From positions 24,799 to 88,798 of IMG/VR virus record IMGVR_UViG_3300033070_000552: a stretch of DNA of 64,000 nt, one strand, 5' to 3'. This DNA is from a virus (lineage: Duplodnaviria > Caudoviricetes). This document shows positions 1 through 64,000 of this stretch, one piece after another. Under the pieces are notes generated by a model. That model was not told the DNA's origin, ran no database searches, and saw only the letters and a list, made by a program, of their open reading frames with translations. Each line of letters starts with the position of its first letter. Positions within the stretch are counted from its first letter, which is position 1. The translations under genes were made by a program, and so were the position numbers.

Positions 1-2062
1 CGATCACCTCGACGCCATAGGGTTTAAGCCTGGCGACGATTCTTGCGAGCGTGCGGTCCTGGGTGGCAAGCTGGTGGATGCCCACGCCGTCGCCCATGCC
101 ATACTCACCAAGCACACGAGAGTCGTAGAAGTCCATCGCAAGCCCGTTCACCTCGGCGATGACCGACTTGACCGTTCGCTTGGTCCGCGCGGCGATCAAC
201 TCGGCACACGACGCGATGATCGTGCATGCTTCGAGCCCCAGGAAGTCGACCTTAAGCAACCCCGTCTCGGCGATGTCCTGCGCGGCCTGGCCCTCGCCCC
301 ACGCGGAGACGTACGCGGCCTTATCGCCCGAACCGATCTTGTCGATGGGGAGGTAGTCCACGAGCGGGCCGGGGGCGACGACGTATCCCGCCGCGTGCTG
401 GGTGCGGCCCCTGACACGACCGACCATCGCGAGCGAGTCCATCGCGGCCTGGCGGTGCTTCCCGAAGAACGTCTCAACGTCATCGGGCTTGGCGATCTTG
501 GCGATCTCCTCCTCGGCGTTCTTGAACGCAGCGAGCCGCTCGGACGGCGCGGCCTCGGCGAGCGAATGCTCGACCGACGGCGGGAGCGAGTCGGTAACCG
601 ACGATATCCGAAACGCCGCCTGCATGTCGGCCCCGGACATCTCGCACACGTCGCGGATCGCCGACTTGAGCCCGAAGGTGGAGAGCGAAGAGATACGGGC
701 GATCCGCTCCCGGTCCTTTCCGCCGTACTTGCCGCTGAACCACTCGATCAACTCCTCGCGGCGGGTGGTGTCGATATCGAGATCGAAGTCCGGGGCGTTG
801 GCGCGGGACGGATCGACGAACCGCTCGAAGAGAAGCCCGAAACGAACGGGGTCGACGCGGGTGATCCCGATCGCGGCGGCGACCAGAGACGCGCACCCCG
901 ACCCGCGAGTCCAGAGAAATATCCCACGGTCCTCGGCCTCGCGGGCGATGTCGGCGGTGACCAGATAGAAGTCGCTCATCCCGCACTTCTTGATGACGGA
1001 CATCTCGTGCTTGAGACGCTCGGCGTAGATCGATCGCTGGTCCTTGGGGGCGTACGGGGCAACCCGCTTTGCGAACCCCTCGACGACAGACTTGCGGAGA
1101 TCGCCGAACGGGTCCGACGACGTAACGCCCTGGGGGTTGATGTATCGCGGCGGGCGAAGCGCCCCGTCTCGCGGGTAGATATCGGCGGTGCAACGCGAGG
1201 CGAGCAGGACGGTATTCTCGGCGGCCTCGCGAATGAGCCGCTCGGGGACCCCGCACCTGGTGTCGCGGTTGAGCCGCACGGCGGCCTCGACGCCCGAGTA
1301 GTAGAGGTGCCGGGCCTCGACCTTGAACGCGTTGGGGTCGTCGACGGGAACCCGCCGCGAGACCGCGATCATCTCGTCCTGGAGCCTGGCGTCGCCCGCA
1401 CAGGCGTAGTGAACGTCCGATGTCAGGATCATCGGGATCTTGAGCTGGGCGGCCTCGCGGAGCAGGATCGCGTTCACGCGGCGCTGCTGCTCAAGCTCGT
1501 TGATATGGACCTCGCAGTAGAAGCGGTCCTTGAGAGCGTCCTTGTACTTGCCCAGCATGGCCCGGAGGGCGGGGATATTGCCCGCCGCCGCGTAGCGGCC
1601 GAACTGCGAGCCCAAACACGCCGTCGTGACGATCAGGCCCTCGGAGTGGCGAAGCACAAAGTCGGTGTCGGTGCGGGCCTGGTAGTGATACCCGTTGATC
1701 ACCGAGTCGTGGTTGATGCGGAGGAGGTTCTTCCACCCCTCGTCGTCCATTGCGATCGTCACGAGGTGCGAGTCGATGAACGTCGGGTCCATCGCCACCT
1801 TTTCCTCTTTGGTCAACCGCTTGCCGGTGGAGTTCGCGCGATCGTCATTGACGTACTGCTCGCATCCGAAGATCGGTTTGATACCGACCTTCCTGCACGC
1901 CCGCCGATGCTCGGGGAGCCCATAGAGGTTGCCGTGGTCGGTGATCGCAAGGGCGGGGTGCCCGGCCTCGGCCGCAAGCTCGGCGTACTCGCTCGATCGA
2001 CCCACGCCATCGAGAAACGAGCGGTCGGTGTGGAGGTGTAATTGACAAAACTTCTCCGCCAT
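1..2062 (-). CDS. dnaE: DNA polymerase III alpha subunit (DnaE-type), 3' end runs off the window
   Basis: Manual translation from ATG 2062: MAEKFCQLHLHTDRSFLDG...AITDHGNLYG (PHP domain), later TRGSG, PDFDLD (catalytic) and LLKVDFLGL. Frame still open at position 1, hence absent from the ORF track. Confidence 0.95.
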   Translation of the reverse strand, partial: MAEKFCQLHLHTDRSFLDGVGRSSEYAELAAEAGHPALAITDHGNLYGLPEHRRACRKVGIKPIFGCEQYVNDDRANSTGKRLTKEEKVAMDPTFIDSHLVTIAMDDEGWKNLLRINHDSVINGYHYQARTDTDFVLRHSEGLIVTTACLGSQFGRYAAAGNIPALRAMLGKYKDALKDRFYCEVHINELEQQRRVNAILLREAAQLKIPMILTSDVHYACAGDARLQDEMIAVSRRVPVDDPNAFKVEARHLYYSGVEAAVRLNRDTRCGVPERLIREAAENTVLLASRCTADIYPRDGALRPPRYINPQGVTSSDPFGDLRKSVVEGFAKRVAPYAPKDQRSIYAERLKHEMSVIKKCGMSDFYLVTADIAREAEDRGIFLWTRGSGCASLVAAAIGITRVDPVRFGLLFERFVDPSRANAPDFDLDIDTTRREELIEWFSGKYGGKDRERIARISSLSTFGLKSAIRDVCEMSGADMQAAFRISSVTDSLPPSVEHSLAEAAPSERLAAFKNAEEEIAKIAKPDDVETFFGKHRQAAMDSLAMVGRVRGRTQHAAGYVVAPGPLVDYLPIDKIGSGDKAAYVSAWGEGQAAQDIAETGLLKVDFLGLEACTIIASCAELIAARTKRTVKSVIAEVNGLAMDFYDSRVLGEYGMGDGVGIHQLATQDRTLARIVARLKPYGVEVI

Positions 2063-2295
2063 TATTCGCCCCCGTTATTTCGCCGTGAAATATCGGTCCG
2101 CTGCCACGGGTAGACGACGGGCGGCACGTCGATGGTGGGGTCGAGCCGCTTGGCGAGCCCGGCGGCGATAAACCGGATCAGCTTCAATGTTCTGGTGTTC
2201 TTGGCCAACTGCTCGCCCTCGCATTCGAGGTATTGTCCGGCCTCTTCGGCAAGTTCCATTACCAAGAGAACACATTGGGCCGATCGGTCATTCAT
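2062..2295 (-). CDS. hypothetical protein (77 aa)
   Basis: ATG 3 nt after the CGGGAACGTCT motif; TAA overlaps the dnaE ATG (TAATG). Confidence 0.6.
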   Translation of the reverse strand: MNDRSAQCVLLVMELAEEAGQYLECEGEQLAKNTRTLKLIRFIAAGLAKRLDPTIDVPPVVYPWQRTDISRRNNGGE

Positions 2296-2849
2296 GCTAG
2301 ACGTTCCCGCGAGAGATTAATCAAAGCCCCGGTGATCCGATCGCACGCGACGTAGACGTACCGCTCGCGAACGCGCCCAAACATAGCCATGCCCTTGATC
2401 ACGTCGCCGCATTTGATTCGCTCCCACCTGATCGTCAGCGTGAGTTTGAGCGTGTCGGCGTCGGGCACGACCTCCCACACGTTGTCGTGGCCGCCCACTG
2501 TGCCCGGGGGTAGCGGCCTAACAATCGCCCGCACGTCGCCGGACCTCTCGCCGTTTGCGGAGTAAATGTACGTCCCGGGCTTGGGCGGCTTGGACTTGAA
2601 GCTGGGGAGGTTGGACGATGGGTCGCGGTGGATCTCGTCGCTCGACTCGGGCGCGTCGAACTGCTTGCCGCACTTGTCGCAGACGTAGATCGGGAACTGC
2701 TCGCCCGGCACGCCCGAGGCGACAGCGACGATGTTCCCGGCGTAGACCTTGCCATCGCGGGATGGTTTCTTGTACGAGCCCCCGGCCATGTCGCACGGGT
2801 CGATCTTGTGGTGCCCGTAAACGGTCGGCGACTTCGCGGGCTGGCTCAC
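2292..2849 (-). CDS. hypothetical protein with CxxC (about 185 aa)
   Basis: 3' part of track ORF 2292..3041; GTG 2849 overlaps the exonuclease stop (GTGA); contains YVCDKCGKQF. Confidence 0.6.
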   Translation of the reverse strand: MSQPAKSPTVYGHHKIDPCDMAGGSYKKPSRDGKVYAGNIVAVASGVPGEQFPIYVCDKCGKQFDAPESSDEIHRDPSSNLPSFKSKPPKPGTYIYSANGERSGDVRAIVRPLPPGTVGGHDNVWEVVPDADTLKLTLTIRWERIKCGDVIKGMAMFGRVRERYVYVACDRITGALINLSRERLA

Positions 2850-3901
2850 ACAAACCCCATCGGTCTGAGCACGGTCTCGCACGTCTCGGCGGCGAACCCG
2901 TAGGTGCCCCGAAGCACGCGGGTGGCGTTCGCGAACGAGATCCGACGCTGGCAGTTGGCGATAGTGCCGACGATCGTTCGAGCGGCGGCGCTGGCGGCGG
3001 TTCCGCCCGACCACGCGGCGAGATCCATCTGCGAACGGCAAATTCGCGAGAGCGTGAACGAGAGGTTCGCGGCCTCGACGTTATTGGCAAGAGCCACGTC
3101 GACCGCGTAGGGCTTGGGCTTGGTGATCCGATCGCGGGCGTAGTCGATCGCGGCCATAAGCGAGCCGTGGGCCCCGATATAGGCCGACGCGGTTTTCTCG
3201 CCGAACTTGGGGACGCCGGGGATATTGTCGCCGGTGGCGGGCTCGCCCACCAACGCTTTCCAGTCGACGTACCGATCGGGCGTGAACGGGAATTGAGAGG
3301 CGAACTCCTCGGGGCCGACGAGCTTCTTAGAGACACCTCGCCACACCGAGACGTTGGGGCCGACGAGTTGATAGAAGTCCTTGTCGTCGGAGACGATGAT
3401 CGTTCGCGATGTCATGTTCGCGAGGGCCGTGCCGATCAGATCGTCGGCCTCGAACTGGTTGTGATAGACCTCGGGGAGCCCCAGGTGTTTCACGCCCTTG
3501 ATCGCGACCTCCATCGCGGCCTTGGTGCGCAGGGCCTCGGCGATCTCGTCGTCGGTCTTGGCGGCGTCCTGCCTGAGCTTGTACCCGGGGTGGACCTTCC
3601 GCTTGTTCTCGACGCCGCCGTCCCAAAAGAGCACGAATCGGTTGGTCCGAAAGATCGAGCAGCACGTCGCGACGATCTCAAGGAACCCGTGCAGGCCCCG
3701 CGTGTCCTCGCCGGTGGGGGAGGTAAGGCCGTCGCGGGTGTGGATCGCCCGGTAGACCGCATGGCGGGCGTCGAAGAACAGGGTCGTCTCGTTGACCGGC
3801 CACTCGGCGGTCTTGAGCTTGATCTCGCGGAAAGGGTCCTCGGCCTCGGGGAGGTGAACCTCGCCGAAGTCAACCTGGCGGGACGATGCGGTCTGGGTCA
3901 T
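2846..3901 (-). CDS. 5'-3' exonuclease / flap endonuclease (Pol I N-terminal, T4 RNase H-like)
   Basis: FWDGG...HPGYK, EADDLIGT, SDDKDFYQL, LVGE..GDNIPGVPKFGEKTA motifs. Confidence 0.93.
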   Translation of the reverse strand: MTQTASSRQVDFGEVHLPEAEDPFREIKLKTAEWPVNETTLFFDARHAVYRAIHTRDGLTSPTGEDTRGLHGFLEIVATCCSIFRTNRFVLFWDGGVENKRKVHPGYKLRQDAAKTDDEIAEALRTKAAMEVAIKGVKHLGLPEVYHNQFEADDLIGTALANMTSRTIIVSDDKDFYQLVGPNVSVWRGVSKKLVGPEEFASQFPFTPDRYVDWKALVGEPATGDNIPGVPKFGEKTASAYIGAHGSLMAAIDYARDRITKPKPYAVDVALANNVEAANLSFTLSRICRSQMDLAAWSGGTAASAAARTIVGTIANCQRRISFANATRVLRGTYGFAAETCETVLRPMGFV

Positions 3902-3922
3902 GGGCTGGCCTCGCTGGATATT

Positions 3923-4114
3923 TCATGGTGAAATAAAGGGGATGGTTTCGGGCTCCGGTCGATATCGCAGGGGTGTCGGGGTGGACTTGAATGGAAGGCG
4001 GGCGGTGACGACCCGCCGTGGGTTGGTGCTCCTTCGATCCGGCATCCGGGAATCGAACCCTTCTTCCATCACGATATCTACGCGCCACACGGGTGGTAAT
4101 TTCGATTCGGCCAC
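3923..4114 (-). CDS. hypothetical protein (63 aa)
   Basis: GTG-start ORF whose stop lies inside a palindromic motif. Confidence 0.4.
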   Translation of the reverse strand: MAESKLPPVWRVDIVMEEGFDSRMPDRRSTNPRRVVTARLPFKSTPTPLRYRPEPETIPFISP

Positions 4115-4366
4115 CCGCCTTCAATGGTCCCCGATCACCCGTCGATGATCGAGCCCCAACAGTCCTCCGCGTCGGCGAACCGGCGCTACGTCTTGTTCCT
4201 GTCCCCGAAACTACGACCTCGGTTATCTATCACGGGCTCGCCTGATTGCTCGGTGAGCTTGCGCGACACTTGACGAGATCCAGACGTTTCACCCTCGGGG
4301 TTGGCGGGGTGGGGGCTTTGCGGACCCCTCTGGACTGCGATAGACGTTCCCGCGAGCGGCGATCCC

Positions 4367-4403
4367 AAAAATGAAAGAATGCCCGGGGGAGGCCCTGGGC
4401 ATT
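4367..4403 (-). terminator. intrinsic terminator downstream of the tRNAs
   Basis: Minus strand AATGCCCAGGG-loop-CCCCGGGCATT followed by CTTTCATTTTT. Confidence 0.7.
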
Positions 4404-4445
4404 AAAGATCGGCTTTGAATCCGCCGACAGGAGTTGGTGCTGTAA

Positions 4446-4517
4446 TTGCGGGGCTTGGATTCGAACCAAGGACCATCGGATTATGAGACCGATATTCTGC
4501 CGCTGAACTACCCCGCA
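4446..4517 (-). tRNA. tRNA with CAT anticodon (elongator Met or Ile2); CCA not encoded
   Basis: TGCGGGG/CCCCGCA acceptor, GTTC/GAAT D stem, loop CT-CAT-AA, T arm CTTGG-TTCGAAT-CCAAG. Lacks initiator features. Confidence 0.9.
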
Positions 4518-4518
4518 A

Positions 4519-4592
4519 TGCGAAGGGGAGGACTCGAACTTCCGGCCTTCGGGCTTTTACACCCGACGCTCTACCAACTGAGCTACCTTCGC
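4519..4592 (-). tRNA. tRNA-like gene with atypical 8-nt anticodon loop (identity undetermined)
   Basis: GCGAAGG/CCTTCGC acceptor, GCTC-AGTTGGTA-GAGC D arm, TCGGG-TGTAAAAG-CCCGA anticodon arm, GGAAG-TTCGAGT-CCTCC T arm. Confidence 0.8.
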
Positions 4593-4713
4593 ACAAAGAC
4601 CCGGATCGACAATGTGGTTTTCGAGACTTCAATAACCGTGTAGTCCCGCGAGGCATTCGATCCGAGACGCCAGAATAATACCCGGGAATTCGGGCGAGTC
4701 TAGTTTGGCTGAA

Positions 4714-6474
4714 TCACTTCGACCTCAGGAACGCCCGCACCGCCCCAAGATCCACCGGGGCCGAGTCGAGTTCGTCGACCGAATCCTCCCCGTAAACCTG
4801 ATCGGAGAGGTCCCGTTTCTTTTGCACGAGCCCCAAGAAATACCGATCGATCGGCGCGTACGCGAACCCCTCGGCGACGTACGAGATTACCAGCACCGAC
4901 TTGGCCTTCTGGCCGATGCGGGCAACGCGACCCACCCGCTGCCTGAGCTTGGCGTGGTTCCACGGAAGGTCGAGGTTCACGACGACCGATGCGTCCTGGA
5001 GGTTGAGCCCACGAGCCATCGCCTCGGTGCCAATGAGGATTCGGCCAAGCCCGCCCGGGGAGCAGAACCTTCGACGGATGTCGTCCCGCTGGGCCATCGA
5101 CACGCCGCCGTGGATCATGTACGGCCGGAACTTCGAGAGGCGGATCGCCGCGAACACCGCACACTGGCGGTACTTGGTGAAGATCAAGACCCGCTGGCTC
5201 GATATCTCGCCGTCGAGCAGCTCGATCAGATCGTCGAGTTTGGCCGACTCGGACTTAGGGTTGGTGAGATCGGCGGCAAGGGCCGCTCGCTCGACGGCGG
5301 CGAGCCGGGCGAGCCCGACGGCCCCGGTCTCGTCGTTGGTAACGAACCCGTCGGCGGAAGCCTTGTAGGCGATCCGCTGGGCCTTGCCCGCCGTGACGCT
5401 ACGAACCTCGGAGACGACCCGGGGTATCTCCGACCCTACGTCCTCGTGCCGACGCCCAAACCAGCTCCCGGCCAATCGTAGTCGAAGCTCGGGCATGTTC
5501 CGCGTACCTATCTCGGTTCCGAACTTGGGGTGGAGGTCGAGGTACCGGGTGGAGAAGCAGTCGAATGACCCTAGCACCGGCTCGTCGACGACCGACATCT
5601 GACCGAAGGTATCCGAGAGCTTGTTCTCGATGGGGGTGGCGTTGGTGGCGATCACGAACGAGAGCCCGCGACAAAGAGCCCGAGCCCGGCGGGTGGTCAT
5701 CGATTCGTGGTTGGCGAACGCCGACGACTCGTCAAGGATCGCGCCGACGGAGCGGGCGAACAGTGCCTCGATCGGCTTGGCGTATTGGGGAAGTCTGAGC
5801 ATCTGATGGTGGATCACGTAGACCGTCGCGCCGGGCCTGAGGCGATAGAGGCGTTTATCCTTGTCGCCCGAGACGGCGGAAACTAATCCCGGAGCATCGA
5901 GGGCGAGCACGAAGCGTCGAAGCTCGTCGTACCACTGGCCGACGACCGACGGCGACGACGAAACGATAATCGGCTTGGAGGCCGAGCACAACCCCTCCTC
6001 GATCATGCGGGCGATGATTCCGCAGGCTTGAGGCGTCTTGCCCAGACCCACGTCGTCCTTGAGAATCTGCCCGCGAGAGGTGCGGTTGGGGTCGATCACC
6101 CGAGACCAAAGCCGATCCATCCCCGCGAGCTGGTACTGACGTGGCTTGTACTCGGGCGAGAGCAGGGACGCCCACGGATAGTCGGTGGTCCGCTTGGTGA
6201 TCGCGAGCTTGTCGGCGGTGAGCTTGGCCTCGGTAAGCCATCGACGAACGCGGGCCTTGGTTCGATCGTCGGCGAATCCCGCAAAGCCGGGGAACTGCAT
6301 GAGGATCGGCACGGCGGTGATCGAGAACGCCGCGTCCTCTCCGGGCACGCACCACGCGTCGGTCCACGGGAGGTACGTCTCGTTGATCGCGTTTTGGGTA
6401 TCGGGGGCGGAGTCTTTGAGCACGACCATATTGAGCCGTCGGGCGCGGGGGTCGGCGGGGAGGGCGATCTTCAC
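4714..6474 (-). CDS. SNF2-family (SF2) helicase
   Basis: DDVGLGKT (motif I), ILDES (II), ATPIEN (III), RVLIFT, GLNLQ.A..V...DLPWN...QRVGRVARIGQ. Confidence 0.93.
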   Translation of the reverse strand: MKIALPADPRARRLNMVVLKDSAPDTQNAINETYLPWTDAWCVPGEDAAFSITAVPILMQFPGFAGFADDRTKARVRRWLTEAKLTADKLAITKRTTDYPWASLLSPEYKPRQYQLAGMDRLWSRVIDPNRTSRGQILKDDVGLGKTPQACGIIARMIEEGLCSASKPIIVSSSPSVVGQWYDELRRFVLALDAPGLVSAVSGDKDKRLYRLRPGATVYVIHHQMLRLPQYAKPIEALFARSVGAILDESSAFANHESMTTRRARALCRGLSFVIATNATPIENKLSDTFGQMSVVDEPVLGSFDCFSTRYLDLHPKFGTEIGTRNMPELRLRLAGSWFGRRHEDVGSEIPRVVSEVRSVTAGKAQRIAYKASADGFVTNDETGAVGLARLAAVERAALAADLTNPKSESAKLDDLIELLDGEISSQRVLIFTKYRQCAVFAAIRLSKFRPYMIHGGVSMAQRDDIRRRFCSPGGLGRILIGTEAMARGLNLQDASVVVNLDLPWNHAKLRQRVGRVARIGQKAKSVLVISYVAEGFAYAPIDRYFLGLVQKKRDLSDQVYGEDSVDELDSAPVDLGAVRAFLRSK

Positions 6475-6665
6475 CCGATCCTGTCCGTATGGATCTGCCC
6501 GACCTTGGCGATCTGCACGTCGGTCATCCGAAAGTCGGGGCCCATCGCCTCTAGCTTGCGGGCGAGCCCGTCGACGAACTTCACCTCCCAGTCGGTGAGC
6601 CCGTCCTCAAGGTCAATCAGTTCCTTGAGCATCTCGATCGCGGATTGGAGTTTGGGATCGGGCAT
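6471..6665 (-). CDS. hypothetical protein (64 aa)
   Basis: MPDPKLQSAIEML... from ATG 6665; stop overlaps the helicase GTG. Confidence 0.6.
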   Translation of the reverse strand: MPDPKLQSAIEMLKELIDLEDGLTDWEVKFVDGLARKLEAMGPDFRMTDVQIAKVGQIHTDRIG

Positions 6666-6703
6666 GGGTGATATCCCTGCGATATCGGGGTGGGGGGTGG
6701 GGG

Positions 6704-7186
6704 TCACTCGATCGGAATCCGGCACGCCTTCTCGATCTCGGGCGGCAGAAGATAGTACCGGCACGGGAGGTTGTTGCGGTGGGCGTACACGAGCCGGTGG
6801 TTGCCGTCGATAATGATCCGGCTGCCGACCGACTCGGGGGCGGCACCGATGTCGGGCGGGATGTCGATCGCGTAGAGCGGGCGTGCGAGGTGGGCCGCGT
6901 CCATGCACCGGGCGTACCCCTGGTCGACGTACCCGATCGTGACGGGGTTGGCGGCGACGTAGTGGCGAACGTCGGCGAGCGGCATGGGGTGAACGAGTTT
7001 GTTGAGCACCGACTCGGGGAGCTTGGCGAGGGCCTCACGGATCATGTCGATCGACCACCGAATATGGCCGCCGCCGGGGAGGCCAAAGTCGTAGACCTGG
7101 CCCGAGGTCTTGGCGATCACGCCCGCCTCGATAAGCGAGTTGGTGACGTGGTCGAGGTGGTCGAAGTTGGAGGGTCCCTGGGTCAT
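6704..7186 (-). CDS. ParB/Srx-like domain protein
   Basis: IIIDGNHRL motif; ATG 3 nt after CGGGAACGTCT. Confidence 0.55.
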   Translation of the reverse strand: MTQGPSNFDHLDHVTNSLIEAGVIAKTSGQVYDFGLPGGGHIRWSIDMIREALAKLPESVLNKLVHPMPLADVRHYVAANPVTIGYVDQGYARCMDAAHLARPLYAIDIPPDIGAAPESVGSRIIIDGNHRLVYAHRNNLPCRYYLLPPEIEKACRIPIE

Positions 7187-7201
7187 GCGAGACGTTCCCG
7201 C

Positions 7202-7441
7202 CTACGCCCTGTGCCGCATGCGGTTCGGCTCGATCGCGGGAGCGGGCTCGCTTTCGGTAGCCCACACCTCGACGGTCGATGCCCGGTTGCCGCAGGCGAT
7301 ACACGAGCGGCGTCGACGGATCGTCCGCCCCGACTTTGAGGGTCTGGAGTTGACGACGGTCGTGATCCCGCCGCACTGTGGACATGGCATCGATTGCGGG
7401 TTCTTCCGCATCCTGGGGGTTGTGATAATGGTGTCGCTCAT
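7202..7441 (-). CDS. NrdR-like zinc-ribbon protein lacking the ATP-cone
   Basis: MPCPQCGG.TTVVNSRP...RTIRRRRSCIACGNRASTVE matches the NrdR N-terminal pattern (CP.C...V.DSR....IRRRR.C..C..RF.T.E). Confidence 0.75.
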   Translation of the reverse strand: MSDTIITTPRMRKNPQSMPCPQCGGITTVVNSRPSKSGRTIRRRRSCIACGNRASTVEVWATESEPAPAIEPNRMRHRA

Positions 7442-7998
7442 GATGTCATTGCGTCGAGGTAAACGTGCAGCGCGTCGCGGATCATCTCGTCCCGCCCGTC
7501 CAAGAGGGCGGCGATCCCGACCTTGGCAAGCTCGCTGAACCTCGCGCCCTGGAGCTTGCCGTCGGATGTCATTACCCGGGCGGCCGAGACCGCACCAGAC
7601 GGATCGACGACCGAGTTAATCGCGGTGCGGAGAAACCCCTCCATGAACAACCGGAGCCGCAGCGCCCGATAGTCCGCGAGAAGCTCGTCGGGAGGGTTGA
7701 TCGAAACGATCGACTCAAGCTCGTCCCGAAGTGATGTCATGTGCGCGGTCACGAGGTTCTCGGTTGGGTCGAGAACGACCGCCCCGCCCGATACCTTCCC
7801 GAGCGACGACGACGGCCGCTTGCCGTCGAGGTACGTCATCATCCTGCCCACGATCGGGACCATGAGCCGTCCCGACGACTTAAGCGTGTACGCCCGCTCG
7901 TACGCCGGGTGCTTGACCCGTGGTCCGGGTCCGCAGTCGGTGGCGGTCTTAAGCGGGAGGGGGAATACCGGGGGATGATTTGCGGTGCTTGGAATCAT
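7438..7998 (-). CDS. hypothetical protein (186 aa)
   Basis: ATG 3 nt after CGGGAACGTCT; ATGA coupling to next gene. Confidence 0.65.
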   Translation of the reverse strand: MIPSTANHPPVFPLPLKTATDCGPGPRVKHPAYERAYTLKSSGRLMVPIVGRMMTYLDGKRPSSSLGKVSGGAVVLDPTENLVTAHMTSLRDELESIVSINPPDELLADYRALRLRLFMEGFLRTAINSVVDPSGAVSAARVMTSDGKLQGARFSELAKVGIAALLDGRDEMIRDALHVYLDAMTS

Positions 7999-8320
7999 GC
8001 GAGACGTTCCCGGGAGGGAGTTCCTTGCGTGGTCGCGGATCGGGGATCTGCTCGTCGGGCCCGAGGAGGATATTCCGGGTGAGGTAGAACGGAGTCGAGA
8101 TCAGGGCCTTGACCACAACGACCGCCTCGGACCCAAACCTCCGCTCGATCGCTTGATATGTCGACTCGCGGGTCTTGGGCCTGATGAACTCGTCCGAGAA
8201 CCGGCAGGCGTCGAAGCCGAGGGTGGAGGAGAGGTACTTCCGCACGTCGATCTTGAAAGCGTCCTGAAACCGAGCCGCGAGGCTCTGGTGGTGGAATGGG
8301 CATCGGGCGATGTTGGTCAT
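7949..8320 (-). CDS. hypothetical protein
   Basis: 123-aa ORF in the gene run; overlaps the next gene by 50 nt. Confidence 0.5.
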   Translation of the reverse strand: MTNIARCPFHHQSLAARFQDAFKIDVRKYLSSTLGFDACRFSDEFIRPKTRESTYQAIERRFGSEAVVVVKALISTPFYLTRNILLGPDEQIPDPRPRKELPPGNVSHDSKHRKSSPGIPPPA

Positions 8321-8323
8321 GGG

Positions 8324-8608
8324 TCACCACCTCGCCCATGAACGGAAGGTGTCGGCCATCCGTTGCATCCACCGGATCTCGGCCTGGGGCGAGAGAACCT
8401 TCGAGGCCCCAAGGCTCGTCGCGATGTAGGCCCGCCGATCGGGTCGACCACCGCAGTCCTGAACGAGCCCGAGTTTCTCCGCTCGATAGAGCGTGTCGCG
8501 GAACCGCTTGCCGACCGTCCATCGATACTCGTTGATCTCGATGTACCCCTTCTGGAGAAGGATGCGGACCACGTCCTCGACGGCGAGTTCTTTCCGCTTG
8601 GTGTTCAT
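8324..8608 (-). CDS. hypothetical protein (94 aa)
   Basis: MNTKRKELAVEDVV... ATG 8608 overlaps the upstream TGA. Confidence 0.55.
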   Translation of the reverse strand: MNTKRKELAVEDVVRILLQKGYIEINEYRWTVGKRFRDTLYRAEKLGLVQDCGGRPDRRAYIATSLGASKVLSPQAEIRWMQRMADTFRSWARW

Positions 8609-8883
8609 ACTCCAAGCTCCTTCCGTTTGGCGTCCCACGCCTCGTCGGTCGGTACGTCGATGAACCCCATCGAGGCGAACACACGAAGCTGAATATCGCG
8701 AGCCCCTCGACACAACCGCTTGCCCTCGGGCCATCCCGATGAGTGGCACATCTGCGAGGCATCGGAGAGAATCCGCTTGGTGACCGACGCGGCGACATCC
8801 TGGCACCCGCCGTCGGCGAACGGGCACGTCTTGCACTTGGTTGGCATGACTGGGGTCTTGGATATGTCGTACCGCTTGGACAT
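8605..8883 (-). CDS. small Cys-rich protein
   Basis: CKTCPF...MCHS...RLCRG; ATG 4 nt after CGGGAACGTCT. Confidence 0.65.
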   Translation of the reverse strand: MSKRYDISKTPVMPTKCKTCPFADGGCQDVAASVTKRILSDASQMCHSSGWPEGKRLCRGARDIQLRVFASMGFIDVPTDEAWDAKRKELGV

Positions 8884-8928
8884 CGACAGACGTTCCCGTG
8901 ATCGGACCTCCGATATTTCATGGTGAAA

Positions 8929-9990
8929 TTAGGCCGACCGATCGCTCTGGAGCGAAAGCGGTAGCGACGCCTTGTGGATCTCGCACCACTTGACGATCTT
9001 CGCCGTCTGGGGCTTGGAGAGGTGCGAGCCGAACACGCAAAAGACCATCGCCACCTCGTCGGTGGTGTGTGCGAGCTTCACCCACCCGGCGGTTTCGAGA
9101 TATCGCTCGGGGTCCTTGCCCGCCGCCCTTGATCGAAGATCGTCCGACCCCTCGACCAGCTTGAACGCGAGCCAGCCGTGCCCCATGTAAATGCACGGAT
9201 AGAACCGCCCGTCGGGCGAGAGCCACCCGGCCTTGGGCTTCATCGACGGATCGGGTTCCGGGATCGGCCACTTGTCCATCGCGATCTGGAGGGCGATCGC
9301 GCCGTCGACGTTGCCCCTGAGTTCCCGCATCGCGTAGAAGGGGGTGTTGTCGGGGGTGAGTTCGGCGGCCTTGGGTTGGGCTCGCTCTAATCGCCGCCCC
9401 TCGCGGTCGGCCTGCCGGGCCTCGTGCCTGTCCTTCATCGCGTCGCGAATCTTCGGGCCCCACGTATTCCAGAACACCGACCACTCCTCCTTGGTCGGGC
9501 GAGGCATCATGCGGGCGAGCATGAGCGTCACAATCTCATGCCCGACGTACCCGACCGGCGAGGCATGGGTCACGAGCCCCTCGGCTATAGCCGCACTCCC
9601 GTTGATCGGGGCGCACGGCAAGCCCTGCGCACAGTGCGCGAGAGGCCCGAGCGACTTGATCACCTCGAAGTGCTTGGAGAACTTCTCATACTCCGCGAGC
9701 CGGTCGAGCATGAACCGCATCGACGGGGCCGGGTAGTTGACCCCCTTGCCGTACCGGGCGATCGGGTCCCACGAGTCGCCCGCGATTTGCACAAGCCCTT
9801 TAGGGATCGATCGGAGAGTCAGCGATCCGCCGATGATCGCGAACACCGAGTCGTCGTCGATCCCCGGCAGACCCTCCGAGAGCAATCGGTACGACTGAAC
9901 GTACTTGCCATCGACCCAGAGCGAGCGGGCGATGTCGACAAGACCGGTGGCGTCGATACCCATTGAGAGCGATTCGGTGTGCGTTGTCAT
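8929..9990 (-). CDS. hypothetical protein (353 aa)
   Basis: Long ORF; ATG 3 nt after CGGGAACGTCT. Confidence 0.7.
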   Translation of the reverse strand: MTTHTESLSMGIDATGLVDIARSLWVDGKYVQSYRLLSEGLPGIDDDSVFAIIGGSLTLRSIPKGLVQIAGDSWDPIARYGKGVNYPAPSMRFMLDRLAEYEKFSKHFEVIKSLGPLAHCAQGLPCAPINGSAAIAEGLVTHASPVGYVGHEIVTLMLARMMPRPTKEEWSVFWNTWGPKIRDAMKDRHEARQADREGRRLERAQPKAAELTPDNTPFYAMRELRGNVDGAIALQIAMDKWPIPEPDPSMKPKAGWLSPDGRFYPCIYMGHGWLAFKLVEGSDDLRSRAAGKDPERYLETAGWVKLAHTTDEVAMVFCVFGSHLSKPQTAKIVKWCEIHKASLPLSLQSDRSA

Positions 9991-10213
9991 ACGAGACGTT
10001 CCCGATCGCGAGGCTCCACCGATATTTCATGGTGAAATATCCGACCCCGACTTCCCCTCTCTCAATACCCATATCCCGCGCGGCGTGCGCCTTAAGATTC
10101 CCGCGAAACCGATTCTCAAATCGCCGATTCGGGAAATCTGGTGAAAATAGATCAGATTTTTGAAGATTCTTGGGGTTTATTTCGCCATGAAATAAAACGA
10201 CCCCCTGTTCGGG

Positions 10214-10867
10214 CTAGACCAGACCCCGCTCGATCAGCGATCGAATCTTGCCCTCCAGCCCGTTGCTCATGAACGTGTGGATCGCCGTCGCGGTCGGGTG
10301 GCCCGAAAGATCGGCCGCCTGAAACTGCGCCACCGAATAGGGATGGAAGGCGTTCCACGGCAGCTTGACGACGTGCCCCTGGTGCTTGGCGAACGTCCTC
10401 GCGAAGAACCCCACGCCCGACTGATCGACCCTCCCCCCGAGCCCCTCCTCGCGAAGGTACGACTCGGGGAGATCGCCCACGAGGTCCCACGCGAACGGGC
10501 TCGACCTGCAGACCCCGTATATCCCGTTGTTGATCGTGCCCCTGTGGTTCTCCCTTGCCACAAAGTCGCGCGAGAGATCGACAAGTTCCTCAAGTGGGCG
10601 AAGCCAGATCAGATCGAAGTCGGCGTACACCCCGCCGTACCTCGCCATGATCTCGTACCGCACGATGTCCGACTTGAACGAGAGCCCCTTGACCGAAAGG
10701 TACTCCTTGCGGTTGTAGAGGCCCATCGCGTCGATCTCGCGGTCGGTCCAGAGCCTGACCTCCCACCCCGGGTTGACGCGGAGCATCCGGGCACGAAGGT
10801 GCATAGCCCAATCGGGAATCGGTGAGCCGATCCAGACCTGATGAAAGACGCGGGGGATGTTCGTCAT
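10214..10867 (-). CDS. DXD-motif glycosyltransferase (GT32/OCH1-like)
   Basis: IPRVFHQVWIG, KSDIVRYEIMARYGGVYADFD. Confidence 0.85.
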   Translation of the reverse strand: MTNIPRVFHQVWIGSPIPDWAMHLRARMLRVNPGWEVRLWTDREIDAMGLYNRKEYLSVKGLSFKSDIVRYEIMARYGGVYADFDLIWLRPLEELVDLSRDFVARENHRGTINNGIYGVCRSSPFAWDLVGDLPESYLREEGLGGRVDQSGVGFFARTFAKHQGHVVKLPWNAFHPYSVAQFQAADLSGHPTATAIHTFMSNGLEGKIRSLIERGLV

Positions 10868-10876
10868 GTGGAAACC

Positions 10877-13030
10877 TTATGGGGGGACGCCCGAGCCCGA
10901 CCCGGACCCGTCGGTCTCGGCGTCGCTGCCCGAGGTGTTGCAGCAGTCGAGCCAGCTTCCGTTGTAGCCGTCGCCCCCGCCGCCCCCCGAGTTTCCGCCC
11001 GTGTTGCCGTTGCTTCCGTTGCCGCCGCCCCCGGTGTTGCCGCCCCACCCGCTGCCGGTCGATCCGGTGTTGCCCGTGATCCCCGAGGTCCCGTACACCT
11101 GGTTGGCCTCGAAGTACTGCCGGAACTGCGTCGTGATGTCGAGCGAGTGGAAGGTGTCCGACGAATCGAACCCCACCGAGAGCCGGTAGGCGTCGCGGAG
11201 GTCGGTGAGCCTGAGCGACTGCACGATGACCGGAAGATCGTATGTGGCCCCGTCCGAGCCCCAGTTTCGCATCCGAACGATCGACCCCATCGGGTGGGCC
11301 GTGAACCCCTCGGAGGGCTGTGCGATGACCGTGATCGATCCGTAGACCCGCTTGCGGGAGACGAGGGCGAACAGGGCGTTGGCGTACGCCGTGAGCATCG
11401 TGGTATCGTCCCGGATCACCGTCCCGGCAATGTTGGTGTACTTGAAGAATCGCTGGTCCCAAAGCTCAAGGTGCTTCGAGTACCCGAGCGACGAGTCCGA
11501 CACCTCGATGGTCAGGTCGTCCCCGGCGGTGTAGAGCAGGTAGAGGTCCGAATGGTGGCCCGGATCGCCGTAGCCCCAGTAGCAATAGCACAGGGTGTCG
11601 GCGATGTTGGTCCATTTGGTGTAGTCGTCGGCGCTGGGCGACACGCCGTCAAAGTAGTAGCTCGTCTTGATGACAAGCGGGTTCTGGAGCGTGAAGTAGT
11701 TCTCCTCGAACGCCGCCGGGGTTCCCATCTCAAAGAGCGGAAGCGGGGCCGACGGGTAGTTGGGGTAGAGCCCCGGCTCGGGACGAACGTACCCGAAGTC
11801 GTCCTTGATCCCGTTGGTGAACAGAACGTTCTTCACGCCGTTGTTGAGCGACCCGAGGTAGTAGCCGCCGTCGATCGCGAACCCGATCGGCCCGACATCC
11901 CACCCGTACTGGAGCCGGTACACCCACATCGACCGCTCGGCCGAAACGTATCGCGGGGGCGATACCGAGTCGTCGCGGGTCAGGCGAAGATTGATGATCG
12001 GGTGGGAGACCTTGTACTTGCGATAGGCGTCGCGGTTGACCTGCCGGGTCGAAAGGGCGAAGTAGGGATTTGACGACGACGAGTCGGCGGCAAGAGCCCA
12101 CGCCCCGCCCGACACGCTCGCCGAGAACTGCTCGACCCGGCCCGGGTACGACGCCGAGTCCCGCAGGATGACGGGGTTGCGGTGCGAGGTGAACGTGCCG
12201 TCGCGTGTGTAGTCCCACGCGGGGGTCGCCTGCTCCTGAATCTCGGTCATGTTGCCCCACCCGTGCAGGGTAATCTTGTCGTAGCTTTGCGAGATATCGA
12301 TCGACACCTCGACCGACTCGACGGTCGGCGGGTGCCCGTCGCTTACCCCGTCGCGGCGGGCGATCGTCGCCTCGGCGGTCGTCCCGGTTGTCTTGGAGAG
12401 GTCGTAGAACCGCAGCGTGCCGCCGTCCACGTCCGAGCCCGACGTAGTGGAGGGGTCGTACCACCACCCGAGGGTCGGGACCTCCCCGGCGATCGATTCG
12501 AGAAGCCCAAGCCACGTCTTGCCCCGCGTCTGGAAGTTGTAGATCACAAGGGCCTGGGTCGCGGCGGGGACGCTCGTCCAATCGAACGCGCCGATCGTCT
12601 TGCCGGTTCCAACGATCGAAACAAACTCGGTCTCGATGATCGATCGAATCCCCACGTCGGTCGGGTAGGGATAGATATTGGCGTCGCGGGGCCGGTTGTA
12701 CCACTCGTTCTCCTCGACGATCGGGTTGGTCGCGAGGTACTCCAGCACGTCACCCGCGAGGTACTCGATCTCATCCCGCGAGGCGTCGATCCGCCGGGTC
12801 GCGGGGAGTGTTCGCCCCGCGAAGAGGATCACGCCCCCGAGGGTGAACTTGACTGGCTGGCGATTGGTCATCGCCGACGTATCCCCGAGCCCCGCCGATA
12901 CCGAGAAACGGATCGTCGACGCCCGCTTCATCGAGTGCTGAATCTCGGACACGATATACCCATCGGCGTTGAGTTCGATGATCGTCGGATCGGCGGCGGG
13001 CCGCTTGGTTCGAAGCAGTGTCGTCAGCAT
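10877..13030 (-). CDS. tail protein (hub/central tail candidate) with Gly/Asn/Ser-rich C-terminus
   Basis: 717 aa, last large gene of the tail block after the TMP; position-based call. Confidence 0.6.
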   Translation of the reverse strand: MLTTLLRTKRPAADPTIIELNADGYIVSEIQHSMKRASTIRFSVSAGLGDTSAMTNRQPVKFTLGGVILFAGRTLPATRRIDASRDEIEYLAGDVLEYLATNPIVEENEWYNRPRDANIYPYPTDVGIRSIIETEFVSIVGTGKTIGAFDWTSVPAATQALVIYNFQTRGKTWLGLLESIAGEVPTLGWWYDPSTTSGSDVDGGTLRFYDLSKTTGTTAEATIARRDGVSDGHPPTVESVEVSIDISQSYDKITLHGWGNMTEIQEQATPAWDYTRDGTFTSHRNPVILRDSASYPGRVEQFSASVSGGAWALAADSSSSNPYFALSTRQVNRDAYRKYKVSHPIINLRLTRDDSVSPPRYVSAERSMWVYRLQYGWDVGPIGFAIDGGYYLGSLNNGVKNVLFTNGIKDDFGYVRPEPGLYPNYPSAPLPLFEMGTPAAFEENYFTLQNPLVIKTSYYFDGVSPSADDYTKWTNIADTLCYCYWGYGDPGHHSDLYLLYTAGDDLTIEVSDSSLGYSKHLELWDQRFFKYTNIAGTVIRDDTTMLTAYANALFALVSRKRVYGSITVIAQPSEGFTAHPMGSIVRMRNWGSDGATYDLPVIVQSLRLTDLRDAYRLSVGFDSSDTFHSLDITTQFRQYFEANQVYGTSGITGNTGSTGSGWGGNTGGGGNGSNGNTGGNSGGGGGDGYNGSWLDCCNTSGSDAETDGSGSGSGVPP

Positions 13031-13049
13031 GGGTGTCTCGAACGATCGA

Positions 13050-13571
13050 TCAGGCGGTTAGCTCGACGTAGGTCATGAATCCGCGAACGTTCACGGCCCC
13101 ACCAAGGGTGAGCTTGATCGGCCTGTTGGTGGCGGCCCCCTCGCAGATGTACCCGACCGGCGGATTGAAACTGAGGTTCGACAGAACCGTCATGGGCTGG
13201 ATTAGCGTCGACGTGCCGTCGTCGACCTGAACCGTGACGGACGAGTCGGCAAAAAGGTTCATCGAAAGAATCCGGTATCGTTTGCCCGAGACCGCCGCGA
13301 TAATGATGTTCGCCCCCGACGCCGTGGCGTTGACCGCGACGGTCTTGACCGTGTACGCGGTCCCGGCGATCGTCACCGAGTCCTGTGCGATCGGAAGGGC
13401 CGGGACCCGCGTCAGATCGGCCTTGATCCCGTACGTCGCGTCAACCGAAAGGGGGACCGCCTTGCCGCCCGCCGAGTCGACGATCGCGACGGCCTGGATG
13501 TGCTGCGACGAAACCTCGAAGGTGGCGACCACCTTGGCCGAGCCCTCGTCAACTGTGATATTCGCGGCCAT
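13050..13571 (-). CDS. putative virion/tail protein
   Basis: Beta-rich 173 aa ORF in the tail block. Confidence 0.5.
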   Translation of the reverse strand: MAANITVDEGSAKVVATFEVSSQHIQAVAIVDSAGGKAVPLSVDATYGIKADLTRVPALPIAQDSVTIAGTAYTVKTVAVNATASGANIIIAAVSGKRYRILSMNLFADSSVTVQVDDGTSTLIQPMTVLSNLSFNPPVGYICEGAATNRPIKLTLGGAVNVRGFMTYVELTA

Positions 13572-13591
13572 GATTCAATCTCCGTGGAGTT

Positions 13592-14065
13592 TCAGATTGC
13601 CATTGCGTCGCACACGCGGGCGAACGTGAGTTTGAGAACGATGCCCTCGACCATTGCCTGATCGTCGTCGATCGTGGCCTCGAACAGGGTGCAGTTGTCG
13701 AGCAGGAGCGAGTCGCCGGTCGTGGAGGTCGCGACCAGATCGCCGAAGTTGTTGTACACGTTGGGCATGTACGCCTTGCCCCGTCCGAGCGGGCGAACGA
13801 TCGGCTGGCCCCGCCATACGAGATTCACCTTGAGCGAGTCGAGCCGCTCGACGACGAGCCTGCGGGCCTCGCGGGCGATATCGGGGTTTGAAAGATCGAG
13901 CGGGCTGAAATAGTGGGCGATGACCGCGTACTTGGTCAGCACCGGGTCGGGCTCCTGGCGATAGCTCGAAGGGATCGCGGTCGACCCATCGAGCGAAAGC
14001 GAAAGGGTGGACAGCAACGCCCCCGTCCCCCCCGACCTTCGCTTGAATTTGATCTCGCCAGCCAT
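13592..14065 (-). CDS. putative distal tail protein
   Basis: 157 aa immediately downstream of the TMP; position-based. Confidence 0.45.
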   Translation of the reverse strand: MAGEIKFKRRSGGTGALLSTLSLSLDGSTAIPSSYRQEPDPVLTKYAVIAHYFSPLDLSNPDIAREARRLVVERLDSLKVNLVWRGQPIVRPLGRGKAYMPNVYNNFGDLVATSTTGDSLLLDNCTLFEATIDDDQAMVEGIVLKLTFARVCDAMAI

Positions 14066-14093
14066 GTCTACCGCCCTTTATTTCATGGTGAAA

Positions 14094-17000
14094 TTACGGA
14101 CCCGCGTTGATCGTGATGATACGGGTTCTCTGAACCTCCGCGTCGATCTCGTTGACCCGCACCGTGACCTCGTTCAGGACCGCCACCGCCTCCTTGAGCT
14201 TGTTCGCGGTGCTGGCGATAGCCCCCAGAGACGCCTTGGCCGAGGCGGTTGTCGCCCCGCTCAAAGAGGCCGCCGAGTTGGAGAGGCTGTTAATCGCGTC
14301 AGGAAGCCCCGAGAGCGATCCGTCGTCCGGGGTAGACCCCGAGCCCCCGTAGGGGGCCGGACCGCCCGTAGGGGCCTCATCGCCCCCGTAAATAGGGCTG
14401 GTGGAAAGGTCGGGAAGATTGTCGCCCCCATAGAGCGGGCTGGTGGGGTAGCTCTTGCCCGATTTGGGCTTGCGGACGACCGTACCGGCCTGGGATGCGG
14501 GCGGGGCGGGCTTGCGAAGCTCCGACTCGCGGCGGGCGATCTCATCGAGCAGAATCTTGAACCGGGTCGCGACCTCTTTTTGTTCCTGGGCGATCTTTCT
14601 GGCGGTTTCGAGATCGCCCTTGTTGATCGCCTCGCGGCGCTGCCGCTCCAGAGCGTCGTACTCGGTTTTCTGGGTTTGTGAAACGACATCGCCGAAGCGG
14701 CGGGCCTCGCCCCCGGAGTTGAACTCCGAGAGCTTGCCGCGAACCGCTCCTCGGAACGTGCCCACGTCGCTCGATCCGGCGATCCCCGATTCGGCGGACC
14801 TCGCCGCGTCGAGCACGCCCGCCGAGCCCTGCCCGGCGCGAACCCGGTCGGCGATTTCCTCCTGGAGCAGCTTGAGCCGGTTGGCGGCGAGACGGTTGGC
14901 CTCCTGCTCGCGAACAAGCTGGGCCTTCTCGTACGCGCCCGCCTCTTCGAGCTTGGCGATGTACTTCTTGATCAGGTCGTCGCGGACGGCGAGGTTGTGG
15001 TTCTTCTCGGCGTCGCGGGCGAGCGACCGAAGCTCCTCGGCCTCCTTGAGCTGCGCGATCTTCCGGTTCTCGACCTTATCGGCCTCCCGCTCGGTTTGCT
15101 TGCGAACGGCCTCGGTGATCTTCGACTGGCGAATCGTTTCCGCCGACTGCAACTCCGCCCGGGTCTGATCCTCGATGTTCCTGATCTCGATCTGCCGCTC
15201 GTCGTCCGAAAGACCGATCGCCTCCCGGATCGCCTTGATCCTCGCGTCCCGCTCGTCGTCGATCCGTCGCATGGCCTTGTTGTGGTCGATCTCGATGCGT
15301 ACCCGATCGGCTCCGAGCAGATCGCCCTTGGCCTTGAGCGCCTCGGCCTCGCCCTCGCGGATTTCATCGCTCGCCTTGGACGAGGCGTCCCGCCGCTTGC
15401 GAACCTCGTCATTGTAGAGTTCGGTGTACTGACGCTGGTTATCTTCGAGCACCTGTCTGATCTTCGCAGCCTGGGCGTCGATAACCGCGATCGAGTTGGC
15501 GGCCTCGGGGGAGCTAGCCCCGCCGTCCTTGTCGATCGTTGCCTTGCGGCGAAGTTCGAGGTTCTTGAGCTGTGCTTCGAGCAATACCCGCTCGTCGGCG
15601 AGTTCCTTGGCCTTGGCCTGCGCGGGCGACTGTCCCGACGTTTGGCGGTCCTTGGCGATCTTGTTGAGTTCGGTATCGAAAGCGGCGACGACCTTGGTCG
15701 TCTCGTTGATGATGTCGCGGAGCTTGACGTTGCCGCTGCGAAGGTCGAGTGTGGCGTTGGCGTACTTGTTCGACGCGGTGACGACCGAGTTCATCTGGGA
15801 TTCGATCTCGGCCAGACGGTCCGCGATCTTGAGCCCCTCCGACTCCCCGTACGTTGCGCGAAGCACGGCCCGAAGGTTCGCCGACGTAGCGACAACCTTT
15901 CCGGTGGCCTCGTCGATACGCACATACCCATCGACGTTGTTCCCGGCTTTGGCCTGCTCGACGGTCGCCTCGCGAACCTTGTTGGCGAGCTGCTCGTACT
16001 CCCCGGCCAGCGTATCGACGATAGACGCGGCGGCGTTCTTGCCGTAGGTCCTTTCGAACTCGGCGTTGAGTTCCCTGAGCTTGGCCGCCGCCTCGGCGTT
16101 GCCCGCGTTGGCCGACCTTGCGAGGTCGGCGAGGTTCTGGAGCTTCTCCGCAACGTTGGTCGCGAGTTTGGCGTTCTCGGCCATGCGCTGCTGGAACTTC
16201 TCGTCGTTGGCCTCGGCGTACGACTTCTTCTGGGCCTCGGCGAACTTGAGGAGCTTGTCAGAGGCGACGTCCTGGCCCGACCTGGACTCGATCAGCCCGA
16301 AGAACTCAAGGGCCTTCTCGATCGCCTTGCCGATCGCGTATCCGATCCCGAGGAACACCGCCGCGACGGCCGTCGCGGCCACTACGGCCGTCGCGATGGT
16401 CGCGATCAAAGCACCGATCGATGCAACGGCCGCCCCGATCGCCGCGCCCATCGCGGTAAAGGTGCCCGTCGCAACAACCGCCGTACCGGCGGCCGCGCCG
16501 GTGGCGGTTGCAAGGGCGGCCTCTGCCGCCGCCGCTGATCCCGTTGCCGCCGTGAGCCGAACCATCGCCGCCGACTCGGCCTCGGCCGCGATCGTCGCGG
16601 CGGTGGTTGCCGTCGCGACCTCGGCCTGGGCAACGGTGGTAAGCGACGCGGCGGCGGTGAGGTCCCGCGACGCCGTCGTCGCGATCGTGGTTGTACTCGC
16701 GGCCTTGGCGACGACGGCCTCCCGAGCGGCCGTGGCGCTGGCAAGGGCGGTCTCGGCCGCCGCAAGTTCGTTGTTGGCCGAGACCAGATCGCGTACCGCC
16801 GACGGGATCAGGTTCGCGGCCCCTGGGGTCACGGCCTTGAGCCGACCGTTGGCCCCGCGATTCGACGCGGCGAGGTTGAGACCCGCGACGCGGTTCTCGG
16901 CGACCTCCTGCCGCAGCACGGCGGCGGTGAGGGCGTCCTCGGCGACCCGCTCGGCGATCCGGGCGTCGGTCATGGCCCGCGACGCGGCGGTGGCCGTGGT

Positions 17001-18560
17001 GCTGGCGGCGGTCGACGCTTCGAGGGCCGAGTTGAACGCCGCCGTCGCGAGCCGCGAGTTCTCATGGGCCTGGGCGAGTGCGTTGGTGGCGACCGTTGCC
17101 GCCTGGCGTGCCGCCGACGCCTGGGTGAGCACGGTGTTAAACGTGCCCTGCACCCCGACCAATTGGCCCACGCGGGTGGCGAGCAGTCCCATGCGGTCGG
17201 CGAAGGTCGTCACCGAGGCAATGGCCTCGCCGTTGAAGAATGTACGGACGATCCCGAGCGAGCCCGACAACACCGACAGGCCGATGGAGAGTCCGCCCGC
17301 TGCGAGCTTGACCACGCCGATCGCGACGGCGAGTGCCGAGAGAGCGATCGCGGCCTGGGCGAGCCCGCCCAGGAAGTTGGGGTTGTCCTTGATGAACTTG
17401 TTGATCGCGTCGGTGTAGGAAATAAACGACGTGCGGTTCTTCTCAAAGAACTCGATCAGGGAGTTTTGCGCCGTCGCCTTGAGCTGGGCGACGAGGTTCC
17501 CGAACGACTTGGTCTGGACGTCAAGGGCACGGTTGAGCGTGCCCACGCCGGTCGTGCCGAGCGTCTCCACGTCGTGGGCGAACCGCTCGAACCCCTCGCC
17601 GGTGAGCTTGACCAGGCCCGAGAGGGCCCGCACGTTGGGAAAGAGTTTACCGAGGGCCTCGCTCGATCCGTTGGCCGACGTGATGAGCCTGTAGAGCACC
17701 TTCGAGAACCCCTCGGCCTTGAGGGTCATCTCGATCGTGCCGCCAAGGATCGCCTCGATCTCCGACCGGATCTTGGGCGTGGGTTCGAGCAGGTGCGTGA
17801 GAATCGATCGGATCTGGGTCGCGATCTCGTCAAGGTTCGACTGCTTGCGGGCGAGGGCGGTAAACAGACCAAGCGTCTCGTCGAGGGTGACGTTCATGGC
17901 CGCCGCGAGGGGCGCGATCTCGCCGATGTTGTGGGCAAGCTCCGAGAACTTGAACGTGGACAAATCGACCGACCGCACCATCTTTCCGATCACGGTCTCG
18001 GACTCACCCGCCTTGAGCGCGAACGAGTTGAGGGTCTGGACGAGGGCCTTGGCCGTGATGGCGGCGGTGGTCATGCCCGCCCGGGCTCCCTCGATCGACG
18101 CCTTGAGAACCTTCAGCGCGTCGCCCGCCTCGAACCCCGACTTCACGATCTCGTTGAATCCCTCGGCGGTATCGACGGCCGAGACCTGGAGCGACTGGGC
18201 GAGGGCGAGAACCGCCAGCCGCGTCGCCTTGAACTCCTCGGTCGTCTGGCGGGTGATGAGCCGAACGTTTTCGAGCGAGACGTCGTACTTGCCGATCTCC
18301 TCCAGGAACGTGTGGAGCGAGAACGCCCCGATGGCGGTCGTCACCAGCGAGAACGACTCGGCGAAGTGGTGGAGCTTGTCGGCGGCCTTATCGAACGCCC
18401 CACCGATGTTCGTCGAGATCGCCGTCGCGAACTGGTTCGATCGCTGCACGGCGGTCTGCACCGTCTGATCGAGCTTGGACGCGACGTTCGACATCCCCGC
18501 GACCGCCTTGGTCACGTCGGCCTCGAATACGACGTTGATGGTTCCGAGTGTTGTAGCCAT
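14094..18560 (-). CDS. tape measure protein (TP901-like)
   Basis: 1488 aa, Ala-rich helical, LGTINVVFEADVTK start, TP901-like core, hydrophobic mid-section, position after the tail chaperones. Confidence 0.92.
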   Translation of the reverse strand: MATTLGTINVVFEADVTKAVAGMSNVASKLDQTVQTAVQRSNQFATAISTNIGGAFDKAADKLHHFAESFSLVTTAIGAFSLHTFLEEIGKYDVSLENVRLITRQTTEEFKATRLAVLALAQSLQVSAVDTAEGFNEIVKSGFEAGDALKVLKASIEGARAGMTTAAITAKALVQTLNSFALKAGESETVIGKMVRSVDLSTFKFSELAHNIGEIAPLAAAMNVTLDETLGLFTALARKQSNLDEIATQIRSILTHLLEPTPKIRSEIEAILGGTIEMTLKAEGFSKVLYRLITSANGSSEALGKLFPNVRALSGLVKLTGEGFERFAHDVETLGTTGVGTLNRALDVQTKSFGNLVAQLKATAQNSLIEFFEKNRTSFISYTDAINKFIKDNPNFLGGLAQAAIALSALAVAIGVVKLAAGGLSIGLSVLSGSLGIVRTFFNGEAIASVTTFADRMGLLATRVGQLVGVQGTFNTVLTQASAARQAATVATNALAQAHENSRLATAAFNSALEASTAASTTATAASRAMTDARIAERVAEDALTAAVLRQEVAENRVAGLNLAASNRGANGRLKAVTPGAANLIPSAVRDLVSANNELAAAETALASATAAREAVVAKAASTTTIATTASRDLTAAASLTTVAQAEVATATTAATIAAEAESAAMVRLTAATGSAAAAEAALATATGAAAGTAVVATGTFTAMGAAIGAAVASIGALIATIATAVVAATAVAAVFLGIGYAIGKAIEKALEFFGLIESRSGQDVASDKLLKFAEAQKKSYAEANDEKFQQRMAENAKLATNVAEKLQNLADLARSANAGNAEAAAKLRELNAEFERTYGKNAAASIVDTLAGEYEQLANKVREATVEQAKAGNNVDGYVRIDEATGKVVATSANLRAVLRATYGESEGLKIADRLAEIESQMNSVVTASNKYANATLDLRSGNVKLRDIINETTKVVAAFDTELNKIAKDRQTSGQSPAQAKAKELADERVLLEAQLKNLELRRKATIDKDGGASSPEAANSIAVIDAQAAKIRQVLEDNQRQYTELYNDEVRKRRDASSKASDEIREGEAEALKAKGDLLGADRVRIEIDHNKAMRRIDDERDARIKAIREAIGLSDDERQIEIRNIEDQTRAELQSAETIRQSKITEAVRKQTEREADKVENRKIAQLKEAEELRSLARDAEKNHNLAVRDDLIKKYIAKLEEAGAYEKAQLVREQEANRLAANRLKLLQEEIADRVRAGQGSAGVLDAARSAESGIAGSSDVGTFRGAVRGKLSEFNSGGEARRFGDVVSQTQKTEYDALERQRREAINKGDLETARKIAQEQKEVATRFKILLDEIARRESELRKPAPPASQAGTVVRKPKSGKSYPTSPLYGGDNLPDLSTSPIYGGDEAPTGGPAPYGGSGSTPDDGSLSGLPDAINSLSNSAASLSGATTASAKASLGAIASTANKLKEAVAVLNEVTVRVNEIDAEVQRTRIITINAGP

Positions 18561-18592
18561 ACGCGGGGTTTATTTCATGGTGAAATATCGAC

Positions 18593-18900
18593 TCACTTCT
18601 TGACGACCGCGACCTGCTTGATCTGCCCGAGCTTGCGGGCGAGACTCTCCGTTGTCTCGCTGTCCGCGTCGATCGTGTTGGGGCCGTGGCCCCCTTTAGC
18701 CGCGATCTCCGCCTCGCGATGGGCGAGCACGCCCTCCTCCATCAGGATCGTCGCCCACTTGACCGGAACCCGCATGAAATCCTCGGGGTTTGTGATCCCG
18801 AGTTCCTTGCGGACGAAGTAGATCAGCCTGGACCAGTTGGGAGGCTCGCGATTGCCCCCGGACGACGTGTCGCGGAGGCGAGCGTAGGGCGGATTGCCGA
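18593..18900 (-). CDS. tail assembly chaperone, second (GT-like) segment in the -1 frame
   Basis: Open -1 frame overlapping the end of 18823..19335 (...NWSRLIYFVRKELGITNPEDFMRVPVKW...); lambda G/GT-like position; boundary uncertain. Confidence 0.5.
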
Positions 18901-19335
18901 CACCACGGCGCGGATCACCGACTCCATGTTTTCGGCGTTGATGACCCGCCCCACGTCGTCCTCGGATTTCTCGTCTTTGGTCTTGAGGTCCTGGTTCACC
19001 AAGATCGTGAGCATCTTGACAAGCTCGCGGATCGACCCCCGGAGCTTGTCCTCGCCGGGGATGTCCTGGAGCGATCCGTACTCTTTCTCCATCGTCCCGA
19101 GGCCCTTGAAGTTGATCGGCTTGACGACCACCGTCTGGCCGTCCTCAAGGTTCTCCAGAACCGAATCGCCGAACAGGATGTCGGCGAGCGAGAGCTTGAT
19201 ATCGACCTCGCCCGAGGCGGCGGACTTCTTCCTCTTGAACTCGGACGCGGTGAGGCGGGGAAGCCGCTCGCCCTCCCACACCTCGGTTGGGTCGTTCTCG
19301 ATTCTCGTGGCGGCGGAAGTTTCGACGGTTGACAT
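18823..19335 (-). CDS. tail assembly chaperone (G-like)
   Basis: Between major tail protein and TMP; ATG MSTVET chosen. Confidence 0.65.
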   Translation of the reverse strand: MSTVETSAATRIENDPTEVWEGERLPRLTASEFKRKKSAASGEVDIKLSLADILFGDSVLENLEDGQTVVVKPINFKGLGTMEKEYGSLQDIPGEDKLRGSIRELVKMLTILVNQDLKTKDEKSEDDVGRVINAENMESVIRAVVSAIRPTLASATRRPGAIASLPTGPG

Positions 19336-19348
19336 AAACGGGTTCTCC

Positions 19349-19387
19349 AAATAAAAGGGCCGCCGGGATGGATGACCCGGCGGCCCG
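19349..19387 (-). terminator. intrinsic terminator after the major tail protein gene
   Basis: GGGCCGCCGGG-loop-CCCGGCGGCCC then TTTTATTT on the minus strand. Confidence 0.8.
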
Positions 19388-19418
19388 GCGGACCTAGCCC
19401 TGGGTCGCTTACCGGCGA

Positions 19419-19946
19419 TTACGCGCCGATCTGAATCTTGCCGTACTGCTGGCCCGAGGTGCGCGTGGTGTCGGTCTCGGCAACGAAGTTGACGGGGTAC
19501 TGAAGGAACGAGTCCTCCTTGAAGTCGAGCTGAAAAGCACCGCCGGGGGTCGTCTTGAACATGTCGATCTGGATGACCTGGTTGTCCTCGCGGGTGTTCT
19601 CGAACCGCACCGCGTACCGCGTGATGTTCTTGTGACCGCCGAACATGAACTTCGAGGAGCTGATCTGGCCCGCCGTGGTGGGCTGGAACACCTTCACCAT
19701 GTTGGCCATCGAGGTTTCGGCGAACTGGGCGTCAAGCTCGAAGCGGTCGGTGTAGACGAGCCGCTTCACGAACACGCCCGAGGCGATGAACTCCTTGAGG
19801 TCCCGTTGGTACTTGAAGGTCGCACCCTTCAAGTAGCCAACGTCGGTGTACGTGGTGGGCGAGACGGCGTACGCGGCCATCGCGAGTACGCCGAGACCAA
19901 ACGCGACGGACGACGAGTCCTTGACCTCAGTGAGTGTTGCGGGCAT
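19419..19946 (-). CDS. major tail (tube) protein
   Basis: 175 aa, DVGYLKGATFKYQRD..., beta-rich; position upstream of the chaperones. Confidence 0.75.
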   Translation of the reverse strand: MPATLTEVKDSSSVAFGLGVLAMAAYAVSPTTYTDVGYLKGATFKYQRDLKEFIASGVFVKRLVYTDRFELDAQFAETSMANMVKVFQPTTAGQISSSKFMFGGHKNITRYAVRFENTREDNQVIQIDMFKTTPGGAFQLDFKEDSFLQYPVNFVAETDTTRTSGQQYGKIQIGA

Positions 19947-19996
19947 GGGGGAAACTCCGGGAACGACGGAAGATCGAGAGCGGTTTGTCGGTACCT

Positions 19997-20024
19997 ATTC
20001 TCGCATGCCTTCCGTTTTTGTCAA
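19997..20024 (-). promoter_or_regulatory. sigma70-like promoter upstream of the major tail gene
   Basis: TTGACA-N16-GAGAAT with TG in the extended -10 position. Confidence 0.55.
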
Positions 20025-20043
20025 ACGCCTGGCGGTCCGTCGG

Positions 20044-20484
20044 CTAGAGCGGCCTGTTGCGATCCCTTCCGATGACCTCGAATTGCAGAACCCCGCTGTA
20101 CGAGTTGTCGTCTCCGATTTTTTCCGGGGCGATCGTCATCACGGGTTCGGTCGTTGCCTTCACTACGAGCGATACCGTCGACGGCAGCACTCCCCACACT
20201 CCGGGCGATCCCGGGGGCTTATAGACCGTATCGAAAACCGCCGACAGAACGTCGTAGCACTGCTGCTCGCCCACGCGAACTCCGTAAATGCGAACGGTCG
20301 TCTTGTTGAATCCCCGAAACTCGGCGGGCAACTCTGAAATGATATGAACGTACACGCCCTCGTCGGACGGGTACGACTGCCCGGCGGCGAGAACGGACTT
20401 GCTCCCCTTCGTGAACAGGGACGTGATCGCGCTCTCCGCCGACAGCATGGCAATAAGCCACGCCTTGGTTCGATCGCCCATCAT
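20044..20484 (-). CDS. tail terminator/completion protein
   Basis: MMGDRTKAWLIAMLSAESAIT...; position before the major tail gene; ATGA coupling. Confidence 0.6.
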   Translation of the reverse strand: MMGDRTKAWLIAMLSAESAITSLFTKGSKSVLAAGQSYPSDEGVYVHIISELPAEFRGFNKTTVRIYGVRVGEQQCYDVLSAVFDTVYKPPGSPGVWGVLPSTVSLVVKATTEPVMTIAPEKIGDDNSYSGVLQFEVIGRDRNRPL

Positions 20485-21074
20485 GGGTTGGTGCTCCTGA
20501 ACGCATTGGCGAGACGCTGGTACGCCGCGTCGTAGACCATCTGCGGAAACCTCGCGGAAATCCTCGCGAACGACGGCACGAGCCACGGGCGGGGGGCGAT
20601 ACCGAACCGGGCGATCTTGCGACCGATGAGAAACGTGAGCGACCGGAGATCGCTTTCCTCGGGCCTGCGAGCCCGCCCGCTCTTGGTACGTCCCGACGGG
20701 GCGAGCTGCTTGTAGTGCCGCTTGACCCACTCGTAGATCACGGAGACGGGTGGCCACGCGGCGGTTGCCCCGAGTGTCTTGTTCGATCGCGGGTCCCGCT
20801 CGGAGCCAGCACGCCCGAACTCGACCCATTGGGCGTGGATCGCCCCCGAGTAGACAACCCCCTGTGCGCCGCCGGTGGTCTTGGTTACCTCCTGGGAGAC
20901 CGACGCGCGGAGCAATCCCTGGTCGACGGCGTGGAGGTCGGTCAGGGTTTTCTGTGCGAGCGCGGCGGTTGCGAGCGTGGCCGCCCGACAGGCGTCGTAC
21001 GCGGCCTCGCGGAGAGCGGGCTGCATGAGAACGATCCTCGATCGCGGGTCGCCATTTGGAAACGATACCGGCAT
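20481..21074 (-). CDS. HK97 gp10-like neck/tail completion protein
   Basis: AVDQGLLRAS and HAQWVEFG motifs. Confidence 0.7.
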   Translation of the reverse strand: MPVSFPNGDPRSRIVLMQPALREAAYDACRAATLATAALAQKTLTDLHAVDQGLLRASVSQEVTKTTGGAQGVVYSGAIHAQWVEFGRAGSERDPRSNKTLGATAAWPPVSVIYEWVKRHYKQLAPSGRTKSGRARRPEESDLRSLTFLIGRKIARFGIAPRPWLVPSFARISARFPQMVYDAAYQRLANAFRSTNP

Positions 21075-21081
21075 GGCACCA

Positions 21082-21492
21082 TCATACCCGAGGGTTGATT
21101 TCGGTGTCGCCCTCGTTGTACTTAGTGGTGTTGCCGAGTTCCTTGCGGGCGAGGCTGTACTCGAAGTGGGAGATGCCAACCTCCTGCCGGTTGTCGTCGA
21201 CCCCGAGCACGAGGTAGCTCGCCCCACGAAAGGTCACGTAGTCGCCGATACGTCCGCCCCCGTACTCGGAGAAGAACACCGAGTCACGCTTGGTTCGCAG
21301 GCCCTCGGGATCGCGGGCGGCGAGCCTCGACGACCGGAACCCCGCCCCGCGAGACGCGGACGACTCAAAGAGCCCCGTCGTCGTGACCGGCCACCCCGAG
21401 ACCTCGGTGGTCGATGTCATATTGCCGAGGGCGTCCTTGGTCCCGGCCTGGTATCGGTGAAAGGCGACGGTGTGCGATTCGAGAAGTCCCAT
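21082..21492 (-). CDS. head-tail adaptor / head closure protein
   Basis: GTKDALGN..., GDYVTFRGASYLV; position-based. Confidence 0.6.
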   Translation of the reverse strand: MGLLESHTVAFHRYQAGTKDALGNMTSTTEVSGWPVTTTGLFESSASRGAGFRSSRLAARDPEGLRTKRDSVFFSEYGGGRIGDYVTFRGASYLVLGVDDNRQEVGISHFEYSLARKELGNTTKYNEGDTEINPRV

Positions 21493-21507
21493 GCGGGGAT
21501 TGTACCG

Positions 21508-22488
21508 CTATCCGCCAAACCCGAGCGACTTGGCGATATCGCCCTTGGGGGGCTCGCCGTAGACGTGGCCGAGCAGGGCGGGGTTCTCGATGATCCCGCC
21601 GAGCCGACGGATCAGCGCGTCGCAATCGCGACCGACAAGACGCCTTGGGTCGATGAGCTTCTCGATGTTGTCCATGTCGTCGAGCATGGAGAGACGCCAG
21701 ATATCGAGCGCCTCGAACATGTGCAACGGACGCGGGTAGTCGCGGGGGCGAACCTTGGCCATGCCCGGGACCCGATCCTGCGGACCCTGCCTCGTGGGGA
21801 TTGTCGGCTCGCCCTCGATAAACGAGTACCCCTCCATCATTCGCTCGGCGACGAACCCGGCGGTCACCCCGACGACGCGGCGGTCGCGGTTGAGCATGCG
21901 AACGAACCGGGCCCCCTGCACGTCCTCGGTCTCCTCGGAGATCGGCGGGCGGGTCTCGGTTCGCTTTGAAAGAGCGGCGACGCGGGTCTGGGGTTTGGGA
22001 TCGGGCTTTGGCTGCTCGTCCTCGTCGTCCTTCGGACGCGGCGCACGCTTGACGCGGCGATAGGGCCGCTCGTCCTCGTCGATCCCCTCGATCTTGATTT
22101 TGGTGGGGGTGGGCTCGGAGTCGTCCTCCTCGGGCTCGATCGGGCGAACGGTGATCCGGCCCACGCGGGTCATGGGCGGGGGGCTCCTCGGGGCGGGCTC
22201 GGTAAAGCCCTCGTCCTCCGCGACGCTCCCGGGGCCGGGTTTATTTCGTGGTGAAATAACGGGCCTGGGCTTGGACGCCTTGGGGGGATTGACCGGATTG
22301 GGCGGCTCGACGATCGCGTCCGGGGCGAGGATGAGCGGCCTCTTGGGGGCGACACGGACGGCGGGGGCCGACACCTCCGGTTTATTTCGTGGTGAAATAA
22401 CGGAATCCTTGCGTCGTTCCGGGGGCTTGATCTTCGCGGTTGTCGGTTTGGTGATTCGAACGGACTCGATGCGGGTCTGCTTGGCCAT
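21508..22488 (-). CDS. hypothetical protein, Pro/charged low-complexity N-terminus
   Basis: 326 aa; contains two copies of the palindrome read as ISPRN. Confidence 0.55.
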   Translation of the reverse strand: MAKQTRIESVRITKPTTAKIKPPERRKDSVISPRNKPEVSAPAVRVAPKRPLILAPDAIVEPPNPVNPPKASKPRPVISPRNKPGPGSVAEDEGFTEPAPRSPPPMTRVGRITVRPIEPEEDDSEPTPTKIKIEGIDEDERPYRRVKRAPRPKDDEDEQPKPDPKPQTRVAALSKRTETRPPISEETEDVQGARFVRMLNRDRRVVGVTAGFVAERMMEGYSFIEGEPTIPTRQGPQDRVPGMAKVRPRDYPRPLHMFEALDIWRLSMLDDMDNIEKLIDPRRLVGRDCDALIRRLGGIIENPALLGHVYGEPPKGDIAKSLGFGG

Positions 22489-22506
22489 CGGCGAAATACT
22501 CCTCGG

Positions 22507-23331
22507 CTATTGCTTCCTGAGTGGCAACGGCCGGACGGGGAAGTACGACAGGGCCGAGCATGGCGAAAGGTTCACCACCTCGACCCCGATCTTGGCGGCA
22601 TGATACGCGATTGTTTCGTAGCCCGCGAACATATTGACCCGCTGCGGGTAGTTCTTTGACCTCTCCCCGGCCTCGCGCGTCCCGAACCCGTGGGTCTTGT
22701 CGCCGACACACTGGAGGTCGTGCCCGAGCAGATAGATCGGGCCGCACCCCATCCACATCGCGACTTGGATCGCCGCGACCCCCGACGACCACCCGTGGAA
22801 AAGCTGTCCGACGACATACTCGATGTTTCGAGGGCCAAGCTGGTTGGGGTCCTGCATCGCCCCCGTCGGGGTATAGATGTAATCAACATCCTCCTGGCAC
22901 TCGAACCCCGCGATCAGGAGCGATCCGGGGTTGGCGGCAAGCAGCGCCCGGAGCTGGTGGTAGCGGTCGTCCCAAAGCCCCCCGTCGATAATCATCAGGT
23001 AGTCGAGCCGGGGCACGGGATGGCCGCCCATCGAGCGGTCGGCGTCGTTGGTCGCGAACACGACCGGGTTTGCTTCGTCTAGGAGCCCCCGTACGGCGTT
23101 TGGATCGACAAGACCGCTAGACGGCCCCGAGGCGATCACGAGGGCGGGGCGACCCTTGTGGAGCCCGGGCATGGCCCCGTAGAGCGACCCCCGACGGTCG
23201 GGGTAGGGGTCGGGCTTCCACCCGTCCCTGAGTCGCTCCCTGGCGAGCCACGGGGGCATATCGACCTTGCGTTTTCCATCGGGGGAGATCAGACGGACGG
23301 CGGGCTCGCTCATAGCCGAAAGATTAGCCAC
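22507..23331 (-). CDS. DUF115/Maf-like (glycosyltransferase-related) protein
   Basis: HKGRPALVIASGPS, VFATND, SSGVAAIQVAMWMGCGPIYLLGHDL. Confidence 0.75.
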   Translation of the reverse strand: MANLSAMSEPAVRLISPDGKRKVDMPPWLARERLRDGWKPDPYPDRRGSLYGAMPGLHKGRPALVIASGPSSGLVDPNAVRGLLDEANPVVFATNDADRSMGGHPVPRLDYLMIIDGGLWDDRYHQLRALLAANPGSLLIAGFECQEDVDYIYTPTGAMQDPNQLGPRNIEYVVGQLFHGWSSGVAAIQVAMWMGCGPIYLLGHDLQCVGDKTHGFGTREAGERSKNYPQRVNMFAGYETIAYHAAKIGVEVVNLSPCSALSYFPVRPLPLRKQ

Positions 23332-23338
23332 CGGCGCA

Positions 23339-23375
23339 CGAAAAAACCCGGCGTGGTTCCGTCAACCACGCCGGG
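23339..23375 (-). terminator. intrinsic terminator after the major capsid gene
   Basis: CCCGGCGTGGTT-GACGG-AACCACGCCGGG then TTTTTT. Confidence 0.85.
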
Positions 23376-23415
23376 CCTCTGGAGAACCCGAGCGACGCGC
23401 TCGGCAAACCGCAAC

Positions 23416-24351
23416 TTAGAACGAGGCCTTCATCGAGACGAGCAACTGCGAGTCGAGCGTCTTGACGCCGTAGAGAAGATCGACCGAGATCATCGTGGCG
23501 AAGAAAAGGTGCTGGTAGGAGATCGTCACCCGCAGCGAGAGGCCCGCGTCGGGATCGGTCGCGACCTGCTGCTCAGCGCCCGCCGTGCGGCCCGTCGCCG
23601 TGCCGAGCACGCGGGTGACGAGGGCCATCGCGTCGCGGTGCATCGCGAGGTTGTGGCGAACGTTGGGCGAGCCCGCGTTGATCACGTTGCTCGAACGATA
23701 CACGTCGAACCCGCGAAGCCGACGGATGTACCCATCGCGAAGGGCGGCGTCGCTGCCCGACTCGTTGGTCTTGGTGATCGTGTCGAGGTTCAAGATCGCT
23801 TCCTCGTCGTCGTCGCTGACGATGAGAACGCGGTTGGGCTCAGGGGACTTGTTCTTGTTGAGGCGGGTGCGGGCCTTGACCACCTTCAAACGCCAGTCGT
23901 TGGCCGAGGTGAGGTCGACGCCGTACGAGGCGTCGGGGTAGAGCGCAAGCAGCGACTTGTCGAGCTGGTTGGCGACGGCGAGCATGGCGGGCTCCATGTA
24001 CTCGTTCATGAGGTTCGCGACCGACCGGCTCGCTTCGCGGTCCTTGATCTTGAACGTCGCGTGCTTGTGGTTGTTCAGGGTCACGGCAACGTTGGTCGCC
24101 GAGAGGTTCTGAACACCGAGGCCGCCGTTGATGTCAGCGCCCGAGACGGCGGCGGTGTTGCCCGCGTCGGTATCAACGTCCGAGATCGTCATCGTGCCCG
24201 GCTTGCGGGTGTTGACGACATCGCCCATCTGGGCCAGATCATTCTGGAAATCGAGACGAACGAGCTTGGGGAGGGCGATCTTCTCGTGCAGGATCGCGAT
24301 GCCCTGCTTGGACCAGATCGTGGGGTCGTACGCGGTGATGCTATTGGCCAT
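23416..24351 (-). CDS. major capsid protein (HK97 fold, P22 coat-like)
   Basis: MANSI...GDVVNTRKPG, LNNHKHATF, EPAMLAVANQLD, LRGFDVYRS, DLLYGVK; SD AGGAG upstream. Confidence 0.85.
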   Translation of the reverse strand: MANSITAYDPTIWSKQGIAILHEKIALPKLVRLDFQNDLAQMGDVVNTRKPGTMTISDVDTDAGNTAAVSGADINGGLGVQNLSATNVAVTLNNHKHATFKIKDREASRSVANLMNEYMEPAMLAVANQLDKSLLALYPDASYGVDLTSANDWRLKVVKARTRLNKNKSPEPNRVLIVSDDDEEAILNLDTITKTNESGSDAALRDGYIRRLRGFDVYRSSNVINAGSPNVRHNLAMHRDAMALVTRVLGTATGRTAGAEQQVATDPDAGLSLRVTISYQHLFFATMISVDLLYGVKTLDSQLLVSMKASF

Positions 24352-24423
24352 GTGAGACACTCCTGGGTCGGGATCCGTGCGTCGGAACACCCGACGCTCC
24401 CGGCCCGATTGATGACTCGACCC

Positions 24424-24459
24424 ATTTTCTCACAAACCCAAATTCTGTCAACCTGTCAA
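24424..24459 (-). promoter_or_regulatory. sigma70-like promoter upstream of the major capsid gene
   Basis: Tandem TTGACA (24454-59, 24446-51), N16, TG-A-GAAAAT. Confidence 0.6.
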
Positions 24460-24468
24460 GCCGCCCGG

Positions 24469-24506
24469 AAAACAACACGCCCCGGGTGTGTGACCCCGGG
24501 GCGTGC
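24469..24506 (-). terminator. intrinsic terminator after the scaffold gene
   Basis: CACGCCCCGGG-loop-CCCGGGGCGTG then TTGTTTT. Confidence 0.7.
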
Positions 24507-24543
24507 TCCACTCAACTCCACGGCACCTTGTGTGGGGTTGGCG

Positions 24544-25380
24544 TTATGCGGTCTCGGCGGCCTTGGGGAGCGGGTTGATATGCCGCGTGTTGGAGTCGGC
24601 CTGGGCGAAAATCTTGCTCTTGTTCTTGTTGAACTCCGCGACGGACATGTTGGCGATATCGTCGCTGGAGAACTGGCCGTTGACGCCGGTCCCCGCCCCG
24701 GTCTGCGACTGCGATCCCGATCCGCCCTTGGGCTTGACCGCCGCCGCCCACGCGGTCTTGGCGATCTTGTCGGCGACGAACTCCTCGGGCGTCATGGGGT
24801 TACCCTTCGCGTTGCGGGGCGAGGTCTTGGTGATCGGGTCCTGGATCATAAATGCGCCGGGCACGGCGGGGTTGTCGACGAACCAGTCGGCGAGCCGCAG
24901 GGCCGCGATGATCTGGTCGGCGGGGACCTCGGTGTGCTTGGGGCACTCGTTGGTGAGGAAGTTGGTGAGCCGCATGTCGCGGATGCGGGCGTCGGCCTCC
25001 GCCTTGGCCTTGGAGGCCTCCTGCTGGGCGCTGGCGAGATCGTTCTGGGCCTGGTCGAGAAGTTTCTTCAGCTCGCCCTGTTCGAGCAGTCGCTTGTTCT
25101 CTGCCTCGGCCTTCTCCCTCTTGAGCTTGTCGAGTTCCTTTTTGTCCGCGTCGCTCACGGTGTTCTTCGAGAGGTCCGCGATCTTGGCGTTGAGTTCGGC
25201 AAGCTGGGCGTCGCGGGCGACAAGTTCGTCCCGCAGCCGCTTCTCGTTATCGCTCGGGCCTCCGGGGCCGGGAGCGGGGGGATCGCCTTCGGGGCGATCA
25301 AATCGGGAGGTGATCGATCCCGCCACCAGAAGCATGGCGAGAGCGGAATCGGGGAAGCGACGGCGACGACGGTTTTTCAT
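24544..25380 (-). CDS. capsid scaffolding protein
   Basis: Charged coiled-coil, PKGGSGS near the C-terminus, directly before the MCP. Confidence 0.75.
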   Translation of the reverse strand: MKNRRRRRFPDSALAMLLVAGSITSRFDRPEGDPPAPGPGGPSDNEKRLRDELVARDAQLAELNAKIADLSKNTVSDADKKELDKLKREKAEAENKRLLEQGELKKLLDQAQNDLASAQQEASKAKAEADARIRDMRLTNFLTNECPKHTEVPADQIIAALRLADWFVDNPAVPGAFMIQDPITKTSPRNAKGNPMTPEEFVADKIAKTAWAAAVKPKGGSGSQSQTGAGTGVNGQFSSDDIANMSVAEFNKNKSKIFAQADSNTRHINPLPKAAETA

Positions 25381-25416
25381 GGACGGGGTTCCTTGAGGCG
25401 TTGATCGATCCGGGGT

Positions 25417-25944
25417 TTATCCACGGCCCGTGTACAGGGACGTAACGGCCGAGCGGATCAACCCGGCGCGCTGGAGAATGGTGAGGGTGGCGATCGACAC
25501 GTTCTTGTTGGCGGCGTTGGCCCGCTGGGGGTCGATGCGGTACGAGACCGATCCGACGGACGACTCGACGATGCCCCGCTTGATGTCCTTGGCGATCGCG
25601 TCGATCGCGTTGAAGTACGAGCACGCCTCGGCGACCTGGGCGAGCTTGATCGGGTCGTTGATGACGTTCTCGTTCTCGGGGCGGTCGGTCCCGAGCCTAG
25701 GGCATGCGCGGGACTGGTTCTCATAGGTTTTCTCGCCCTTGAACTGGAGCGAGTCCATCCCGACCGCCGCGTCGATGAGGGCCTGGGTTTGCAGGTCGCT
25801 CGGCGCGGCGACGAACCCCGACGTATCGACCCCGTAGACCTTGTAGGCCGCGAGCCTGGTCGCGTAGGTCAGGGCCTCGGTGAGATCGGCCACGTACGAG
25901 TTGGTGGTGGTGCCGGACCTGGTTGCGTCGAGTGTTGCGGTCAT
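25417..25944 (-). CDS. head-tail connector/adaptor (DnaT-like phage family)
   Basis: TNSYVADLTEALTYA, QALIDA, FKGEK...QSRACPR, VKLAQVAEA. Confidence 0.65.
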   Translation of the reverse strand: MTATLDATRSGTTTNSYVADLTEALTYATRLAAYKVYGVDTSGFVAAPSDLQTQALIDAAVGMDSLQFKGEKTYENQSRACPRLGTDRPENENVINDPIKLAQVAEACSYFNAIDAIAKDIKRGIVESSVGSVSYRIDPQRANAANKNVSIATLTILQRAGLIRSAVTSLYTGRG

Positions 25945-26009
25945 GGTGCGGTTGATAATACCGCATTTGGGAGTCCGCGTCACCTTCGGGGTACGGCTGG
26001 GAGTTTATT

Positions 26010-26744
26010 TCATGGTGAAATAACCCGGAATGGCCGACCCGGCATCCTTCGGCCCGAGGGCTTGTACCCGGGGGAGGCGGCCCCCGAAACGACCGCGATC
26101 TCCCTGAACAGCCCCTCGATCTTCACGAGCCTCTGCCGGATGTACTCCCGCGTGAACCCGAGCGAGTTGCCGACTTGTTCGAGCGTCCGTCCGCTCAACC
26201 TTCCGACGACGATGAGATACTCGATATCGTCCAGCGAGTCCATGATCGCGTGAACCGCCTGCCGCTCGATCGGCGAAAGAGGCTCAGGCGTTTCCGATCG
26301 GTCTACGAGCTGCGAGGCCCGGTCCCACTTGGCGATTTTGCCGTACGGATCGCTCAGCGATTGAACGTACCCGGTCCTTCGCATGATCTCCGCCGTTTGC
26401 TCGGGCATCTGGTGGAAGTCGACGACCCCGCGAATCAGCCTGTCGTTTCGTCTCCGCATACGAACGAGCCAGTGGGGCAGGAAGTTGAACGCGGCGGTCT
26501 TTGGGTCGCACGAGCCGTCGTACTTCGAGAGGCGGTCGCCGACGTACTCGAATGCATAAGACACGTACTCGTCGGCCCGGTCCCCGCAGCACTTCCCGCA
26601 GTGGAACCGGATCAGGCCGATATGTCGCTCGATGAATGCGTTGCGGGCCTGGGTGTCGCCCCTGGAGGCGGCCTCGGCAAGATCGCGATCGGTGCGGGGA
26701 TCGGCGGATCGCTTGGGGTCCTGAACGTAACGGATATTTGACAT
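26010..26744 (-). CDS. RNA polymerase sigma-70-family factor
   Basis: Region 2-like GDTQARNAFIERHIGLI and region 4 HTH GRTLEQVGNSLGFTREYIRQ. Confidence 0.85.
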   Translation of the reverse strand: MSNIRYVQDPKRSADPRTDRDLAEAASRGDTQARNAFIERHIGLIRFHCGKCCGDRADEYVSYAFEYVGDRLSKYDGSCDPKTAAFNFLPHWLVRMRRRNDRLIRGVVDFHQMPEQTAEIMRRTGYVQSLSDPYGKIAKWDRASQLVDRSETPEPLSPIERQAVHAIMDSLDDIEYLIVVGRLSGRTLEQVGNSLGFTREYIRQRLVKIEGLFREIAVVSGAASPGYKPSGRRMPGRPFRVISP

Positions 26745-26777
26745 TCTGGAGACGTTCCCGTTGATAGATCGGCAAGG

Positions 26778-27851
26778 CTAGGGGGTTTTGAGCAGTCGTC
26801 GAATCTGATCGTCGGTCTTGATCGATCCGTCGCGGTTGATCATGTCGGGGAGCGAGAGCTTGCGCGACTCGAACGCCTCCCGCTTGAGGTTCGATGGAAA
26901 GAAGTCGGCCCGGAAGTCTGGTGTCTCATTTCGCAAGAACTTCTCGAACGATCGGTCGGCGTTGCGGAAATACGTCCCGCCGGTGGGGGTCTGGTACGCG
27001 GCGACGTTGTAGGTCTCGTATCCGAGCCTCTTGTCGATCAGGACCGGCAAAAGTATGCACCGACAAAGTTGGTGCTGGGGAACGGGTGGCGCATCATCGA
27101 CCGGGTACTCGCGGCCGTGCAGCGATGAACAACGTAAACAGGTTCTACGGTCGAATGTCGCCTCATAGCGAACCCCATCGATCAAGTCGGAGTTCTTGCG
27201 ATAGGTGTCGAGGTGGGCGGCGTTCGAGGCCGCCATCATCGACGTGCGGGCGAGCGATCGGATCTCGCCGACGACCCTCCCGGCGCCCGCCCGGGCTTTC
27301 CACTTCGAGACCAGATCGCTCAGGAGGTATCCATCGGCGACCGCCGACGCGAGATCGGCCCGCATGAGTGACTCGACCCGGGCGGGGATATTGGCGAGCG
27401 ACTTCATTTCCGATCGGCCCGGCAGATCGGTCATGGCGAGCGACGTCCGCACCGCCGGGATATCCACCTTCGAGAACGAGACCCCGCTGGTCGAGATCGA
27501 CGCGGGGGCGTTGTGGGCGATCCCGGAGGCCACGCGGTAAATCTCCGAACGGTAGACCGCCTCGGCCTCGGCCCCGACGACGGCCTTGATCCTGGCGGCC
27601 TCCGCGGCGGTGATCCGGCGAAGCCCCTGCAAGATCGCCGCGCGGCGGGCGATGATGTCCTTGACCTCTTTCGAGAACGCCCCGCCACCCAAGATCGATC
27701 GAAGCTCGGCATCCCATTGGTCGTAAAGCCGGGAGAGCATCGAGGCCACGCGGGCGTCTAACGCCGCCTCCCGCTGGATCAACCTCGCCCGGAGGTCCAA
27801 GAGGTCGCGTAGGAGGCCCTCGGGGGCGTTCTGTGGGGAGGGGGGTGGCAT
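26778..27851 (-). CDS. minor head protein (SPP1 gp7 / Mu F-like)
   Basis: YEATFDRRTCLRCSSLHG...PQHQLCRC. Confidence 0.88.
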   Translation of the reverse strand: MPPPSPQNAPEGLLRDLLDLRARLIQREAALDARVASMLSRLYDQWDAELRSILGGGAFSKEVKDIIARRAAILQGLRRITAAEAARIKAVVGAEAEAVYRSEIYRVASGIAHNAPASISTSGVSFSKVDIPAVRTSLAMTDLPGRSEMKSLANIPARVESLMRADLASAVADGYLLSDLVSKWKARAGAGRVVGEIRSLARTSMMAASNAAHLDTYRKNSDLIDGVRYEATFDRRTCLRCSSLHGREYPVDDAPPVPQHQLCRCILLPVLIDKRLGYETYNVAAYQTPTGGTYFRNADRSFEKFLRNETPDFRADFFPSNLKREAFESRKLSLPDMINRDGSIKTDDQIRRLLKTP

Positions 27852-28010
27852 TAGGCGGGGTTGGAGGGCGATGCGTCCTGGGGGATCGTAGGGGAAACGG
27901 CGGCGTTATTTCGTGGTGAAATATCGGAGCCCCGAAGGGCCATCCTGGCGAGCTGCGCCCGCTGAACCCCTAGAAGCCCTTTGGAGTATCTCGCCGTGGG
28001 GTTTGCCGCG

Positions 28011-29951
28011 TCAAACACCGCCAGCCTTACCTCGGCCTCGCTTGGTTCTGCCCGAGGTGGCCCCTGCGGTGGTTGGCTGTCCGCTTGCCCCGTCGGTCTG
28101 GGGGGCTGTTCCACTCCCAGAATTTTTCCCAGAGTTTGGAGTAGTCCCATTGGTCTTTTCCTTGGTGGCCGGTCCCGAACCGATCCCGGTGTCGCTGGCG
28201 GTCGGGATATCTCCGCTCTCGCCTCCATCCTCCATCGGCTGGCCCGTGAGAGGATCGATCGGCCCCGTCGGCTCGGGGTGGGTATCCATCGCGTCGCAAA
28301 GCTCGCCCGCAAGCTCCTCGGGGATGCCAAGGGCGGCGATGAGCATGTCGGGCGTGAGCGACGACTCCCGCTTCATGCCCATGAGCGACTCGGTGATCGT
28401 CGGCGACGTATCGAACATCGCGTCCACGTCGTCCACGTACTCCTTGTGCGGGCCGAACGGGTCGATCTTCTGCGAGAGGGCGATCGCTAAACGCCGCTTG
28501 AGCCGTGGGGGAATGAACGAGGCCGATGAAAGCTCGGAGTTCTGCGCGATCAGATCGTCGATCGTGAACACGTCGAACTGCCGGTTGTAGTGGGTCCGCT
28601 TGTGCGTGTCGTCCCCGGGGTAAATCTCCATCGCCACGAGCAGCTTGTTCTCGACGACCTCGACGGTCTCGGCGATCTTGGTGAGCAGCGTGTAGAGGGC
28701 TTCGAGGTCCCGCTTCTTCTTCTCGGCGCTCTCGGCGACGTTCTTCCCCATCGGCGACATCGAGACAAGCTCGAAGATCGCATTCTTGATCTCGTCGCGG
28801 CGGGACATGAGCGACGCGGCCTGCGACGGATCGCCCGCAATGATCCCGACCTTCGAGTTGGGGTTGGGCAGCACCATCGTGTTTCCAGCACCCTTGTCCG
28901 AGCCCGTGATGTTCTCGGCGGTCTCGCCGGTGATGTACCGCTGCGAGAAGGTGTTCTGGTAAAGTTCCTCGTCGAGTACCGACCCGAGGTTGAAGTGCTG
29001 GCGGTTGAGGTCGGCGATGTCCTTGGACGGGAACGGGAAGATCACGCGGAAGAACGGGCATTGCCCGAATAGATGATCGCCCCGCCCGACCTCGATAAGC
29101 CTCTGCTCGTTCTTCTCGGTCACGATCAGCCGGTAGAGCACCCAGTTCGTTTGTGTCCACTCGCGGTAGTAGATTTGGGTGATCGGCGGCGAGGTGATCG
29201 ATCCCTTGGTGACGACGGTTTCCTCGATCACGACCCGGACGATCTCGCCGCCCGACTCCTCAAAGTCGGCGACGCACCTTGGATCGATCCTCACGATGTA
29301 CGGCCTGCCCTTGTGCTTGGGGTCGACCTTGTTGATCTGCGCGGCCGTCATCTTGGTCTTGCCGTCGGTCGCGAGAATGTTCGCGGCGTCGTACCCAATC
29401 CACGCCTCGGTGTACTTGAGCCCGTCGAGGGTCATCTCGTCGATGTTTTTGTCGAGTTCGATCCGCTCGATCTCGGCGACGATCGCTTCGTCCTCGGGCC
29501 GCACGGGATCGACCCCGAGCACGTAGCTCCAGAACTTGTCGATGATCGGCTTGACGAAATTGACATAGCTCGCCATGCGAAGACGGCGGGAATACTTCTC
29601 GGTCTTGAGCGTGGACTCGGACTTGTTGACGATCTGCGACGCGGTGGGAACGGCCTTGGCGGCGAGGAACGGATCGGCCCGCTCGTTCTCGTGCTCGATG
29701 AGGATCATCTGGCCCTTGTAGTCGGCGGCGAGTCGGTACATGGGGCCGCCGACGTACGAGGCGTCGAGGAAGTTGAACATGAGCTTGCGATCCCGGAGGT
29801 TCTCAAGCGGGAACATCGGGTAGCCGATATCGGTAAAGACCGGGGTCGGCGACGATGGGGCCGCGTCGGGCTTGGAGTTGCCTGGCGATGGGGACATCGC
29901 GGGATTGAACGGGGGCGAGAAGCTCGTGAGGTTCGCGGTGCGAGTTGCCAT
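28011..29951 (-). CDS. portal protein
   Basis: 646 aa between terminase and gp7-like gene; YSRRLRMASYVNFVKPII; acidic tail. Confidence 0.8.
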   Translation of the reverse strand: MATRTANLTSFSPPFNPAMSPSPGNSKPDAAPSSPTPVFTDIGYPMFPLENLRDRKLMFNFLDASYVGGPMYRLAADYKGQMILIEHENERADPFLAAKAVPTASQIVNKSESTLKTEKYSRRLRMASYVNFVKPIIDKFWSYVLGVDPVRPEDEAIVAEIERIELDKNIDEMTLDGLKYTEAWIGYDAANILATDGKTKMTAAQINKVDPKHKGRPYIVRIDPRCVADFEESGGEIVRVVIEETVVTKGSITSPPITQIYYREWTQTNWVLYRLIVTEKNEQRLIEVGRGDHLFGQCPFFRVIFPFPSKDIADLNRQHFNLGSVLDEELYQNTFSQRYITGETAENITGSDKGAGNTMVLPNPNSKVGIIAGDPSQAASLMSRRDEIKNAIFELVSMSPMGKNVAESAEKKKRDLEALYTLLTKIAETVEVVENKLLVAMEIYPGDDTHKRTHYNRQFDVFTIDDLIAQNSELSSASFIPPRLKRRLAIALSQKIDPFGPHKEYVDDVDAMFDTSPTITESLMGMKRESSLTPDMLIAALGIPEELAGELCDAMDTHPEPTGPIDPLTGQPMEDGGESGDIPTASDTGIGSGPATKEKTNGTTPNSGKNSGSGTAPQTDGASGQPTTAGATSGRTKRGRGKAGGV

Positions 29952-29981
29952 GCGATCATCATAGCAACCGGCGAGATTCCG

Positions 29982-30539
29982 TCATCGATTGAAGAGTCGC
30001 CCGCAGTCCTGGCACAGATATCGTCCGCTCGAAACGCCCTGATTGGCGACCTCGGTGGCGTGAACATGAAGGCACGGAGGATGGTCTACCTCCTTGGCGA
30101 TTTCCCGCGCGGACTCAACGTCGTTCTTTGGCTTGCCCTGGATGAAGTCGGGAATCGGCCCTTGGACCAACACACCCTTCGGTTCGGTGATCGGATTGCG
30201 ATGCTCGTTCATCGCCGTAACGGCGTGGGCGAGGCAGTTGCGAAGGTTGTTGGCGGTGAACCGGCGTTCCTCCCAATTCGTCCAGCTTCCCGTAACGATG
30301 ATCGACTCGTTGTTCTTTCCGTTGCCCTCGGGATTCTGGCACAGGAAAGTGATCGACGATCCATCTTCCTCGCGAAGCATATCGATCGCCATAGCGATAT
30401 GGGCCATACGGAGAAGCGGCTGGAGGACCTCGGCCGCTTCGAGATGCAAAAGCGATCCGGGCTTGTCGCCGTGTGCCTTGAGGTCGTTGATGAGTTGTTG
30501 GAAGTTGTTCGAGATGTCGGCGAACGATGGATATGGCAC
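29982..30539 (-). CDS. hypothetical protein
   Basis: GTG 30539 with SD GGAGA; C-terminal CxxC. Confidence 0.55.
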   Translation of the reverse strand: MPYPSFADISNNFQQLINDLKAHGDKPGSLLHLEAAEVLQPLLRMAHIAMAIDMLREEDGSSITFLCQNPEGNGKNNESIIVTGSWTNWEERRFTANNLRNCLAHAVTAMNEHRNPITEPKGVLVQGPIPDFIQGKPKNDVESAREIAKEVDHPPCLHVHATEVANQGVSSGRYLCQDCGRLFNR

Positions 30540-30598
30540 TGGGTGGTTCTCCGTACGTGGGGGCGGCGATATTTCACCGTGAAATAAACCGGGTTCGG

Positions 30599-30802
30599 TC
30601 ATATCTGAAAGAGCGTCTCGCACTCCGGGCAGTAGAATCGCCCGGTCGACAGCGACGGGTTGTTCTGCTCGGGGATGCGGCTACGGTGCTCGCACGATCG
30701 CTCGACCTTGAACGGATGGGCGAGGGCCTGCCGGTCCTTCCCGAGATCGGCCTCGATCTTCGTTTCGTACCCCGGTACCGCGATTGTCGGTTGATTGATC
30801 AT
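30599..30802 (-). CDS. small hypothetical protein with CPEC
   Basis: MINQPTIAV...; downstream of a CGGGAACGTCT copy. Confidence 0.45.
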   Translation of the reverse strand: MINQPTIAVPGYETKIEADLGKDRQALAHPFKVERSCEHRSRIPEQNNPSLSTGRFYCPECETLFQI

Positions 30803-30908
30803 GGAGGTGTATCTCAAAAGTCGATCGGCCGTTCGCGAGTCGCTCGCACCGATCGATGGTTCCACCGAGCCACCAAGCTCGTTGACGGGAGACGTTCCCG
30901 CCACTGGA

Positions 30909-31649
30909 TCAACCCTTGACGGTCTCCCTCGGCACGCACCCGTATTCCTCGCTGCCTACGAGCGGGGCGAGTGCCCCGTGCATCTTCACCACGTCTTGCG
31001 GCTCGCGGAGGTAGTGAATCGCCAGCGAGCACGCGGCCCCGAACGTGTTGCCGCTATGCCCGTCGTCCATCGCGGGCACCCTGATCCGCTGCTCGTTGTA
31101 GGGGAGCTTGTAGAACGCCTCGACGGCCTCGGGCGTCTTGAGGGCGTCAGCGAACGCGACCGCCTGGGTGCAGCAGAACATCTCGTAACCCTCGTACTCC
31201 TGTCGAAACTCGGGGTTGTTCGCGCGGAACTTGTCGATCCGCCGCTTGAAGTGGTCGGGGAGGGAGTTGTATTGGGCGTCGAGCTTCGCCCGACCCGTCG
31301 TCTCGAACTCCTCCAACCGCTTTTGCTTGGTCTCGGCCAGATCGGCCTTGAACTGGGCCTCGTGCTCGGCGGCGGTCTGATACCGGGCCGTGCGCCAATT
31401 GATGAGCCCGAGGCCCTCGCCGCCCGGATGATCCTCGCCGATCAATATGCCCCGCACCGGATAGCCCATGCCCCGCCCGTAAAGACGAACGGTGTTGCCA
31501 ATCTTCGGGGGTGGATCGAGTGGCGGACAATGGATCGAGGTTGATCCATCGAAGGTGAGGTAGGTTCCGCCCCCCGTCGCGGGCTCGACCTTCTCGATCG
31601 CGTGCTCTTGAAACTCCATGTCGTCCGACCATTGCTGTGCCATTTGCAT
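30909..31649 (-). CDS. hypothetical protein (246 aa)
   Basis: SD GGAGA before ATG; clean codon usage. Confidence 0.65.
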   Translation of the reverse strand: MQMAQQWSDDMEFQEHAIEKVEPATGGGTYLTFDGSTSIHCPPLDPPPKIGNTVRLYGRGMGYPVRGILIGEDHPGGEGLGLINWRTARYQTAAEHEAQFKADLAETKQKRLEEFETTGRAKLDAQYNSLPDHFKRRIDKFRANNPEFRQEYEGYEMFCCTQAVAFADALKTPEAVEAFYKLPYNEQRIRVPAMDDGHSGNTFGAACSLAIHYLREPQDVVKMHGALAPLVGSEEYGCVPRETVKG

Positions 31650-31691
31650 TTCTCCGTGCCCACGACCGCCGGGAGACGTTCCCCCACCGCC

Positions 31692-33206
31692 CTACGTCCA
31701 AATCATACGAACTCGCGGCGGGACGCGGATCGGGAACAATTCGCCGATCAGATATCGAATCCCGTCCGAGGTATGCGTGAGCGACTTGTCGGTCGTCTTG
31801 TCCATGTCGGAGGTGCCCTTCTTCCACGCGACCATCTCGAAATCGCGGATCGACTGCTCGCACCTGGGATGGATCGCGAACGCCGTCGGGCGGGCCATCA
31901 GAGCGTTGGTCGCGTTGACCGTCTCGATCACCGAGTAGGTCTCCCGCTGGTATTTCTTGGCCATGCTCGCGACGAGCGGGGGAAGGTCCCGCTCGATCAC
32001 GTCGTAGTCCGACTGGAGGTTGCTCGCGGTGCGGCGCTGGTTGCCCGCCGGATCGCCGTAGACAATCACGGCGGGCTTCTCGCCCGGCGGCATCCCCGAG
32101 ATTTGCTTGATCCGCTCGACGACCTTTGTACACATCTCGGTGGTGCCGATATCGACCTCGACCACCTCGTCGATCACGACGAGCCGCTGGCCGCCGTACC
32201 CGCCGAGCGTTGATTGGAGCTGCGCGATCTCGACGCAGAACGGGTTGCGGTTGAAGTCCCACGTCACATGGAAGGGGAGCCGGGGGTCGGCGGTGATCGT
32301 CGGATCGACGTGCCGCTGGCGGTTGAAGGCGTGGTAGACCGCCCCCTCGGTGACCGCCACGAACATCCCCTTGAGTTCTTGTTGGGCGTACTTGCCCGTG
32401 AACGACGCCGCGAGCATCTCGGTGTAGTCGGCGGGCAGATCGGGGTTGCACTCGGTGGGCATGTGGATCACGCGGCGGGCCGCCGACGGTGGCATCTTCG
32501 CGGCGTTGATGATGAGTTCCTTGTAAATCCAGTCGAAGCCGTTGGGCGATGTCGCGATGCGGATCAGCCGCTGGCGTGCCTTCCTGCACCGAATACGACC
32601 GAGCAGCACGAGGAACGCCTTGTGCTTGGCGTCGCGAAGCTCGTCGACGGCCGCCCACCCGAGCGTCATGCCTCGGATCGAGTCGTAGTTTTCGAGCGAG
32701 CGGACGACGGCCTGCCCCCAGTCACGAACCGAGAGCACGCCGTTGTGCTTGCGGAACCGCGACCTGAACCTCGTCACCTCGCCGGTCTTTGAGTCGGTCT
32801 CGGTCCACGTCTTGGGGGGCTCGCGGTTGTACACGAAGTCCTCGCCGTGGCTCATGCCCATCGCTTCGAGCTGCTCCCAGAGCGCCGGGAGGGTGGACTG
32901 CTCAAGCTGCTTGTAGGTGTTGGCGAAGATACCGCCGATCGTTCCGGTACCCGCCTCGGCGAACATGTGCGAGGTGATGAAGAACCCGAGCCCGAACGTC
33001 TTGCCCGAACCGATCCCCCCGACGGCGGCGACGAGAAACGTCGAGAGGTCGGACACGAAGTCGTATTGGGGTTTCGAGTTTGGCGTGATCGTGTAGACGT
33101 TGGGCTCGCGATCGGCCTTGGACGATTCCTCCTCGGGCGTGGTGATTACCGCCCCGGGGTTGGCGATGGCGAGAAGGTCGCGGGGGGATTGAAAGAGAAG
33201 GCTCAT
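31692..33206 (-). CDS. terL: terminase large subunit
   Basis: Walker A GGIGSGKT, Walker B WAAVDE, nuclease WDFN, YGDPAG, HTSDGIRY. Confidence 0.93.
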   Translation of the reverse strand: MSLLFQSPRDLLAIANPGAVITTPEEESSKADREPNVYTITPNSKPQYDFVSDLSTFLVAAVGGIGSGKTFGLGFFITSHMFAEAGTGTIGGIFANTYKQLEQSTLPALWEQLEAMGMSHGEDFVYNREPPKTWTETDSKTGEVTRFRSRFRKHNGVLSVRDWGQAVVRSLENYDSIRGMTLGWAAVDELRDAKHKAFLVLLGRIRCRKARQRLIRIATSPNGFDWIYKELIINAAKMPPSAARRVIHMPTECNPDLPADYTEMLAASFTGKYAQQELKGMFVAVTEGAVYHAFNRQRHVDPTITADPRLPFHVTWDFNRNPFCVEIAQLQSTLGGYGGQRLVVIDEVVEVDIGTTEMCTKVVERIKQISGMPPGEKPAVIVYGDPAGNQRRTASNLQSDYDVIERDLPPLVASMAKKYQRETYSVIETVNATNALMARPTAFAIHPRCEQSIRDFEMVAWKKGTSDMDKTTDKSLTHTSDGIRYLIGELFPIRVPPRVRMIWT

Positions 33207-34087
33207 GGGGCGGGGGTGGGAGTCGATATCCCTGCGATATCGACCCGGAGACGTTTACCGTCGATGGGGGATTCCTTGTAGAGCCGGTCCTTGGCGATCT
33301 CGACGTACTCGGGCGAGATTTCGATGCCCGTGAAGTACCGCCCGTGCTTGGCCGCGATCACGGCGGTGGTGCCCGAGCCGAGAAACGGGTCGAGCACCAT
33401 GTCGCCGGGTCTGGAGAACGTCTGAACGAGATCCTGGCAGAGCCGGTCGGGGAAGGTCGCGGGGTGGCGGAACTTGGTGGGGTTGGCCTCGGTGACGGTG
33501 CCGCGATAGTCCCACACCGTGCCTCGACACATCGTCGCGGGATTGATCAGTACCTTCCCCGGTTTGTTTTTGACCCATCCGTCCTTACCGAGATGTCCGG
33601 TGCTTCCGCTGCTACGAGTTTTCCCCGGTCGCGATGTCGGGATAAACGTTGTCGACTTATCGAACGCCCGCAACTTCTCGCCGTTGCAGAACACAAAGAC
33701 GTGCTCGTGGTCTCCGCGGAAGCACGTCGGGAAAATGCCCGGGATTCCCCCGCGTCGATAGACCAGATCATCGAACAACCGCCACCCCATCTCCATCCAC
33801 GCGGCCGCCATGCGGATCGACGTGCCCGACCTCAGCCCGTTCTTGCGGGCGTCCTGAATGACCACGATCGCCGCCCCCCCGACAACCGTGGCCCGTTTGA
33901 TCTGCTCGCCGAGCCGCTTGAGATCGACCGACCACTTGCCCTTGTAGTTGCGCAGGTCGTCGTACGGCGGGCTCGTGACCGTGCAATGGATCGACCCGGG
34001 GGCGATCTTCCCCAGTACGTCGTGGCACGAGCCGATGAGGATGCGCGAGCCGTCGGTGAGCTGACGCGGCGTGAGGATGTCACCCAT
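33203..34087 (-). CDS. DNA methyltransferase (N4-cytosine/N6-adenine, beta class)
   Basis: TVTSPPY, HPATFP, VLDPFLGSGTT. Confidence 0.92.
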   Translation of the reverse strand: MGDILTPRQLTDGSRILIGSCHDVLGKIAPGSIHCTVTSPPYDDLRNYKGKWSVDLKRLGEQIKRATVVGGAAIVVIQDARKNGLRSGTSIRMAAAWMEMGWRLFDDLVYRRGGIPGIFPTCFRGDHEHVFVFCNGEKLRAFDKSTTFIPTSRPGKTRSSGSTGHLGKDGWVKNKPGKVLINPATMCRGTVWDYRGTVTEANPTKFRHPATFPDRLCQDLVQTFSRPGDMVLDPFLGSGTTAVIAAKHGRYFTGIEISPEYVEIAKDRLYKESPIDGKRLRVDIAGISTPTPAP

Positions 34088-34388
34088 TGCGCACACCCCC
34101 GAGCAACTCCCCCTCCCGCAGAATGATGTGCTTGGCCCCGCTGATCTCGACCTCGGTCCCGGCGTCCTTGCCGTACACCACCTCGTCGCCGACCTTGACG
34201 GCCATCCTGAGCCGCTCGCCGATCGATCCCCGCTTGCCCTCGGCGAGCTTGCCCGGCCCCGCAGCGACGATCGTGCCGCGCACCTGCTTCTCCTTGGCGA
34301 CCTCGGGAAGGTGAAGCCCGCCCGCCGTGATCGACGACGTATCGAGCGGGCGAATGAGAACGCGATCTTGGGTGGGCGTGATCTTCAT
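34080..34388 (-). CDS. groES: co-chaperonin GroES
   Basis: PTQDRVLIRP, TAGGLHLP...KEKQVRGTIVAAGPG, VKVGDEVVY, ILREGELLG. Confidence 0.92.
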   Translation of the reverse strand: MKITPTQDRVLIRPLDTSSITAGGLHLPEVAKEKQVRGTIVAAGPGKLAEGKRGSIGERLRMAVKVGDEVVYGKDAGTEVEISGAKHIILREGELLGGVRNG

Positions 34389-34414
34389 GGAATGAATCTC
34401 CTTGGCGTGGTCTG

Positions 34415-35008
34415 CTAGACGGCAATCGGTATCGGTTCGTTGAACACCGGACGGGTCATTCTAAAACCACTGGAGGCCGCGCGTCGCACGACCCTCGCGT
34501 CGTAGGCGTCGGACTGCCCGCTGGCGCTGGCGTACCGCATGACCTTGTACCCGGCCTGGTCGATCTTCTTGCCCAGAGCGACAAGCTCGGCAGCGTTGGT
34601 CGGGGCGGGGACGACCACCGACGAGAACAGAAGCCCGCCCGAGATCGGAACCTTGGCGTGGCGAAGCCGAACCGCCGCGTGGTCCCACCTGGGGAACATA
34701 TCGAAGCGGTCGTGCATCGGCCTCTCCCCGCAGTATTCCGCGTAGCACGGGAGCGAGAGCTTGAGCCGGATCAGCGTGAGAAGCTGGTCGTCGAAGTACC
34801 GCTCGTCCCCGAGGAACGCGATCATGCGGGGCCTGTCGTCCCCTCGTGGCATCTCGGCGGCGATGCGGTCGAAAAGATCGTGGAGCTTGTAGCTCTTGCA
34901 CTGCCGCTCGTTGAACACGACCGCCATGACCGGGAGCCCGGCGATGTACCCGTCGCCCCCGAGCCACGACGGGATCAGCGTGTAGAGCGGGTAGAGAGAC
35001 TTGCTCAT
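34415..35008 (-). CDS. degenerate QueE-like (radical-SAM fold) protein lacking CxxxCxxC
   Basis: YPLYTLIPSWLGGDGYIAGLPVMAVVF aligns by eye with QueE YPI.EIF.SIQGEG..AG.PAVF; FLGDE~TGGEP; AEYCG~IETNG. Confidence 0.5.
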   Translation of the reverse strand: MSKSLYPLYTLIPSWLGGDGYIAGLPVMAVVFNERQCKSYKLHDLFDRIAAEMPRGDDRPRMIAFLGDERYFDDQLLTLIRLKLSLPCYAEYCGERPMHDRFDMFPRWDHAAVRLRHAKVPISGGLLFSSVVVPAPTNAAELVALGKKIDQAGYKVMRYASASGQSDAYDARVVRRAASSGFRMTRPVFNEPIPIAV

Positions 35009-35691
35009 GGCGCGGCCTCGGCTTCCCTGCCCTTGGGCCGCATCGCGTCGCGGAGCTTCTGCGAGGCGAGGGCCGAGTCGGCGATCCGCTGGTTGTCGTC
35101 GGCGGCGTTGGCGTCGAGCCTCCGCTCGATCGCCCGGAGAACATACGAGACGACCGACCCGTCGGGGAGGATCAGCCCCGCCCCCGAGAGCATCTTGAAG
35201 TGGGAGACCACGCACGAGGACGGCATCGACGTACGCTGGTCGATCGCGAAGAGAACCGCGTTGGCGTGATCGGCGACGCGGGACCAGCACCACGAAAGCA
35301 CCGCCTCATCCCCGACGGCGAGTATCTCGCGAGGGATCGGGTCGCTCGCGGCCACCGATCGAAGCGTGTGCGACGCCGAGGCCCACCCCGAGACGAACTC
35401 GATCCAATACGGGATACCAAAGCACACGCCCATCCTCCACCGCTCGCTCTCGTGGCGAGTAGCGATGGCGGCGACCTCCTGGGCGAACGTCCTCGCCGGT
35501 TCTTGCGATGGCCCTTTGGACTTCACCCTTTGAGTTTCTCCAGACCCTCGATGCCGATCGCGGGGCCGAGCGTCGGGTCCTCGGAGTAAAGCCACCGCTT
35601 CTCGTCGGCGCTGAGCGTCGTGAAGAACATCTCGCGGCACCTGTCGCACCCCCGCTCGGTGACGTGCCAGATCGACGAGATGATCTCGCAC
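35005..35691 (-). CDS. hypothetical protein (start uncertain)
   Basis: 3' half reads as coding; ATGA coupling to the next gene. Confidence 0.45.
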   Translation of the reverse strand: MRDHLVDLARHRAGVRQVPRDVLHDAQRRREAVALLRGPDARPRDRHRGSGETQRVKSKGPSQEPARTFAQEVAAIATRHESERWRMGVCFGIPYWIEFVSGWASASHTLRSVAASDPIPREILAVGDEAVLSWCWSRVADHANAVLFAIDQRTSMPSSCVVSHFKMLSGAGLILPDGSVVSYVLRAIERRLDANAADDNQRIADSALASQKLRDAMRPKGREAEAAP

Positions 35692-35900
35692 CGGCGGGCG
35701 AGCTGCGAGGCCGACTGCTGCTCCTGGGGCGATACCTCAAGGTCGGCGTCGTCCTTCCCGCAGAGCGTGCGGGTCTTGACCGCGTACTCGACCCCCGGCG
35801 TTACAAGGGCGTCGCCGGGGATCACGATCGGGCCACGGCGGACCGTGTAGGGGGCGCGCGGTTTATTCCAGACGATCGGAAGTTGGTGGGGATGCGGCAT
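35523..35900 (-). CDS. hypothetical protein (125 aa)
   Basis: ORF with CxxC (GCDRC). Confidence 0.5.
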   Translation of the reverse strand: MPHPHQLPIVWNKPRAPYTVRRGPIVIPGDALVTPGVEYAVKTRTLCGKDDADLEVSPQEQQSASQLARRCEIISSIWHVTERGCDRCREMFFTTLSADEKRWLYSEDPTLGPAIGIEGLEKLKG

Positions 35901-35997
35901 GACGGAAAGCCTCCATTGGCGATCAGTGTAGACGATCGGGGATTGTTCCGCACAATCGGTGGAGGGGTCGGTTTATTTCACCATGAAATAAAACGGG

Positions 35998-36648
35998 TCA
36001 GCAATCGCGAAGAACCCCGTTCTGGAGCATCGCGTGGTACGAGCCCTTGAGAATCGATCCGCCCCCGGCCCCGCACGTCAGCCCGTTCTTGTCGACGGTG
36101 ATGTTCGGGGCCTCGCCGTGACGCACCCAGCACTTGTGCTCGTGGTCGCCCTTCCTGTCGCAGTTCGAGCATTGCCCGTCGATCATCCAGTCGCCGCCAG
36201 GGGTCCGCACCACGAGGCACCGACCGTCGGGTCCGCGATTGCGTCGATCCTTGTCGCTCTGGTACTGGAGATGACCGTCGACCATCCAGTCGGCGAACCA
36301 CATCGCGCCGGGCGGTGCGTTTCGCATCTCGATAATCTCGCCGGTATCGGTGCGCTTCCAGAAGTTCTTCCACGACGCGACCCGGTAGTCCTTGTCAGTG
36401 AACTCGTACCCGCAGGCGCACCTTCTCGGCCATCGCGGGTCATTGTCGCCCGGGGTCCAGCTATACGACCGCTCGATCTCGCTGGAGGGGTCAACGACGA
36501 GATCGACCTCGGCGTGGCAGTATCCGAGCTTGGGATTTGCCGGGCAGGCGACCCGCCCATCGAACCCACGGAAATAGCTCAGCGTCTTGGGGTGCGGAAG
36601 CGGGGTATCGTGAACCGGATCGATCATAAAGCACTTGATCTCTGCCAT
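35998..36648 (-). CDS. Cys/His-rich protein, DUF6527-like C-terminus
   Basis: MAEIKC... PGAMWF..., HKCWVRHGEAPNITV...GSI...YHAMLQNG. Confidence 0.55.
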   Translation of the reverse strand: MAEIKCFMIDPVHDTPLPHPKTLSYFRGFDGRVACPANPKLGYCHAEVDLVVDPSSEIERSYSWTPGDNDPRWPRRCACGYEFTDKDYRVASWKNFWKRTDTGEIIEMRNAPPGAMWFADWMVDGHLQYQSDKDRRNRGPDGRCLVVRTPGGDWMIDGQCSNCDRKGDHEHKCWVRHGEAPNITVDKNGLTCGAGGGSILKGSYHAMLQNGVLRDC

Positions 36649-36653
36649 TGGGT

Positions 36654-36965
36654 TTATCCCGGTTTCGATGTGATGAGTTCGCCGCTGGTGATGTTGCCGT
36701 GCCAGTGGCCCGTCTTTTCCGCGTTGACCGATGGTTCCAAGGTGATCGTCTCGAACGTGTCGCCGGTTCGATTCCAGACCAGACCCTCGACGTGGGGATG
36801 CGGCCACGGAACCCCAAGCCTGGACAACATCGCGTCGTCGAACGAGGGCTTGAACAAAACCGTAATCCGCGTGGCCCGGCAGTGGGGGCACTCGAACGAA
36901 AGCCCGGTTACGGGTCCGTCTGAGAACGCCCTTGTCCATCGCGGATTAAAGTCCGTCAATCGCAT
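36654..36965 (-). CDS. DUF6527-like protein
   Basis: FECPHC...WNRTGDTFETITLEPSV....HWHGNITSG. Confidence 0.6.
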   Translation of the reverse strand: MRLTDFNPRWTRAFSDGPVTGLSFECPHCRATRITVLFKPSFDDAMLSRLGVPWPHPHVEGLVWNRTGDTFETITLEPSVNAEKTGHWHGNITSGELITSKPG

Positions 36966-36974
36966 GGCTTTATC

Positions 36975-37799
36975 CTATCGCCCCACGATCGGCCTCGCCC
37001 CCGCGTCGAAGATTCGTATCTCGCTCTTAATATCGATCGACCCCCGGAGGATCACGGCCCGGGTCGACGGCACCGACAACGCCCCCGCGACCTGGACCTT
37101 CCAGAACTGGTCCTTGGTGCAGAGCCGGTACCCGCGACCCTCGACGAACCACCCTACGCATGGCGAGAGGGGCTTGCCCGGGGCGATGTACTTTGACCAC
37201 GCCTCCATCGTGCGGTGCTGCTTGTACATCGACGGCGACGGAACCCTCCCGGGCATCGCCGTCGATGGCGTGAAGTCGTCGTCCTCGTGGTAGTAGAGCG
37301 ATGGAGAGATTTCGTCCCACCCCTTGGCGAACTCTTCGAGCATCGCGATACGCGACGGCATGAGCGGGGAGTTCTCGCCGTGGATGAGGTACGCCTGGTC
37401 GACGTACGCCGAGAGCGTGAGGTGGGGGTACGCCGCCCTGATCTCGTCCCTCGCGAGCTTCATCTCGCGGAACGGCCACCCCGCCCACTCGTCCCGTTCC
37501 TCGTGGAAGTGAACAACGATTCGGTAGGGGCCCTGCGCCGGGATCAGTATCTTTCGCTTCGACACCGCGACGAAGGGATCGATCGTTAGCGCCTCGGCGA
37601 ACGAGGGGAAGACGGCCCGGTGCCAGTTGGTCATGAACGCCGTCGTCTGGTGGTTGGCCCCCCACGGGGCCGGGGGATGGCCTAGGAAGCCCCCGGAGCG
37701 ATTCGAGATCGCGGTCGCGTATTCGACGGACCTCCCCGTCGAAACGGCAGGGAAAGGCTTGTAGGGGAAGGAAGCGAGGTCGGACGGGTGGTCGGTCAC
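36975..37799 (-). CDS. hypothetical protein, possible TIM-barrel glycoside hydrolase
   Basis: GTG 37799; VVHFHEE, DEISPSLY, AVILRGS weakly recall GH TIM barrels. Confidence 0.4.
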   Translation of the reverse strand: MTDHPSDLASFPYKPFPAVSTGRSVEYATAISNRSGGFLGHPPAPWGANHQTTAFMTNWHRAVFPSFAEALTIDPFVAVSKRKILIPAQGPYRIVVHFHEERDEWAGWPFREMKLARDEIRAAYPHLTLSAYVDQAYLIHGENSPLMPSRIAMLEEFAKGWDEISPSLYYHEDDDFTPSTAMPGRVPSPSMYKQHRTMEAWSKYIAPGKPLSPCVGWFVEGRGYRLCTKDQFWKVQVAGALSVPSTRAVILRGSIDIKSEIRIFDAGARPIVGR

Positions 37800-37818
37800 A
37801 ACAAATCCCCGTGGGAGG

Positions 37819-38478
37819 TCAAGTCTTGAGGAAGATCGATCCAAGGAACCCGATGATATTGCCGCTGGGGTCACGCAAGACCCTCGCCTCGGCCCGCACC
37901 TTGATGAACCCCTGCGGTGAAACGAGCCGGTACTCCATCTCGAAGTTGCGGTTCTGGGCCGCCGACGCCTGCCACTCCTCGAACACCGCCGGGCGATCCT
38001 CGGGGTGGATGAACGTGAGCCAGCCGTTGCCCCGTGCGTCCTCGATTGTTTTATCGACCATGCGGAGATACGCGCGGTTGGCCCACTCGCACTTGCCGAA
38101 ACGGTCCGAGCGAAAGAGTGGGTCATCGTGCGTGTCGAGCAGGGCCTCGTACGAGCGGTCCTGGAGCACCTGCGAACGTCGGAGCCCGTCGACCGCATCG
38201 CGGAGCGAGGTGCCCCCGTTGGGAAGAAGCTCCTTCTCGATACGCGAGAGGCGGCCGTTGACGGTTTCTTCCATCCGGTCCATGCGGTCGTTGAACGATG
38301 CTGCGAACTTGATCACGGCAATAGCTCCTTGAACGATCTCGGTCGCGTGCTTTGCGAGAGCGACAATCCGCCCGCCGAACTTCCAGACCGCGACGATGGC
38401 GGTCATCGCCGAGCCCGCGAACACGACGACGATATCGAGGTTGTCCTGAGCCCATCGAAGCGAGGCGAGTAGTGACAT
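37819..38478 (-). CDS. holin-like membrane protein fused to a PAS/PAC domain
   Basis: TM IVVVFAGSAMTAIVAVWKF, ELLPNGGTSLRDAV, then ANRAY...GWLTFIHPEDR...FEMEYRL...RDPSGNIIGFLG. Confidence 0.8.
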   Translation of the reverse strand: MSLLASLRWAQDNLDIVVVFAGSAMTAIVAVWKFGGRIVALAKHATEIVQGAIAVIKFAASFNDRMDRMEETVNGRLSRIEKELLPNGGTSLRDAVDGLRRSQVLQDRSYEALLDTHDDPLFRSDRFGKCEWANRAYLRMVDKTIEDARGNGWLTFIHPEDRPAVFEEWQASAAQNRNFEMEYRLVSPQGFIKVRAEARVLRDPSGNIIGFLGSIFLKT

Positions 38479-38514
38479 ACTGACTCCCGTGTAGGTGCGG
38501 TAGCGAAACTCCGA

Positions 38515-40824
38515 TCAGGGGCGGGCAGCGACCCACGCCGAGCCGTTGTAGTACACGACCTTGTTGGTGAGCGTCGACCAATTGGTCGAGGGCGAGCCAC
38601 CCGATCCCGCCGACGAGGTGTTGTAGAAGGTGTCTCCCGTGGTCGGGGTCGTCGCGTTGGTCTTGTCGCCCGCCATCTGCAGGTCCTGATGGTTGACGGT
38701 GTAGTAGTCGGTCGACGCCCCGTTGACGATGAGCTGGTTGGTCGTCGTCACGAAACGAAGCCCAGCCCCGCCCGCGATGCGGAAGTTGGGCGAGCCCGCC
38801 GATCCGCCGCAGCGAATGAAGAACGGAATCTGCGCCGCCGAGAACAGCGTGTCGGAGATCAGCAGCGAACCCTTGCCCGCCGCGTCGATGGCGTACGTCG
38901 CGTAGCCGTTCGAGGTCGCGTAGAACGTGCAACCCGACACGTTGAGGTGGCTCGCGGTAGTCGTGTTGCCCCACCGCACGCCCGTCCCCGTGGACATCGT
39001 TGAGCTAAGCGTGCAGTTGCGGATCGTTCCCGAGGTGACGACCCCGCTCCCGCCGATCTGAAAGAGCTTCCCGAGGTTCCCCGTCCTGGCGTAACAGTTG
39101 GAGACGTTGAGCCAGTTCACGGTCCCGAGGATATTGATCAGCGCCGTCTTGAGCGTCGCGTCGTTCGAGGTCTTGAGGTTCTCGATCACGAGCGAGTCCA
39201 TCGCGGCGGTCGTCTCGACGCGAACCCCGTCGGTGTCGTTGGTCAGCGTGAACACGATCGCCGATGCCGAGTTGCCTGGTGAGGTTGAGAGCACCGCCGT
39301 GTTCGCATTGGTCACCGACGAGATCAGATAGTCGCCGAGCGTCGCCCCTGTCCCGGCGGTGATCGTGACGTACTGGCCCGCGTAGGCGCTGGCGAATGCC
39401 CCCGTGCACGTCAGCGTCGTTCCCGGCGAGCCGTTGGTCGTCCCGCCGGTGAACGTCCCGCTCACCGAGAACCGCATACGCACGTTGCGGACGATCGCGT
39501 CCTTGAGCCCCGCCGCCTGCAGGTAGATCGCGACGGTGGTTGACTGCGCCGCCCCGTCCACCCCGTCGATGACGATCCCCGTCATCGGACCGGAGTAAAT
39601 CCCGTTGTTGATGTCGTCGGTGAAGTTGATGAGTGCGCCGTTGGTGATCACGCCCGAGACGTCGCGGATCAGGACGTTGTTGATCCCGTGGTAGCCCGCG
39701 AAGCGGATCGGCTCGTACCCGCCCGAGTTCTGGATGCCGCGAATCGCCACGTCGTCGAACGCCCCGAACCCCGCGTCGTTCGACGACCACCCGTTGACGA
39801 CGAACGCGATGCCCGTGGCCGATGCGCCGGGCGATGTCGCCAGCACGACCGAGTTCGCGTTGGTCACCGACGAGATCAGATAGTCGCCCGCCGTAGCGCC
39901 CGACCCCGTGCGAATCGAAACGTACTGCCCCGCGAATGCGTTGGTGAACGCACCCGTCTTGGTCAGCGTCGTCCCGGGGGCGCTGTTGGTCGTCCCCCCG
40001 GTCTGATCGGTGTAGGTCCCCGCGTAGCCGAAGTACCCGCCCTCGGAGGTCGTGAACCCGATGAGGTTGTCGCCGGTCTTCCCGCTGATGTTCTCGATGA
40101 TGGTGCGGCTAGCGGGTCCCTCAAAGTGAATCCCGTCGCCGCCCGCGATCGCGTTGAGGATCGTCAGGTTCGAGATGTTCGTGTCGTTGGCGTTGGCCAC
40201 GCAGAGCGAGAACTTGTACGATCTGAGGAACCGGCAGTTGCGGACCGTGAGGCGATCGACCCCGACGAAGAACATCCCGTGCCCGAGCCACCTCGCCGAG
40301 CGTGCGGTGTTATTGACGACCGACGACGAGGCCGAGTCGTTGAAGTCCCAGATGCCCCCGTCGATCGTGATCCCCGAGTTGCCCGCCGCCGCGCCGCTGA
40401 TGGTCTGCGACGAGTTGCAGATCGTGTAGCAGTTCGATGAGGCGGCCTTCTTGATCGTCACGCCGTTTGCGATCCGCATCGACGTGTTCGAGTAGATGAT
40501 CAGGCACGAGTTGTACGTGGAGTTGGGCGCGGTGGGGGTCGTCCCCGCCGCCGTGAGGTACTTCGAGACGATATACGTCCCCGGACGGGTGATTGTGACC
40601 TCTCCGCCCCCGGCGGCGTTCACGGCGTCGAGAGTGGCCTGGATCGCGAGTGTCGCGTCGGTCGTGCCGTCCCCGACCGCCCCGTAGCGTGATACGTCGA
40701 GCGAGTAGATCGCCGGGACCGTGCGGACGACACCCGGTCCGGGCTGGGCTTGGAGTCTGGCGATCGGCGTCAAGAGAACGACGAGGGCAATCAGCAGGGG
40801 CGAGAGGGGGTTCGTGTATTTCAT
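38515..40824 (-). CDS. pectin-lyase-fold beta-helix protein with predicted signal peptide
   Basis: MKYTNPLSPLLIALVVLLTPIARLQAQ, then DVSRYGAVGDGTTDATLAIQA and DGIH; internal duplicated domain. Confidence 0.8.
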   Translation of the reverse strand: MKYTNPLSPLLIALVVLLTPIARLQAQPGPGVVRTVPAIYSLDVSRYGAVGDGTTDATLAIQATLDAVNAAGGGEVTITRPGTYIVSKYLTAAGTTPTAPNSTYNSCLIIYSNTSMRIANGVTIKKAASSNCYTICNSSQTISGAAAGNSGITIDGGIWDFNDSASSSVVNNTARSARWLGHGMFFVGVDRLTVRNCRFLRSYKFSLCVANANDTNISNLTILNAIAGGDGIHFEGPASRTIIENISGKTGDNLIGFTTSEGGYFGYAGTYTDQTGGTTNSAPGTTLTKTGAFTNAFAGQYVSIRTGSGATAGDYLISSVTNANSVVLATSPGASATGIAFVVNGWSSNDAGFGAFDDVAIRGIQNSGGYEPIRFAGYHGINNVLIRDVSGVITNGALINFTDDINNGIYSGPMTGIVIDGVDGAAQSTTVAIYLQAAGLKDAIVRNVRMRFSVSGTFTGGTTNGSPGTTLTCTGAFASAYAGQYVTITAGTGATLGDYLISSVTNANTAVLSTSPGNSASAIVFTLTNDTDGVRVETTAAMDSLVIENLKTSNDATLKTALINILGTVNWLNVSNCYARTGNLGKLFQIGGSGVVTSGTIRNCTLSSTMSTGTGVRWGNTTTASHLNVSGCTFYATSNGYATYAIDAAGKGSLLISDTLFSAAQIPFFIRCGGSAGSPNFRIAGGAGLRFVTTTNQLIVNGASTDYYTVNHQDLQMAGDKTNATTPTTGDTFYNTSSAGSGGSPSTNWSTLTNKVVYYNGSAWVAARP

Positions 40825-40934
40825 GGGTCTATGTCCTTGGGGAATGGGCCGGGGGAGTGGCGATATTTCATGGTGAAATATCGGGTCTGGGATCGGGTTT
40901 ATTTCATGGTGAAATATCGGGCCCTGGAACGGCC

Positions 40935-41267
40935 TTAGAACCGCTCGGTCACCATGTACGCGATATCGGTTGTCGCGCTTGCCGCCTTGACCGTGATTCG
41001 TTCGATCTGGAGGTTGGGGCGGGCGTTGTTGTTGAGCACGCGGAACGTGGCCGCCGTACCGGCGGCGATCGTGCCGTACTCGACGGGGTTGTCCGAGCCG
41101 TCGGAGTTGTGGTGGCCCCTGACGTTGACCAGCAGGTCGACGGCCCCGTTGTTGGAGATCGTGATCGCGGTGGCCCCGTTGATCTGCGAGCCCGAGGCGT
41201 TGGTCGACTTGAAGATCACGGTGTCGGAGGTCGTGATGGTCTGCTTGGCGGTGGCGTTTGCTGCCAT
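40935..41267 (-). CDS. small beta-rich hypothetical (possibly virion) protein
   Basis: MAANATAKQTITTSD...; SD AGGA. Confidence 0.6.
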   Translation of the reverse strand: MAANATAKQTITTSDTVIFKSTNASGSQINGATAITISNNGAVDLLVNVRGHHNSDGSDNPVEYGTIAAGTAATFRVLNNNARPNLQIERITVKAASATTDIAYMVTERF

Positions 41268-41354
41268 TGGATTGGTTCCTTCTAGACGGAAGGGCCCGAA
41301 GGGGCTTTCGCCGAATCGAGCCCGCAAGAGAGAGACAAGACGGCGGGAGAGAGT

Positions 41355-41390
41355 TAAAGCCCGCCCGGGCGAGGGATACCCGGACGGACG
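41355..41390 (-). terminator. probable intrinsic terminator
   Basis: CCGTCCGGG-loop-CCCGGGCGG then CTTT. Confidence 0.45.
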
Positions 41391-41401
41391 AGGGGTGAGA
41401 C

Positions 41402-41836
41402 CTAGATAAACGTTGCCGCGACCTTGAGGGCCGCCGCGAGGATGTCGCTGATCGTCGAGTTGGTCTTGAGCTGCGCGGCGAGGTCGGCCCGGGCTTTGGA
41501 CGCCTTCTCGTAGTCGTAGGTGATCGGGATGATCATCCTCGAAGCGACCGCCTCGCGTGCGGCCCCGAGCGAGACCGAGACGGCGTTCATGTCGGAGTTG
41601 TAGGAAGCGACGAGTTCTTCGAGACGCTGGGCGTGGGTCGCGAGGGCGGCCACCCCCGCCAGAGCGACGAGAACCGCCTGGGCCTGCGGGGCGGTCAGGG
41701 ATGCCCCGGAGATCGATCCGATCCGAAGGGCGGCGATAGCCCCCGCCGCCTCGTCGGACGCGGGAGACGGGCTCGTAGGCCCCGTAGCCGGGGTCGTGGG
41801 GGGTGTGGCGGGAGCGGCGGGGTCGATGGGGGGCAT
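41402..41836 (-). CDS. helical hypothetical protein
   Basis: 144 aa, Pro/Thr N-terminus then coiled coil; SD AAAGG. Confidence 0.6.
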   Translation of the reverse strand: MPPIDPAAPATPPTTPATGPTSPSPASDEAAGAIAALRIGSISGASLTAPQAQAVLVALAGVAALATHAQRLEELVASYNSDMNAVSVSLGAAREAVASRMIIPITYDYEKASKARADLAAQLKTNSTISDILAAALKVAATFI

Positions 41837-41893
41837 GGGGATGGCCTTTCGTTGATCCGGCGAGATGGTGTTCTGATCTGTCCCGGTTGGGGC

Positions 41894-42157
41894 TTACCCC
41901 AGCAGGGCGGTGATCTCGTTGAGCTTGGCAACGACGGCGGCGATGGTCGCGTTGGCGGCGTTGAGGGCCGAGGGATCGGCGGCGGCAACGGCCGTCGCGA
42001 GCTGGGTGGCGAGGTCGGCGTTCTGCGCCGTGAGCGTCACGACCTGGCTCTTAGCCGAGTTGGCGTCGGCGACGATCGAGGATACCCGCGAGCCGATCGC
42101 GGCGAAGGCGGCGACGATCTGATCCTGCGAGGCGTTGTTGGGAAGTGGGTCGGGCAT
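41894..42157 (-). CDS. small coiled-coil protein
   Basis: 87 aa, Ala-rich heptads; SD AGGA. Confidence 0.6.
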   Translation of the reverse strand: MPDPLPNNASQDQIVAAFAAIGSRVSSIVADANSAKSQVVTLTAQNADLATQLATAVAAADPSALNAANATIAAVVAKLNEITALLG

Positions 42158-42196
42158 GGGCGTGGTCCTTTCGTGGAACGGGTTTGGGAACGCGAA

Positions 42197-42892
42197 TCAC
42201 TTGGTGGGGGCGACGACGGGGGCGAGCGATCCGATGAGGTTGAGCACGGAGGTTTGCTTGGCGGGGTCCTTGATGAACGTCTGCGCGGCGAGGGAGAGCG
42301 AGCCCACGATGTCATTGGTCGTGAGCTGCCGCGAGTCGAGCACGGCGCTGAACGCCGTCGAGTTGGAGTCGAGTTCTCCAAGAAGCTTGGCGACCTGGGC
42401 GGCGTGGGTATCGAACGCGGCGAGCAGATCGGCCGAGGCTGAATCGAACTGGACGACGGGAGGGAGGCTCGCGATCCTTGCTCGCCTTGCCTCCCGCGCG
42501 TTGGATAGCTTGCCCATCGCGGCGTAGTCGGAGAGAAGCGTGCGGGCCTGGTCGATCGTGAGATGGCCCTGGCGAACCTCGGCCACGATGGGGTTGACGC
42601 TGGTAGGGTCGCTGGCGAGCTTGTCGAGTGCCTTGGGGTCAAAGTCAGAACCGAGCACCAGCCCGTCGGCGATGATGGCCCGCTCGATGTCGCCGGTGAG
42701 GATTACCCGCTTGGCCTGGAGGCACGTCGCGACGAGCGTGCGGGTGAGCGAGAGGTCCATCGCGTACGACGAGGTGAGCTGGTCGCGTGCCGCCCGATCG
42801 CTGGCGAGAACATCACGGGCGGCCGGTGGCGTCGTGCATCCGAAGAACGCGAGGGCGGAGAGGGAGACGAGAACGACGGAGAGGAATCGCAT
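42197..42892 (-). CDS. predicted lipoprotein
   Basis: MRFLSVVLVSLSALAFFG-C lipobox-like signal. Confidence 0.75.
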   Translation of the reverse strand: MRFLSVVLVSLSALAFFGCTTPPAARDVLASDRAARDQLTSSYAMDLSLTRTLVATCLQAKRVILTGDIERAIIADGLVLGSDFDPKALDKLASDPTSVNPIVAEVRQGHLTIDQARTLLSDYAAMGKLSNAREARRARIASLPPVVQFDSASADLLAAFDTHAAQVAKLLGELDSNSTAFSAVLDSRQLTTNDIVGSLSLAAQTFIKDPAKQTSVLNLIGSLAPVVAPTK

Positions 42893-42931
42893 GGGTGACG
42901 GTCCTTTATTTCATGGTGAAATAACGTGCGG

Positions 42932-43279
42932 CTACCTGGGCTTGACGGCTAGCGGATCGATGACCTTCACCTCGACATCGTTAGCGATGCTCGACGCCTT
43001 GACATCGCCGACGTGATCGGCAACGACATCCATGATCGCGTCGGCCTTCTGGGCGACGATCCTGGTATCGCCCGATTGCGACGACTTGAGCGACGCGATG
43101 AGCGCGACGAACGCGACGACCCCCGCGACGATCTTGTCGATATCCCCGGCGTCGGCGAACTTGTAGAGCCCGACCGAGATGCCAGCGCCGATCAGCCATC
43201 GAATCGCCGAACCGATCAGGGCCTTGCCCTCGGGAGTACGCGGGTCGATATTGAGGTTGAGCAGTGGAATCCTGATCAT
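42932..43279 (-). CDS. holin-like two-TM membrane protein
   Basis: TM segments LIGSAIRWLIGAGISVGLY and IVAGVVAFVALIASL. Confidence 0.6.
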   Translation of the reverse strand: MIRIPLLNLNIDPRTPEGKALIGSAIRWLIGAGISVGLYKFADAGDIDKIVAGVVAFVALIASLKSSQSGDTRIVAQKADAIMDVVADHVGDVKASSIANDVEVKVIDPLAVKPR

Positions 43280-43352
43280 GGTGGCCTTTCGTCTTGCCGA
43301 CGGATGAGACGCCATCATCATAACACACGGGCTGATTCAGGCAAACCCGACA

Positions 43353-43640
43353 CTACCGATCGTCGGAGCCCTCGTCGCTCCGGGGGTCGGAGTCGGACTC
43401 CTGCCTCGCCTCGTTGAGCGTCGTCGTCACAACCGAAACGCGAATGAGTTCCGCGAGCCCGAGGCACGAAAGCTGCTCGCCGATCTTGTGGAACCGCGAG
43501 CACGGCTTCCCCTTCACGTCGACCCGAACGTAGCCGACGATGAGCGATCGGCACCGCGACGCGATCTCGGTGATCAGATCGTCGATCGTGGCAAGCCCGA
43601 GCGGTACGGTGTTGTCGTGTTCAGGCCTTGGTGAGGTCAC
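43353..43640 (-). CDS. hypothetical protein
   Basis: GTG overlapping the upstream TGA. Confidence 0.5.
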   Translation of the reverse strand: MTSPRPEHDNTVPLGLATIDDLITEIASRCRSLIVGYVRVDVKGKPCSRFHKIGEQLSCLGLAELIRVSVVTTTLNEARQESDSDPRSDEGSDDR

Positions 43641-44113
43641 GCGATCTCCGATACGGTTGTTCCCTCGCCGATAACGCACGCCACATCGTCCTCGGTCGCG
43701 ATGACGTAGAGCTTGCCGTCGATCTCGATATCGTGACCGGCGAACCGGCCGAGAGCAACGCGATCCCCGACCTTGAGTTGGGGATCGACGAACACCCCCT
43801 TCTTGTTCTGATCAGACTCGCCGACGCGAACGACCCGGGCCGGGGTCGGGCGGTACCGACGATCCTTGTCCGACTTTCCGACGAGGTGGATATCACCGAA
43901 ACGATCCGGCGGATCTTCCCGCTCAAAGAGAACCCACCCGTCGAGCACCTTGAATGTATCGAGAGTGAGCTTCGAGTTGGCGTTGCTTGTCGTCGCGGCC
44001 CACCCGGTGTGGGTGTTGTTCCGCTCGCCCCTGGCGTTGACGACGAGCGATCCGTCCGAGAGCCGATCGCCGGTGCGGGTGTTGGTTCGATTGATGATAT
44101 CGGGTGTGCTCAT
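43637..44113 (-). CDS. GroES/Cpn10-like protein with N-terminal extension
   Basis: ARVVRVG, PQLKVGDRVALGRFAGHDIEIDGKLYVIATEDDVACVI. Confidence 0.8.
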   Translation of the reverse strand: MSTPDIINRTNTRTGDRLSDGSLVVNARGERNNTHTGWAATTSNANSKLTLDTFKVLDGWVLFEREDPPDRFGDIHLVGKSDKDRRYRPTPARVVRVGESDQNKKGVFVDPQLKVGDRVALGRFAGHDIEIDGKLYVIATEDDVACVIGEGTTVSEIA

Positions 44114-44122
44114 TGGTGAATC

Positions 44123-44370
44123 CTACCCCTTGTGGTCCGCGTTGTTCTTGTCGAGGTGGCGAAGAATCCACTCGACGTAGTTAGCCCCGTCCATGAGTTC
44201 CTGCTGGAGGTGTCGAAGCCGCTCGCGAATCGAGGCGTCGTTTAACGCGAGCGTGGTTCCGTAGTGCCGCTCCCCCTTGCGCGATCGCTCCCGGAGTTGG
44301 GCGACGACCCCTTCGACGATCGGATCGTCGCGTGGTGGTGTGCGGTTCCGATGGGGGCGGGGGTGGTCAC
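44123..44370 (-). CDS. MazG-like all-alpha phage protein; needs a -1 shift from the SD-led GTG
   Basis: Manual translation DDPIVEGVVAQLRERSRKGERHYGTTL...LRHLQQELMDGANY; no in-frame start. Confidence 0.5.
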
Positions 44371-44567
44371 ATATCTCTCCTTCCGCCCTTGACGGTTTCG
44401 GTCGTCGGGACGCGCCACCAGGTTCCCAAGATTCGCTGCCACCACGAGGGTGGGCGAGAGACGACGAAGCACGCGGCGACGATGGCGATGATGGGAATAA
44501 TCGACGGGCGGGGCGGCGAGAGCCGGTCGATCATCGCGGTGATGTACTGGCGGCGGGCGCGGTTCAT
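44367..44567 (-). CDS. small membrane protein
   Basis: IIPIIAIVAACFVV hydrophobic segment. Confidence 0.5.
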   Translation of the reverse strand: MNRARRQYITAMIDRLSPPRPSIIPIIAIVAACFVVSRPPSWWQRILGTWWRVPTTETVKGGRRDM

Positions 44568-45451
44568 GGGGTGACTCCCTTCGTGGCGAAGTCGGCGCGG
44601 ACGGCGGCGACGTCGGATTCAAGGTCGTGACGCAAGAGTGGGTGATCGCCGTTTGCCTTCAACGCACGCATGATGAATGTGACGTTTCGCAGTAGTTCCT
44701 CCACACTTTTCGGCATCGTCGGCTTTGCGTCGGCCAGCTTGCGGAGGCGGGCGATGAAACCCTTGTGAACGTCGGGTGTTGGTCCGTAGTACCAGCGGTC
44801 CATTTCATCCGCGATCTTGCCCACGCTGTCGGCTTCGGGCTGTGGGGCGGCGTTGAAAGATCGACCAATCATCTCCAAACGTTGTGTTTCGGTCGGAAGA
44901 GGCTTGCATGAGAAGGAACACGCCCCGTAGGGGTCAATACCCCTTTGGCAAGTTGCACACCGCAGTATCTCGCGGACGGGCTTCGGGGCGGGCTTGGCGT
45001 CCTTGCTCGGGTATTCGTGACCATTCTCGCATCGGTCATTTCCGTTGAGCCGTCGCTCGCGGACGTATCCCTTGGCTCCGCACTTCGGGCAGAACCCGTA
45101 GACGTTCCCCGCCTCGATGGGCTTCGGTTCCGCCTTCACCGCCTTGAACGCCGCGATGAACGCGCGGAGGGTGGCGATGACGCGGAAAGTCTTCGATCTC
45201 CCACAACACAATGGAATGCTCTCCCCTCGAATGATGCACAAATACCATTCGTTCACCACCCTAGTTTCAACGTCATACCTTCGTTCGTCGCACCAGTCGC
45301 GCACGCGGGCTTCGATGTGGTCTTGGCATTCGTCGTATGTGTGCCATCCTTCATATCTCGCACATGCGCCGCCCCCCCGTGACCGCATGAGTCCTGGCCA
45401 CAGTGCCGCCGCCTCTTCGATGAGGGTTTTCAGTTCGTCCGTGTCTGTCAT
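44564..45451 (-). CDS. hypothetical protein with Zn-finger-like CPKC and CATC motifs
   Basis: MTDTDELKTL...; SD AAGGA. Confidence 0.6.
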   Translation of the reverse strand: MTDTDELKTLIEEAAALWPGLMRSRGGGACARYEGWHTYDECQDHIEARVRDWCDERRYDVETRVVNEWYLCIIRGESIPLCCGRSKTFRVIATLRAFIAAFKAVKAEPKPIEAGNVYGFCPKCGAKGYVRERRLNGNDRCENGHEYPSKDAKPAPKPVREILRCATCQRGIDPYGACSFSCKPLPTETQRLEMIGRSFNAAPQPEADSVGKIADEMDRWYYGPTPDVHKGFIARLRKLADAKPTMPKSVEELLRNVTFIMRALKANGDHPLLRHDLESDVAAVRADFATKGVTP

Positions 45452-45471
45452 TTGGTCCTTTCGGCTGGTGG

Positions 45472-45927
45472 TCACTGGGCTTGATCGAGGACGGCGCGGG
45501 CGTGGGCCAGCATCCGCTTTTCGTCGGGAAGGACTGACGCGGCAAACGCGGCGCGGTCGAGGTGTTTGGTCACACTCGCCAGCGCTTGCTCCAACGCCCC
45601 GCGTAGCTGCTCGTTCTTCTGCGCCAGCCCCGCGATGATCTTCGCGTCGGGGGCGGAGAGGAGTCGCTTGCAATCGTCCAACAACCCGTCGTTGGGGTTG
45701 GCGTCAGGCCCGTGGGTCAAGCGAGCCTGAACGTACGTGACGAACCTTCTTAGGTTTGCAATCATCTCCCCCTGCGTCTTGATCGTCGCGGCGTCGATTG
45801 CCCGCTGGTTGATGACGGCGGTTGACCCCATCCACGCTCCCGCATCGTCGGGGTTTACCAGAAGTCCGGCAAGTTTCCCGTCGTGGACTACGGGCTCAAT
45901 CGTGTATCTCTGTATCTCTCCGCTCAT
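45472..45927 (-). CDS. hypothetical protein
   Basis: MSGEIQRY...; SD GGAG. Confidence 0.55.
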   Translation of the reverse strand: MSGEIQRYTIEPVVHDGKLAGLLVNPDDAGAWMGSTAVINQRAIDAATIKTQGEMIANLRRFVTYVQARLTHGPDANPNDGLLDDCKRLLSAPDAKIIAGLAQKNEQLRGALEQALASVTKHLDRAAFAASVLPDEKRMLAHARAVLDQAQ

Positions 45928-46268
45928 GCCTTCTCCTTGTTGTGCTGCTCCCACGCGGCGATGCAGCACGCGAGGCGAGCGTCGTACTCGGTGGGGCCTT
46001 CGCCTTGAGCCTGTGTTTTTCGATTGCCCGATTTGTCGGCACACGCCTTCCACACTCTCGGAGAAATGGGAAACCAGGTATGTACCACGTCCCACTCCCA
46101 CCCCTCTGGTAGCGCCGACGCAACGAAGTCCAGTGTTTCAAGGATGGGGTGGTGCAGGCTTAGCCCGTGGCCATTGGGGGTTTGCGTCCACCGAACCATC
46201 CCAAAGTTTTCTCCCTGCGTCCACCCCATCAACTTCGCCAGCTTGTCACGCATCTCGTCGCGGCTCAT
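45924..46268 (-). CDS. phage small protein (ABA-sandwich-like)
   Basis: KLAKLMGW...GPTEYDARLACCIAAW. Confidence 0.5.
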   Translation of the reverse strand: MSRDEMRDKLAKLMGWTQGENFGMVRWTQTPNGHGLSLHHPILETLDFVASALPEGWEWDVVHTWFPISPRVWKACADKSGNRKTQAQGEGPTEYDARLACCIAAWEQHNKEKA

Positions 46269-46468
46269 CGCTTGCTCCTTGCTAGCACGAACGGCACCGC
46301 TCGCCAGTCGCGGACGCCCTTGAACGCAATGTCGTTGTTGTATCTGGCGTTGGGCAACGCCTCTAGTTTGCTCCACTTCGCGGCGTAGTCCTTGTCAAAC
46401 CCCTTCGTCGGACTCCATACCGCCCACAGCCTCGGTGGCTTCTTGGTCACTGGCTTCTTGGTGGTCAT
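46265..46468 (-). CDS. small basic hypothetical protein
   Basis: MTTKKPVTKK...; SD GGAGG. Confidence 0.5.
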   Translation of the reverse strand: MTTKKPVTKKPPRLWAVWSPTKGFDKDYAAKWSKLEALPNARYNNDIAFKGVRDWRAVPFVLARSKR

Positions 46469-46646
46469 CGCTTTCCCTCCAAATATGGTCGGTACGCCGT
46501 CATCCATCTCGCGCCGCACGCGAGGCATTGCCAGTGGGTCCACGTCACGAGTCCGCGAACGGCTTGGTGTACGGCGACCCGCACGACGCGAGCATGGGTG
46601 TGTGGGCAGGTTACGGGTCGCTCCTTTCGCCGAAGATCCGTTTATT

Positions 46647-47345
46647 TCATAGTGAAATAAAGACGCCCCTGAGTGTTTCGAGCCCGCGTCTCCATACGTC
46701 GGCCCCGACGTTGACGAAGTTCGAGACAAGCGTCGTCCCCGCCCCGCCGGGGTAGTCGTCGAGTCGGTGCTTGTACTTGGCGAACGAGGGTTCGAGCTTG
46801 TAGTCGCCCGCCCCGATCTTCTCGCTGTCATGCACGACCACGAACATCGAGGTGTCGGCGATGCGAGCGAGGTCAATCGTGCGGCGCTCGCCGGGGGCGT
46901 GGTCGATCAGGGTGATGTCGGGGCGGGACATGCTGGAGTAGCCGTTCGCCCATGCCGTCCAGTTGACGTTGTACGTCACCTCGGGGTCCTTGCCGTGATA
47001 GCACATCGCCGAGAGAACCCCGTCGGCTGTGACTCGTGATTCCGCCTCGAAGAAGTACCGCGAGAAGTATGCTCGGTTGGAATCGGCACAAATCCGGTTG
47101 GCCTTGTGCCTCGCAACGTGCGCCGCGATGAACGGCGTCGAGCCCTCGCCCAACCCCATCTCGGTGATAAGCCTGAGCGGCGGCACGCCCCCGTTGGGAT
47201 CGGACTGGAACCACGCGAGGGCGAGGGCCATGAGCAGACGGTGCGAGCCGTAGCCGGTCGCCCCGGGGATCATGGCGAGGATTGTCGGGTCGTCGATGTC
47301 GCGACCAAAGAGAGAGACGGATTTGGGGAGGCCTGGGTGGGTCAT
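46647..47345 (-). CDS. class I SAM-dependent methyltransferase-like protein
   Basis: EMGLGEGST, TLIDHAPGERR, VVVHDSE; paralog of 51070..51660. Confidence 0.65.
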   Translation of the reverse strand: MTHPGLPKSVSLFGRDIDDPTILAMIPGATGYGSHRLLMALALAWFQSDPNGGVPPLRLITEMGLGEGSTPFIAAHVARHKANRICADSNRAYFSRYFFEAESRVTADGVLSAMCYHGKDPEVTYNVNWTAWANGYSSMSRPDITLIDHAPGERRTIDLARIADTSMFVVVHDSEKIGAGDYKLEPSFAKYKHRLDDYPGGAGTTLVSNFVNVGADVWRRGLETLRGVFISL

Positions 47346-47385
47346 GGGTCGTCCTAATTTCACGGTGAAATAACGGGGCGGATGT

Positions 47386-47718
47386 CTACTCGTTTGGGAT
47401 GGGGAGCCGGAACATCTCGGCGATGAACCGGCGGACCCCGAGATCGTTCGTCGGGTCAACGGTAACCTTAGACGTTTCTCCGGGCCGCGCAATCGCCACA
47501 ACCGCAGAGATCCATTGGATCGATTGTGCGGCTAGAGCCGGGCCAGCGATCCCGTTGATCACCACCGGGTCACGGCGAGCGGCGGCGTATCCGGCCATGA
47601 ACGCGCGGTGAGCAATCTTCCACTCGTACGACTTGTCGTCATGGGTGCCGACCTTGGTGTCGGCGTATCGCCTGGCCCGGGACGCGATCGAAAGGGGTTT
47701 CTTGGTGGTATTGGGCAT
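47386..47718 (-). CDS. hypothetical protein
   Basis: ATG 3 nt after CGGGAACGTCT. Confidence 0.55.
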   Translation of the reverse strand: MPNTTKKPLSIASRARRYADTKVGTHDDKSYEWKIAHRAFMAGYAAARRDPVVINGIAGPALAAQSIQWISAVVAIARPGETSKVTVDPTNDLGVRRFIAEMFRLPIPNE

Positions 47719-47965
47719 GCGAGACGTTCCCGTCGGTCGCCTTGGGGACTTTCTTCAGCAGTCGCACCCTCGGGTCTTTCACGAGCGACTCCAGCGTGTG
47801 CTGGGTGTCGTCGGTGCCGTCGTCCCACCTGATCACGATGTGGGTGAGGTCCATGTCGAGCCCGGCGTGGTGCTTAACCTCCTCGGAGACGATCGCGCCG
47901 CCGTAGGTCTTGCCGTCCTCGGTCCACTCGATCCTGCGACCGGCCTGGGTGTTCTTCGTCGTCAT
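47639..47965 (-). CDS. hypothetical protein
   Basis: SD GGAG; overlaps the next gene by 80 nt. Confidence 0.5.
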   Translation of the reverse strand: MTTKNTQAGRRIEWTEDGKTYGGAIVSEEVKHHAGLDMDLTHIVIRWDDGTDDTQHTLESLVKDPRVRLLKKVPKATDGNVSHAQYHQETPFDRVPGQAIRRHQGRHP

Positions 47966-47977
47966 CTGTGAGGCTCC

Positions 47978-48002
47978 AAAGGCCCGGGCGGAATTGCCCG
48001 GG
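47978..48002 (-). terminator. probable intrinsic terminator
   Basis: CCCGGGC-AATTCC-GCCCGGG then CCTTT. Confidence 0.55.
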
Positions 48003-48044
48003 GTGAATCGGCCCGCCCGACGGGAACGTCGGGCGGTCGCTGGG

Positions 48045-48410
48045 TCAGAGAGAAACCGTCTCGCGTACCTCCGTCCGGATGCGGTGGAACTCCTTGACCT
48101 TCTCGGGGGTCATCGCCGCCATGACCGACGCCCGATCCTTTGCGGCCTCCCAATCGACGAGCCCCTTGATCCGCTCGATCAGAAACCGGCATCCGACCTG
48201 ACGACCGAACTCGGCGATCTTGCACCCGCTCGCGATGTGGGTCACGACGTACGCGCCCATCACGACGCCGGGCGAGTGGTTCAACGCCTTGTGGTACGCG
48301 AGCCCGCCGAGGCAGAGGGCCGGGATGTTCTCGATCGGCTTGGCCTTGTCGGTGTAGATCGTGATCGTCCGCTTCGTGAACTTCGAGTGCTGGGTCTTGG
48401 TCGTCGTCAT
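48045..48410 (-). CDS. small early-type protein; paralog of 59994..60374
   Basis: GLAYH...VTH.ASG..I..F pattern shared; SD AAGGAG. Confidence 0.65.
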   Translation of the reverse strand: MTTTKTQHSKFTKRTITIYTDKAKPIENIPALCLGGLAYHKALNHSPGVVMGAYVVTHIASGCKIAEFGRQVGCRFLIERIKGLVDWEAAKDRASVMAAMTPEKVKEFHRIRTEVRETVSL

Positions 48411-48479
48411 CGTCGGACTCCTTGGGTGAAATCCTCCCGACCGGCCGCTAGGCCGATCGGTGGGTTGTGGTCTGTTGGA

Positions 48480-48848
48480 TCAATCCATATCCATGCCATC
48501 GGTCTCTTGCGCGACCCGAACCGCGACGCTGAAAGACCCGCAGCAGTTGTAGACCTCATATCCGATCATCCCGGTGCCGATCTCGTTGATCTCCGAGATC
48601 CGATCGCGGCTTTGGAACACGCAGTAGACCCCGGCGATGCCGCCGAAGTTGTTCTCGCAGGAGTACGTTGCCTTGGTGGCCGGGTGGAAGGCGGCGTTCG
48701 GGCAACTCTCGACCCCGTCGGTCATCCCGTCGAACTTTGAGGTCTGCCTCACGAGCAGCCCGTTGTCACGATACTTGGCGATGAACTTCTTGAGGTGGGC
48801 GATCGTCGGGCGGCGGGTCGTAGCGGTGGCGGGGGTCGCGGTCGTCAT
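48480..48848 (-). CDS. small early-type protein
   Basis: AAGGAGCCCAGCC-ATG. Confidence 0.65.
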   Translation of the reverse strand: MTTATPATATTRRPTIAHLKKFIAKYRDNGLLVRQTSKFDGMTDGVESCPNAAFHPATKATYSCENNFGGIAGVYCVFQSRDRISEINEIGTGMIGYEVYNCCGSFSVAVRVAQETDGMDMD

Positions 48849-48917
48849 GGCTGGGCTCCTTGAGGGGTGAAAGATTCGGGACAATCGATCGGGCCGGGTT
48901 TCCCCGACCCGGGCGGG

Positions 48918-49148
48918 TTAGAGGAAGAAGTCGACGTTGCGGGTCGACTCGGCGACGGCCTCGTTCAGCTCGTCGGCGTCCATGTCGGACTCGCGGATAT
49001 CGCGAAGGGTGTCGCGAAGCTCCTGGAGGACCCACTCCCGCTCGGAGGAGAACTTGCACCAGAGCACCTTGTCGATCAGGTTCTTGATCTCGTGGATCGC
49101 GTCGGCCTTGGTCGTGGTGGGGGAGGGGTTGGTCTCGTTGGTCGTCAT
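48918..49148 (-). CDS. small acidic early-type protein
   Basis: CAGGAGCCCACCC-ATG directly after the promoter module. Confidence 0.65.
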   Translation of the reverse strand: MTTNETNPSPTTTKADAIHEIKNLIDKVLWCKFSSEREWVLQELRDTLRDIRESDMDADELNEAVAESTRNVDFFL

Positions 49149-49153
49149 GGGTG

Positions 49154-49195
49154 GGCTCCTGTACCGATATGATACAGTCTATCGGCGGGAAGTCC
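49154..49195 (-). promoter_or_regulatory. sigma70-like promoter overlapped by CCGATA-N10-TATCGG inverted repeat (copy A)
   Basis: TGGACT-N16-TATCAT; 24-bp core identical to the copy at 61430. Confidence 0.7.
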
Positions 49196-49260
49196 AGCCG
49201 ATATCCCTGCGATATCGACAATTTCTTTCGACCCCCATCTGGTAGGGATCGGGTAGGTAT

Positions 49261-49292
49261 AAAGAGGGCCGACCCCCGAGGGACCGGCCCCT
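49261..49292 (-). terminator. intrinsic terminator ending the glycosyltransferase block
   Basis: GGGCCGGTCCC-TCG-GGGGTCGGCCC then TCTTT. Confidence 0.6.
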
Positions 49293-49341
49293 AGACCCGC
49301 CAGAATGCCCGTTCCTTAGCCCACGATCCCCCGTGGCGCGT

Positions 49342-51048
49342 TCAGCCCATCCCGGCGGCGAACCGGGCCCGGAAGCCCTCGAAGCCGTCCCCGAGCCCGG
49401 GCTCGAATTGTTCGAGGCAGTACCGGACCCGCTGCCATGCCTCGCCCCCGCACCCGGGCCGGGGGGCGTGGCAATCGACGATCGGGTGGGGCGTGGAGAG
49501 AATGGGCCGGACTGATTCTGCCCAGCACCCGCGATCGATGCGGTCGCGTGGAGGTCCGCCCGGGGCCCGGTCGATCAGCCGGAGCGGCCAATCAGAACCG
49601 CTCGCCCGCTCGGCGATCTTCTTGGAGACAAAGATTTCGTCGAACTCCCACGCGATGCCATCACTGGCCGCGCGTTCGAGGTTGCCGTTGAGCCAGCCCG
49701 AGACCGCCGCCGATGGGTTGGGATAGGTGCCGAGCAACTGCTCCCACTTCACGCGCGTCATCCCGATATAGCAGATCGGCCAATGGGGGCGGCCCTCGTT
49801 GCCGTAGGCGTTCGCGTACAGAATGTTCATCGCCCCGAGATCGGGCTTGTCGAAGAACGTCCGCGAGAGCGGGAGCATGTCGACGTCGGCCGTGAGGATG
49901 TAGTCGTCGTCCTTGAGCCCCGGGGTCGCGCCACCCGCGAGCCGAGCCGTCTGCACAACCGTCGAGTCGCGGTAGCCGTCGACGCGATCGATGAAGTGGA
50001 TCATCGCGCCCTGGGCACGGGCCTCGGCCAAAGCGACCGATCCAAACGGGTGGGCCTTCCACTCTTGCGAGGTCCCCAGCAGATACGCGATCGGACGATA
50101 CCCAAGCCGCATCCAAAGGGCCGAGACGATCGGGAGGTAGAACGCATAGTCGTGGTTGAGGTTCGAGGCGATCGTGACGTAGCGGGCCGGGGGCGGGTTG
50201 CCGTACGCCTGCCCGTCGAGCTGGAGCGACTTCTCGGCGGCGATGATCCTGGCGTATGCGGGTGGAGCGTCTTTGGGAATCGAATCGTTGTAGACGCCCA
50301 CGGCCCCGCACCGATCGAAGCACCCGCCGATGTGCGAGCCCGCCTTGTCGAGCGGGTGGGATTTCTCGGGGATCGCGGCGGCCTGGCGGTAGGCCGACTG
50401 CGTGAGCTTCATGGGGTTGAACGAACAGAACGTCGACGACGAGAGTCGGGGCGCGAACATGGAGTTGAGCACCCGCTGGTCGGCCCCGTGCGAGTTGAGA
50501 TCGAAGCCCGCTGAGTTCGCGTAGGCGATTGCCTCGGCGTAGGGGTTTGCACCGATCACCTCGCGGAGATGCCGACCGACGAACCCCATCATCCCGCCCA
50601 TGTATCCCGAGTGCGAGATCGAGTCGTGGATCGCATGGACGGGCAGCCCCGACGCGATCCACTGATCGACGGCGGCGGCCTCGCGGGGCGTCGGCATCGA
50701 GTCGATATCGCGGCACAAAAACCGATCGACGCTCGGATCGCTCGCGGGCTTGATCCGCCAGAGCATCGATCCGCAAAGGGTCTCGGCGGGGTTGGCGTCG
50801 ACCAGATCGATCTCGCCTTTGGCGGCGAGGGCGAGGAGCACGTCGCCGTAGTAGGTGTTATAGATCGAGTCGTCGTGATAGATCCGCACCCGCCACTCGG
50901 GGAAGCACACGGCGTACCCACGGAGAATCGCGGGCAGGCAGTTGGTGAAGAACCGGCCCCGGCCCTCGCCCGCGTTAGGGTGCTCGTACTGCGACGACGA
51001 GTGGCGAAAGAGGGCGAGCGAGATCACGTTGCGGGGGGTGCCGGTCAT
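49342..51048 (-). CDS. two-domain glycosyltransferase-like protein
   Basis: N-domain VISLALF...MLWR...FLCRDIDS...HAIHDS.SH..YMGGM; C-domain DYAFYLP...YILTADVDMLPL (DXD). Confidence 0.65.
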   Translation of the reverse strand: MTGTPRNVISLALFRHSSSQYEHPNAGEGRGRFFTNCLPAILRGYAVCFPEWRVRIYHDDSIYNTYYGDVLLALAAKGEIDLVDANPAETLCGSMLWRIKPASDPSVDRFLCRDIDSMPTPREAAAVDQWIASGLPVHAIHDSISHSGYMGGMMGFVGRHLREVIGANPYAEAIAYANSAGFDLNSHGADQRVLNSMFAPRLSSSTFCSFNPMKLTQSAYRQAAAIPEKSHPLDKAGSHIGGCFDRCGAVGVYNDSIPKDAPPAYARIIAAEKSLQLDGQAYGNPPPARYVTIASNLNHDYAFYLPIVSALWMRLGYRPIAYLLGTSQEWKAHPFGSVALAEARAQGAMIHFIDRVDGYRDSTVVQTARLAGGATPGLKDDDYILTADVDMLPLSRTFFDKPDLGAMNILYANAYGNEGRPHWPICYIGMTRVKWEQLLGTYPNPSAAVSGWLNGNLERAASDGIAWEFDEIFVSKKIAERASGSDWPLRLIDRAPGGPPRDRIDRGCWAESVRPILSTPHPIVDCHAPRPGCGGEAWQRVRYCLEQFEPGLGDGFEGFRARFAAGMG

Positions 51049-51069
51049 TTGGTTTATTTCCTGGTGAAA

Positions 51070-51660
51070 TTAGACGGGGAGCGGAATTGGCGGGAGTTCC
51101 CACTTGGACACGTCGATGATATCCGAGACGGCCGTCGTCACCGCCCCGGTGTTGGGGTCGTCGATCCGATATCGAAACCGCGAGAGCGGGCCGTCCATCA
51201 TGTACCCCGACCCCTCGGTATCGTGGGCGATAATGATCGGGACGTTGCTCCAATGGAGCTGGTCGATCACCGGGCCGCGAGCCTCGGCGGGGGACAGATC
51301 GACGAACGCGATCAGGGGCGGTCGCATCTTGAGAATCGCGTCAATCTCGGAGTGCCAGCTTGTCGCCTTTGGGTTGAACGCCTCGCACCAGTGGTTCGGG
51401 TTTGGCTTACAGACGGCGAGCACTTCGAGCGCCCACCTTGAGTTGTCGTCAAGCGACTGGAGGTCGATGTTGTGCGATCGGCATAGACGCGAGAGGTACT
51501 GGGTTGATCCCGGACCCATGCCGAGTTCCAAAACGGAGTGGCGATCGAAGAACTCGAACGAGTTGCCTGCAATACCCCACTCGATCGCCGTGAGCAGGAG
51601 CCGCCGGTGCGACGATCCCTGGTTCATGCCGACGAGGAATCCGAATGGGTCCTTGATCAC
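51070..51660 (-). CDS. class I SAM-dependent methyltransferase-like protein
   Basis: VLELGMGPGST, AFVDLSPAEAR, IIAHDTE; GTGA coupling. Confidence 0.7.
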   Translation of the reverse strand: MIKDPFGFLVGMNQGSSHRRLLLTAIEWGIAGNSFEFFDRHSVLELGMGPGSTQYLSRLCRSHNIDLQSLDDNSRWALEVLAVCKPNPNHWCEAFNPKATSWHSEIDAILKMRPPLIAFVDLSPAEARGPVIDQLHWSNVPIIIAHDTEGSGYMMDGPLSRFRYRIDDPNTGAVTTAVSDIIDVSKWELPPIPLPV

Positions 51661-52775
51661 ATCGCCCCCCGAACGACTGCCCGGCGTGCGGCGATCGCAT
51701 CGGCGGAGTCCTGGAGCGTGAACGCGGGAATCCATCCGGTCTCCATGTAGAACCAAGCAAAACTTCCGTCCGAGTAGGCCACGTCCCCGGGCTGGTGGGG
51801 GGCGTCGACGAACCGAACTGGAACGTTGGCCGCGTTCACGAAGTCGACGATCGGGTTCGGGTTTGCGGCGCAGATATTGAACACGCGGGGGTTGCAGTTG
51901 TACTTATCACCGTGCGCGGGCTTGTCGGTGGTATACGCGAAAGTCGCCGCATGCATCATCGCGGCGGAAACGTCCCGCACGTCGATGAAATTTCGCCACG
52001 TCAAACCGTCCCTGGTATCCCGGGCCCTTGACGAAAGGACGACCTGCTCCTGGCGGATCATGTTGTAGCTCAGGCCGCCCGACGGATCGGCGGTGATGAT
52101 GTCCCCGACCCGATCGCTCGCCCCGACCACGTTCGAGAACCGAAGCACCACGTATTTGGAAAACTCCCGGCCCGATGCGAGAGCCCGGATCGCACACTCG
52201 GCGTCCCGCTTGGATCTTCCGTACCCCGTGACCGGACGAATAAAATGATCGCGTCGCTCGTCTGGTGTCTCGCCAAACGGCACGTCGCCGTAGACCGCGA
52301 AGCTCGACGCGAACACCAAAGTCGTATCGATGAGGACCTTGGGGTCGTCGTTGATATCGCTGAGTACATCGGTCACGAGGATCGGGGCGTAGGCGTTGAT
52401 CCGGTACTGGTCCGGGGAAAGGTCGCCGTTTGATACGCACGCCGCGAGAAGGAACACCGCGACTTTTTCCATGCGCGTATCGAAGCGTCCGCCGTTTGCA
52501 ATAGCCGCAGCGTGGGCCGCGAGATGAACGGCCCTGCGAACCGCCTTTCGATCGAGCACGGAACCCTCGACCATATCGAGTTTACCCGATATCGCACCGA
52601 GCCCGCCGGGGCTATTCCTTGAGCAATCGTCGAGAATGACGACCGGAACCCCACGGGCTCGAAGATCGGCGACAAGACGCGACCCGATAAACCCGTACCC
52701 GCCGATGACGACGGCGGCGGTGAACGGGAACGACTTTGGGAAGAACGCGGCGGGCGGTGTGGTGGTTTGGGTCAT
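51657..52775 (-). CDS. NAD-dependent nucleotide-sugar epimerase/dehydratase (extended SDR, GalE-like)
   Basis: IGGYGFIG, FASSFAVYG, YGRSK (YxxxK), LRFSNVVG, RNFIDVRDV. Confidence 0.9.
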   Translation of the reverse strand: MTQTTTPPAAFFPKSFPFTAAVVIGGYGFIGSRLVADLRARGVPVVILDDCSRNSPGGLGAISGKLDMVEGSVLDRKAVRRAVHLAAHAAAIANGGRFDTRMEKVAVFLLAACVSNGDLSPDQYRINAYAPILVTDVLSDINDDPKVLIDTTLVFASSFAVYGDVPFGETPDERRDHFIRPVTGYGRSKRDAECAIRALASGREFSKYVVLRFSNVVGASDRVGDIITADPSGGLSYNMIRQEQVVLSSRARDTRDGLTWRNFIDVRDVSAAMMHAATFAYTTDKPAHGDKYNCNPRVFNICAANPNPIVDFVNAANVPVRFVDAPHQPGDVAYSDGSFAWFYMETGWIPAFTLQDSADAIAARRAVVRGAM

Positions 52776-52805
52776 GCGAGACGTTCCCGTACGTTTGCGA
52801 GCCGA

Positions 52806-53456
52806 TCACCACTCGCGGGCGATGTAAAGGCAATCGACGTACGAGGGCTGACCGCCCCACGGCGGGATCTCGCGGCGGTGCTTGACGATCTCGTAGTTGC
52901 GGGAGAGGAGTTTGGCGATCTGATCGAACCACATCGGACCACCCGGCGGCATCTTCCCGCAATGGTCGTGGTACTCGACGGTGATCTGGCGGGCGAGAGG
53001 TTTCTCGGCGCGAGCGATGTCCTCGATGATCCCATACTCGGAGCCCTCGCAGTCGAGTTTGAGGAGGTCGACGCGGGGCGGACGGGCAACCCCATCGAGA
53101 AACCTCCCGATCGTTGTCGCGGGGGCGTGGGGCATCGCGATTTTCCATTTGCCGACACACGTCGCGGCGGGGTCGCTCGAATGGTGAACGCCGACGAGTT
53201 TCAAGTCGCCGAGGTCGTCGTACTCGGCCGTACCGAGCATCGCAAGATGGTGAAAACTCCTGGCCCAAGACACGACCGCATCGCCGTAGGTCGCCACCCC
53301 GCCGTCGATGTCGAGCGAGTGAACCTTGACGCCGAACGGCACGAGCTGGCGGGCGATGCTGAACCCCCGACACCCCACGTCGATCGCAACGGGGCTCTTG
53401 GCCGAGATCAGGAGGTCGAGATCGAACGAGTGCTCGGAGTGTTGGGCGACGGCCAT
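52806..53456 (-). CDS. FkbM-family methyltransferase
   Basis: AIDVG..., VDLLKLDCEGSEY, QITVEYH. Confidence 0.85.
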   Translation of the reverse strand: MAVAQHSEHSFDLDLLISAKSPVAIDVGCRGFSIARQLVPFGVKVHSLDIDGGVATYGDAVVSWARSFHHLAMLGTAEYDDLGDLKLVGVHHSSDPAATCVGKWKIAMPHAPATTIGRFLDGVARPPRVDLLKLDCEGSEYGIIEDIARAEKPLARQITVEYHDHCGKMPPGGPMWFDQIAKLLSRNYEIVKHRREIPPWGGQPSYVDCLYIAREW

Positions 53457-53460
53457 AGGT

Positions 53461-54192
53461 TCACATTCCCTGGGAGACAAAGTACGAGTTTGGAAGCGAC
53501 GCCCAATCCGGGTGATAGCCGTTGTAGTGCTCGCCGACCTTGTGGACCGGAAGCCCCATGCGGTGGGCGATGAACGACGCACACGCCTCGTCGTGCGAGT
53601 GGCCAAGAACCCTCGGGTCGGCGGACACGAACCCCTCGGACCTTCCGCGATATCCGCCCGCGTACATCCGCTCCCGGTTGATCGTGTTGATCGTGAAACT
53701 CTTGAACATCCCCGCCTCATACCACGCCCACCACTGATCGAAAAACTCTCTGGTTCTTGGGTGGGTGAAGTCGAGCCCGTAGAGCGAACCCCCGAGCATG
53801 GGAACCCCGGCGGCCTGATCACGGGTGAGCCCGGCGTAGGCGAGACACTCGTCGCTGCTATGCGCGTCCATGAGTGCCGTGCCGGTCATGAGGTACACAC
53901 CGTCGCGTTCGAGCATCTCGTAGAACGGATCGATGGGCTTCAAAGCCCACACCCGGGAATCGACCCAGACGATCGAGGTGCATCCCTGGCGAATCGCCTC
54001 GCGGATCACAAAGAGCTTGAATGCGTACGGCTGCTCCTCGTGGGTCGGACACCCCGGAAGATAGTCCTTGAAGAAAACCCGGCGGCCCTTGAACCCGATC
54101 GCGTCGAGCGATCTCCCGAGGCGGTCCTGCCCGGTACCAAAGCCGCCGTAGGCGTGGTTCACGATCGCACGATGGGAGTGGTCGGTGGTCAT
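53461..54192 (-). CDS. glycosyltransferase-like protein
   Basis: PYAFKLFVIREA...IVWVDS, HSHDEAC. Confidence 0.55.
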   Translation of the reverse strand: MTTDHSHRAIVNHAYGGFGTGQDRLGRSLDAIGFKGRRVFFKDYLPGCPTHEEQPYAFKLFVIREAIRQGCTSIVWVDSRVWALKPIDPFYEMLERDGVYLMTGTALMDAHSSDECLAYAGLTRDQAAGVPMLGGSLYGLDFTHPRTREFFDQWWAWYEAGMFKSFTINTINRERMYAGGYRGRSEGFVSADPRVLGHSHDEACASFIAHRMGLPVHKVGEHYNGYHPDWASLPNSYFVSQGM

Positions 54193-54234
54193 GGGTTTAT
54201 TTCACCGTGAAATATCGCGGACGGATAGCCGATC

Positions 54235-54435
54235 TCAAATCGGCAGAACGACCGGCGACGTACCGGCCTTCTTCGAGGCCAACTCTACGCACTCGCGGGA
54301 GCACGCATCCTGGATCTTGCGGGGCGGGTCGAAGTCCTGGCGTTGGAACCACGAGCGGGGCTTGATCCATCCGTCGTGGCCCCTGTCGGCCGGGGCTCGC
54401 TTGCCGCACCCGTCGCAAATGAACTCAGCAGCCAT
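54235..54435 (-). CDS. small Zn-finger protein
   Basis: ICDGCG...ACSRECV; SD AGGAG. Confidence 0.6.
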   Translation of the reverse strand: MAAEFICDGCGKRAPADRGHDGWIKPRSWFQRQDFDPPRKIQDACSRECVELASKKAGTSPVVLPI

Positions 54436-54596
54436 CGTCGCTACTCCTGGTTGACCGGCCCGCGAGACCAACACCGCTGAAACGAAACGAACCCGAGGTT
54501 CAGTGTCCACATCGAGTTGAGCCGATCGCCAATCCCGACCCATCGTCCGAAGTCCCAATGAAATCCAAGCCATTTGTGAAACCAGATTCGCATGGT

Positions 54597-55061
54597 CTAC
54601 TCCTTGAACGTGTACTTGAGATAGATCGGCGACCACCTCGCGGCGTGCGGGATGCGCCGGGGCTTGTACATACGAAAACCGCAGTCGATCAGATTGTTGG
54701 TCGAGGCGACGTTGTGGCGCATCGTGAAGGTCACGATCTCCTTCGCCCCGACCTGGCCGGCGACAACCTTGCGATGCTCGATCATCCTGTCGTGAATCCC
54801 GAGCCCGCGATGGGTCTTGAGGACAAACCCTCGGGTGAACATCATGGTCTTGCGGCTGACCCTTCGCATCGCCGCGTACCCGACCGGGATGCCGCCGTCC
54901 ATCGCGACGAACCAGTACCCGCGATCGAGGCTTTGGGGATCGCGTTGGAAGTCGTTGGCCCTGGCCCGCTCCTGGGATTCGACAAACGATCGGATCTTCG
55001 GGGTCCACTGATTCCGGCCGAGCATTCGAGCGACGCAGAGATGGGTCCAGCTTTTGGTCAT
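54597..55061 (-). CDS. GNAT-family acetyltransferase
   Basis: PVGYA, FVLKTHRGLGI, HNVASTNNLIDCGF. Confidence 0.85.
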   Translation of the reverse strand: MTKSWTHLCVARMLGRNQWTPKIRSFVESQERARANDFQRDPQSLDRGYWFVAMDGGIPVGYAAMRRVSRKTMMFTRGFVLKTHRGLGIHDRMIEHRKVVAGQVGAKEIVTFTMRHNVASTNNLIDCGFRMYKPRRIPHAARWSPIYLKYTFKE

Positions 55062-55064
55062 GGC

Positions 55065-56039
55065 TCAGAACGTTCCCGCCCACGCGGGCATCGTCTCGGG
55101 TGTGCAGATCGCCTTCCACGCCCACTCGTGGAGGTCGAGCCCGGCGATCACCTTGGGATCGACCCTGCCGATGAGCTTCGCCACCGCGTAGGCTTGCCAA
55201 GCGACCTCCGCGAGATCGACGAGCTTCCGACCATCGCCGAACGGATATTTCCACGCGGAGTCGGGAATCTTCTCGTAGTGCTCGCCCTGATCGCGGAGCG
55301 TCCAATCGTACTTGTGGTTGAGCGGTCCGGGCTGCGACTCGTCGCGGTCGGGGAACTTCATACGTTCGACGATCTTGTAGTACGCCGCCTTGGCCCCGAG
55401 CCGCTGGAGCGATGCGTACTGGAGGTGGAAGACCCCCGAGAGCGACGACCGGGTTTCAAGGTTGGTTCGCTGGGCGATCCCCTTGGGCGGGCGGTTGTGG
55501 TAGCAGTACCCGTCGGCGGCGTTCTGCCACGAGAGAGAGGGGTCGTCGCCAAAGGCGAGCGTGATCCGGGCCGACGCGAACACCCCATCGGTGCGGGCGA
55601 AGTCGAGGCACGTCCCGCCCTTCGATGCACCGTGATGCGGCGAGACCATCGGGACTTCGAGTGTCTCGCACGGCTTGAGCTTGAGAACTGTTCCGAGAAT
55701 ATCGGCGATGAGGTCGGCGGTCACGGCCTCGTCGGCGTCGACGATCGCGATATGGGTGGCGTTGAGTTCGCGGGCGCGGGCGAGAAGCCGTTGCCGCATG
55801 TTCATCTCGTCCCATGTCTCGTCGGTAAGAGCGAGCACGTCGATCCTACTGGAGATCGTTGGGTCGGATTCGAGCAACCTGGCGATGATCTTCCACGTCG
55901 GGTCGAGAGCTTTGCCCCCGGGCTCGTGGAGGCCGATCACGATCTCGTCGCACCATTCAAGGGCGGCGTGAATAGCAAGCTCGATGGACCATTGGTCGAG
56001 GCGGGCGAGAAGGGTGGCGACGATTTTGGGTGATGGCAT
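55065..56039 (-). CDS. glycosyltransferase family 2-like protein
   Basis: WCDEIVIG, WDEMNMRQRLL, IAIVDADE, VFHLQY. Confidence 0.75.
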   Translation of the reverse strand: MPSPKIVATLLARLDQWSIELAIHAALEWCDEIVIGLHEPGGKALDPTWKIIARLLESDPTISSRIDVLALTDETWDEMNMRQRLLARARELNATHIAIVDADEAVTADLIADILGTVLKLKPCETLEVPMVSPHHGASKGGTCLDFARTDGVFASARITLAFGDDPSLSWQNAADGYCYHNRPPKGIAQRTNLETRSSLSGVFHLQYASLQRLGAKAAYYKIVERMKFPDRDESQPGPLNHKYDWTLRDQGEHYEKIPDSAWKYPFGDGRKLVDLAEVAWQAYAVAKLIGRVDPKVIAGLDLHEWAWKAICTPETMPAWAGTF

Positions 56040-56053
56040 GGGGGTCTCGTTGA

Positions 56054-56935
56054 TTAGGGCGTCGGCCCGATGACCTCGAACAACTCCGCGTTGCGGTCGT
56101 GGGCGATCTTCCAAAGCTCGGTCTGCCTCTCGGGCGACGACTCGGCCCAATGATCCCGCATTTGAAAGACGGCGATGGAAAGGGACCGGGCGGCGGCGAG
56201 CAACTTGTCGTAATCGGGCGATCCCGGCGTGATATTTCGTGGTGAAATAACCACGTCGCCTCCCCAAGATATCGGCTCGTGGCCGGGATAGCCCTTGGAC
56301 TTGCGGTCGGCGTGGCGGGCCTTGTCGATCTCCCACCGATCCTGGGCGGCGGTCATGTGCGGCGGGCGATGCCGACCCTCACGGGTCCAATGCTGGTGAT
56401 AGTGCGAGAGGTCGCGTCGCTGCCAAAGACACCCGAGCTTCGTCGTGACGTTGAACAACTCCTCGTCGGCGTAGAAGTGGAAATACTCGGGCCAGAGCGG
56501 GCCGCGACCCTTATTGATCCGATTGGCGAACGCCCGGCCCACCCACGGCGATCCGCAGATGCGATCGGTCCCGTCCATCGTGTCTCCGATCGGCTGCATC
56601 ACACCGAACGTGTCGGGAAACTTCTGAAGGAACTCCTCGCGAATCTGCGCGGGCGACTTGAATGGATCGGGGTCCATGTCATCACCGATCAGCACGACGA
56701 CGGGGGCGGCCGAGATGCCCTTGACGGCCCCGTACATTTCGTTGATCGCGGCGGGATAGCCGACGTACGAGCCCGCCGCGTAGACCTCGCAACCCGCGAC
56801 CTCGAACCGGCACTTGGGGTCCTGGAACATCACGACTCGATAGCCCATCGCGACCCACTTGGGGAGGTGGGCCTGGGCCATGCGGGGGTTGGCCGATGGG
56901 AGAATGACGGGAACGCGAAGATCGGTTTCGCTCAT
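56054..56935 (-). CDS. glycosyltransferase family 2-like protein
   Basis: VPVILPS, GYPAAIN, VLIGDDMDP, YFHFYADEEL, HYHQHW. Confidence 0.7.
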   Translation of the reverse strand: MSETDLRVPVILPSANPRMAQAHLPKWVAMGYRVVMFQDPKCRFEVAGCEVYAAGSYVGYPAAINEMYGAVKGISAAPVVVLIGDDMDPDPFKSPAQIREEFLQKFPDTFGVMQPIGDTMDGTDRICGSPWVGRAFANRINKGRGPLWPEYFHFYADEELFNVTTKLGCLWQRRDLSHYHQHWTREGRHRPPHMTAAQDRWEIDKARHADRKSKGYPGHEPISWGGDVVISPRNITPGSPDYDKLLAAARSLSIAVFQMRDHWAESSPERQTELWKIAHDRNAELFEVIGPTP

Positions 56936-56947
56936 GTGTGGGTCATC

Positions 56948-57190
56948 CTAAAAACTCTTGGCGACTTCATCGTGGAGGGCCTTGGTGTACTCGGACTGGG
57001 CAAGCTCCCGCGTCTTGATGGCACGGTGGTACGCGAGACCGGCGTCGATCGACGCCTCAAGGTCGGCGTCCAGCATCGACTTGGCCCGGGTATCGGCGGC
57101 GACAACGGCGATCAACGCCTCGTCCTCGGCGAGTTTGGCCACTATCAATTTGCGATGAACGGATTCGAGGTGCGGAGAGAACTTGCTCAT
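56948..57190 (-). CDS. hypothetical protein
   Basis: 80-aa helical ORF; SD GAGG. Confidence 0.55.
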   Translation of the reverse strand: MSKFSPHLESVHRKLIVAKLAEDEALIAVVAADTRAKSMLDADLEASIDAGLAYHRAIKTRELAQSEYTKALHDEVAKSF

Positions 57191-57657
57191 GGGTTCCTCT
57201 TGGGCGGGGGCTTGATGCTAGTCGGTGCGCCGACGATCTTCCAAACGGTCTTGAGGTGCGAGGCGACCGTCTTGGCGTCGTCGGCCTTGCACACCGGATG
57301 GCCGCCCCCGTAGGTCGACGACGAATCGGGTACGCCGTGCTTGCCCTCGTGCCACTTGCCGATCTGGTACTCGAACCGCAGCCCGCAGAAGCAAACCCCG
57401 CCGGGGACGTAGGCGAGCCGGGCGACCCCCTCGGCCAGCGCGTTGAACGCCTCGGCGCACCCCTTGCCGCCGAACTGGAGAACGTCACCCTTCTCGGCGA
57501 GTATCTGCGAGAGCTTGCCGTTGGTATTGCCGTCGAAGATTTCATCGAGCGTGCGGTGCGAGAGTCGCTCGGCCCATAGCGGCACGGCCATCGAGATCGA
57601 CATCTTGAGGTGCGGCATGATCCGATCGCGAATGACGTCGAACGCGCCCTGGCTCAT
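57187..57657 (-). CDS. hypothetical protein
   Basis: 156 aa; ATGA coupling at both ends. Confidence 0.6.
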   Translation of the reverse strand: MSQGAFDVIRDRIMPHLKMSISMAVPLWAERLSHRTLDEIFDGNTNGKLSQILAEKGDVLQFGGKGCAEAFNALAEGVARLAYVPGGVCFCGLRFEYQIGKWHEGKHGVPDSSSTYGGGHPVCKADDAKTVASHLKTVWKIVGAPTSIKPPPKRNP

Positions 57658-58034
57658 TGAGGTACCTCCGAGGATGTGTCGAATACCGATCCCTTTAAGG
57701 CCTCCTTCGGAATAGGCTCGTAGGGCCGCCTGATCCCCGCCATCTCAAGAAACGTGTCGGCGTACGAGAGCGTGATCTTGGCGATGATCCGCCTGTAGCG
57801 GTCGGGGTCGGCGTCACGAACCTCGTAGTATTTCCTGAGCCACTCCTGCGACGCCCTCTTGTCGTCTCCGTTGAGATCGTCGTCGGCGAAGTACGTTGGC
57901 TCGGGATCAAGCCCGTACTCGTGGGCGATCTCGTGCCGATCGACTTGATATCGATCGGCGATCCAAACCCGCAGAAGGTCGTAGTCATTCGGAGGCCCGT
58001 ACATGGCGAACTTCTTGCTTTCCGGTTGTGGCAT
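57654..58034 (-). CDS. hypothetical protein
   Basis: 126 aa; palindrome and GGAG upstream. Confidence 0.6.
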   Translation of the reverse strand: MPQPESKKFAMYGPPNDYDLLRVWIADRYQVDRHEIAHEYGLDPEPTYFADDDLNGDDKRASQEWLRKYYEVRDADPDRYRRIIAKITLSYADTFLEMAGIRRPYEPIPKEALKGSVFDTSSEVPQ

Positions 58035-58075
58035 CGGGTCACTCCGTTATTTCATGGTGAAATATGGTCGGGCCT

Positions 58076-58314
58076 CTACCTGGACGTAGATGATTGGTTT
58101 GCGATCATCGCGGCCCACTGATCGGCGGGGACCATCACGACATCGATCACCTCGCCCCGAGGTCCGTCGACCTTGGGGCCAAACCTCGCCTCGCGAAAGG
58201 GCTCGGCCTCCATCGCCGTTGAAAACCCGCACCGGTACATCGTGCCGTCGGGGAACCGAACGGCGTGCAGTCGCACGGCGGTGTCGGCGGGTGGGGGGTC
58301 GGGGTGTTGCTCAT
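58076..58314 (-). CDS. small protein; motif-led ATG needs a -1 shift in a C6 run to reach the GC3-rich frame
   Basis: ATG 58314 lies 3 nt after CGGGAACGTCT; track ORF 58076..58276 is in the -1 frame. Confidence 0.45.
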
Positions 58315-58336
58315 GCGAGACGTTCCCGCGACCCGC

Positions 58337-58630
58337 TCACGACTCATGGGCTGGATCCCCGAGGTTCGATGCGTAGAAGTCGGCAAGGGCTCGCGGAGCC
58401 GACGAGGCGTTGCCCTCGGCAACGAAGTATCGCGACGCGAACTCGGACGGGTTCAACCGGGCCGTTCCGAGCGTCCCGTGCTCGTTGAGGAAGCAGAACG
58501 ACACCATCTCGTGCCCGGCCCATGAGTTCGAGATCGACATCACGATCGCGTGCCGCTGGCGGATCGGGGAGGAGTAGCACCGCCCGACCTTGAATCGAGA
58601 GGCGGGGTGTTGAGAGGCGGCGGTGGTCAT
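58337..58630 (-). CDS. hypothetical protein
   Basis: ATGA coupling. Confidence 0.5.
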   Translation of the reverse strand: MTTAASQHPASRFKVGRCYSSPIRQRHAIVMSISNSWAGHEMVSFCFLNEHGTLGTARLNPSEFASRYFVAEGNASSAPRALADFYASNLGDPAHES

Positions 58631-58992
58631 CGGGCGCAGCTCTCCTCGATCTCCCGAATGCACTCATCGCGAACGGACTCCCAATGGTCGTAGATGCACC
58701 GGATCTTCGAAACCACATCGGCACTCCGCTCCCGCCGCGTCTGTCGCTTGCGCCGGGTCTTGGGGTAGTTGGGCGGCGTGTGCTGGTTGCCGTGGCCCCG
58801 CGAGCGGTAGACCGTCGACTCGCGCTGGGGGTTGACGTGGATCTTGCGACGCTTGCGGACGGTGGCGGGTGTTCCGAACGACCTGAACGCTACAAGCCCC
58901 TCGGCCCCGATCGACTGTGTAAAGGTGAGAAACAACGCGGCGTTGGAGGATCGGCGGCGAACAGTTCGGTCGTTGACGAGTTTGTTGCTCAT
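58627..58992 (-). CDS. basic hypothetical protein
   Basis: 121 aa; variant palindrome immediately upstream. Confidence 0.55.
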   Translation of the reverse strand: MSNKLVNDRTVRRRSSNAALFLTFTQSIGAEGLVAFRSFGTPATVRKRRKIHVNPQRESTVYRSRGHGNQHTPPNYPKTRRKRQTRRERSADVVSKIRCIYDHWESVRDECIREIEESCAR

Positions 58993-59100
58993 GGCTGATA
59001 TCCCTGCGATATGGGATGGGAGGTCGGGGGTTTCGGCAATCCGCCCGCGACCCCGGTGGGGTATCGCGGACAGAGGATTTTTCAGAATGGACCACCGTAG

Positions 59101-59154
59101 TTAGCCTTTGACCGGAGGGATCGTGGGCTTTTTCGGTTTGGGCTTCTTTGCCAT
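59101..59154 (-). CDS. 17-aa basic peptide MAKKPKPKKPTIPPVKG
   Basis: SD AAAGGA 8 nt before ATG; below the track length cutoff. Confidence 0.4.
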   Translation of the reverse strand: MAKKPKPKKPTIPPVKG

Positions 59155-59277
59155 GTGGCGATTCCTTTCCGACGGAATGAACGTTCGGTTTGAGTCGGTC
59201 AACGTGTGTGGTTTATCGCATAGGTGGCCTCCTTGTGTGTGGTGTATCGCCTGGATGTCTGAGACGTTCCCGTGAGT

Positions 59278-59574
59278 CTACACGATGGGCTTGTCGCACG
59301 AGAGCAGTTTGGGAACCGGAACCTCGCCCCACCCGACCGAGAACACCGTGCGGCCCTTGACCCGCATCGCAAGATCGACGGTGTACCCCTCGCCCCTGAG
59401 CCAGTCGATGATCTGGTTTTGCACGATCGACGGGACCTCGGGGAACGTGACGCTCGTCGATACCCACCCCTTTGCGATCGCGGCGTCGATCACATCGGTT
59501 ACCGACTTCTTGTGATCGTCCGTGAGGGGGTGGGCGGCGATGGTGGCGGCGAATGCTTCTGCGGCGGTTCTCAT
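59278..59574 (-). CDS. small early-type protein
   Basis: SD AAGGAG; MRTAAEAF... Confidence 0.6.
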   Translation of the reverse strand: MRTAAEAFAATIAAHPLTDDHKKSVTDVIDAAIAKGWVSTSVTFPEVPSIVQNQIIDWLRGEGYTVDLAMRVKGRTVFSVGWGEVPVPKLLSCDKPIV

Positions 59575-59594
59575 TGCTGGATCTCCTTGAAAGT

Positions 59595-59930
59595 CTACCC
59601 GCGAACGGTCGCGGAATCGATCGTGTACCCTTGGGCCTCGACGTACTGCCGCACGCCGATCTCGGGCCCGCGAACCTGCGCCATCCGATCGAAGTTCCCG
59701 CCGAACGCCTGGGCCGTCGCGTACTCCATGTCGCGGCGGTAGCGATCCTCGAACCCGACGATCGTGGCGAGCCTGCGGCCCTTCTTGGTCTCGAAGAAAA
59801 CGATCCACGCGAGCCCGCGATGATCGGCGGTAGCGAACGGGACCGACCCGAATGCCTGAACGTCGGCGAGTACCCGATCGATCGGATCACGTCCGGGCTT
59901 GAGCTTGTTGGTGTCGGTCCTGGCGGTCAT
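59595..59930 (-). CDS. small early-type protein
   Basis: TAGGAGCCCACCC-ATG. Confidence 0.65.
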   Translation of the reverse strand: MTARTDTNKLKPGRDPIDRVLADVQAFGSVPFATADHRGLAWIVFFETKKGRRLATIVGFEDRYRRDMEYATAQAFGGNFDRMAQVRGPEIGVRQYVEAQGYTIDSATVRG

Positions 59931-59993
59931 GGGTGGGCTCCTAGCAAAGTGCGATGTATGCAAAAACGCAGAGGCGAAAGAAAAGTCGGGCGC

Positions 59994-60374
59994 TCACGGC
60001 TTGGCCTTTCGGAAATACTCGCCCGAATCGATCTGCCGATACACGTCCCGCATCTGCGCGTGCTCGTACGCCTTAAAGACCTTGAACAGTTCCTCCTTGG
60101 GAACATTGAAGTTGGCGACCTTGAGCATCTCGCGGATGAACGCCTCGGCGTGCTTCGCCTTTCGGAAATGCTCGATCATCATCCCCGACGGGAGGTGGGT
60201 CACGGTGATCGGATACTTCGACGGCTTGTCGTCGGCGGTCGGCTTGATCCGATCGTGATACGCGAGGCCACACCCCGGAATCGTTTTGGCCGTGACCGGG
60301 CGGGGCTTGATGTTGGTCACGAGCGTCACGGTGATCTGCTCGAACTTCGGATCGGTTGGTTTCGTCGTCGTCAT
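59994..60374 (-). CDS. small early-type protein; paralog of 48045..48410
   Basis: AAGGAGCCCACCC-ATG; GLAYH...VTHLPSG. Confidence 0.7.
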   Translation of the reverse strand: MTTTKPTDPKFEQITVTLVTNIKPRPVTAKTIPGCGLAYHDRIKPTADDKPSKYPITVTHLPSGMMIEHFRKAKHAEAFIREMLKVANFNVPKEELFKVFKAYEHAQMRDVYRQIDSGEYFRKAKP

Positions 60375-60405
60375 GGGTGGGCTCCTTGGGTGGGGTGGTG
60401 GGGGT

Positions 60406-60681
60406 TCAGAAACGAAGGGGGCGGCCGTTGTTCAACGCGGATGCAATCGTCGACCAAGCAAACTCGGCCTCGGCAATCTTGATCGTGCCACCGGCGCGAA
60501 CACTCGCGAAATCGCACATCCGGCCAGCGACGGTGCAAAGCGTCGGCGTCCCGTCGATGATCGCGTAGACGGAAGGGAGGAGCCGCCGTACGTCGGCGAC
60601 GGTCCACGCCTTGTCGGCGGTGAGGACGGCGATCTCGGTATCGGGGTCGGTCTGCTCTTGGAGGATGCTGGGCTTCGTCAT
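60406..60681 (-). CDS. small early-type protein
   Basis: CAGGAGCCACCC-ATG. Confidence 0.65.
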   Translation of the reverse strand: MTKPSILQEQTDPDTEIAVLTADKAWTVADVRRLLPSVYAIIDGTPTLCTVAGRMCDFASVRAGGTIKIAEAEFAWSTIASALNNGRPLRF

Positions 60682-60714
60682 GGGTGGCTCCTGGGGGTTT
60701 GGTGGGTCGAACAA

Positions 60715-60972
60715 TCACTCGGCGAGGAACTCGGTCACCTCGTCGATCTCTTTGTTGCTGATGAACGCGACCGTCTCGATCATGTTCTTTCGGACAAGGT
60801 CGAGGTCCCCGACGTGCCCCCATCCGTTCGGCGCGGCCCCGGCCTTCTCGGCGTGCTTGTCGAGTTCCATCTGCAGCACATCCATCAGGCGGGCGATGTC
60901 GTTCTGCCTCGCGGCGTAGGTCTCGGCGGCGGTGGGTTCGGGCTTGGTGGTCTTCGGGGTGCGCTTCGTCAT
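60715..60972 (-). CDS. small helical early-type protein
   Basis: AAGGAGCACGACC-ATG. Confidence 0.7.
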   Translation of the reverse strand: MTKRTPKTTKPEPTAAETYAARQNDIARLMDVLQMELDKHAEKAGAAPNGWGHVGDLDLVRKNMIETVAFISNKEIDEVTEFLAE

Positions 60973-61011
60973 GGTCGTGCTCCTTTGGGTTGGTGGTCTC
61001 TGGTAAACAGC

Positions 61012-61034
61012 GAAGCCCGCATTACGCGGGCTTC
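61012..61034. terminator. perfect GC hairpin between early genes
   Basis: GAAGCCCGC-ATTAC-GCGGGCTTC. Confidence 0.5.
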
Positions 61035-61383
61035 AGGTCGTCGGGTGGTTGTCGTTCTTGCGGTCCCAACTCGTCGTGTCTTTCGGCTGGCCAACCGCCC
61101 GGAGGTAGTCGACCAACTCGTCGGCGGCCCAGGTGTCGCCGTCGATCGCGTCGTGCTCGTTGGGGGTGTCGGTATCCCGGTCGATCTCGAAGAGGCGGAA
61201 GCCGCCGAGCGCTCCGGGGCGTGGGCCCCAGTGCCCGTCGAGGTGGCGGCCGCGTCCTGCGGGGACCGTCGCGATGTTCCAGGTGCGGCCGTCGGGCGTG
61301 TGGATCTCAATCGCGGGGATGTGGAACCCGCTCTTGGCGAGGGTCTTGGCGAGGTCGAGCGTGGTCTTCGTGGTCGCGTTCAT
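61033..61383 (-). CDS. small early-type protein
   Basis: CAGGAGCACGAAC-ATG; first gene after promoter copy B. Confidence 0.7.
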   Translation of the reverse strand: MNATTKTTLDLAKTLAKSGFHIPAIEIHTPDGRTWNIATVPAGRGRHLDGHWGPRPGALGGFRLFEIDRDTDTPNEHDAIDGDTWAADELVDYLRAVGQPKDTTSWDRKNDNHPTT

Positions 61384-61429
61384 GTTCGTGCTCCTGGGGG
61401 TCTGGTCTTGGGGATCTCGATCCCCACAC

Positions 61430-61470
61430 CGATATGATACAGTCTATCGGCGAGATGTCCACCCCTTGAC
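61430..61470 (-). promoter_or_regulatory. sigma70-like promoter overlapped by CCGATA-N10-TATCGG inverted repeat (copy B)
   Basis: TGGACA-N16-TATCAT; core identical to copy A. Confidence 0.7.
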
Positions 61471-61633
61471 CTAATTTCATGGTGAAATAAACGAGATTTC
61501 TTTCGGAACAATCTGGTAGGGGTCCGGTAGCCTTTCCCGGGGCCGCCAGGGGCCGCCAGGGGCCGCCGTACGGGGCCGGGGGCCCGGACGGGCGGTTACC
61601 CAACCCCGGAGCCCAAACCCCACCCGGGCGATC

Positions 61634-62329
61634 CTAGTGGGCGGCGTCCCGCATCCGGCGGCTGGCCTGCCGGTGGACGATCGCCGGGTCGGCCACGTCA
61701 GGCATGAGATCGGGGATGCAGACAAACCGGGGGTCGAGTTGACCGACCTTGAGCCCGCGTTGCTCGTGCTCGGCCAACACCCGCCCGAGCACATCCTGAT
61801 CGAGGTCCAGGGGCGATGATCGCTGGGCGGCGACCCACGCATCGAGCAGATCGGCAACCGCCTGGCGATCGCGTCGAAAGAGAATCGTTCCCGAGAGGCA
61901 CGCGGAGTTCACAAGCGGCCAACGGCGGCGCTGATCGGGGTCGGGCCGCAAGACCGCGATGTCATATTGGGCGGCGAGGCTATCGATCGGAGAGAGATCC
62001 GCACGCACACCGATCTCCGCATCGGCATCGAGCCAAAGCATCGGCGAGGCGTGGTCGTCGAACCGCTCGCGAAGATACTCGGGCTTGATCGCGCAGTTGG
62101 CGACCCACGATCCGCGAGAGGGCCGGGCCTCGACGCGGTAGTTGGTATGGAAGGACGGGAACCCGATACGCGAGTGGAGCGATCGCAGAAGGTGCGCGTC
62201 CATCACTTCGCGGTACTGCGGGGTGTAGAACGAGACGACCTGGAGCAAGTAGGGGCCGGGCGAGATGATCGACACCGTACCGTCGGGATTAGGGCGTAGC
62301 GACGAATGAACCGAATGGGGAATGGGCAT
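61634..62329 (-). CDS. nucleotide-diphospho-sugar transferase-like protein
   Basis: VVSFYT, SWVANCAIKP, MLWLDADA (DXD), LSGTILF, LDQDVL; ATG 3 nt after CGGGAACGTCT. Confidence 0.75.
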   Translation of the reverse strand: MPIPHSVHSSLRPNPDGTVSIISPGPYLLQVVSFYTPQYREVMDAHLLRSLHSRIGFPSFHTNYRVEARPSRGSWVANCAIKPEYLRERFDDHASPMLWLDADAEIGVRADLSPIDSLAAQYDIAVLRPDPDQRRRWPLVNSACLSGTILFRRDRQAVADLLDAWVAAQRSSPLDLDQDVLGRVLAEHEQRGLKVGQLDPRFVCIPDLMPDVADPAIVHRQASRRMRDAAH

Positions 62330-62379
62330 GGGAGACGTTCCCGGCATTCGCCCAATCCCAAGCGGATCAACGTCAGGGC

Positions 62380-63420
62380 TCATTGATCGAAACCCCTGGT
62401 GGGATCTCCGAACTCGACATTGATCTCACCGCACGCCGCCACGGCCTTCCGCCAATCGCCCTTCACGAACACCAAAACGTTTTGGTGGGTCTTGCCGAGC
62501 TTGCGGCCCGAGACAAATTGTTTGGAGGCGCGAATCGGGAGCGAGCCCAGCGACGTGACCAAGATCGCCTCGTTGTAAAGCCTGAGCCCAGCCGACTCAA
62601 ACGCCGCGATGGTCTCGCTCACGAGATTGAAGTACGGGCCCTCGGGCGAGCGAACGTCACCCACCACAAAGCACGCGAACCGATCATCGGCCAGCATGGA
62701 GCATGACTCAGCGATGATCTTGCGATATGCTGGAAGGAAATCCTTGGGTGCCATCGCCGAAAGATCACGCGGGTCGTCGCTATAGACTTCGAGATCGAAG
62801 TACGGCGGACACGAGAACACAAAGTCGTACGCGCCCTTGGCAAGCTGCCGAACTTTGGTTGAATCGCCGGTGATCCAGCGTGGACGAGGATTGGACTTGA
62901 TCACAATCTCCCCCGCCTGATCCTCGTTGGCCTTGATCTGGCGGACGTTGAGATCGATCCCGGTGTATCGTCTCCCAAGCACCGACGCCACGATCCCACG
63001 AACCGACCCGCCCGCAAATGGATCAAGGATCGCTCCGCCGATCGGGCAGAACCACCGATAGGCCAATTCACAAAGCACCGGATCGAAAATCGAGGTGCCC
63101 GAGCCATCCTCGGGATCGACGGCCATATGAAGATCGGCCCGGGCGAACTTACCATCGGGGCCGAGGGTTGATGCCCGCATCAACCCTCGGCCCGGCGCGG
63201 TGGGCGACTTGCGGCCCGCGTTGAGGATCTTTCGCGAGGTGTCGTCCTTGGACGACACCTCGCGAACCCCTTTCACCAACGTGAGGTTTTTGATGTACTT
63301 GGGCGAGGATTTGGTCTTAGGGCCGCCTATCCAGCAACCACCACCACCACCAGGAGGCAAATGCGGTTTCACTTTAGCGGGCACGCTGTACTCCCCTCGC
63401 ATGATGTCCTGGCCAAACAC
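62380..63420 (-). CDS. DNA methyltransferase, catalytic C-terminal part of a split gene
   Basis: TSIFDPVLCELAYRWF, ILDPFAGGSVRG, FSCPPYFDLEVYS, GKTHQNVLVFVKG. Confidence 0.88.
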   Translation of the reverse strand: MFGQDIMRGEYSVPAKVKPHLPPGGGGGCWIGGPKTKSSPKYIKNLTLVKGVREVSSKDDTSRKILNAGRKSPTAPGRGLMRASTLGPDGKFARADLHMAVDPEDGSGTSIFDPVLCELAYRWFCPIGGAILDPFAGGSVRGIVASVLGRRYTGIDLNVRQIKANEDQAGEIVIKSNPRPRWITGDSTKVRQLAKGAYDFVFSCPPYFDLEVYSDDPRDLSAMAPKDFLPAYRKIIAESCSMLADDRFACFVVGDVRSPEGPYFNLVSETIAAFESAGLRLYNEAILVTSLGSLPIRASKQFVSGRKLGKTHQNVLVFVKGDWRKAVAACGEINVEFGDPTRGFDQ

Positions 63421-63445
63421 CCGACCCGACCCGACCCGACCTGAC
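63421..63445 (+). repeat. pentanucleotide SSR (CCGAC)4 plus one imperfect unit
   Basis: ccgacccgacccgacccgacctgac. Confidence 0.9.
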
Positions 63446-63451
63446 GCTTAC

Positions 63452-64000
63452 TCATATCGGCTTCCCTCGCCCATCGCCCCGTTGCTTTTTGGAATAATCG
63501 CACGCGGGCCTGGGCGATCCGCCGGGCGAGACCTTGGACCTTGGACTGCGCCGAGCTTGTCCTTCATCCATTGGTGATCCTTGTACGCCCGCTTGTCTGT
63601 TTGTTTCGGTCGGTCGGTCGGTCGGAGTCATGGCCGCCTGATCCGCGTAGTTCTTCTGGCGGTCAGACGGACCGCCAGAAGAACTCTCAACCCATACCCC
63701 GGCCCCTCGCCCGAGTTCACTTTTGATCCCCAGCGAGAGCCACGCCCGCTTGCGGTCCTGCCAATACCCCGAGCGAGCATCGAGCACCGAGAACGGCGGC
63801 ACCACAAACCGCTCGCGAAGCTGGTTCGATAGCTTGACCTGAGGTTGATCGAGCCCGCCGAGCAACGCGGATATCTCATCAGTCGTAAACCCCAACTCAA
63901 TGTTCGAGAGATCGCCCAACGATCGGATCTCCTGGCTGAGCAAATCCATGTCCCACTCGGCAATCTCGTTGGTCTTGTTGTCGGCGATACGAAGAGCGGC
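63452..64000 (-). CDS. ParB-like N-terminal part of a phage methyltransferase (5' end off the window)
   Basis: ALRIADNKTNEIAEWDMDLL; LRERFVVPPFSVLDARSGYWQDRKRAWLSLGIKSELGRG. Confidence 0.8.
   Translation of the reverse strand, partial: AALRIADNKTNEIAEWDMDLLSQEIRSLGDLSNIELGFTTDEISALLGGLDQPQVKLSNQLRERFVVPPFSVLDARSGYWQDRKRAWLSLGIKSELGRGAGVWVESSSGGPSDRQKNYADQAAMTPTDRPTETNRQAGVQGSPMDEGQARRSPRSKVSPGGSPRPACDYSKKQRGDGRGKPI
63607..63625 (+). repeat. tetranucleotide SSR (CGGT)4.75
   Basis: cggtcggtcggtcggtcgg. Confidence 0.9.

Follow-up and report, generated by a model that had tools for sequence, protein, structure and literature searches.

Orphan methylases of phages shield DNA from restriction, yet expose it to methylation-dependent nucleases. 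Repeat-driven switches are textbook features of bacterial Type III methylases; to our knowledge, only few cases of repeat switches have been reported in phages, and these involve homopolymers only. With an on/off switch that is both heritable and reversible, phage populations could hedge between restriction and methylation-dependent nucleases. The phasevarions of Haemophilus, Neisseria and Moraxella involve phase-variable Type III mod methyltransferases (PMC6828955, PMC6902483). We analysed a 64,000-nucleotide stretch of a Caudoviricetes virus (positions 24,799 to 88,798 of IMG/VR record IMGVR_UViG_3300033070_000552), hereafter the window, in which the minus strand of positions 62380-64000 carries the 3′ part of a ParB-fold cistron (ORF-A) followed by a methyltransferase cistron (ORF-B); all features described below lie on that strand. 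As in phasevarions, a non-triplet tetramer or pentamer is found in the 5′ coding region of the methyltransferase, with unit number as the putative determinant of ON and OFF states. The parallel with Type III mod genes drawn in an earlier note on this DNA thus stands as far as the frame-setting repeat is concerned, but does not extend to a restriction partner. Unlike phasevarion genes, which reside on bacterial chromosomes, this gene is an orphan in a phage: ORF-B is flanked by the ParB half and by a glycosyltransferase-like gene, neither of which encodes a restriction subunit, and both a res gene and the Type III mod architecture are absent from the locus. Its methyltransferase also differs from Type III mod enzymes in being ParB-associated, with a non-permuted fold and a CPPY motif. 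The presence of three repeats and the multi-cistron layout set it further apart from phasevarions, and whereas these regulate host genes, the phage system likely serves self-protection.

The adenine methylase bpm of Bordetella phage BPP-1 has a poly-G tract (Liu et al. 2004, as cited in bioRxiv 10.1101/2025.10.21.683753), which we located within bpm as a run of eight C residues (C8; AY029185, positions 29922-29929), and which that preprint describes as never having been examined as a switch. Like the gene considered here, bpm is thus a phage methylase with a slippage-prone tract; its tract is, however, a homopolymer in motif I of a different methyltransferase, with neither a ParB half nor coupled cistrons. 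We rejected bpm as a member of the present family, the alignment being restricted to 29 aa around motif I. Poly-G contingency loci occur in receptor-binding proteins of Campylobacter phages (Sorensen et al. 2021, as cited in bioRxiv 10.1101/2025.10.21.683753), and homopolymer loci of T2 and T4 display frameshift heterogeneity (same preprint). These loci resemble ours in having slippage-prone repeats in phage genes, with frameshift heterogeneity as a form of bet-hedging. They differ in consisting of homopolymers and in affecting receptor-binding, agt and rIIA genes, whereas the methylase operon studied here has repeat units of four, five and seven nucleotides, in a pattern that recurs across a metagenomic protein family. 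Fusions of a ParB-CTPase fold to an N6_N4 methyltransferase are enriched in phages and prophages (Kaljevic et al., PNAS 2025, PMC12704722, in which splits, frameshifts and repeats are unmentioned). The window appears to have the same architecture as such phrog_498 fusions (PF02195 and PF01555), i.e. a putative ParB fold and then a DNA methyltransferase, with the difference that its parts are separate, coupled cistrons (phrog_15396 and phrog_12517). A literature search for repeat switching in ParB-methylases found no paper. What is new here is the occurrence of tetramer, pentamer and heptamer repeats in a multi-cistron ParB/methylase operon, the natural occurrence of the predicted ON allele, and the family-wide concentration of repeats in the linker. 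Gene callers will usually label such operons as broken genes or unrelated small ORFs.

ORF-A (63452-64000) contributes its 3′ 182 codons to the window and stops at TGA 63454-63452. This portion matches the ParB-like families phrog_15396 and phrog_620 and also phrog_498, with no match to Pfam ParB_N. The window ends where the contig ends, at an assembly branch point (77-mer) 550 nt from the repeats. The last 77 nt of the contig are identical to C1:1381-1457, within a ParB-methyltransferase gene that is intact and located at the start of the contig, and this identity to the ParB_N-positive gene C1:441-1922 suggests that the 5′ ParB_N part of ORF-A lies beyond the contig end. The coupling junction, ATGAGTAA (63448-63455), comprises the ATG of ORF-B (63455-63453), the TGA that closes the ORF-A frame (63454-63452) and a TAA (63450-63448) that closes the frame of the linker segment S2 described below. 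The ORF-A stop is shared with the start of the catalytic cistron in an ATGA overlap (63452-63455), and both stops that ORF-A can reach lie at most 5 nt after the ORF-B start. An identical junction, CCGATATGA, is found in a related locus, L004. By inspection, an AGGGA sequence is located 7 nt upstream of ATG 63455. With TGA 63452 and TAA 63448 intervening in two frames, the ParB and methyltransferase domains are not part of one polypeptide here. As assembled, the coupled ATG opens a reading frame of only 28 aa (63369-63455, OFF state) that terminates at TGA 63371-63369, so that both the ATGA coupling and the dead end noted earlier are present.

The pentanucleotide repeat (GGTCG)4.6 (63419-63441) is perfect over 23 nt and occupies the interval from the coupled ATG to the conserved FGQD motif; Tandem Repeats Finder (TRF) extends it to 5.4 copies at 95% over 63419-63445. 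With the assembled 4.6 units the catalytic gene is out of frame from ATG 63455. Frame arithmetic confirms that loss of one unit yields MSKRQVGSGRVFGQD..., a 356-aa ORF, and that gain of two units yields 361 aa. The pentamer is therefore a non-triplet coding repeat that sets the frame by its unit number. The predicted ON allele, with one pentamer fewer, occurs naturally in an independent metagenome: a contig of run X1 (activated sludge, different study) matches 63343-63498 with 0 substitutions over 151 nt, and lacks 5 nt at 63419. Tract-length polymorphism among otherwise identical sequences was thus found in contigs of two independent studies (X1 and a second run, X2), both at low depth (2.5-4). 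A relative diverged by about 4% (X3) has no length changes of 4 or 5 nt among the matches listed; because it keeps these repeat lengths, the OFF configuration can apparently persist. Searches of JGI metagenomes and IMG/VR with exact flanks and a variable gap around the pentamer gave no matches and no further length alleles.

The catalytic cistron itself, ORF-B (62380-63420, 346 aa if read from GTG 63420, with ATG 63402 as another possible start), is without signs of decay and open across 346 codons. It carries the FGQDIMRGE motif S4 (63391-63417), the AdoMet motif I DPFAGG (63007-63024) and the catalytic motif IV S-CPPY (62800-62811), in the order of a non-permuted class I amino-methyltransferase fold. 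Its match to PF01555 (34.3 bits, cut-off 26.7) covers the motif I region only; it also matches phrog_12517 and phrog_498 (E = 4e-74 for the latter), and has more than 8000 homologs. Comparison with related locus L001 (dN 0.19, dS 3.2, dN/dS about 0.06) indicates strong purifying selection.

Two further repeats lie in the linker between the ParB and catalytic parts, each at a transition between frames. The end of the ParB half, segment S1 (PPFSVLD...YWQDRKRAW...SELGRG, 63704-63799), is nearly invariant in alignment A1, and its helix has a pLDDT of about 73 in an AlphaFold2 model of a fused homolog, in which the linker is of low confidence and predicted to be disordered. The S1 frame gives way to the S2 frame at the tetranucleotide repeat (CCGA)5 (63606-63625), a tract one base longer than the 63607-63625 given in the earlier note. 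Segment S2 (RAYKDHQW-MKDKLGAVQGPR, 63531-63591) can be read in the catalytic frame only, not in the assembled ORF-A frame. It differs from its counterparts in L001-L003 by changes that are synonymous in the catalytic frame, and is partly covered by an ORF at 63448-63567. Loss of one tetramer unit shifts ORF-A into the catalytic frame, as had been proposed, and regains the ancestral frame of this short conserved segment. Tetramer slippage as a route to fusing the two halves was rejected, the shifted frame being ended by TAA 63450-63448. Over the tetramer, contigs of X1 and X2 (riverine) exceed the window sequence by 4 nt and show 0 substitutions, and this length difference points to (CCGA)6 alleles in two independent metagenomes. 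The S2 frame in turn gives way to that of S3 at the heptanucleotide repeat (GTCCAAG)2.4 (63530-63546). This third frame-changing repeat was overlooked in the earlier note, which counted two. The site is 7 nt shorter than in L001, and one added unit restores the frame; taken alone, the heptamer is not beyond chance. Segment S3 (SPGGSPRPA...RGDGRGKPI, 63455-63529) forms the ORF-A tail and is conserved in alignment A1, and in relatives it is nearly always directly followed by a stop. Conserved S2 or S3 peptides are out of frame in the window and in the X1 and X2 alleles, and constraint on the linker therefore appears relaxed.

Of 31 related loci with a long linker, 29 have a divided gene, with a stop/start overlap at the same junction (ATGA, GTGA, ATGnnTAA); across 13 relatives the junction reads ATGA, GTGA, ATGnnTAA, TTGnnTAA or TAATG. 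The catalytic cistron of relatives starts 8-12 codons before FGQD and overlaps or abuts the upstream stop, and no relative among those compared uses a start at the position of GTG 63420. Stop/start-coupled layouts of two or three cistrons also exist without repeats, e.g. in L001 and L004. From these comparisons the coupled split is the norm in the clade and is not caused by repeats. Repeats are nevertheless found in the slot following the coupled start in three independent lineages: the window, L042 with (AGGC)15 and L007 with A8, the latter two tracts each lying between an ATGA-coupled ATG and FGQD and each leaving the gene one unit out of frame. Flank scans for the L042 tetramer in JGI metagenomes and IMG/VR retrieved L042 itself only. 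Interrupted linkers contain 1.92 non-triplet repeats per kb, compared with 0.099 per kb elsewhere in these loci (p = 1.6e-22), an enrichment of about 20-fold; such repeats are present in 16 of 29 interrupted loci as opposed to 1 of 22 fused ones. In none of 80 loci is the ParB or the catalytic domain interrupted. Many relatives have their conserved linker peptides in differing frames, as read from motif frames and ORF continuity, the chaining of tblastn HSPs being too noisy inside the linker.

In simulations of the 88.8-kb genome under a first-order Markov model, a tetramer tract of at least 20 nt or a pentamer tract of at least 23 nt was obtained in 0 of 300 cases. The window has only three tandem repeats of period <6, all at this locus, and 3 of the 5 non-triplet repeats of the genome fall within 207 nt here. 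Tetramer and pentamer are complementary, as claimed before, and are paired in the predicted minimum-energy fold of the RNA (z = -2.45; 5 of 200 shuffled sequences reached this stability).

We consider it reasonably likely that this phage operon belongs to the ParB-fold/methyltransferase family, encodes an orphan DNA methyltransferase and uses pentamer slippage as an ON/OFF switch. The enzyme would be made as translationally coupled cistrons, with ORF-A, a ParB-fold protein whose tail is long and disordered, ending a few bases from the ORF-B start, and initiation of the latter would take place at ATG 63455. Slipped-strand mispairing at replication would alter the number of pentamer units, and this number would therefore set whether ribosomes from ATG 63455 arrive at the catalytic domain. 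The gene would be ON at 3.6 or 6.6 units (356 or 361 aa) and OFF at 4.6 units (28 aa). The tetramer and heptamer would set the frame of the ORF-A tail and the position of its stop. As the assembled gene is out of frame and the X1 allele in frame, the pentamer probably turns phage self-methylation on and off by mutation. Switching would presumably be reversible, at rates that may be modest given tracts of only 4.6 and 5 units. Its benefit is probably bet-hedging: with DNA as the putative substrate of ORF-B, methylated progeny would evade restriction-modification and unmethylated progeny would evade methylation-dependent restriction, so that switching as such may be selectively advantageous. Of the repeat-driven switch envisaged in the earlier note, the placement of the pentamer, the in-frame X1 allele and the convergent repeats of the family all speak for the switch itself, but repeats as the cause of the split do not hold.

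Other explanations differ in how well they accommodate these data. Recurrent null mutations in a dispensable gene, in which neutral repeats of a low-constraint linker knock the methylase out and sometimes back, would fit a linker that is predicted to be disordered, the scrambling of S2 and S3 in the window and in the X1/X2 alleles, and an OFF state common to the relative diverged by about 4%. The methylase may indeed be dispensable, since the same population also holds an intact alternative methylase cassette. We regard this explanation as unlikely: neutral loss sits poorly with a post-start slot shared by the repeats of three independent lineages, with the approximately 20-fold repeat enrichment, with an undecayed ORF-B of 346 codons evolving at a dN/dS of about 0.06 relative to L001, and with the placement of both stops reachable by ORF-A at the ORF-B start. 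It is quite unlikely that the split is natural and expression constitutive, with ORF-B translated from GTG 63420, from ATG 63402 or by re-initiation, and with repeats merely varying leader or linker. The uninterrupted 346-aa ORF from GTG 63420 is in keeping with such constitutive expression, as is a junction split that is the norm and needs no repeat. Relatives, however, all start 8-12 codons upstream of FGQD in coupled fashion and none at GTG 63420, which by inspection is preceded by no purine-rich ribosome-binding sequence, as opposed to the AGGGA before ATG 63455; a start at ATG 63402 would drop the conserved FGQD.

The differing frames of conserved peptides in many relatives could also be joined at expression by programmed ribosomal frameshifting or transcriptional slippage, giving a fused ParB-methylase without any change in DNA. 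This seems very improbable, since TGA and TAA close both frames within 7 nt and no single shift joins the halves. No X XXY YYZ slippery heptamer precedes TGA 63452 by inspection, the junctions are shaped as stop/start overlaps, and we know of no tetramer or pentamer repeats that serve as slippage sites for polymerase or ribosome, which we count against expression-level joining. Repeats are, on the other hand, a classic place for assembly errors, and the contig stops 550 nt away at the 77-mer branch point, both of which would favour wrong tract lengths in a truly intact gene. Such an assembly or sequencing artefact, raised earlier in the form of an assembly indel, is hardly credible: in a second assembly, made independently from the likely source run, a 1747-nt contig is identical through every repeat, the assembly words exceed the tracts (20-23 nt) in length, and the stop/start junction maintains two cistrons at any tract length.

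Beyond the proposed pentamer switch of this operon, we suggest tentatively, as a possibility rather than an expectation, that the disordered linker of a widespread phage ParB/methyltransferase clade has evolved as a contingency region with multiple sites. Different slippery repeats, namely poly-G, A8, (AG)9, tetramers, pentamers and heptamers, would have been installed repeatedly at the same junctions in independent lineages. If so, progeny would vary in the presence of the catalytic subunit and in the end of the ParB tail, and such linkers would give phages a general epigenetic means of hedging their bets between restriction-modification and methylation-dependent restriction.

An in-frame triplet repeat, (GGT)5, encodes Gly5 at 63337-63351 within ORF-B and had been overlooked in the earlier note. 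Relatives often carry a poly-G tract at this site, and the X3 contig is 3 nt shorter there.

The methylase locus lies on the minus strand and is divided between two reading frames. ORF-A, the ParB-fold cistron, enters at the contig end and terminates at TGA 63454-63452, a stop that shares bases with ATG 63455-63453 (ATGA). ORF-B, the 346-aa catalytic ORF with DPFAGG (motif I) and CPPY (motif IV), runs from GTG 63420 to 62380, and the third frame is shut by TAA 63450-63448. Tandem Repeats Finder detected just three arrays of period below 6 in the 64 kb, all at this locus and listed on the minus strand: (GGT)5 (63337-63351), the pentamer (GGTCG)4.6 (63441-63419) and the tetramer (CCGA)5 (63606-63625). 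A 7-mer in 2.4 copies (63530-63546, same strand) is located there too. Tetramer tracts of at least 20 nt and pentamer tracts of at least 23 nt occurred in 0/300 Markov simulations of the genome; the 7-mer by itself is within chance (49/300).

A frame transition occurs at each of the three non-triplet repeats. As assembled, the reading from ATG 63455 crosses the pentamer into a 28-aa dead end, and frame analysis indicates that pentamer length sets whether this coupled ATG reaches the catalytic domain. The frame arithmetic of the earlier note was borne out: loss of one pentamer unit yields a 356-aa ORF beginning MSKRQVGSGRVFGQD, gain of two units a 361-aa ORF, and loss of one tetramer unit moves ORF-A to the catalytic frame, with TAA 63450-63448 as its stop. 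Gain of one tetramer unit makes ORF-A end at a TGA overlapping the ATG of an MKDK ORF, which recreates the arrangement in three cistrons found in the closest relative. Of the conserved segments S1 to S5, numbered from the ParB half to the catalytic core, S2 (RAYKDHQW-MKDKLGAVQGPR) differs from the closest relative, in its own frame, by synonymous changes only. It is placed in the catalytic frame in the window, between tetramer and 7-mer, with S1 and S3 in the ORF-A frame; a single frame through all three is regained by loss of one tetramer unit plus gain of one 7-mer unit. The offsets of +4 and -7 cancel as assembled, so that ORF-A is still open but 23 residues are read out of frame. Among the loci examined, both overlap types (ATGA and ATGAGTAA) occur together in the window only, and ribosomes from either of two upstream frames would therefore stop at most 5 nt past the ORF-B start. 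The complementarity of tetramer and pentamer also holds in the predicted mRNA fold (63395-63650, minus strand; z = -2.45), where the tracts pair as a bulged helix that encloses about 165 nt and takes in codons 6-12 after ATG 63455. Such a helix could tie ORF-B translation to ribosomes reading ORF-A.

Evidence for natural length alleles comes from contigs. In an independent activated-sludge run, a 151-nt contig over 63343-63498 has 0 substitutions and lacks exactly five letters at 63419, which is, at the sequence level, the predicted ON allele, with ATG 63455 in frame with the catalytic domain. Across the tetramer, contigs from the same run (334 nt over 330 positions) and from a riverine run (151 nt over 147 positions) each carry 4 extra nt and 0 substitutions, from which we infer (CCGA)6 in both. 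A relative about 4% diverged, from a third run, shows among the matches listed length differences of 3 nt only, one of them inside the (GGT) repeat.

Homologs of the catalytic ORF number over 8000; some are fused proteins of 540-600 aa with the order ParB, PPFSVLD...SELGRG (S1), a variable stretch, SPGGSPRPA...RGDGRGR (S3), a short variable stretch, ARTFGQDLMRGEH (S4) and a catalytic core from SGTSIFDPVLCE (S5); many others start just ahead of S4. The closest relative (71% identity), found with identical junction DNA in three independent samples, consists of three cistrons linked by ATGA and GTGA overlaps, and this layout recurs in a 54%-identity relative from a 50-kb contig (ParB gene, 41-aa ORF, methylase). 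We surveyed 80 IMG/VR loci, of which 53 were non-redundant with both S1 and S5. Uninterrupted homologs, sought at the suggestion of the earlier note, do exist (24/53 fused and open, nearly all with short linkers of 171-303 nt), but 29/53 loci are interrupted, including 29 of the 31 with linkers of at least 304 nt; by sequence comparison, a split methylase gene is normal for this family. None of the 80 loci shows an interruption inside the ParB or catalytic domain itself. The catalytic cistron starts at the S3/S4 junction, 8-12 codons ahead of FGQD, and its start codon overlaps or directly adjoins the stop of the preceding cistron in the forms ATGA, GTGA, ATGnnTAA, TTGnnTAA or TAATG; the CCGATATGA junction is common to the window and locus L004. 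PHROGs lists the fused form as phrog_498 and the halves as separate families (phrog_15396 and phrog_12517). Loci L014, L030/L034 and L061 have an extra conserved peptide, MA(M/I)HNDPMQRK..., situated between S3 and S4 but not in the S4 frame; it may represent another small coupled cistron.

Non-triplet repeats (homopolymers of at least 8, dinucleotide tracts of at least 10 nt, tetramer of at least 14, pentamer of at least 15 and heptamer of at least 17 nt) are concentrated in interrupted linkers, with 29 in 15.1 kb (1.92 per kb) versus 26 in 264 kb in the rest of the same loci (0.099 per kb; binomial p = 1.6e-22); fused linkers hold 1 in 5.7 kb (0.18 per kb). Repeats are borne by 16/29 interrupted and 1/22 fused loci (Fisher p = 1.9e-4), a comparison confounded with linker length and subfamily. 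In locus L042, (AGGC)15 follows an ATGA-coupled ATG out of frame with S4, and in L007 an A8 run does so, where A9 would yield MKKKQPARTFGQ; counting the window pentamer, this slot is thus occupied by a different repeat in each of three lineages. Poly-G tracts of 8-13 recur immediately after SELGRG, and also after GEHVVG. In five loci (L013, L022, L025, L042, L073) a poly-G of 9-12, encoding a Gly run after SELGRG, lies exactly 91 nt past the first base of PPFSVLD, conserved in position and variable in length.

The best-supported reading, which we consider probable, is a slippage-driven frame switch acting on a ParB/methylase operon that naturally consists of two translationally coupled cistrons. 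Its main rival, null mutations that recur without selection in a dispensable gene, has a modest chance of being correct; between ORF-B and its closest relative dN is 0.19 and dS 3.2 (saturated), which indicates strong purifying selection on ORF-B. A further rival, with a small chance, is expression of ORF-B from GTG 63420 at any repeat length. Ribosomal or transcriptional recoding is unlikely to account for the frame arrangement, and so is assembly error, the window having been reproduced exactly across all repeats in another assembly of the likely source run.

The catalytic core adopts a non-permuted class I amino-methyltransferase fold, with PrmA, TrmN and Trm11 as the nearest solved folds; the sequence match to the beta-class DNA methylase 2ZIE is limited to motifs I and IV, in swapped order. 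The ParB fusion and the annotations of relatives point to DNA as substrate. AlphaFold2 modelling of a fused homolog (24 sequences) gave a confident ParB domain and core and a linker (residues 144-344) mostly below pLDDT 50. The linker probably acts as a flexible tether.

Switching of methylases by repeats is a classic feature of bacterial Type III systems. Among phages, homopolymer contingency loci have been published for T2 and T4 (bioRxiv 10.1101/2025.10.21.683753). The same preprint cites published poly-G tracts in the receptor-binding proteins of Campylobacter phages and, as noted without study, one in the methylase of Bordetella phage BPP-1. The bpm sequence indeed contains a C8 run, in a phage methylase but outside the ParB/methylase family. 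Fusions of ParB-fold and N6_N4 methylase domains are enriched in phages, in a report that makes no mention of splits or repeats in them (PMC12704722). What is new here is the multi-repeat, non-homopolymer design, the natural occurrence of an ON allele and the concentration of repeats across the family.

The genome is a single 88,798-bp contig of which the window is the last 64 kb, so that position 64000 is the contig end. Its last 77 nt are identical to contig positions 1381-1457, within an intact beta-class ParB_N + N6_N4_Mtase gene at the contig start (441-1922, minus strand); the split, repeat-bearing cassette occupies the contig end. Our reading is a phage genome, circular or continuous, whose population carries two alternative methylase cassettes, one unrolled to each end by the assembler; ORF-A's missing ParB N-terminus would then be the shared one. 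Word depths in the likely source run (backbone pieces 15.6-18.8, split cassette 12.6, minor variant pieces 3.9-5.1), themselves only a hint, suggest that the two cassettes are alleles at a single locus (12.6 plus about 5, for a backbone of 16-19) and not a tandem pair. Downstream of the methylase, a glycosyltransferase-like gene (61634-62383, minus strand) has a second version at contig positions 1-428, 87.6% identical to window 61916-62343. Because the motif CGGGAACGTCT (at about 62333-62343) lies 3 nt ahead of ATG 62329, that codon (MPIPHSV...) is probably the true start of this gene, in place of ATG 62383.
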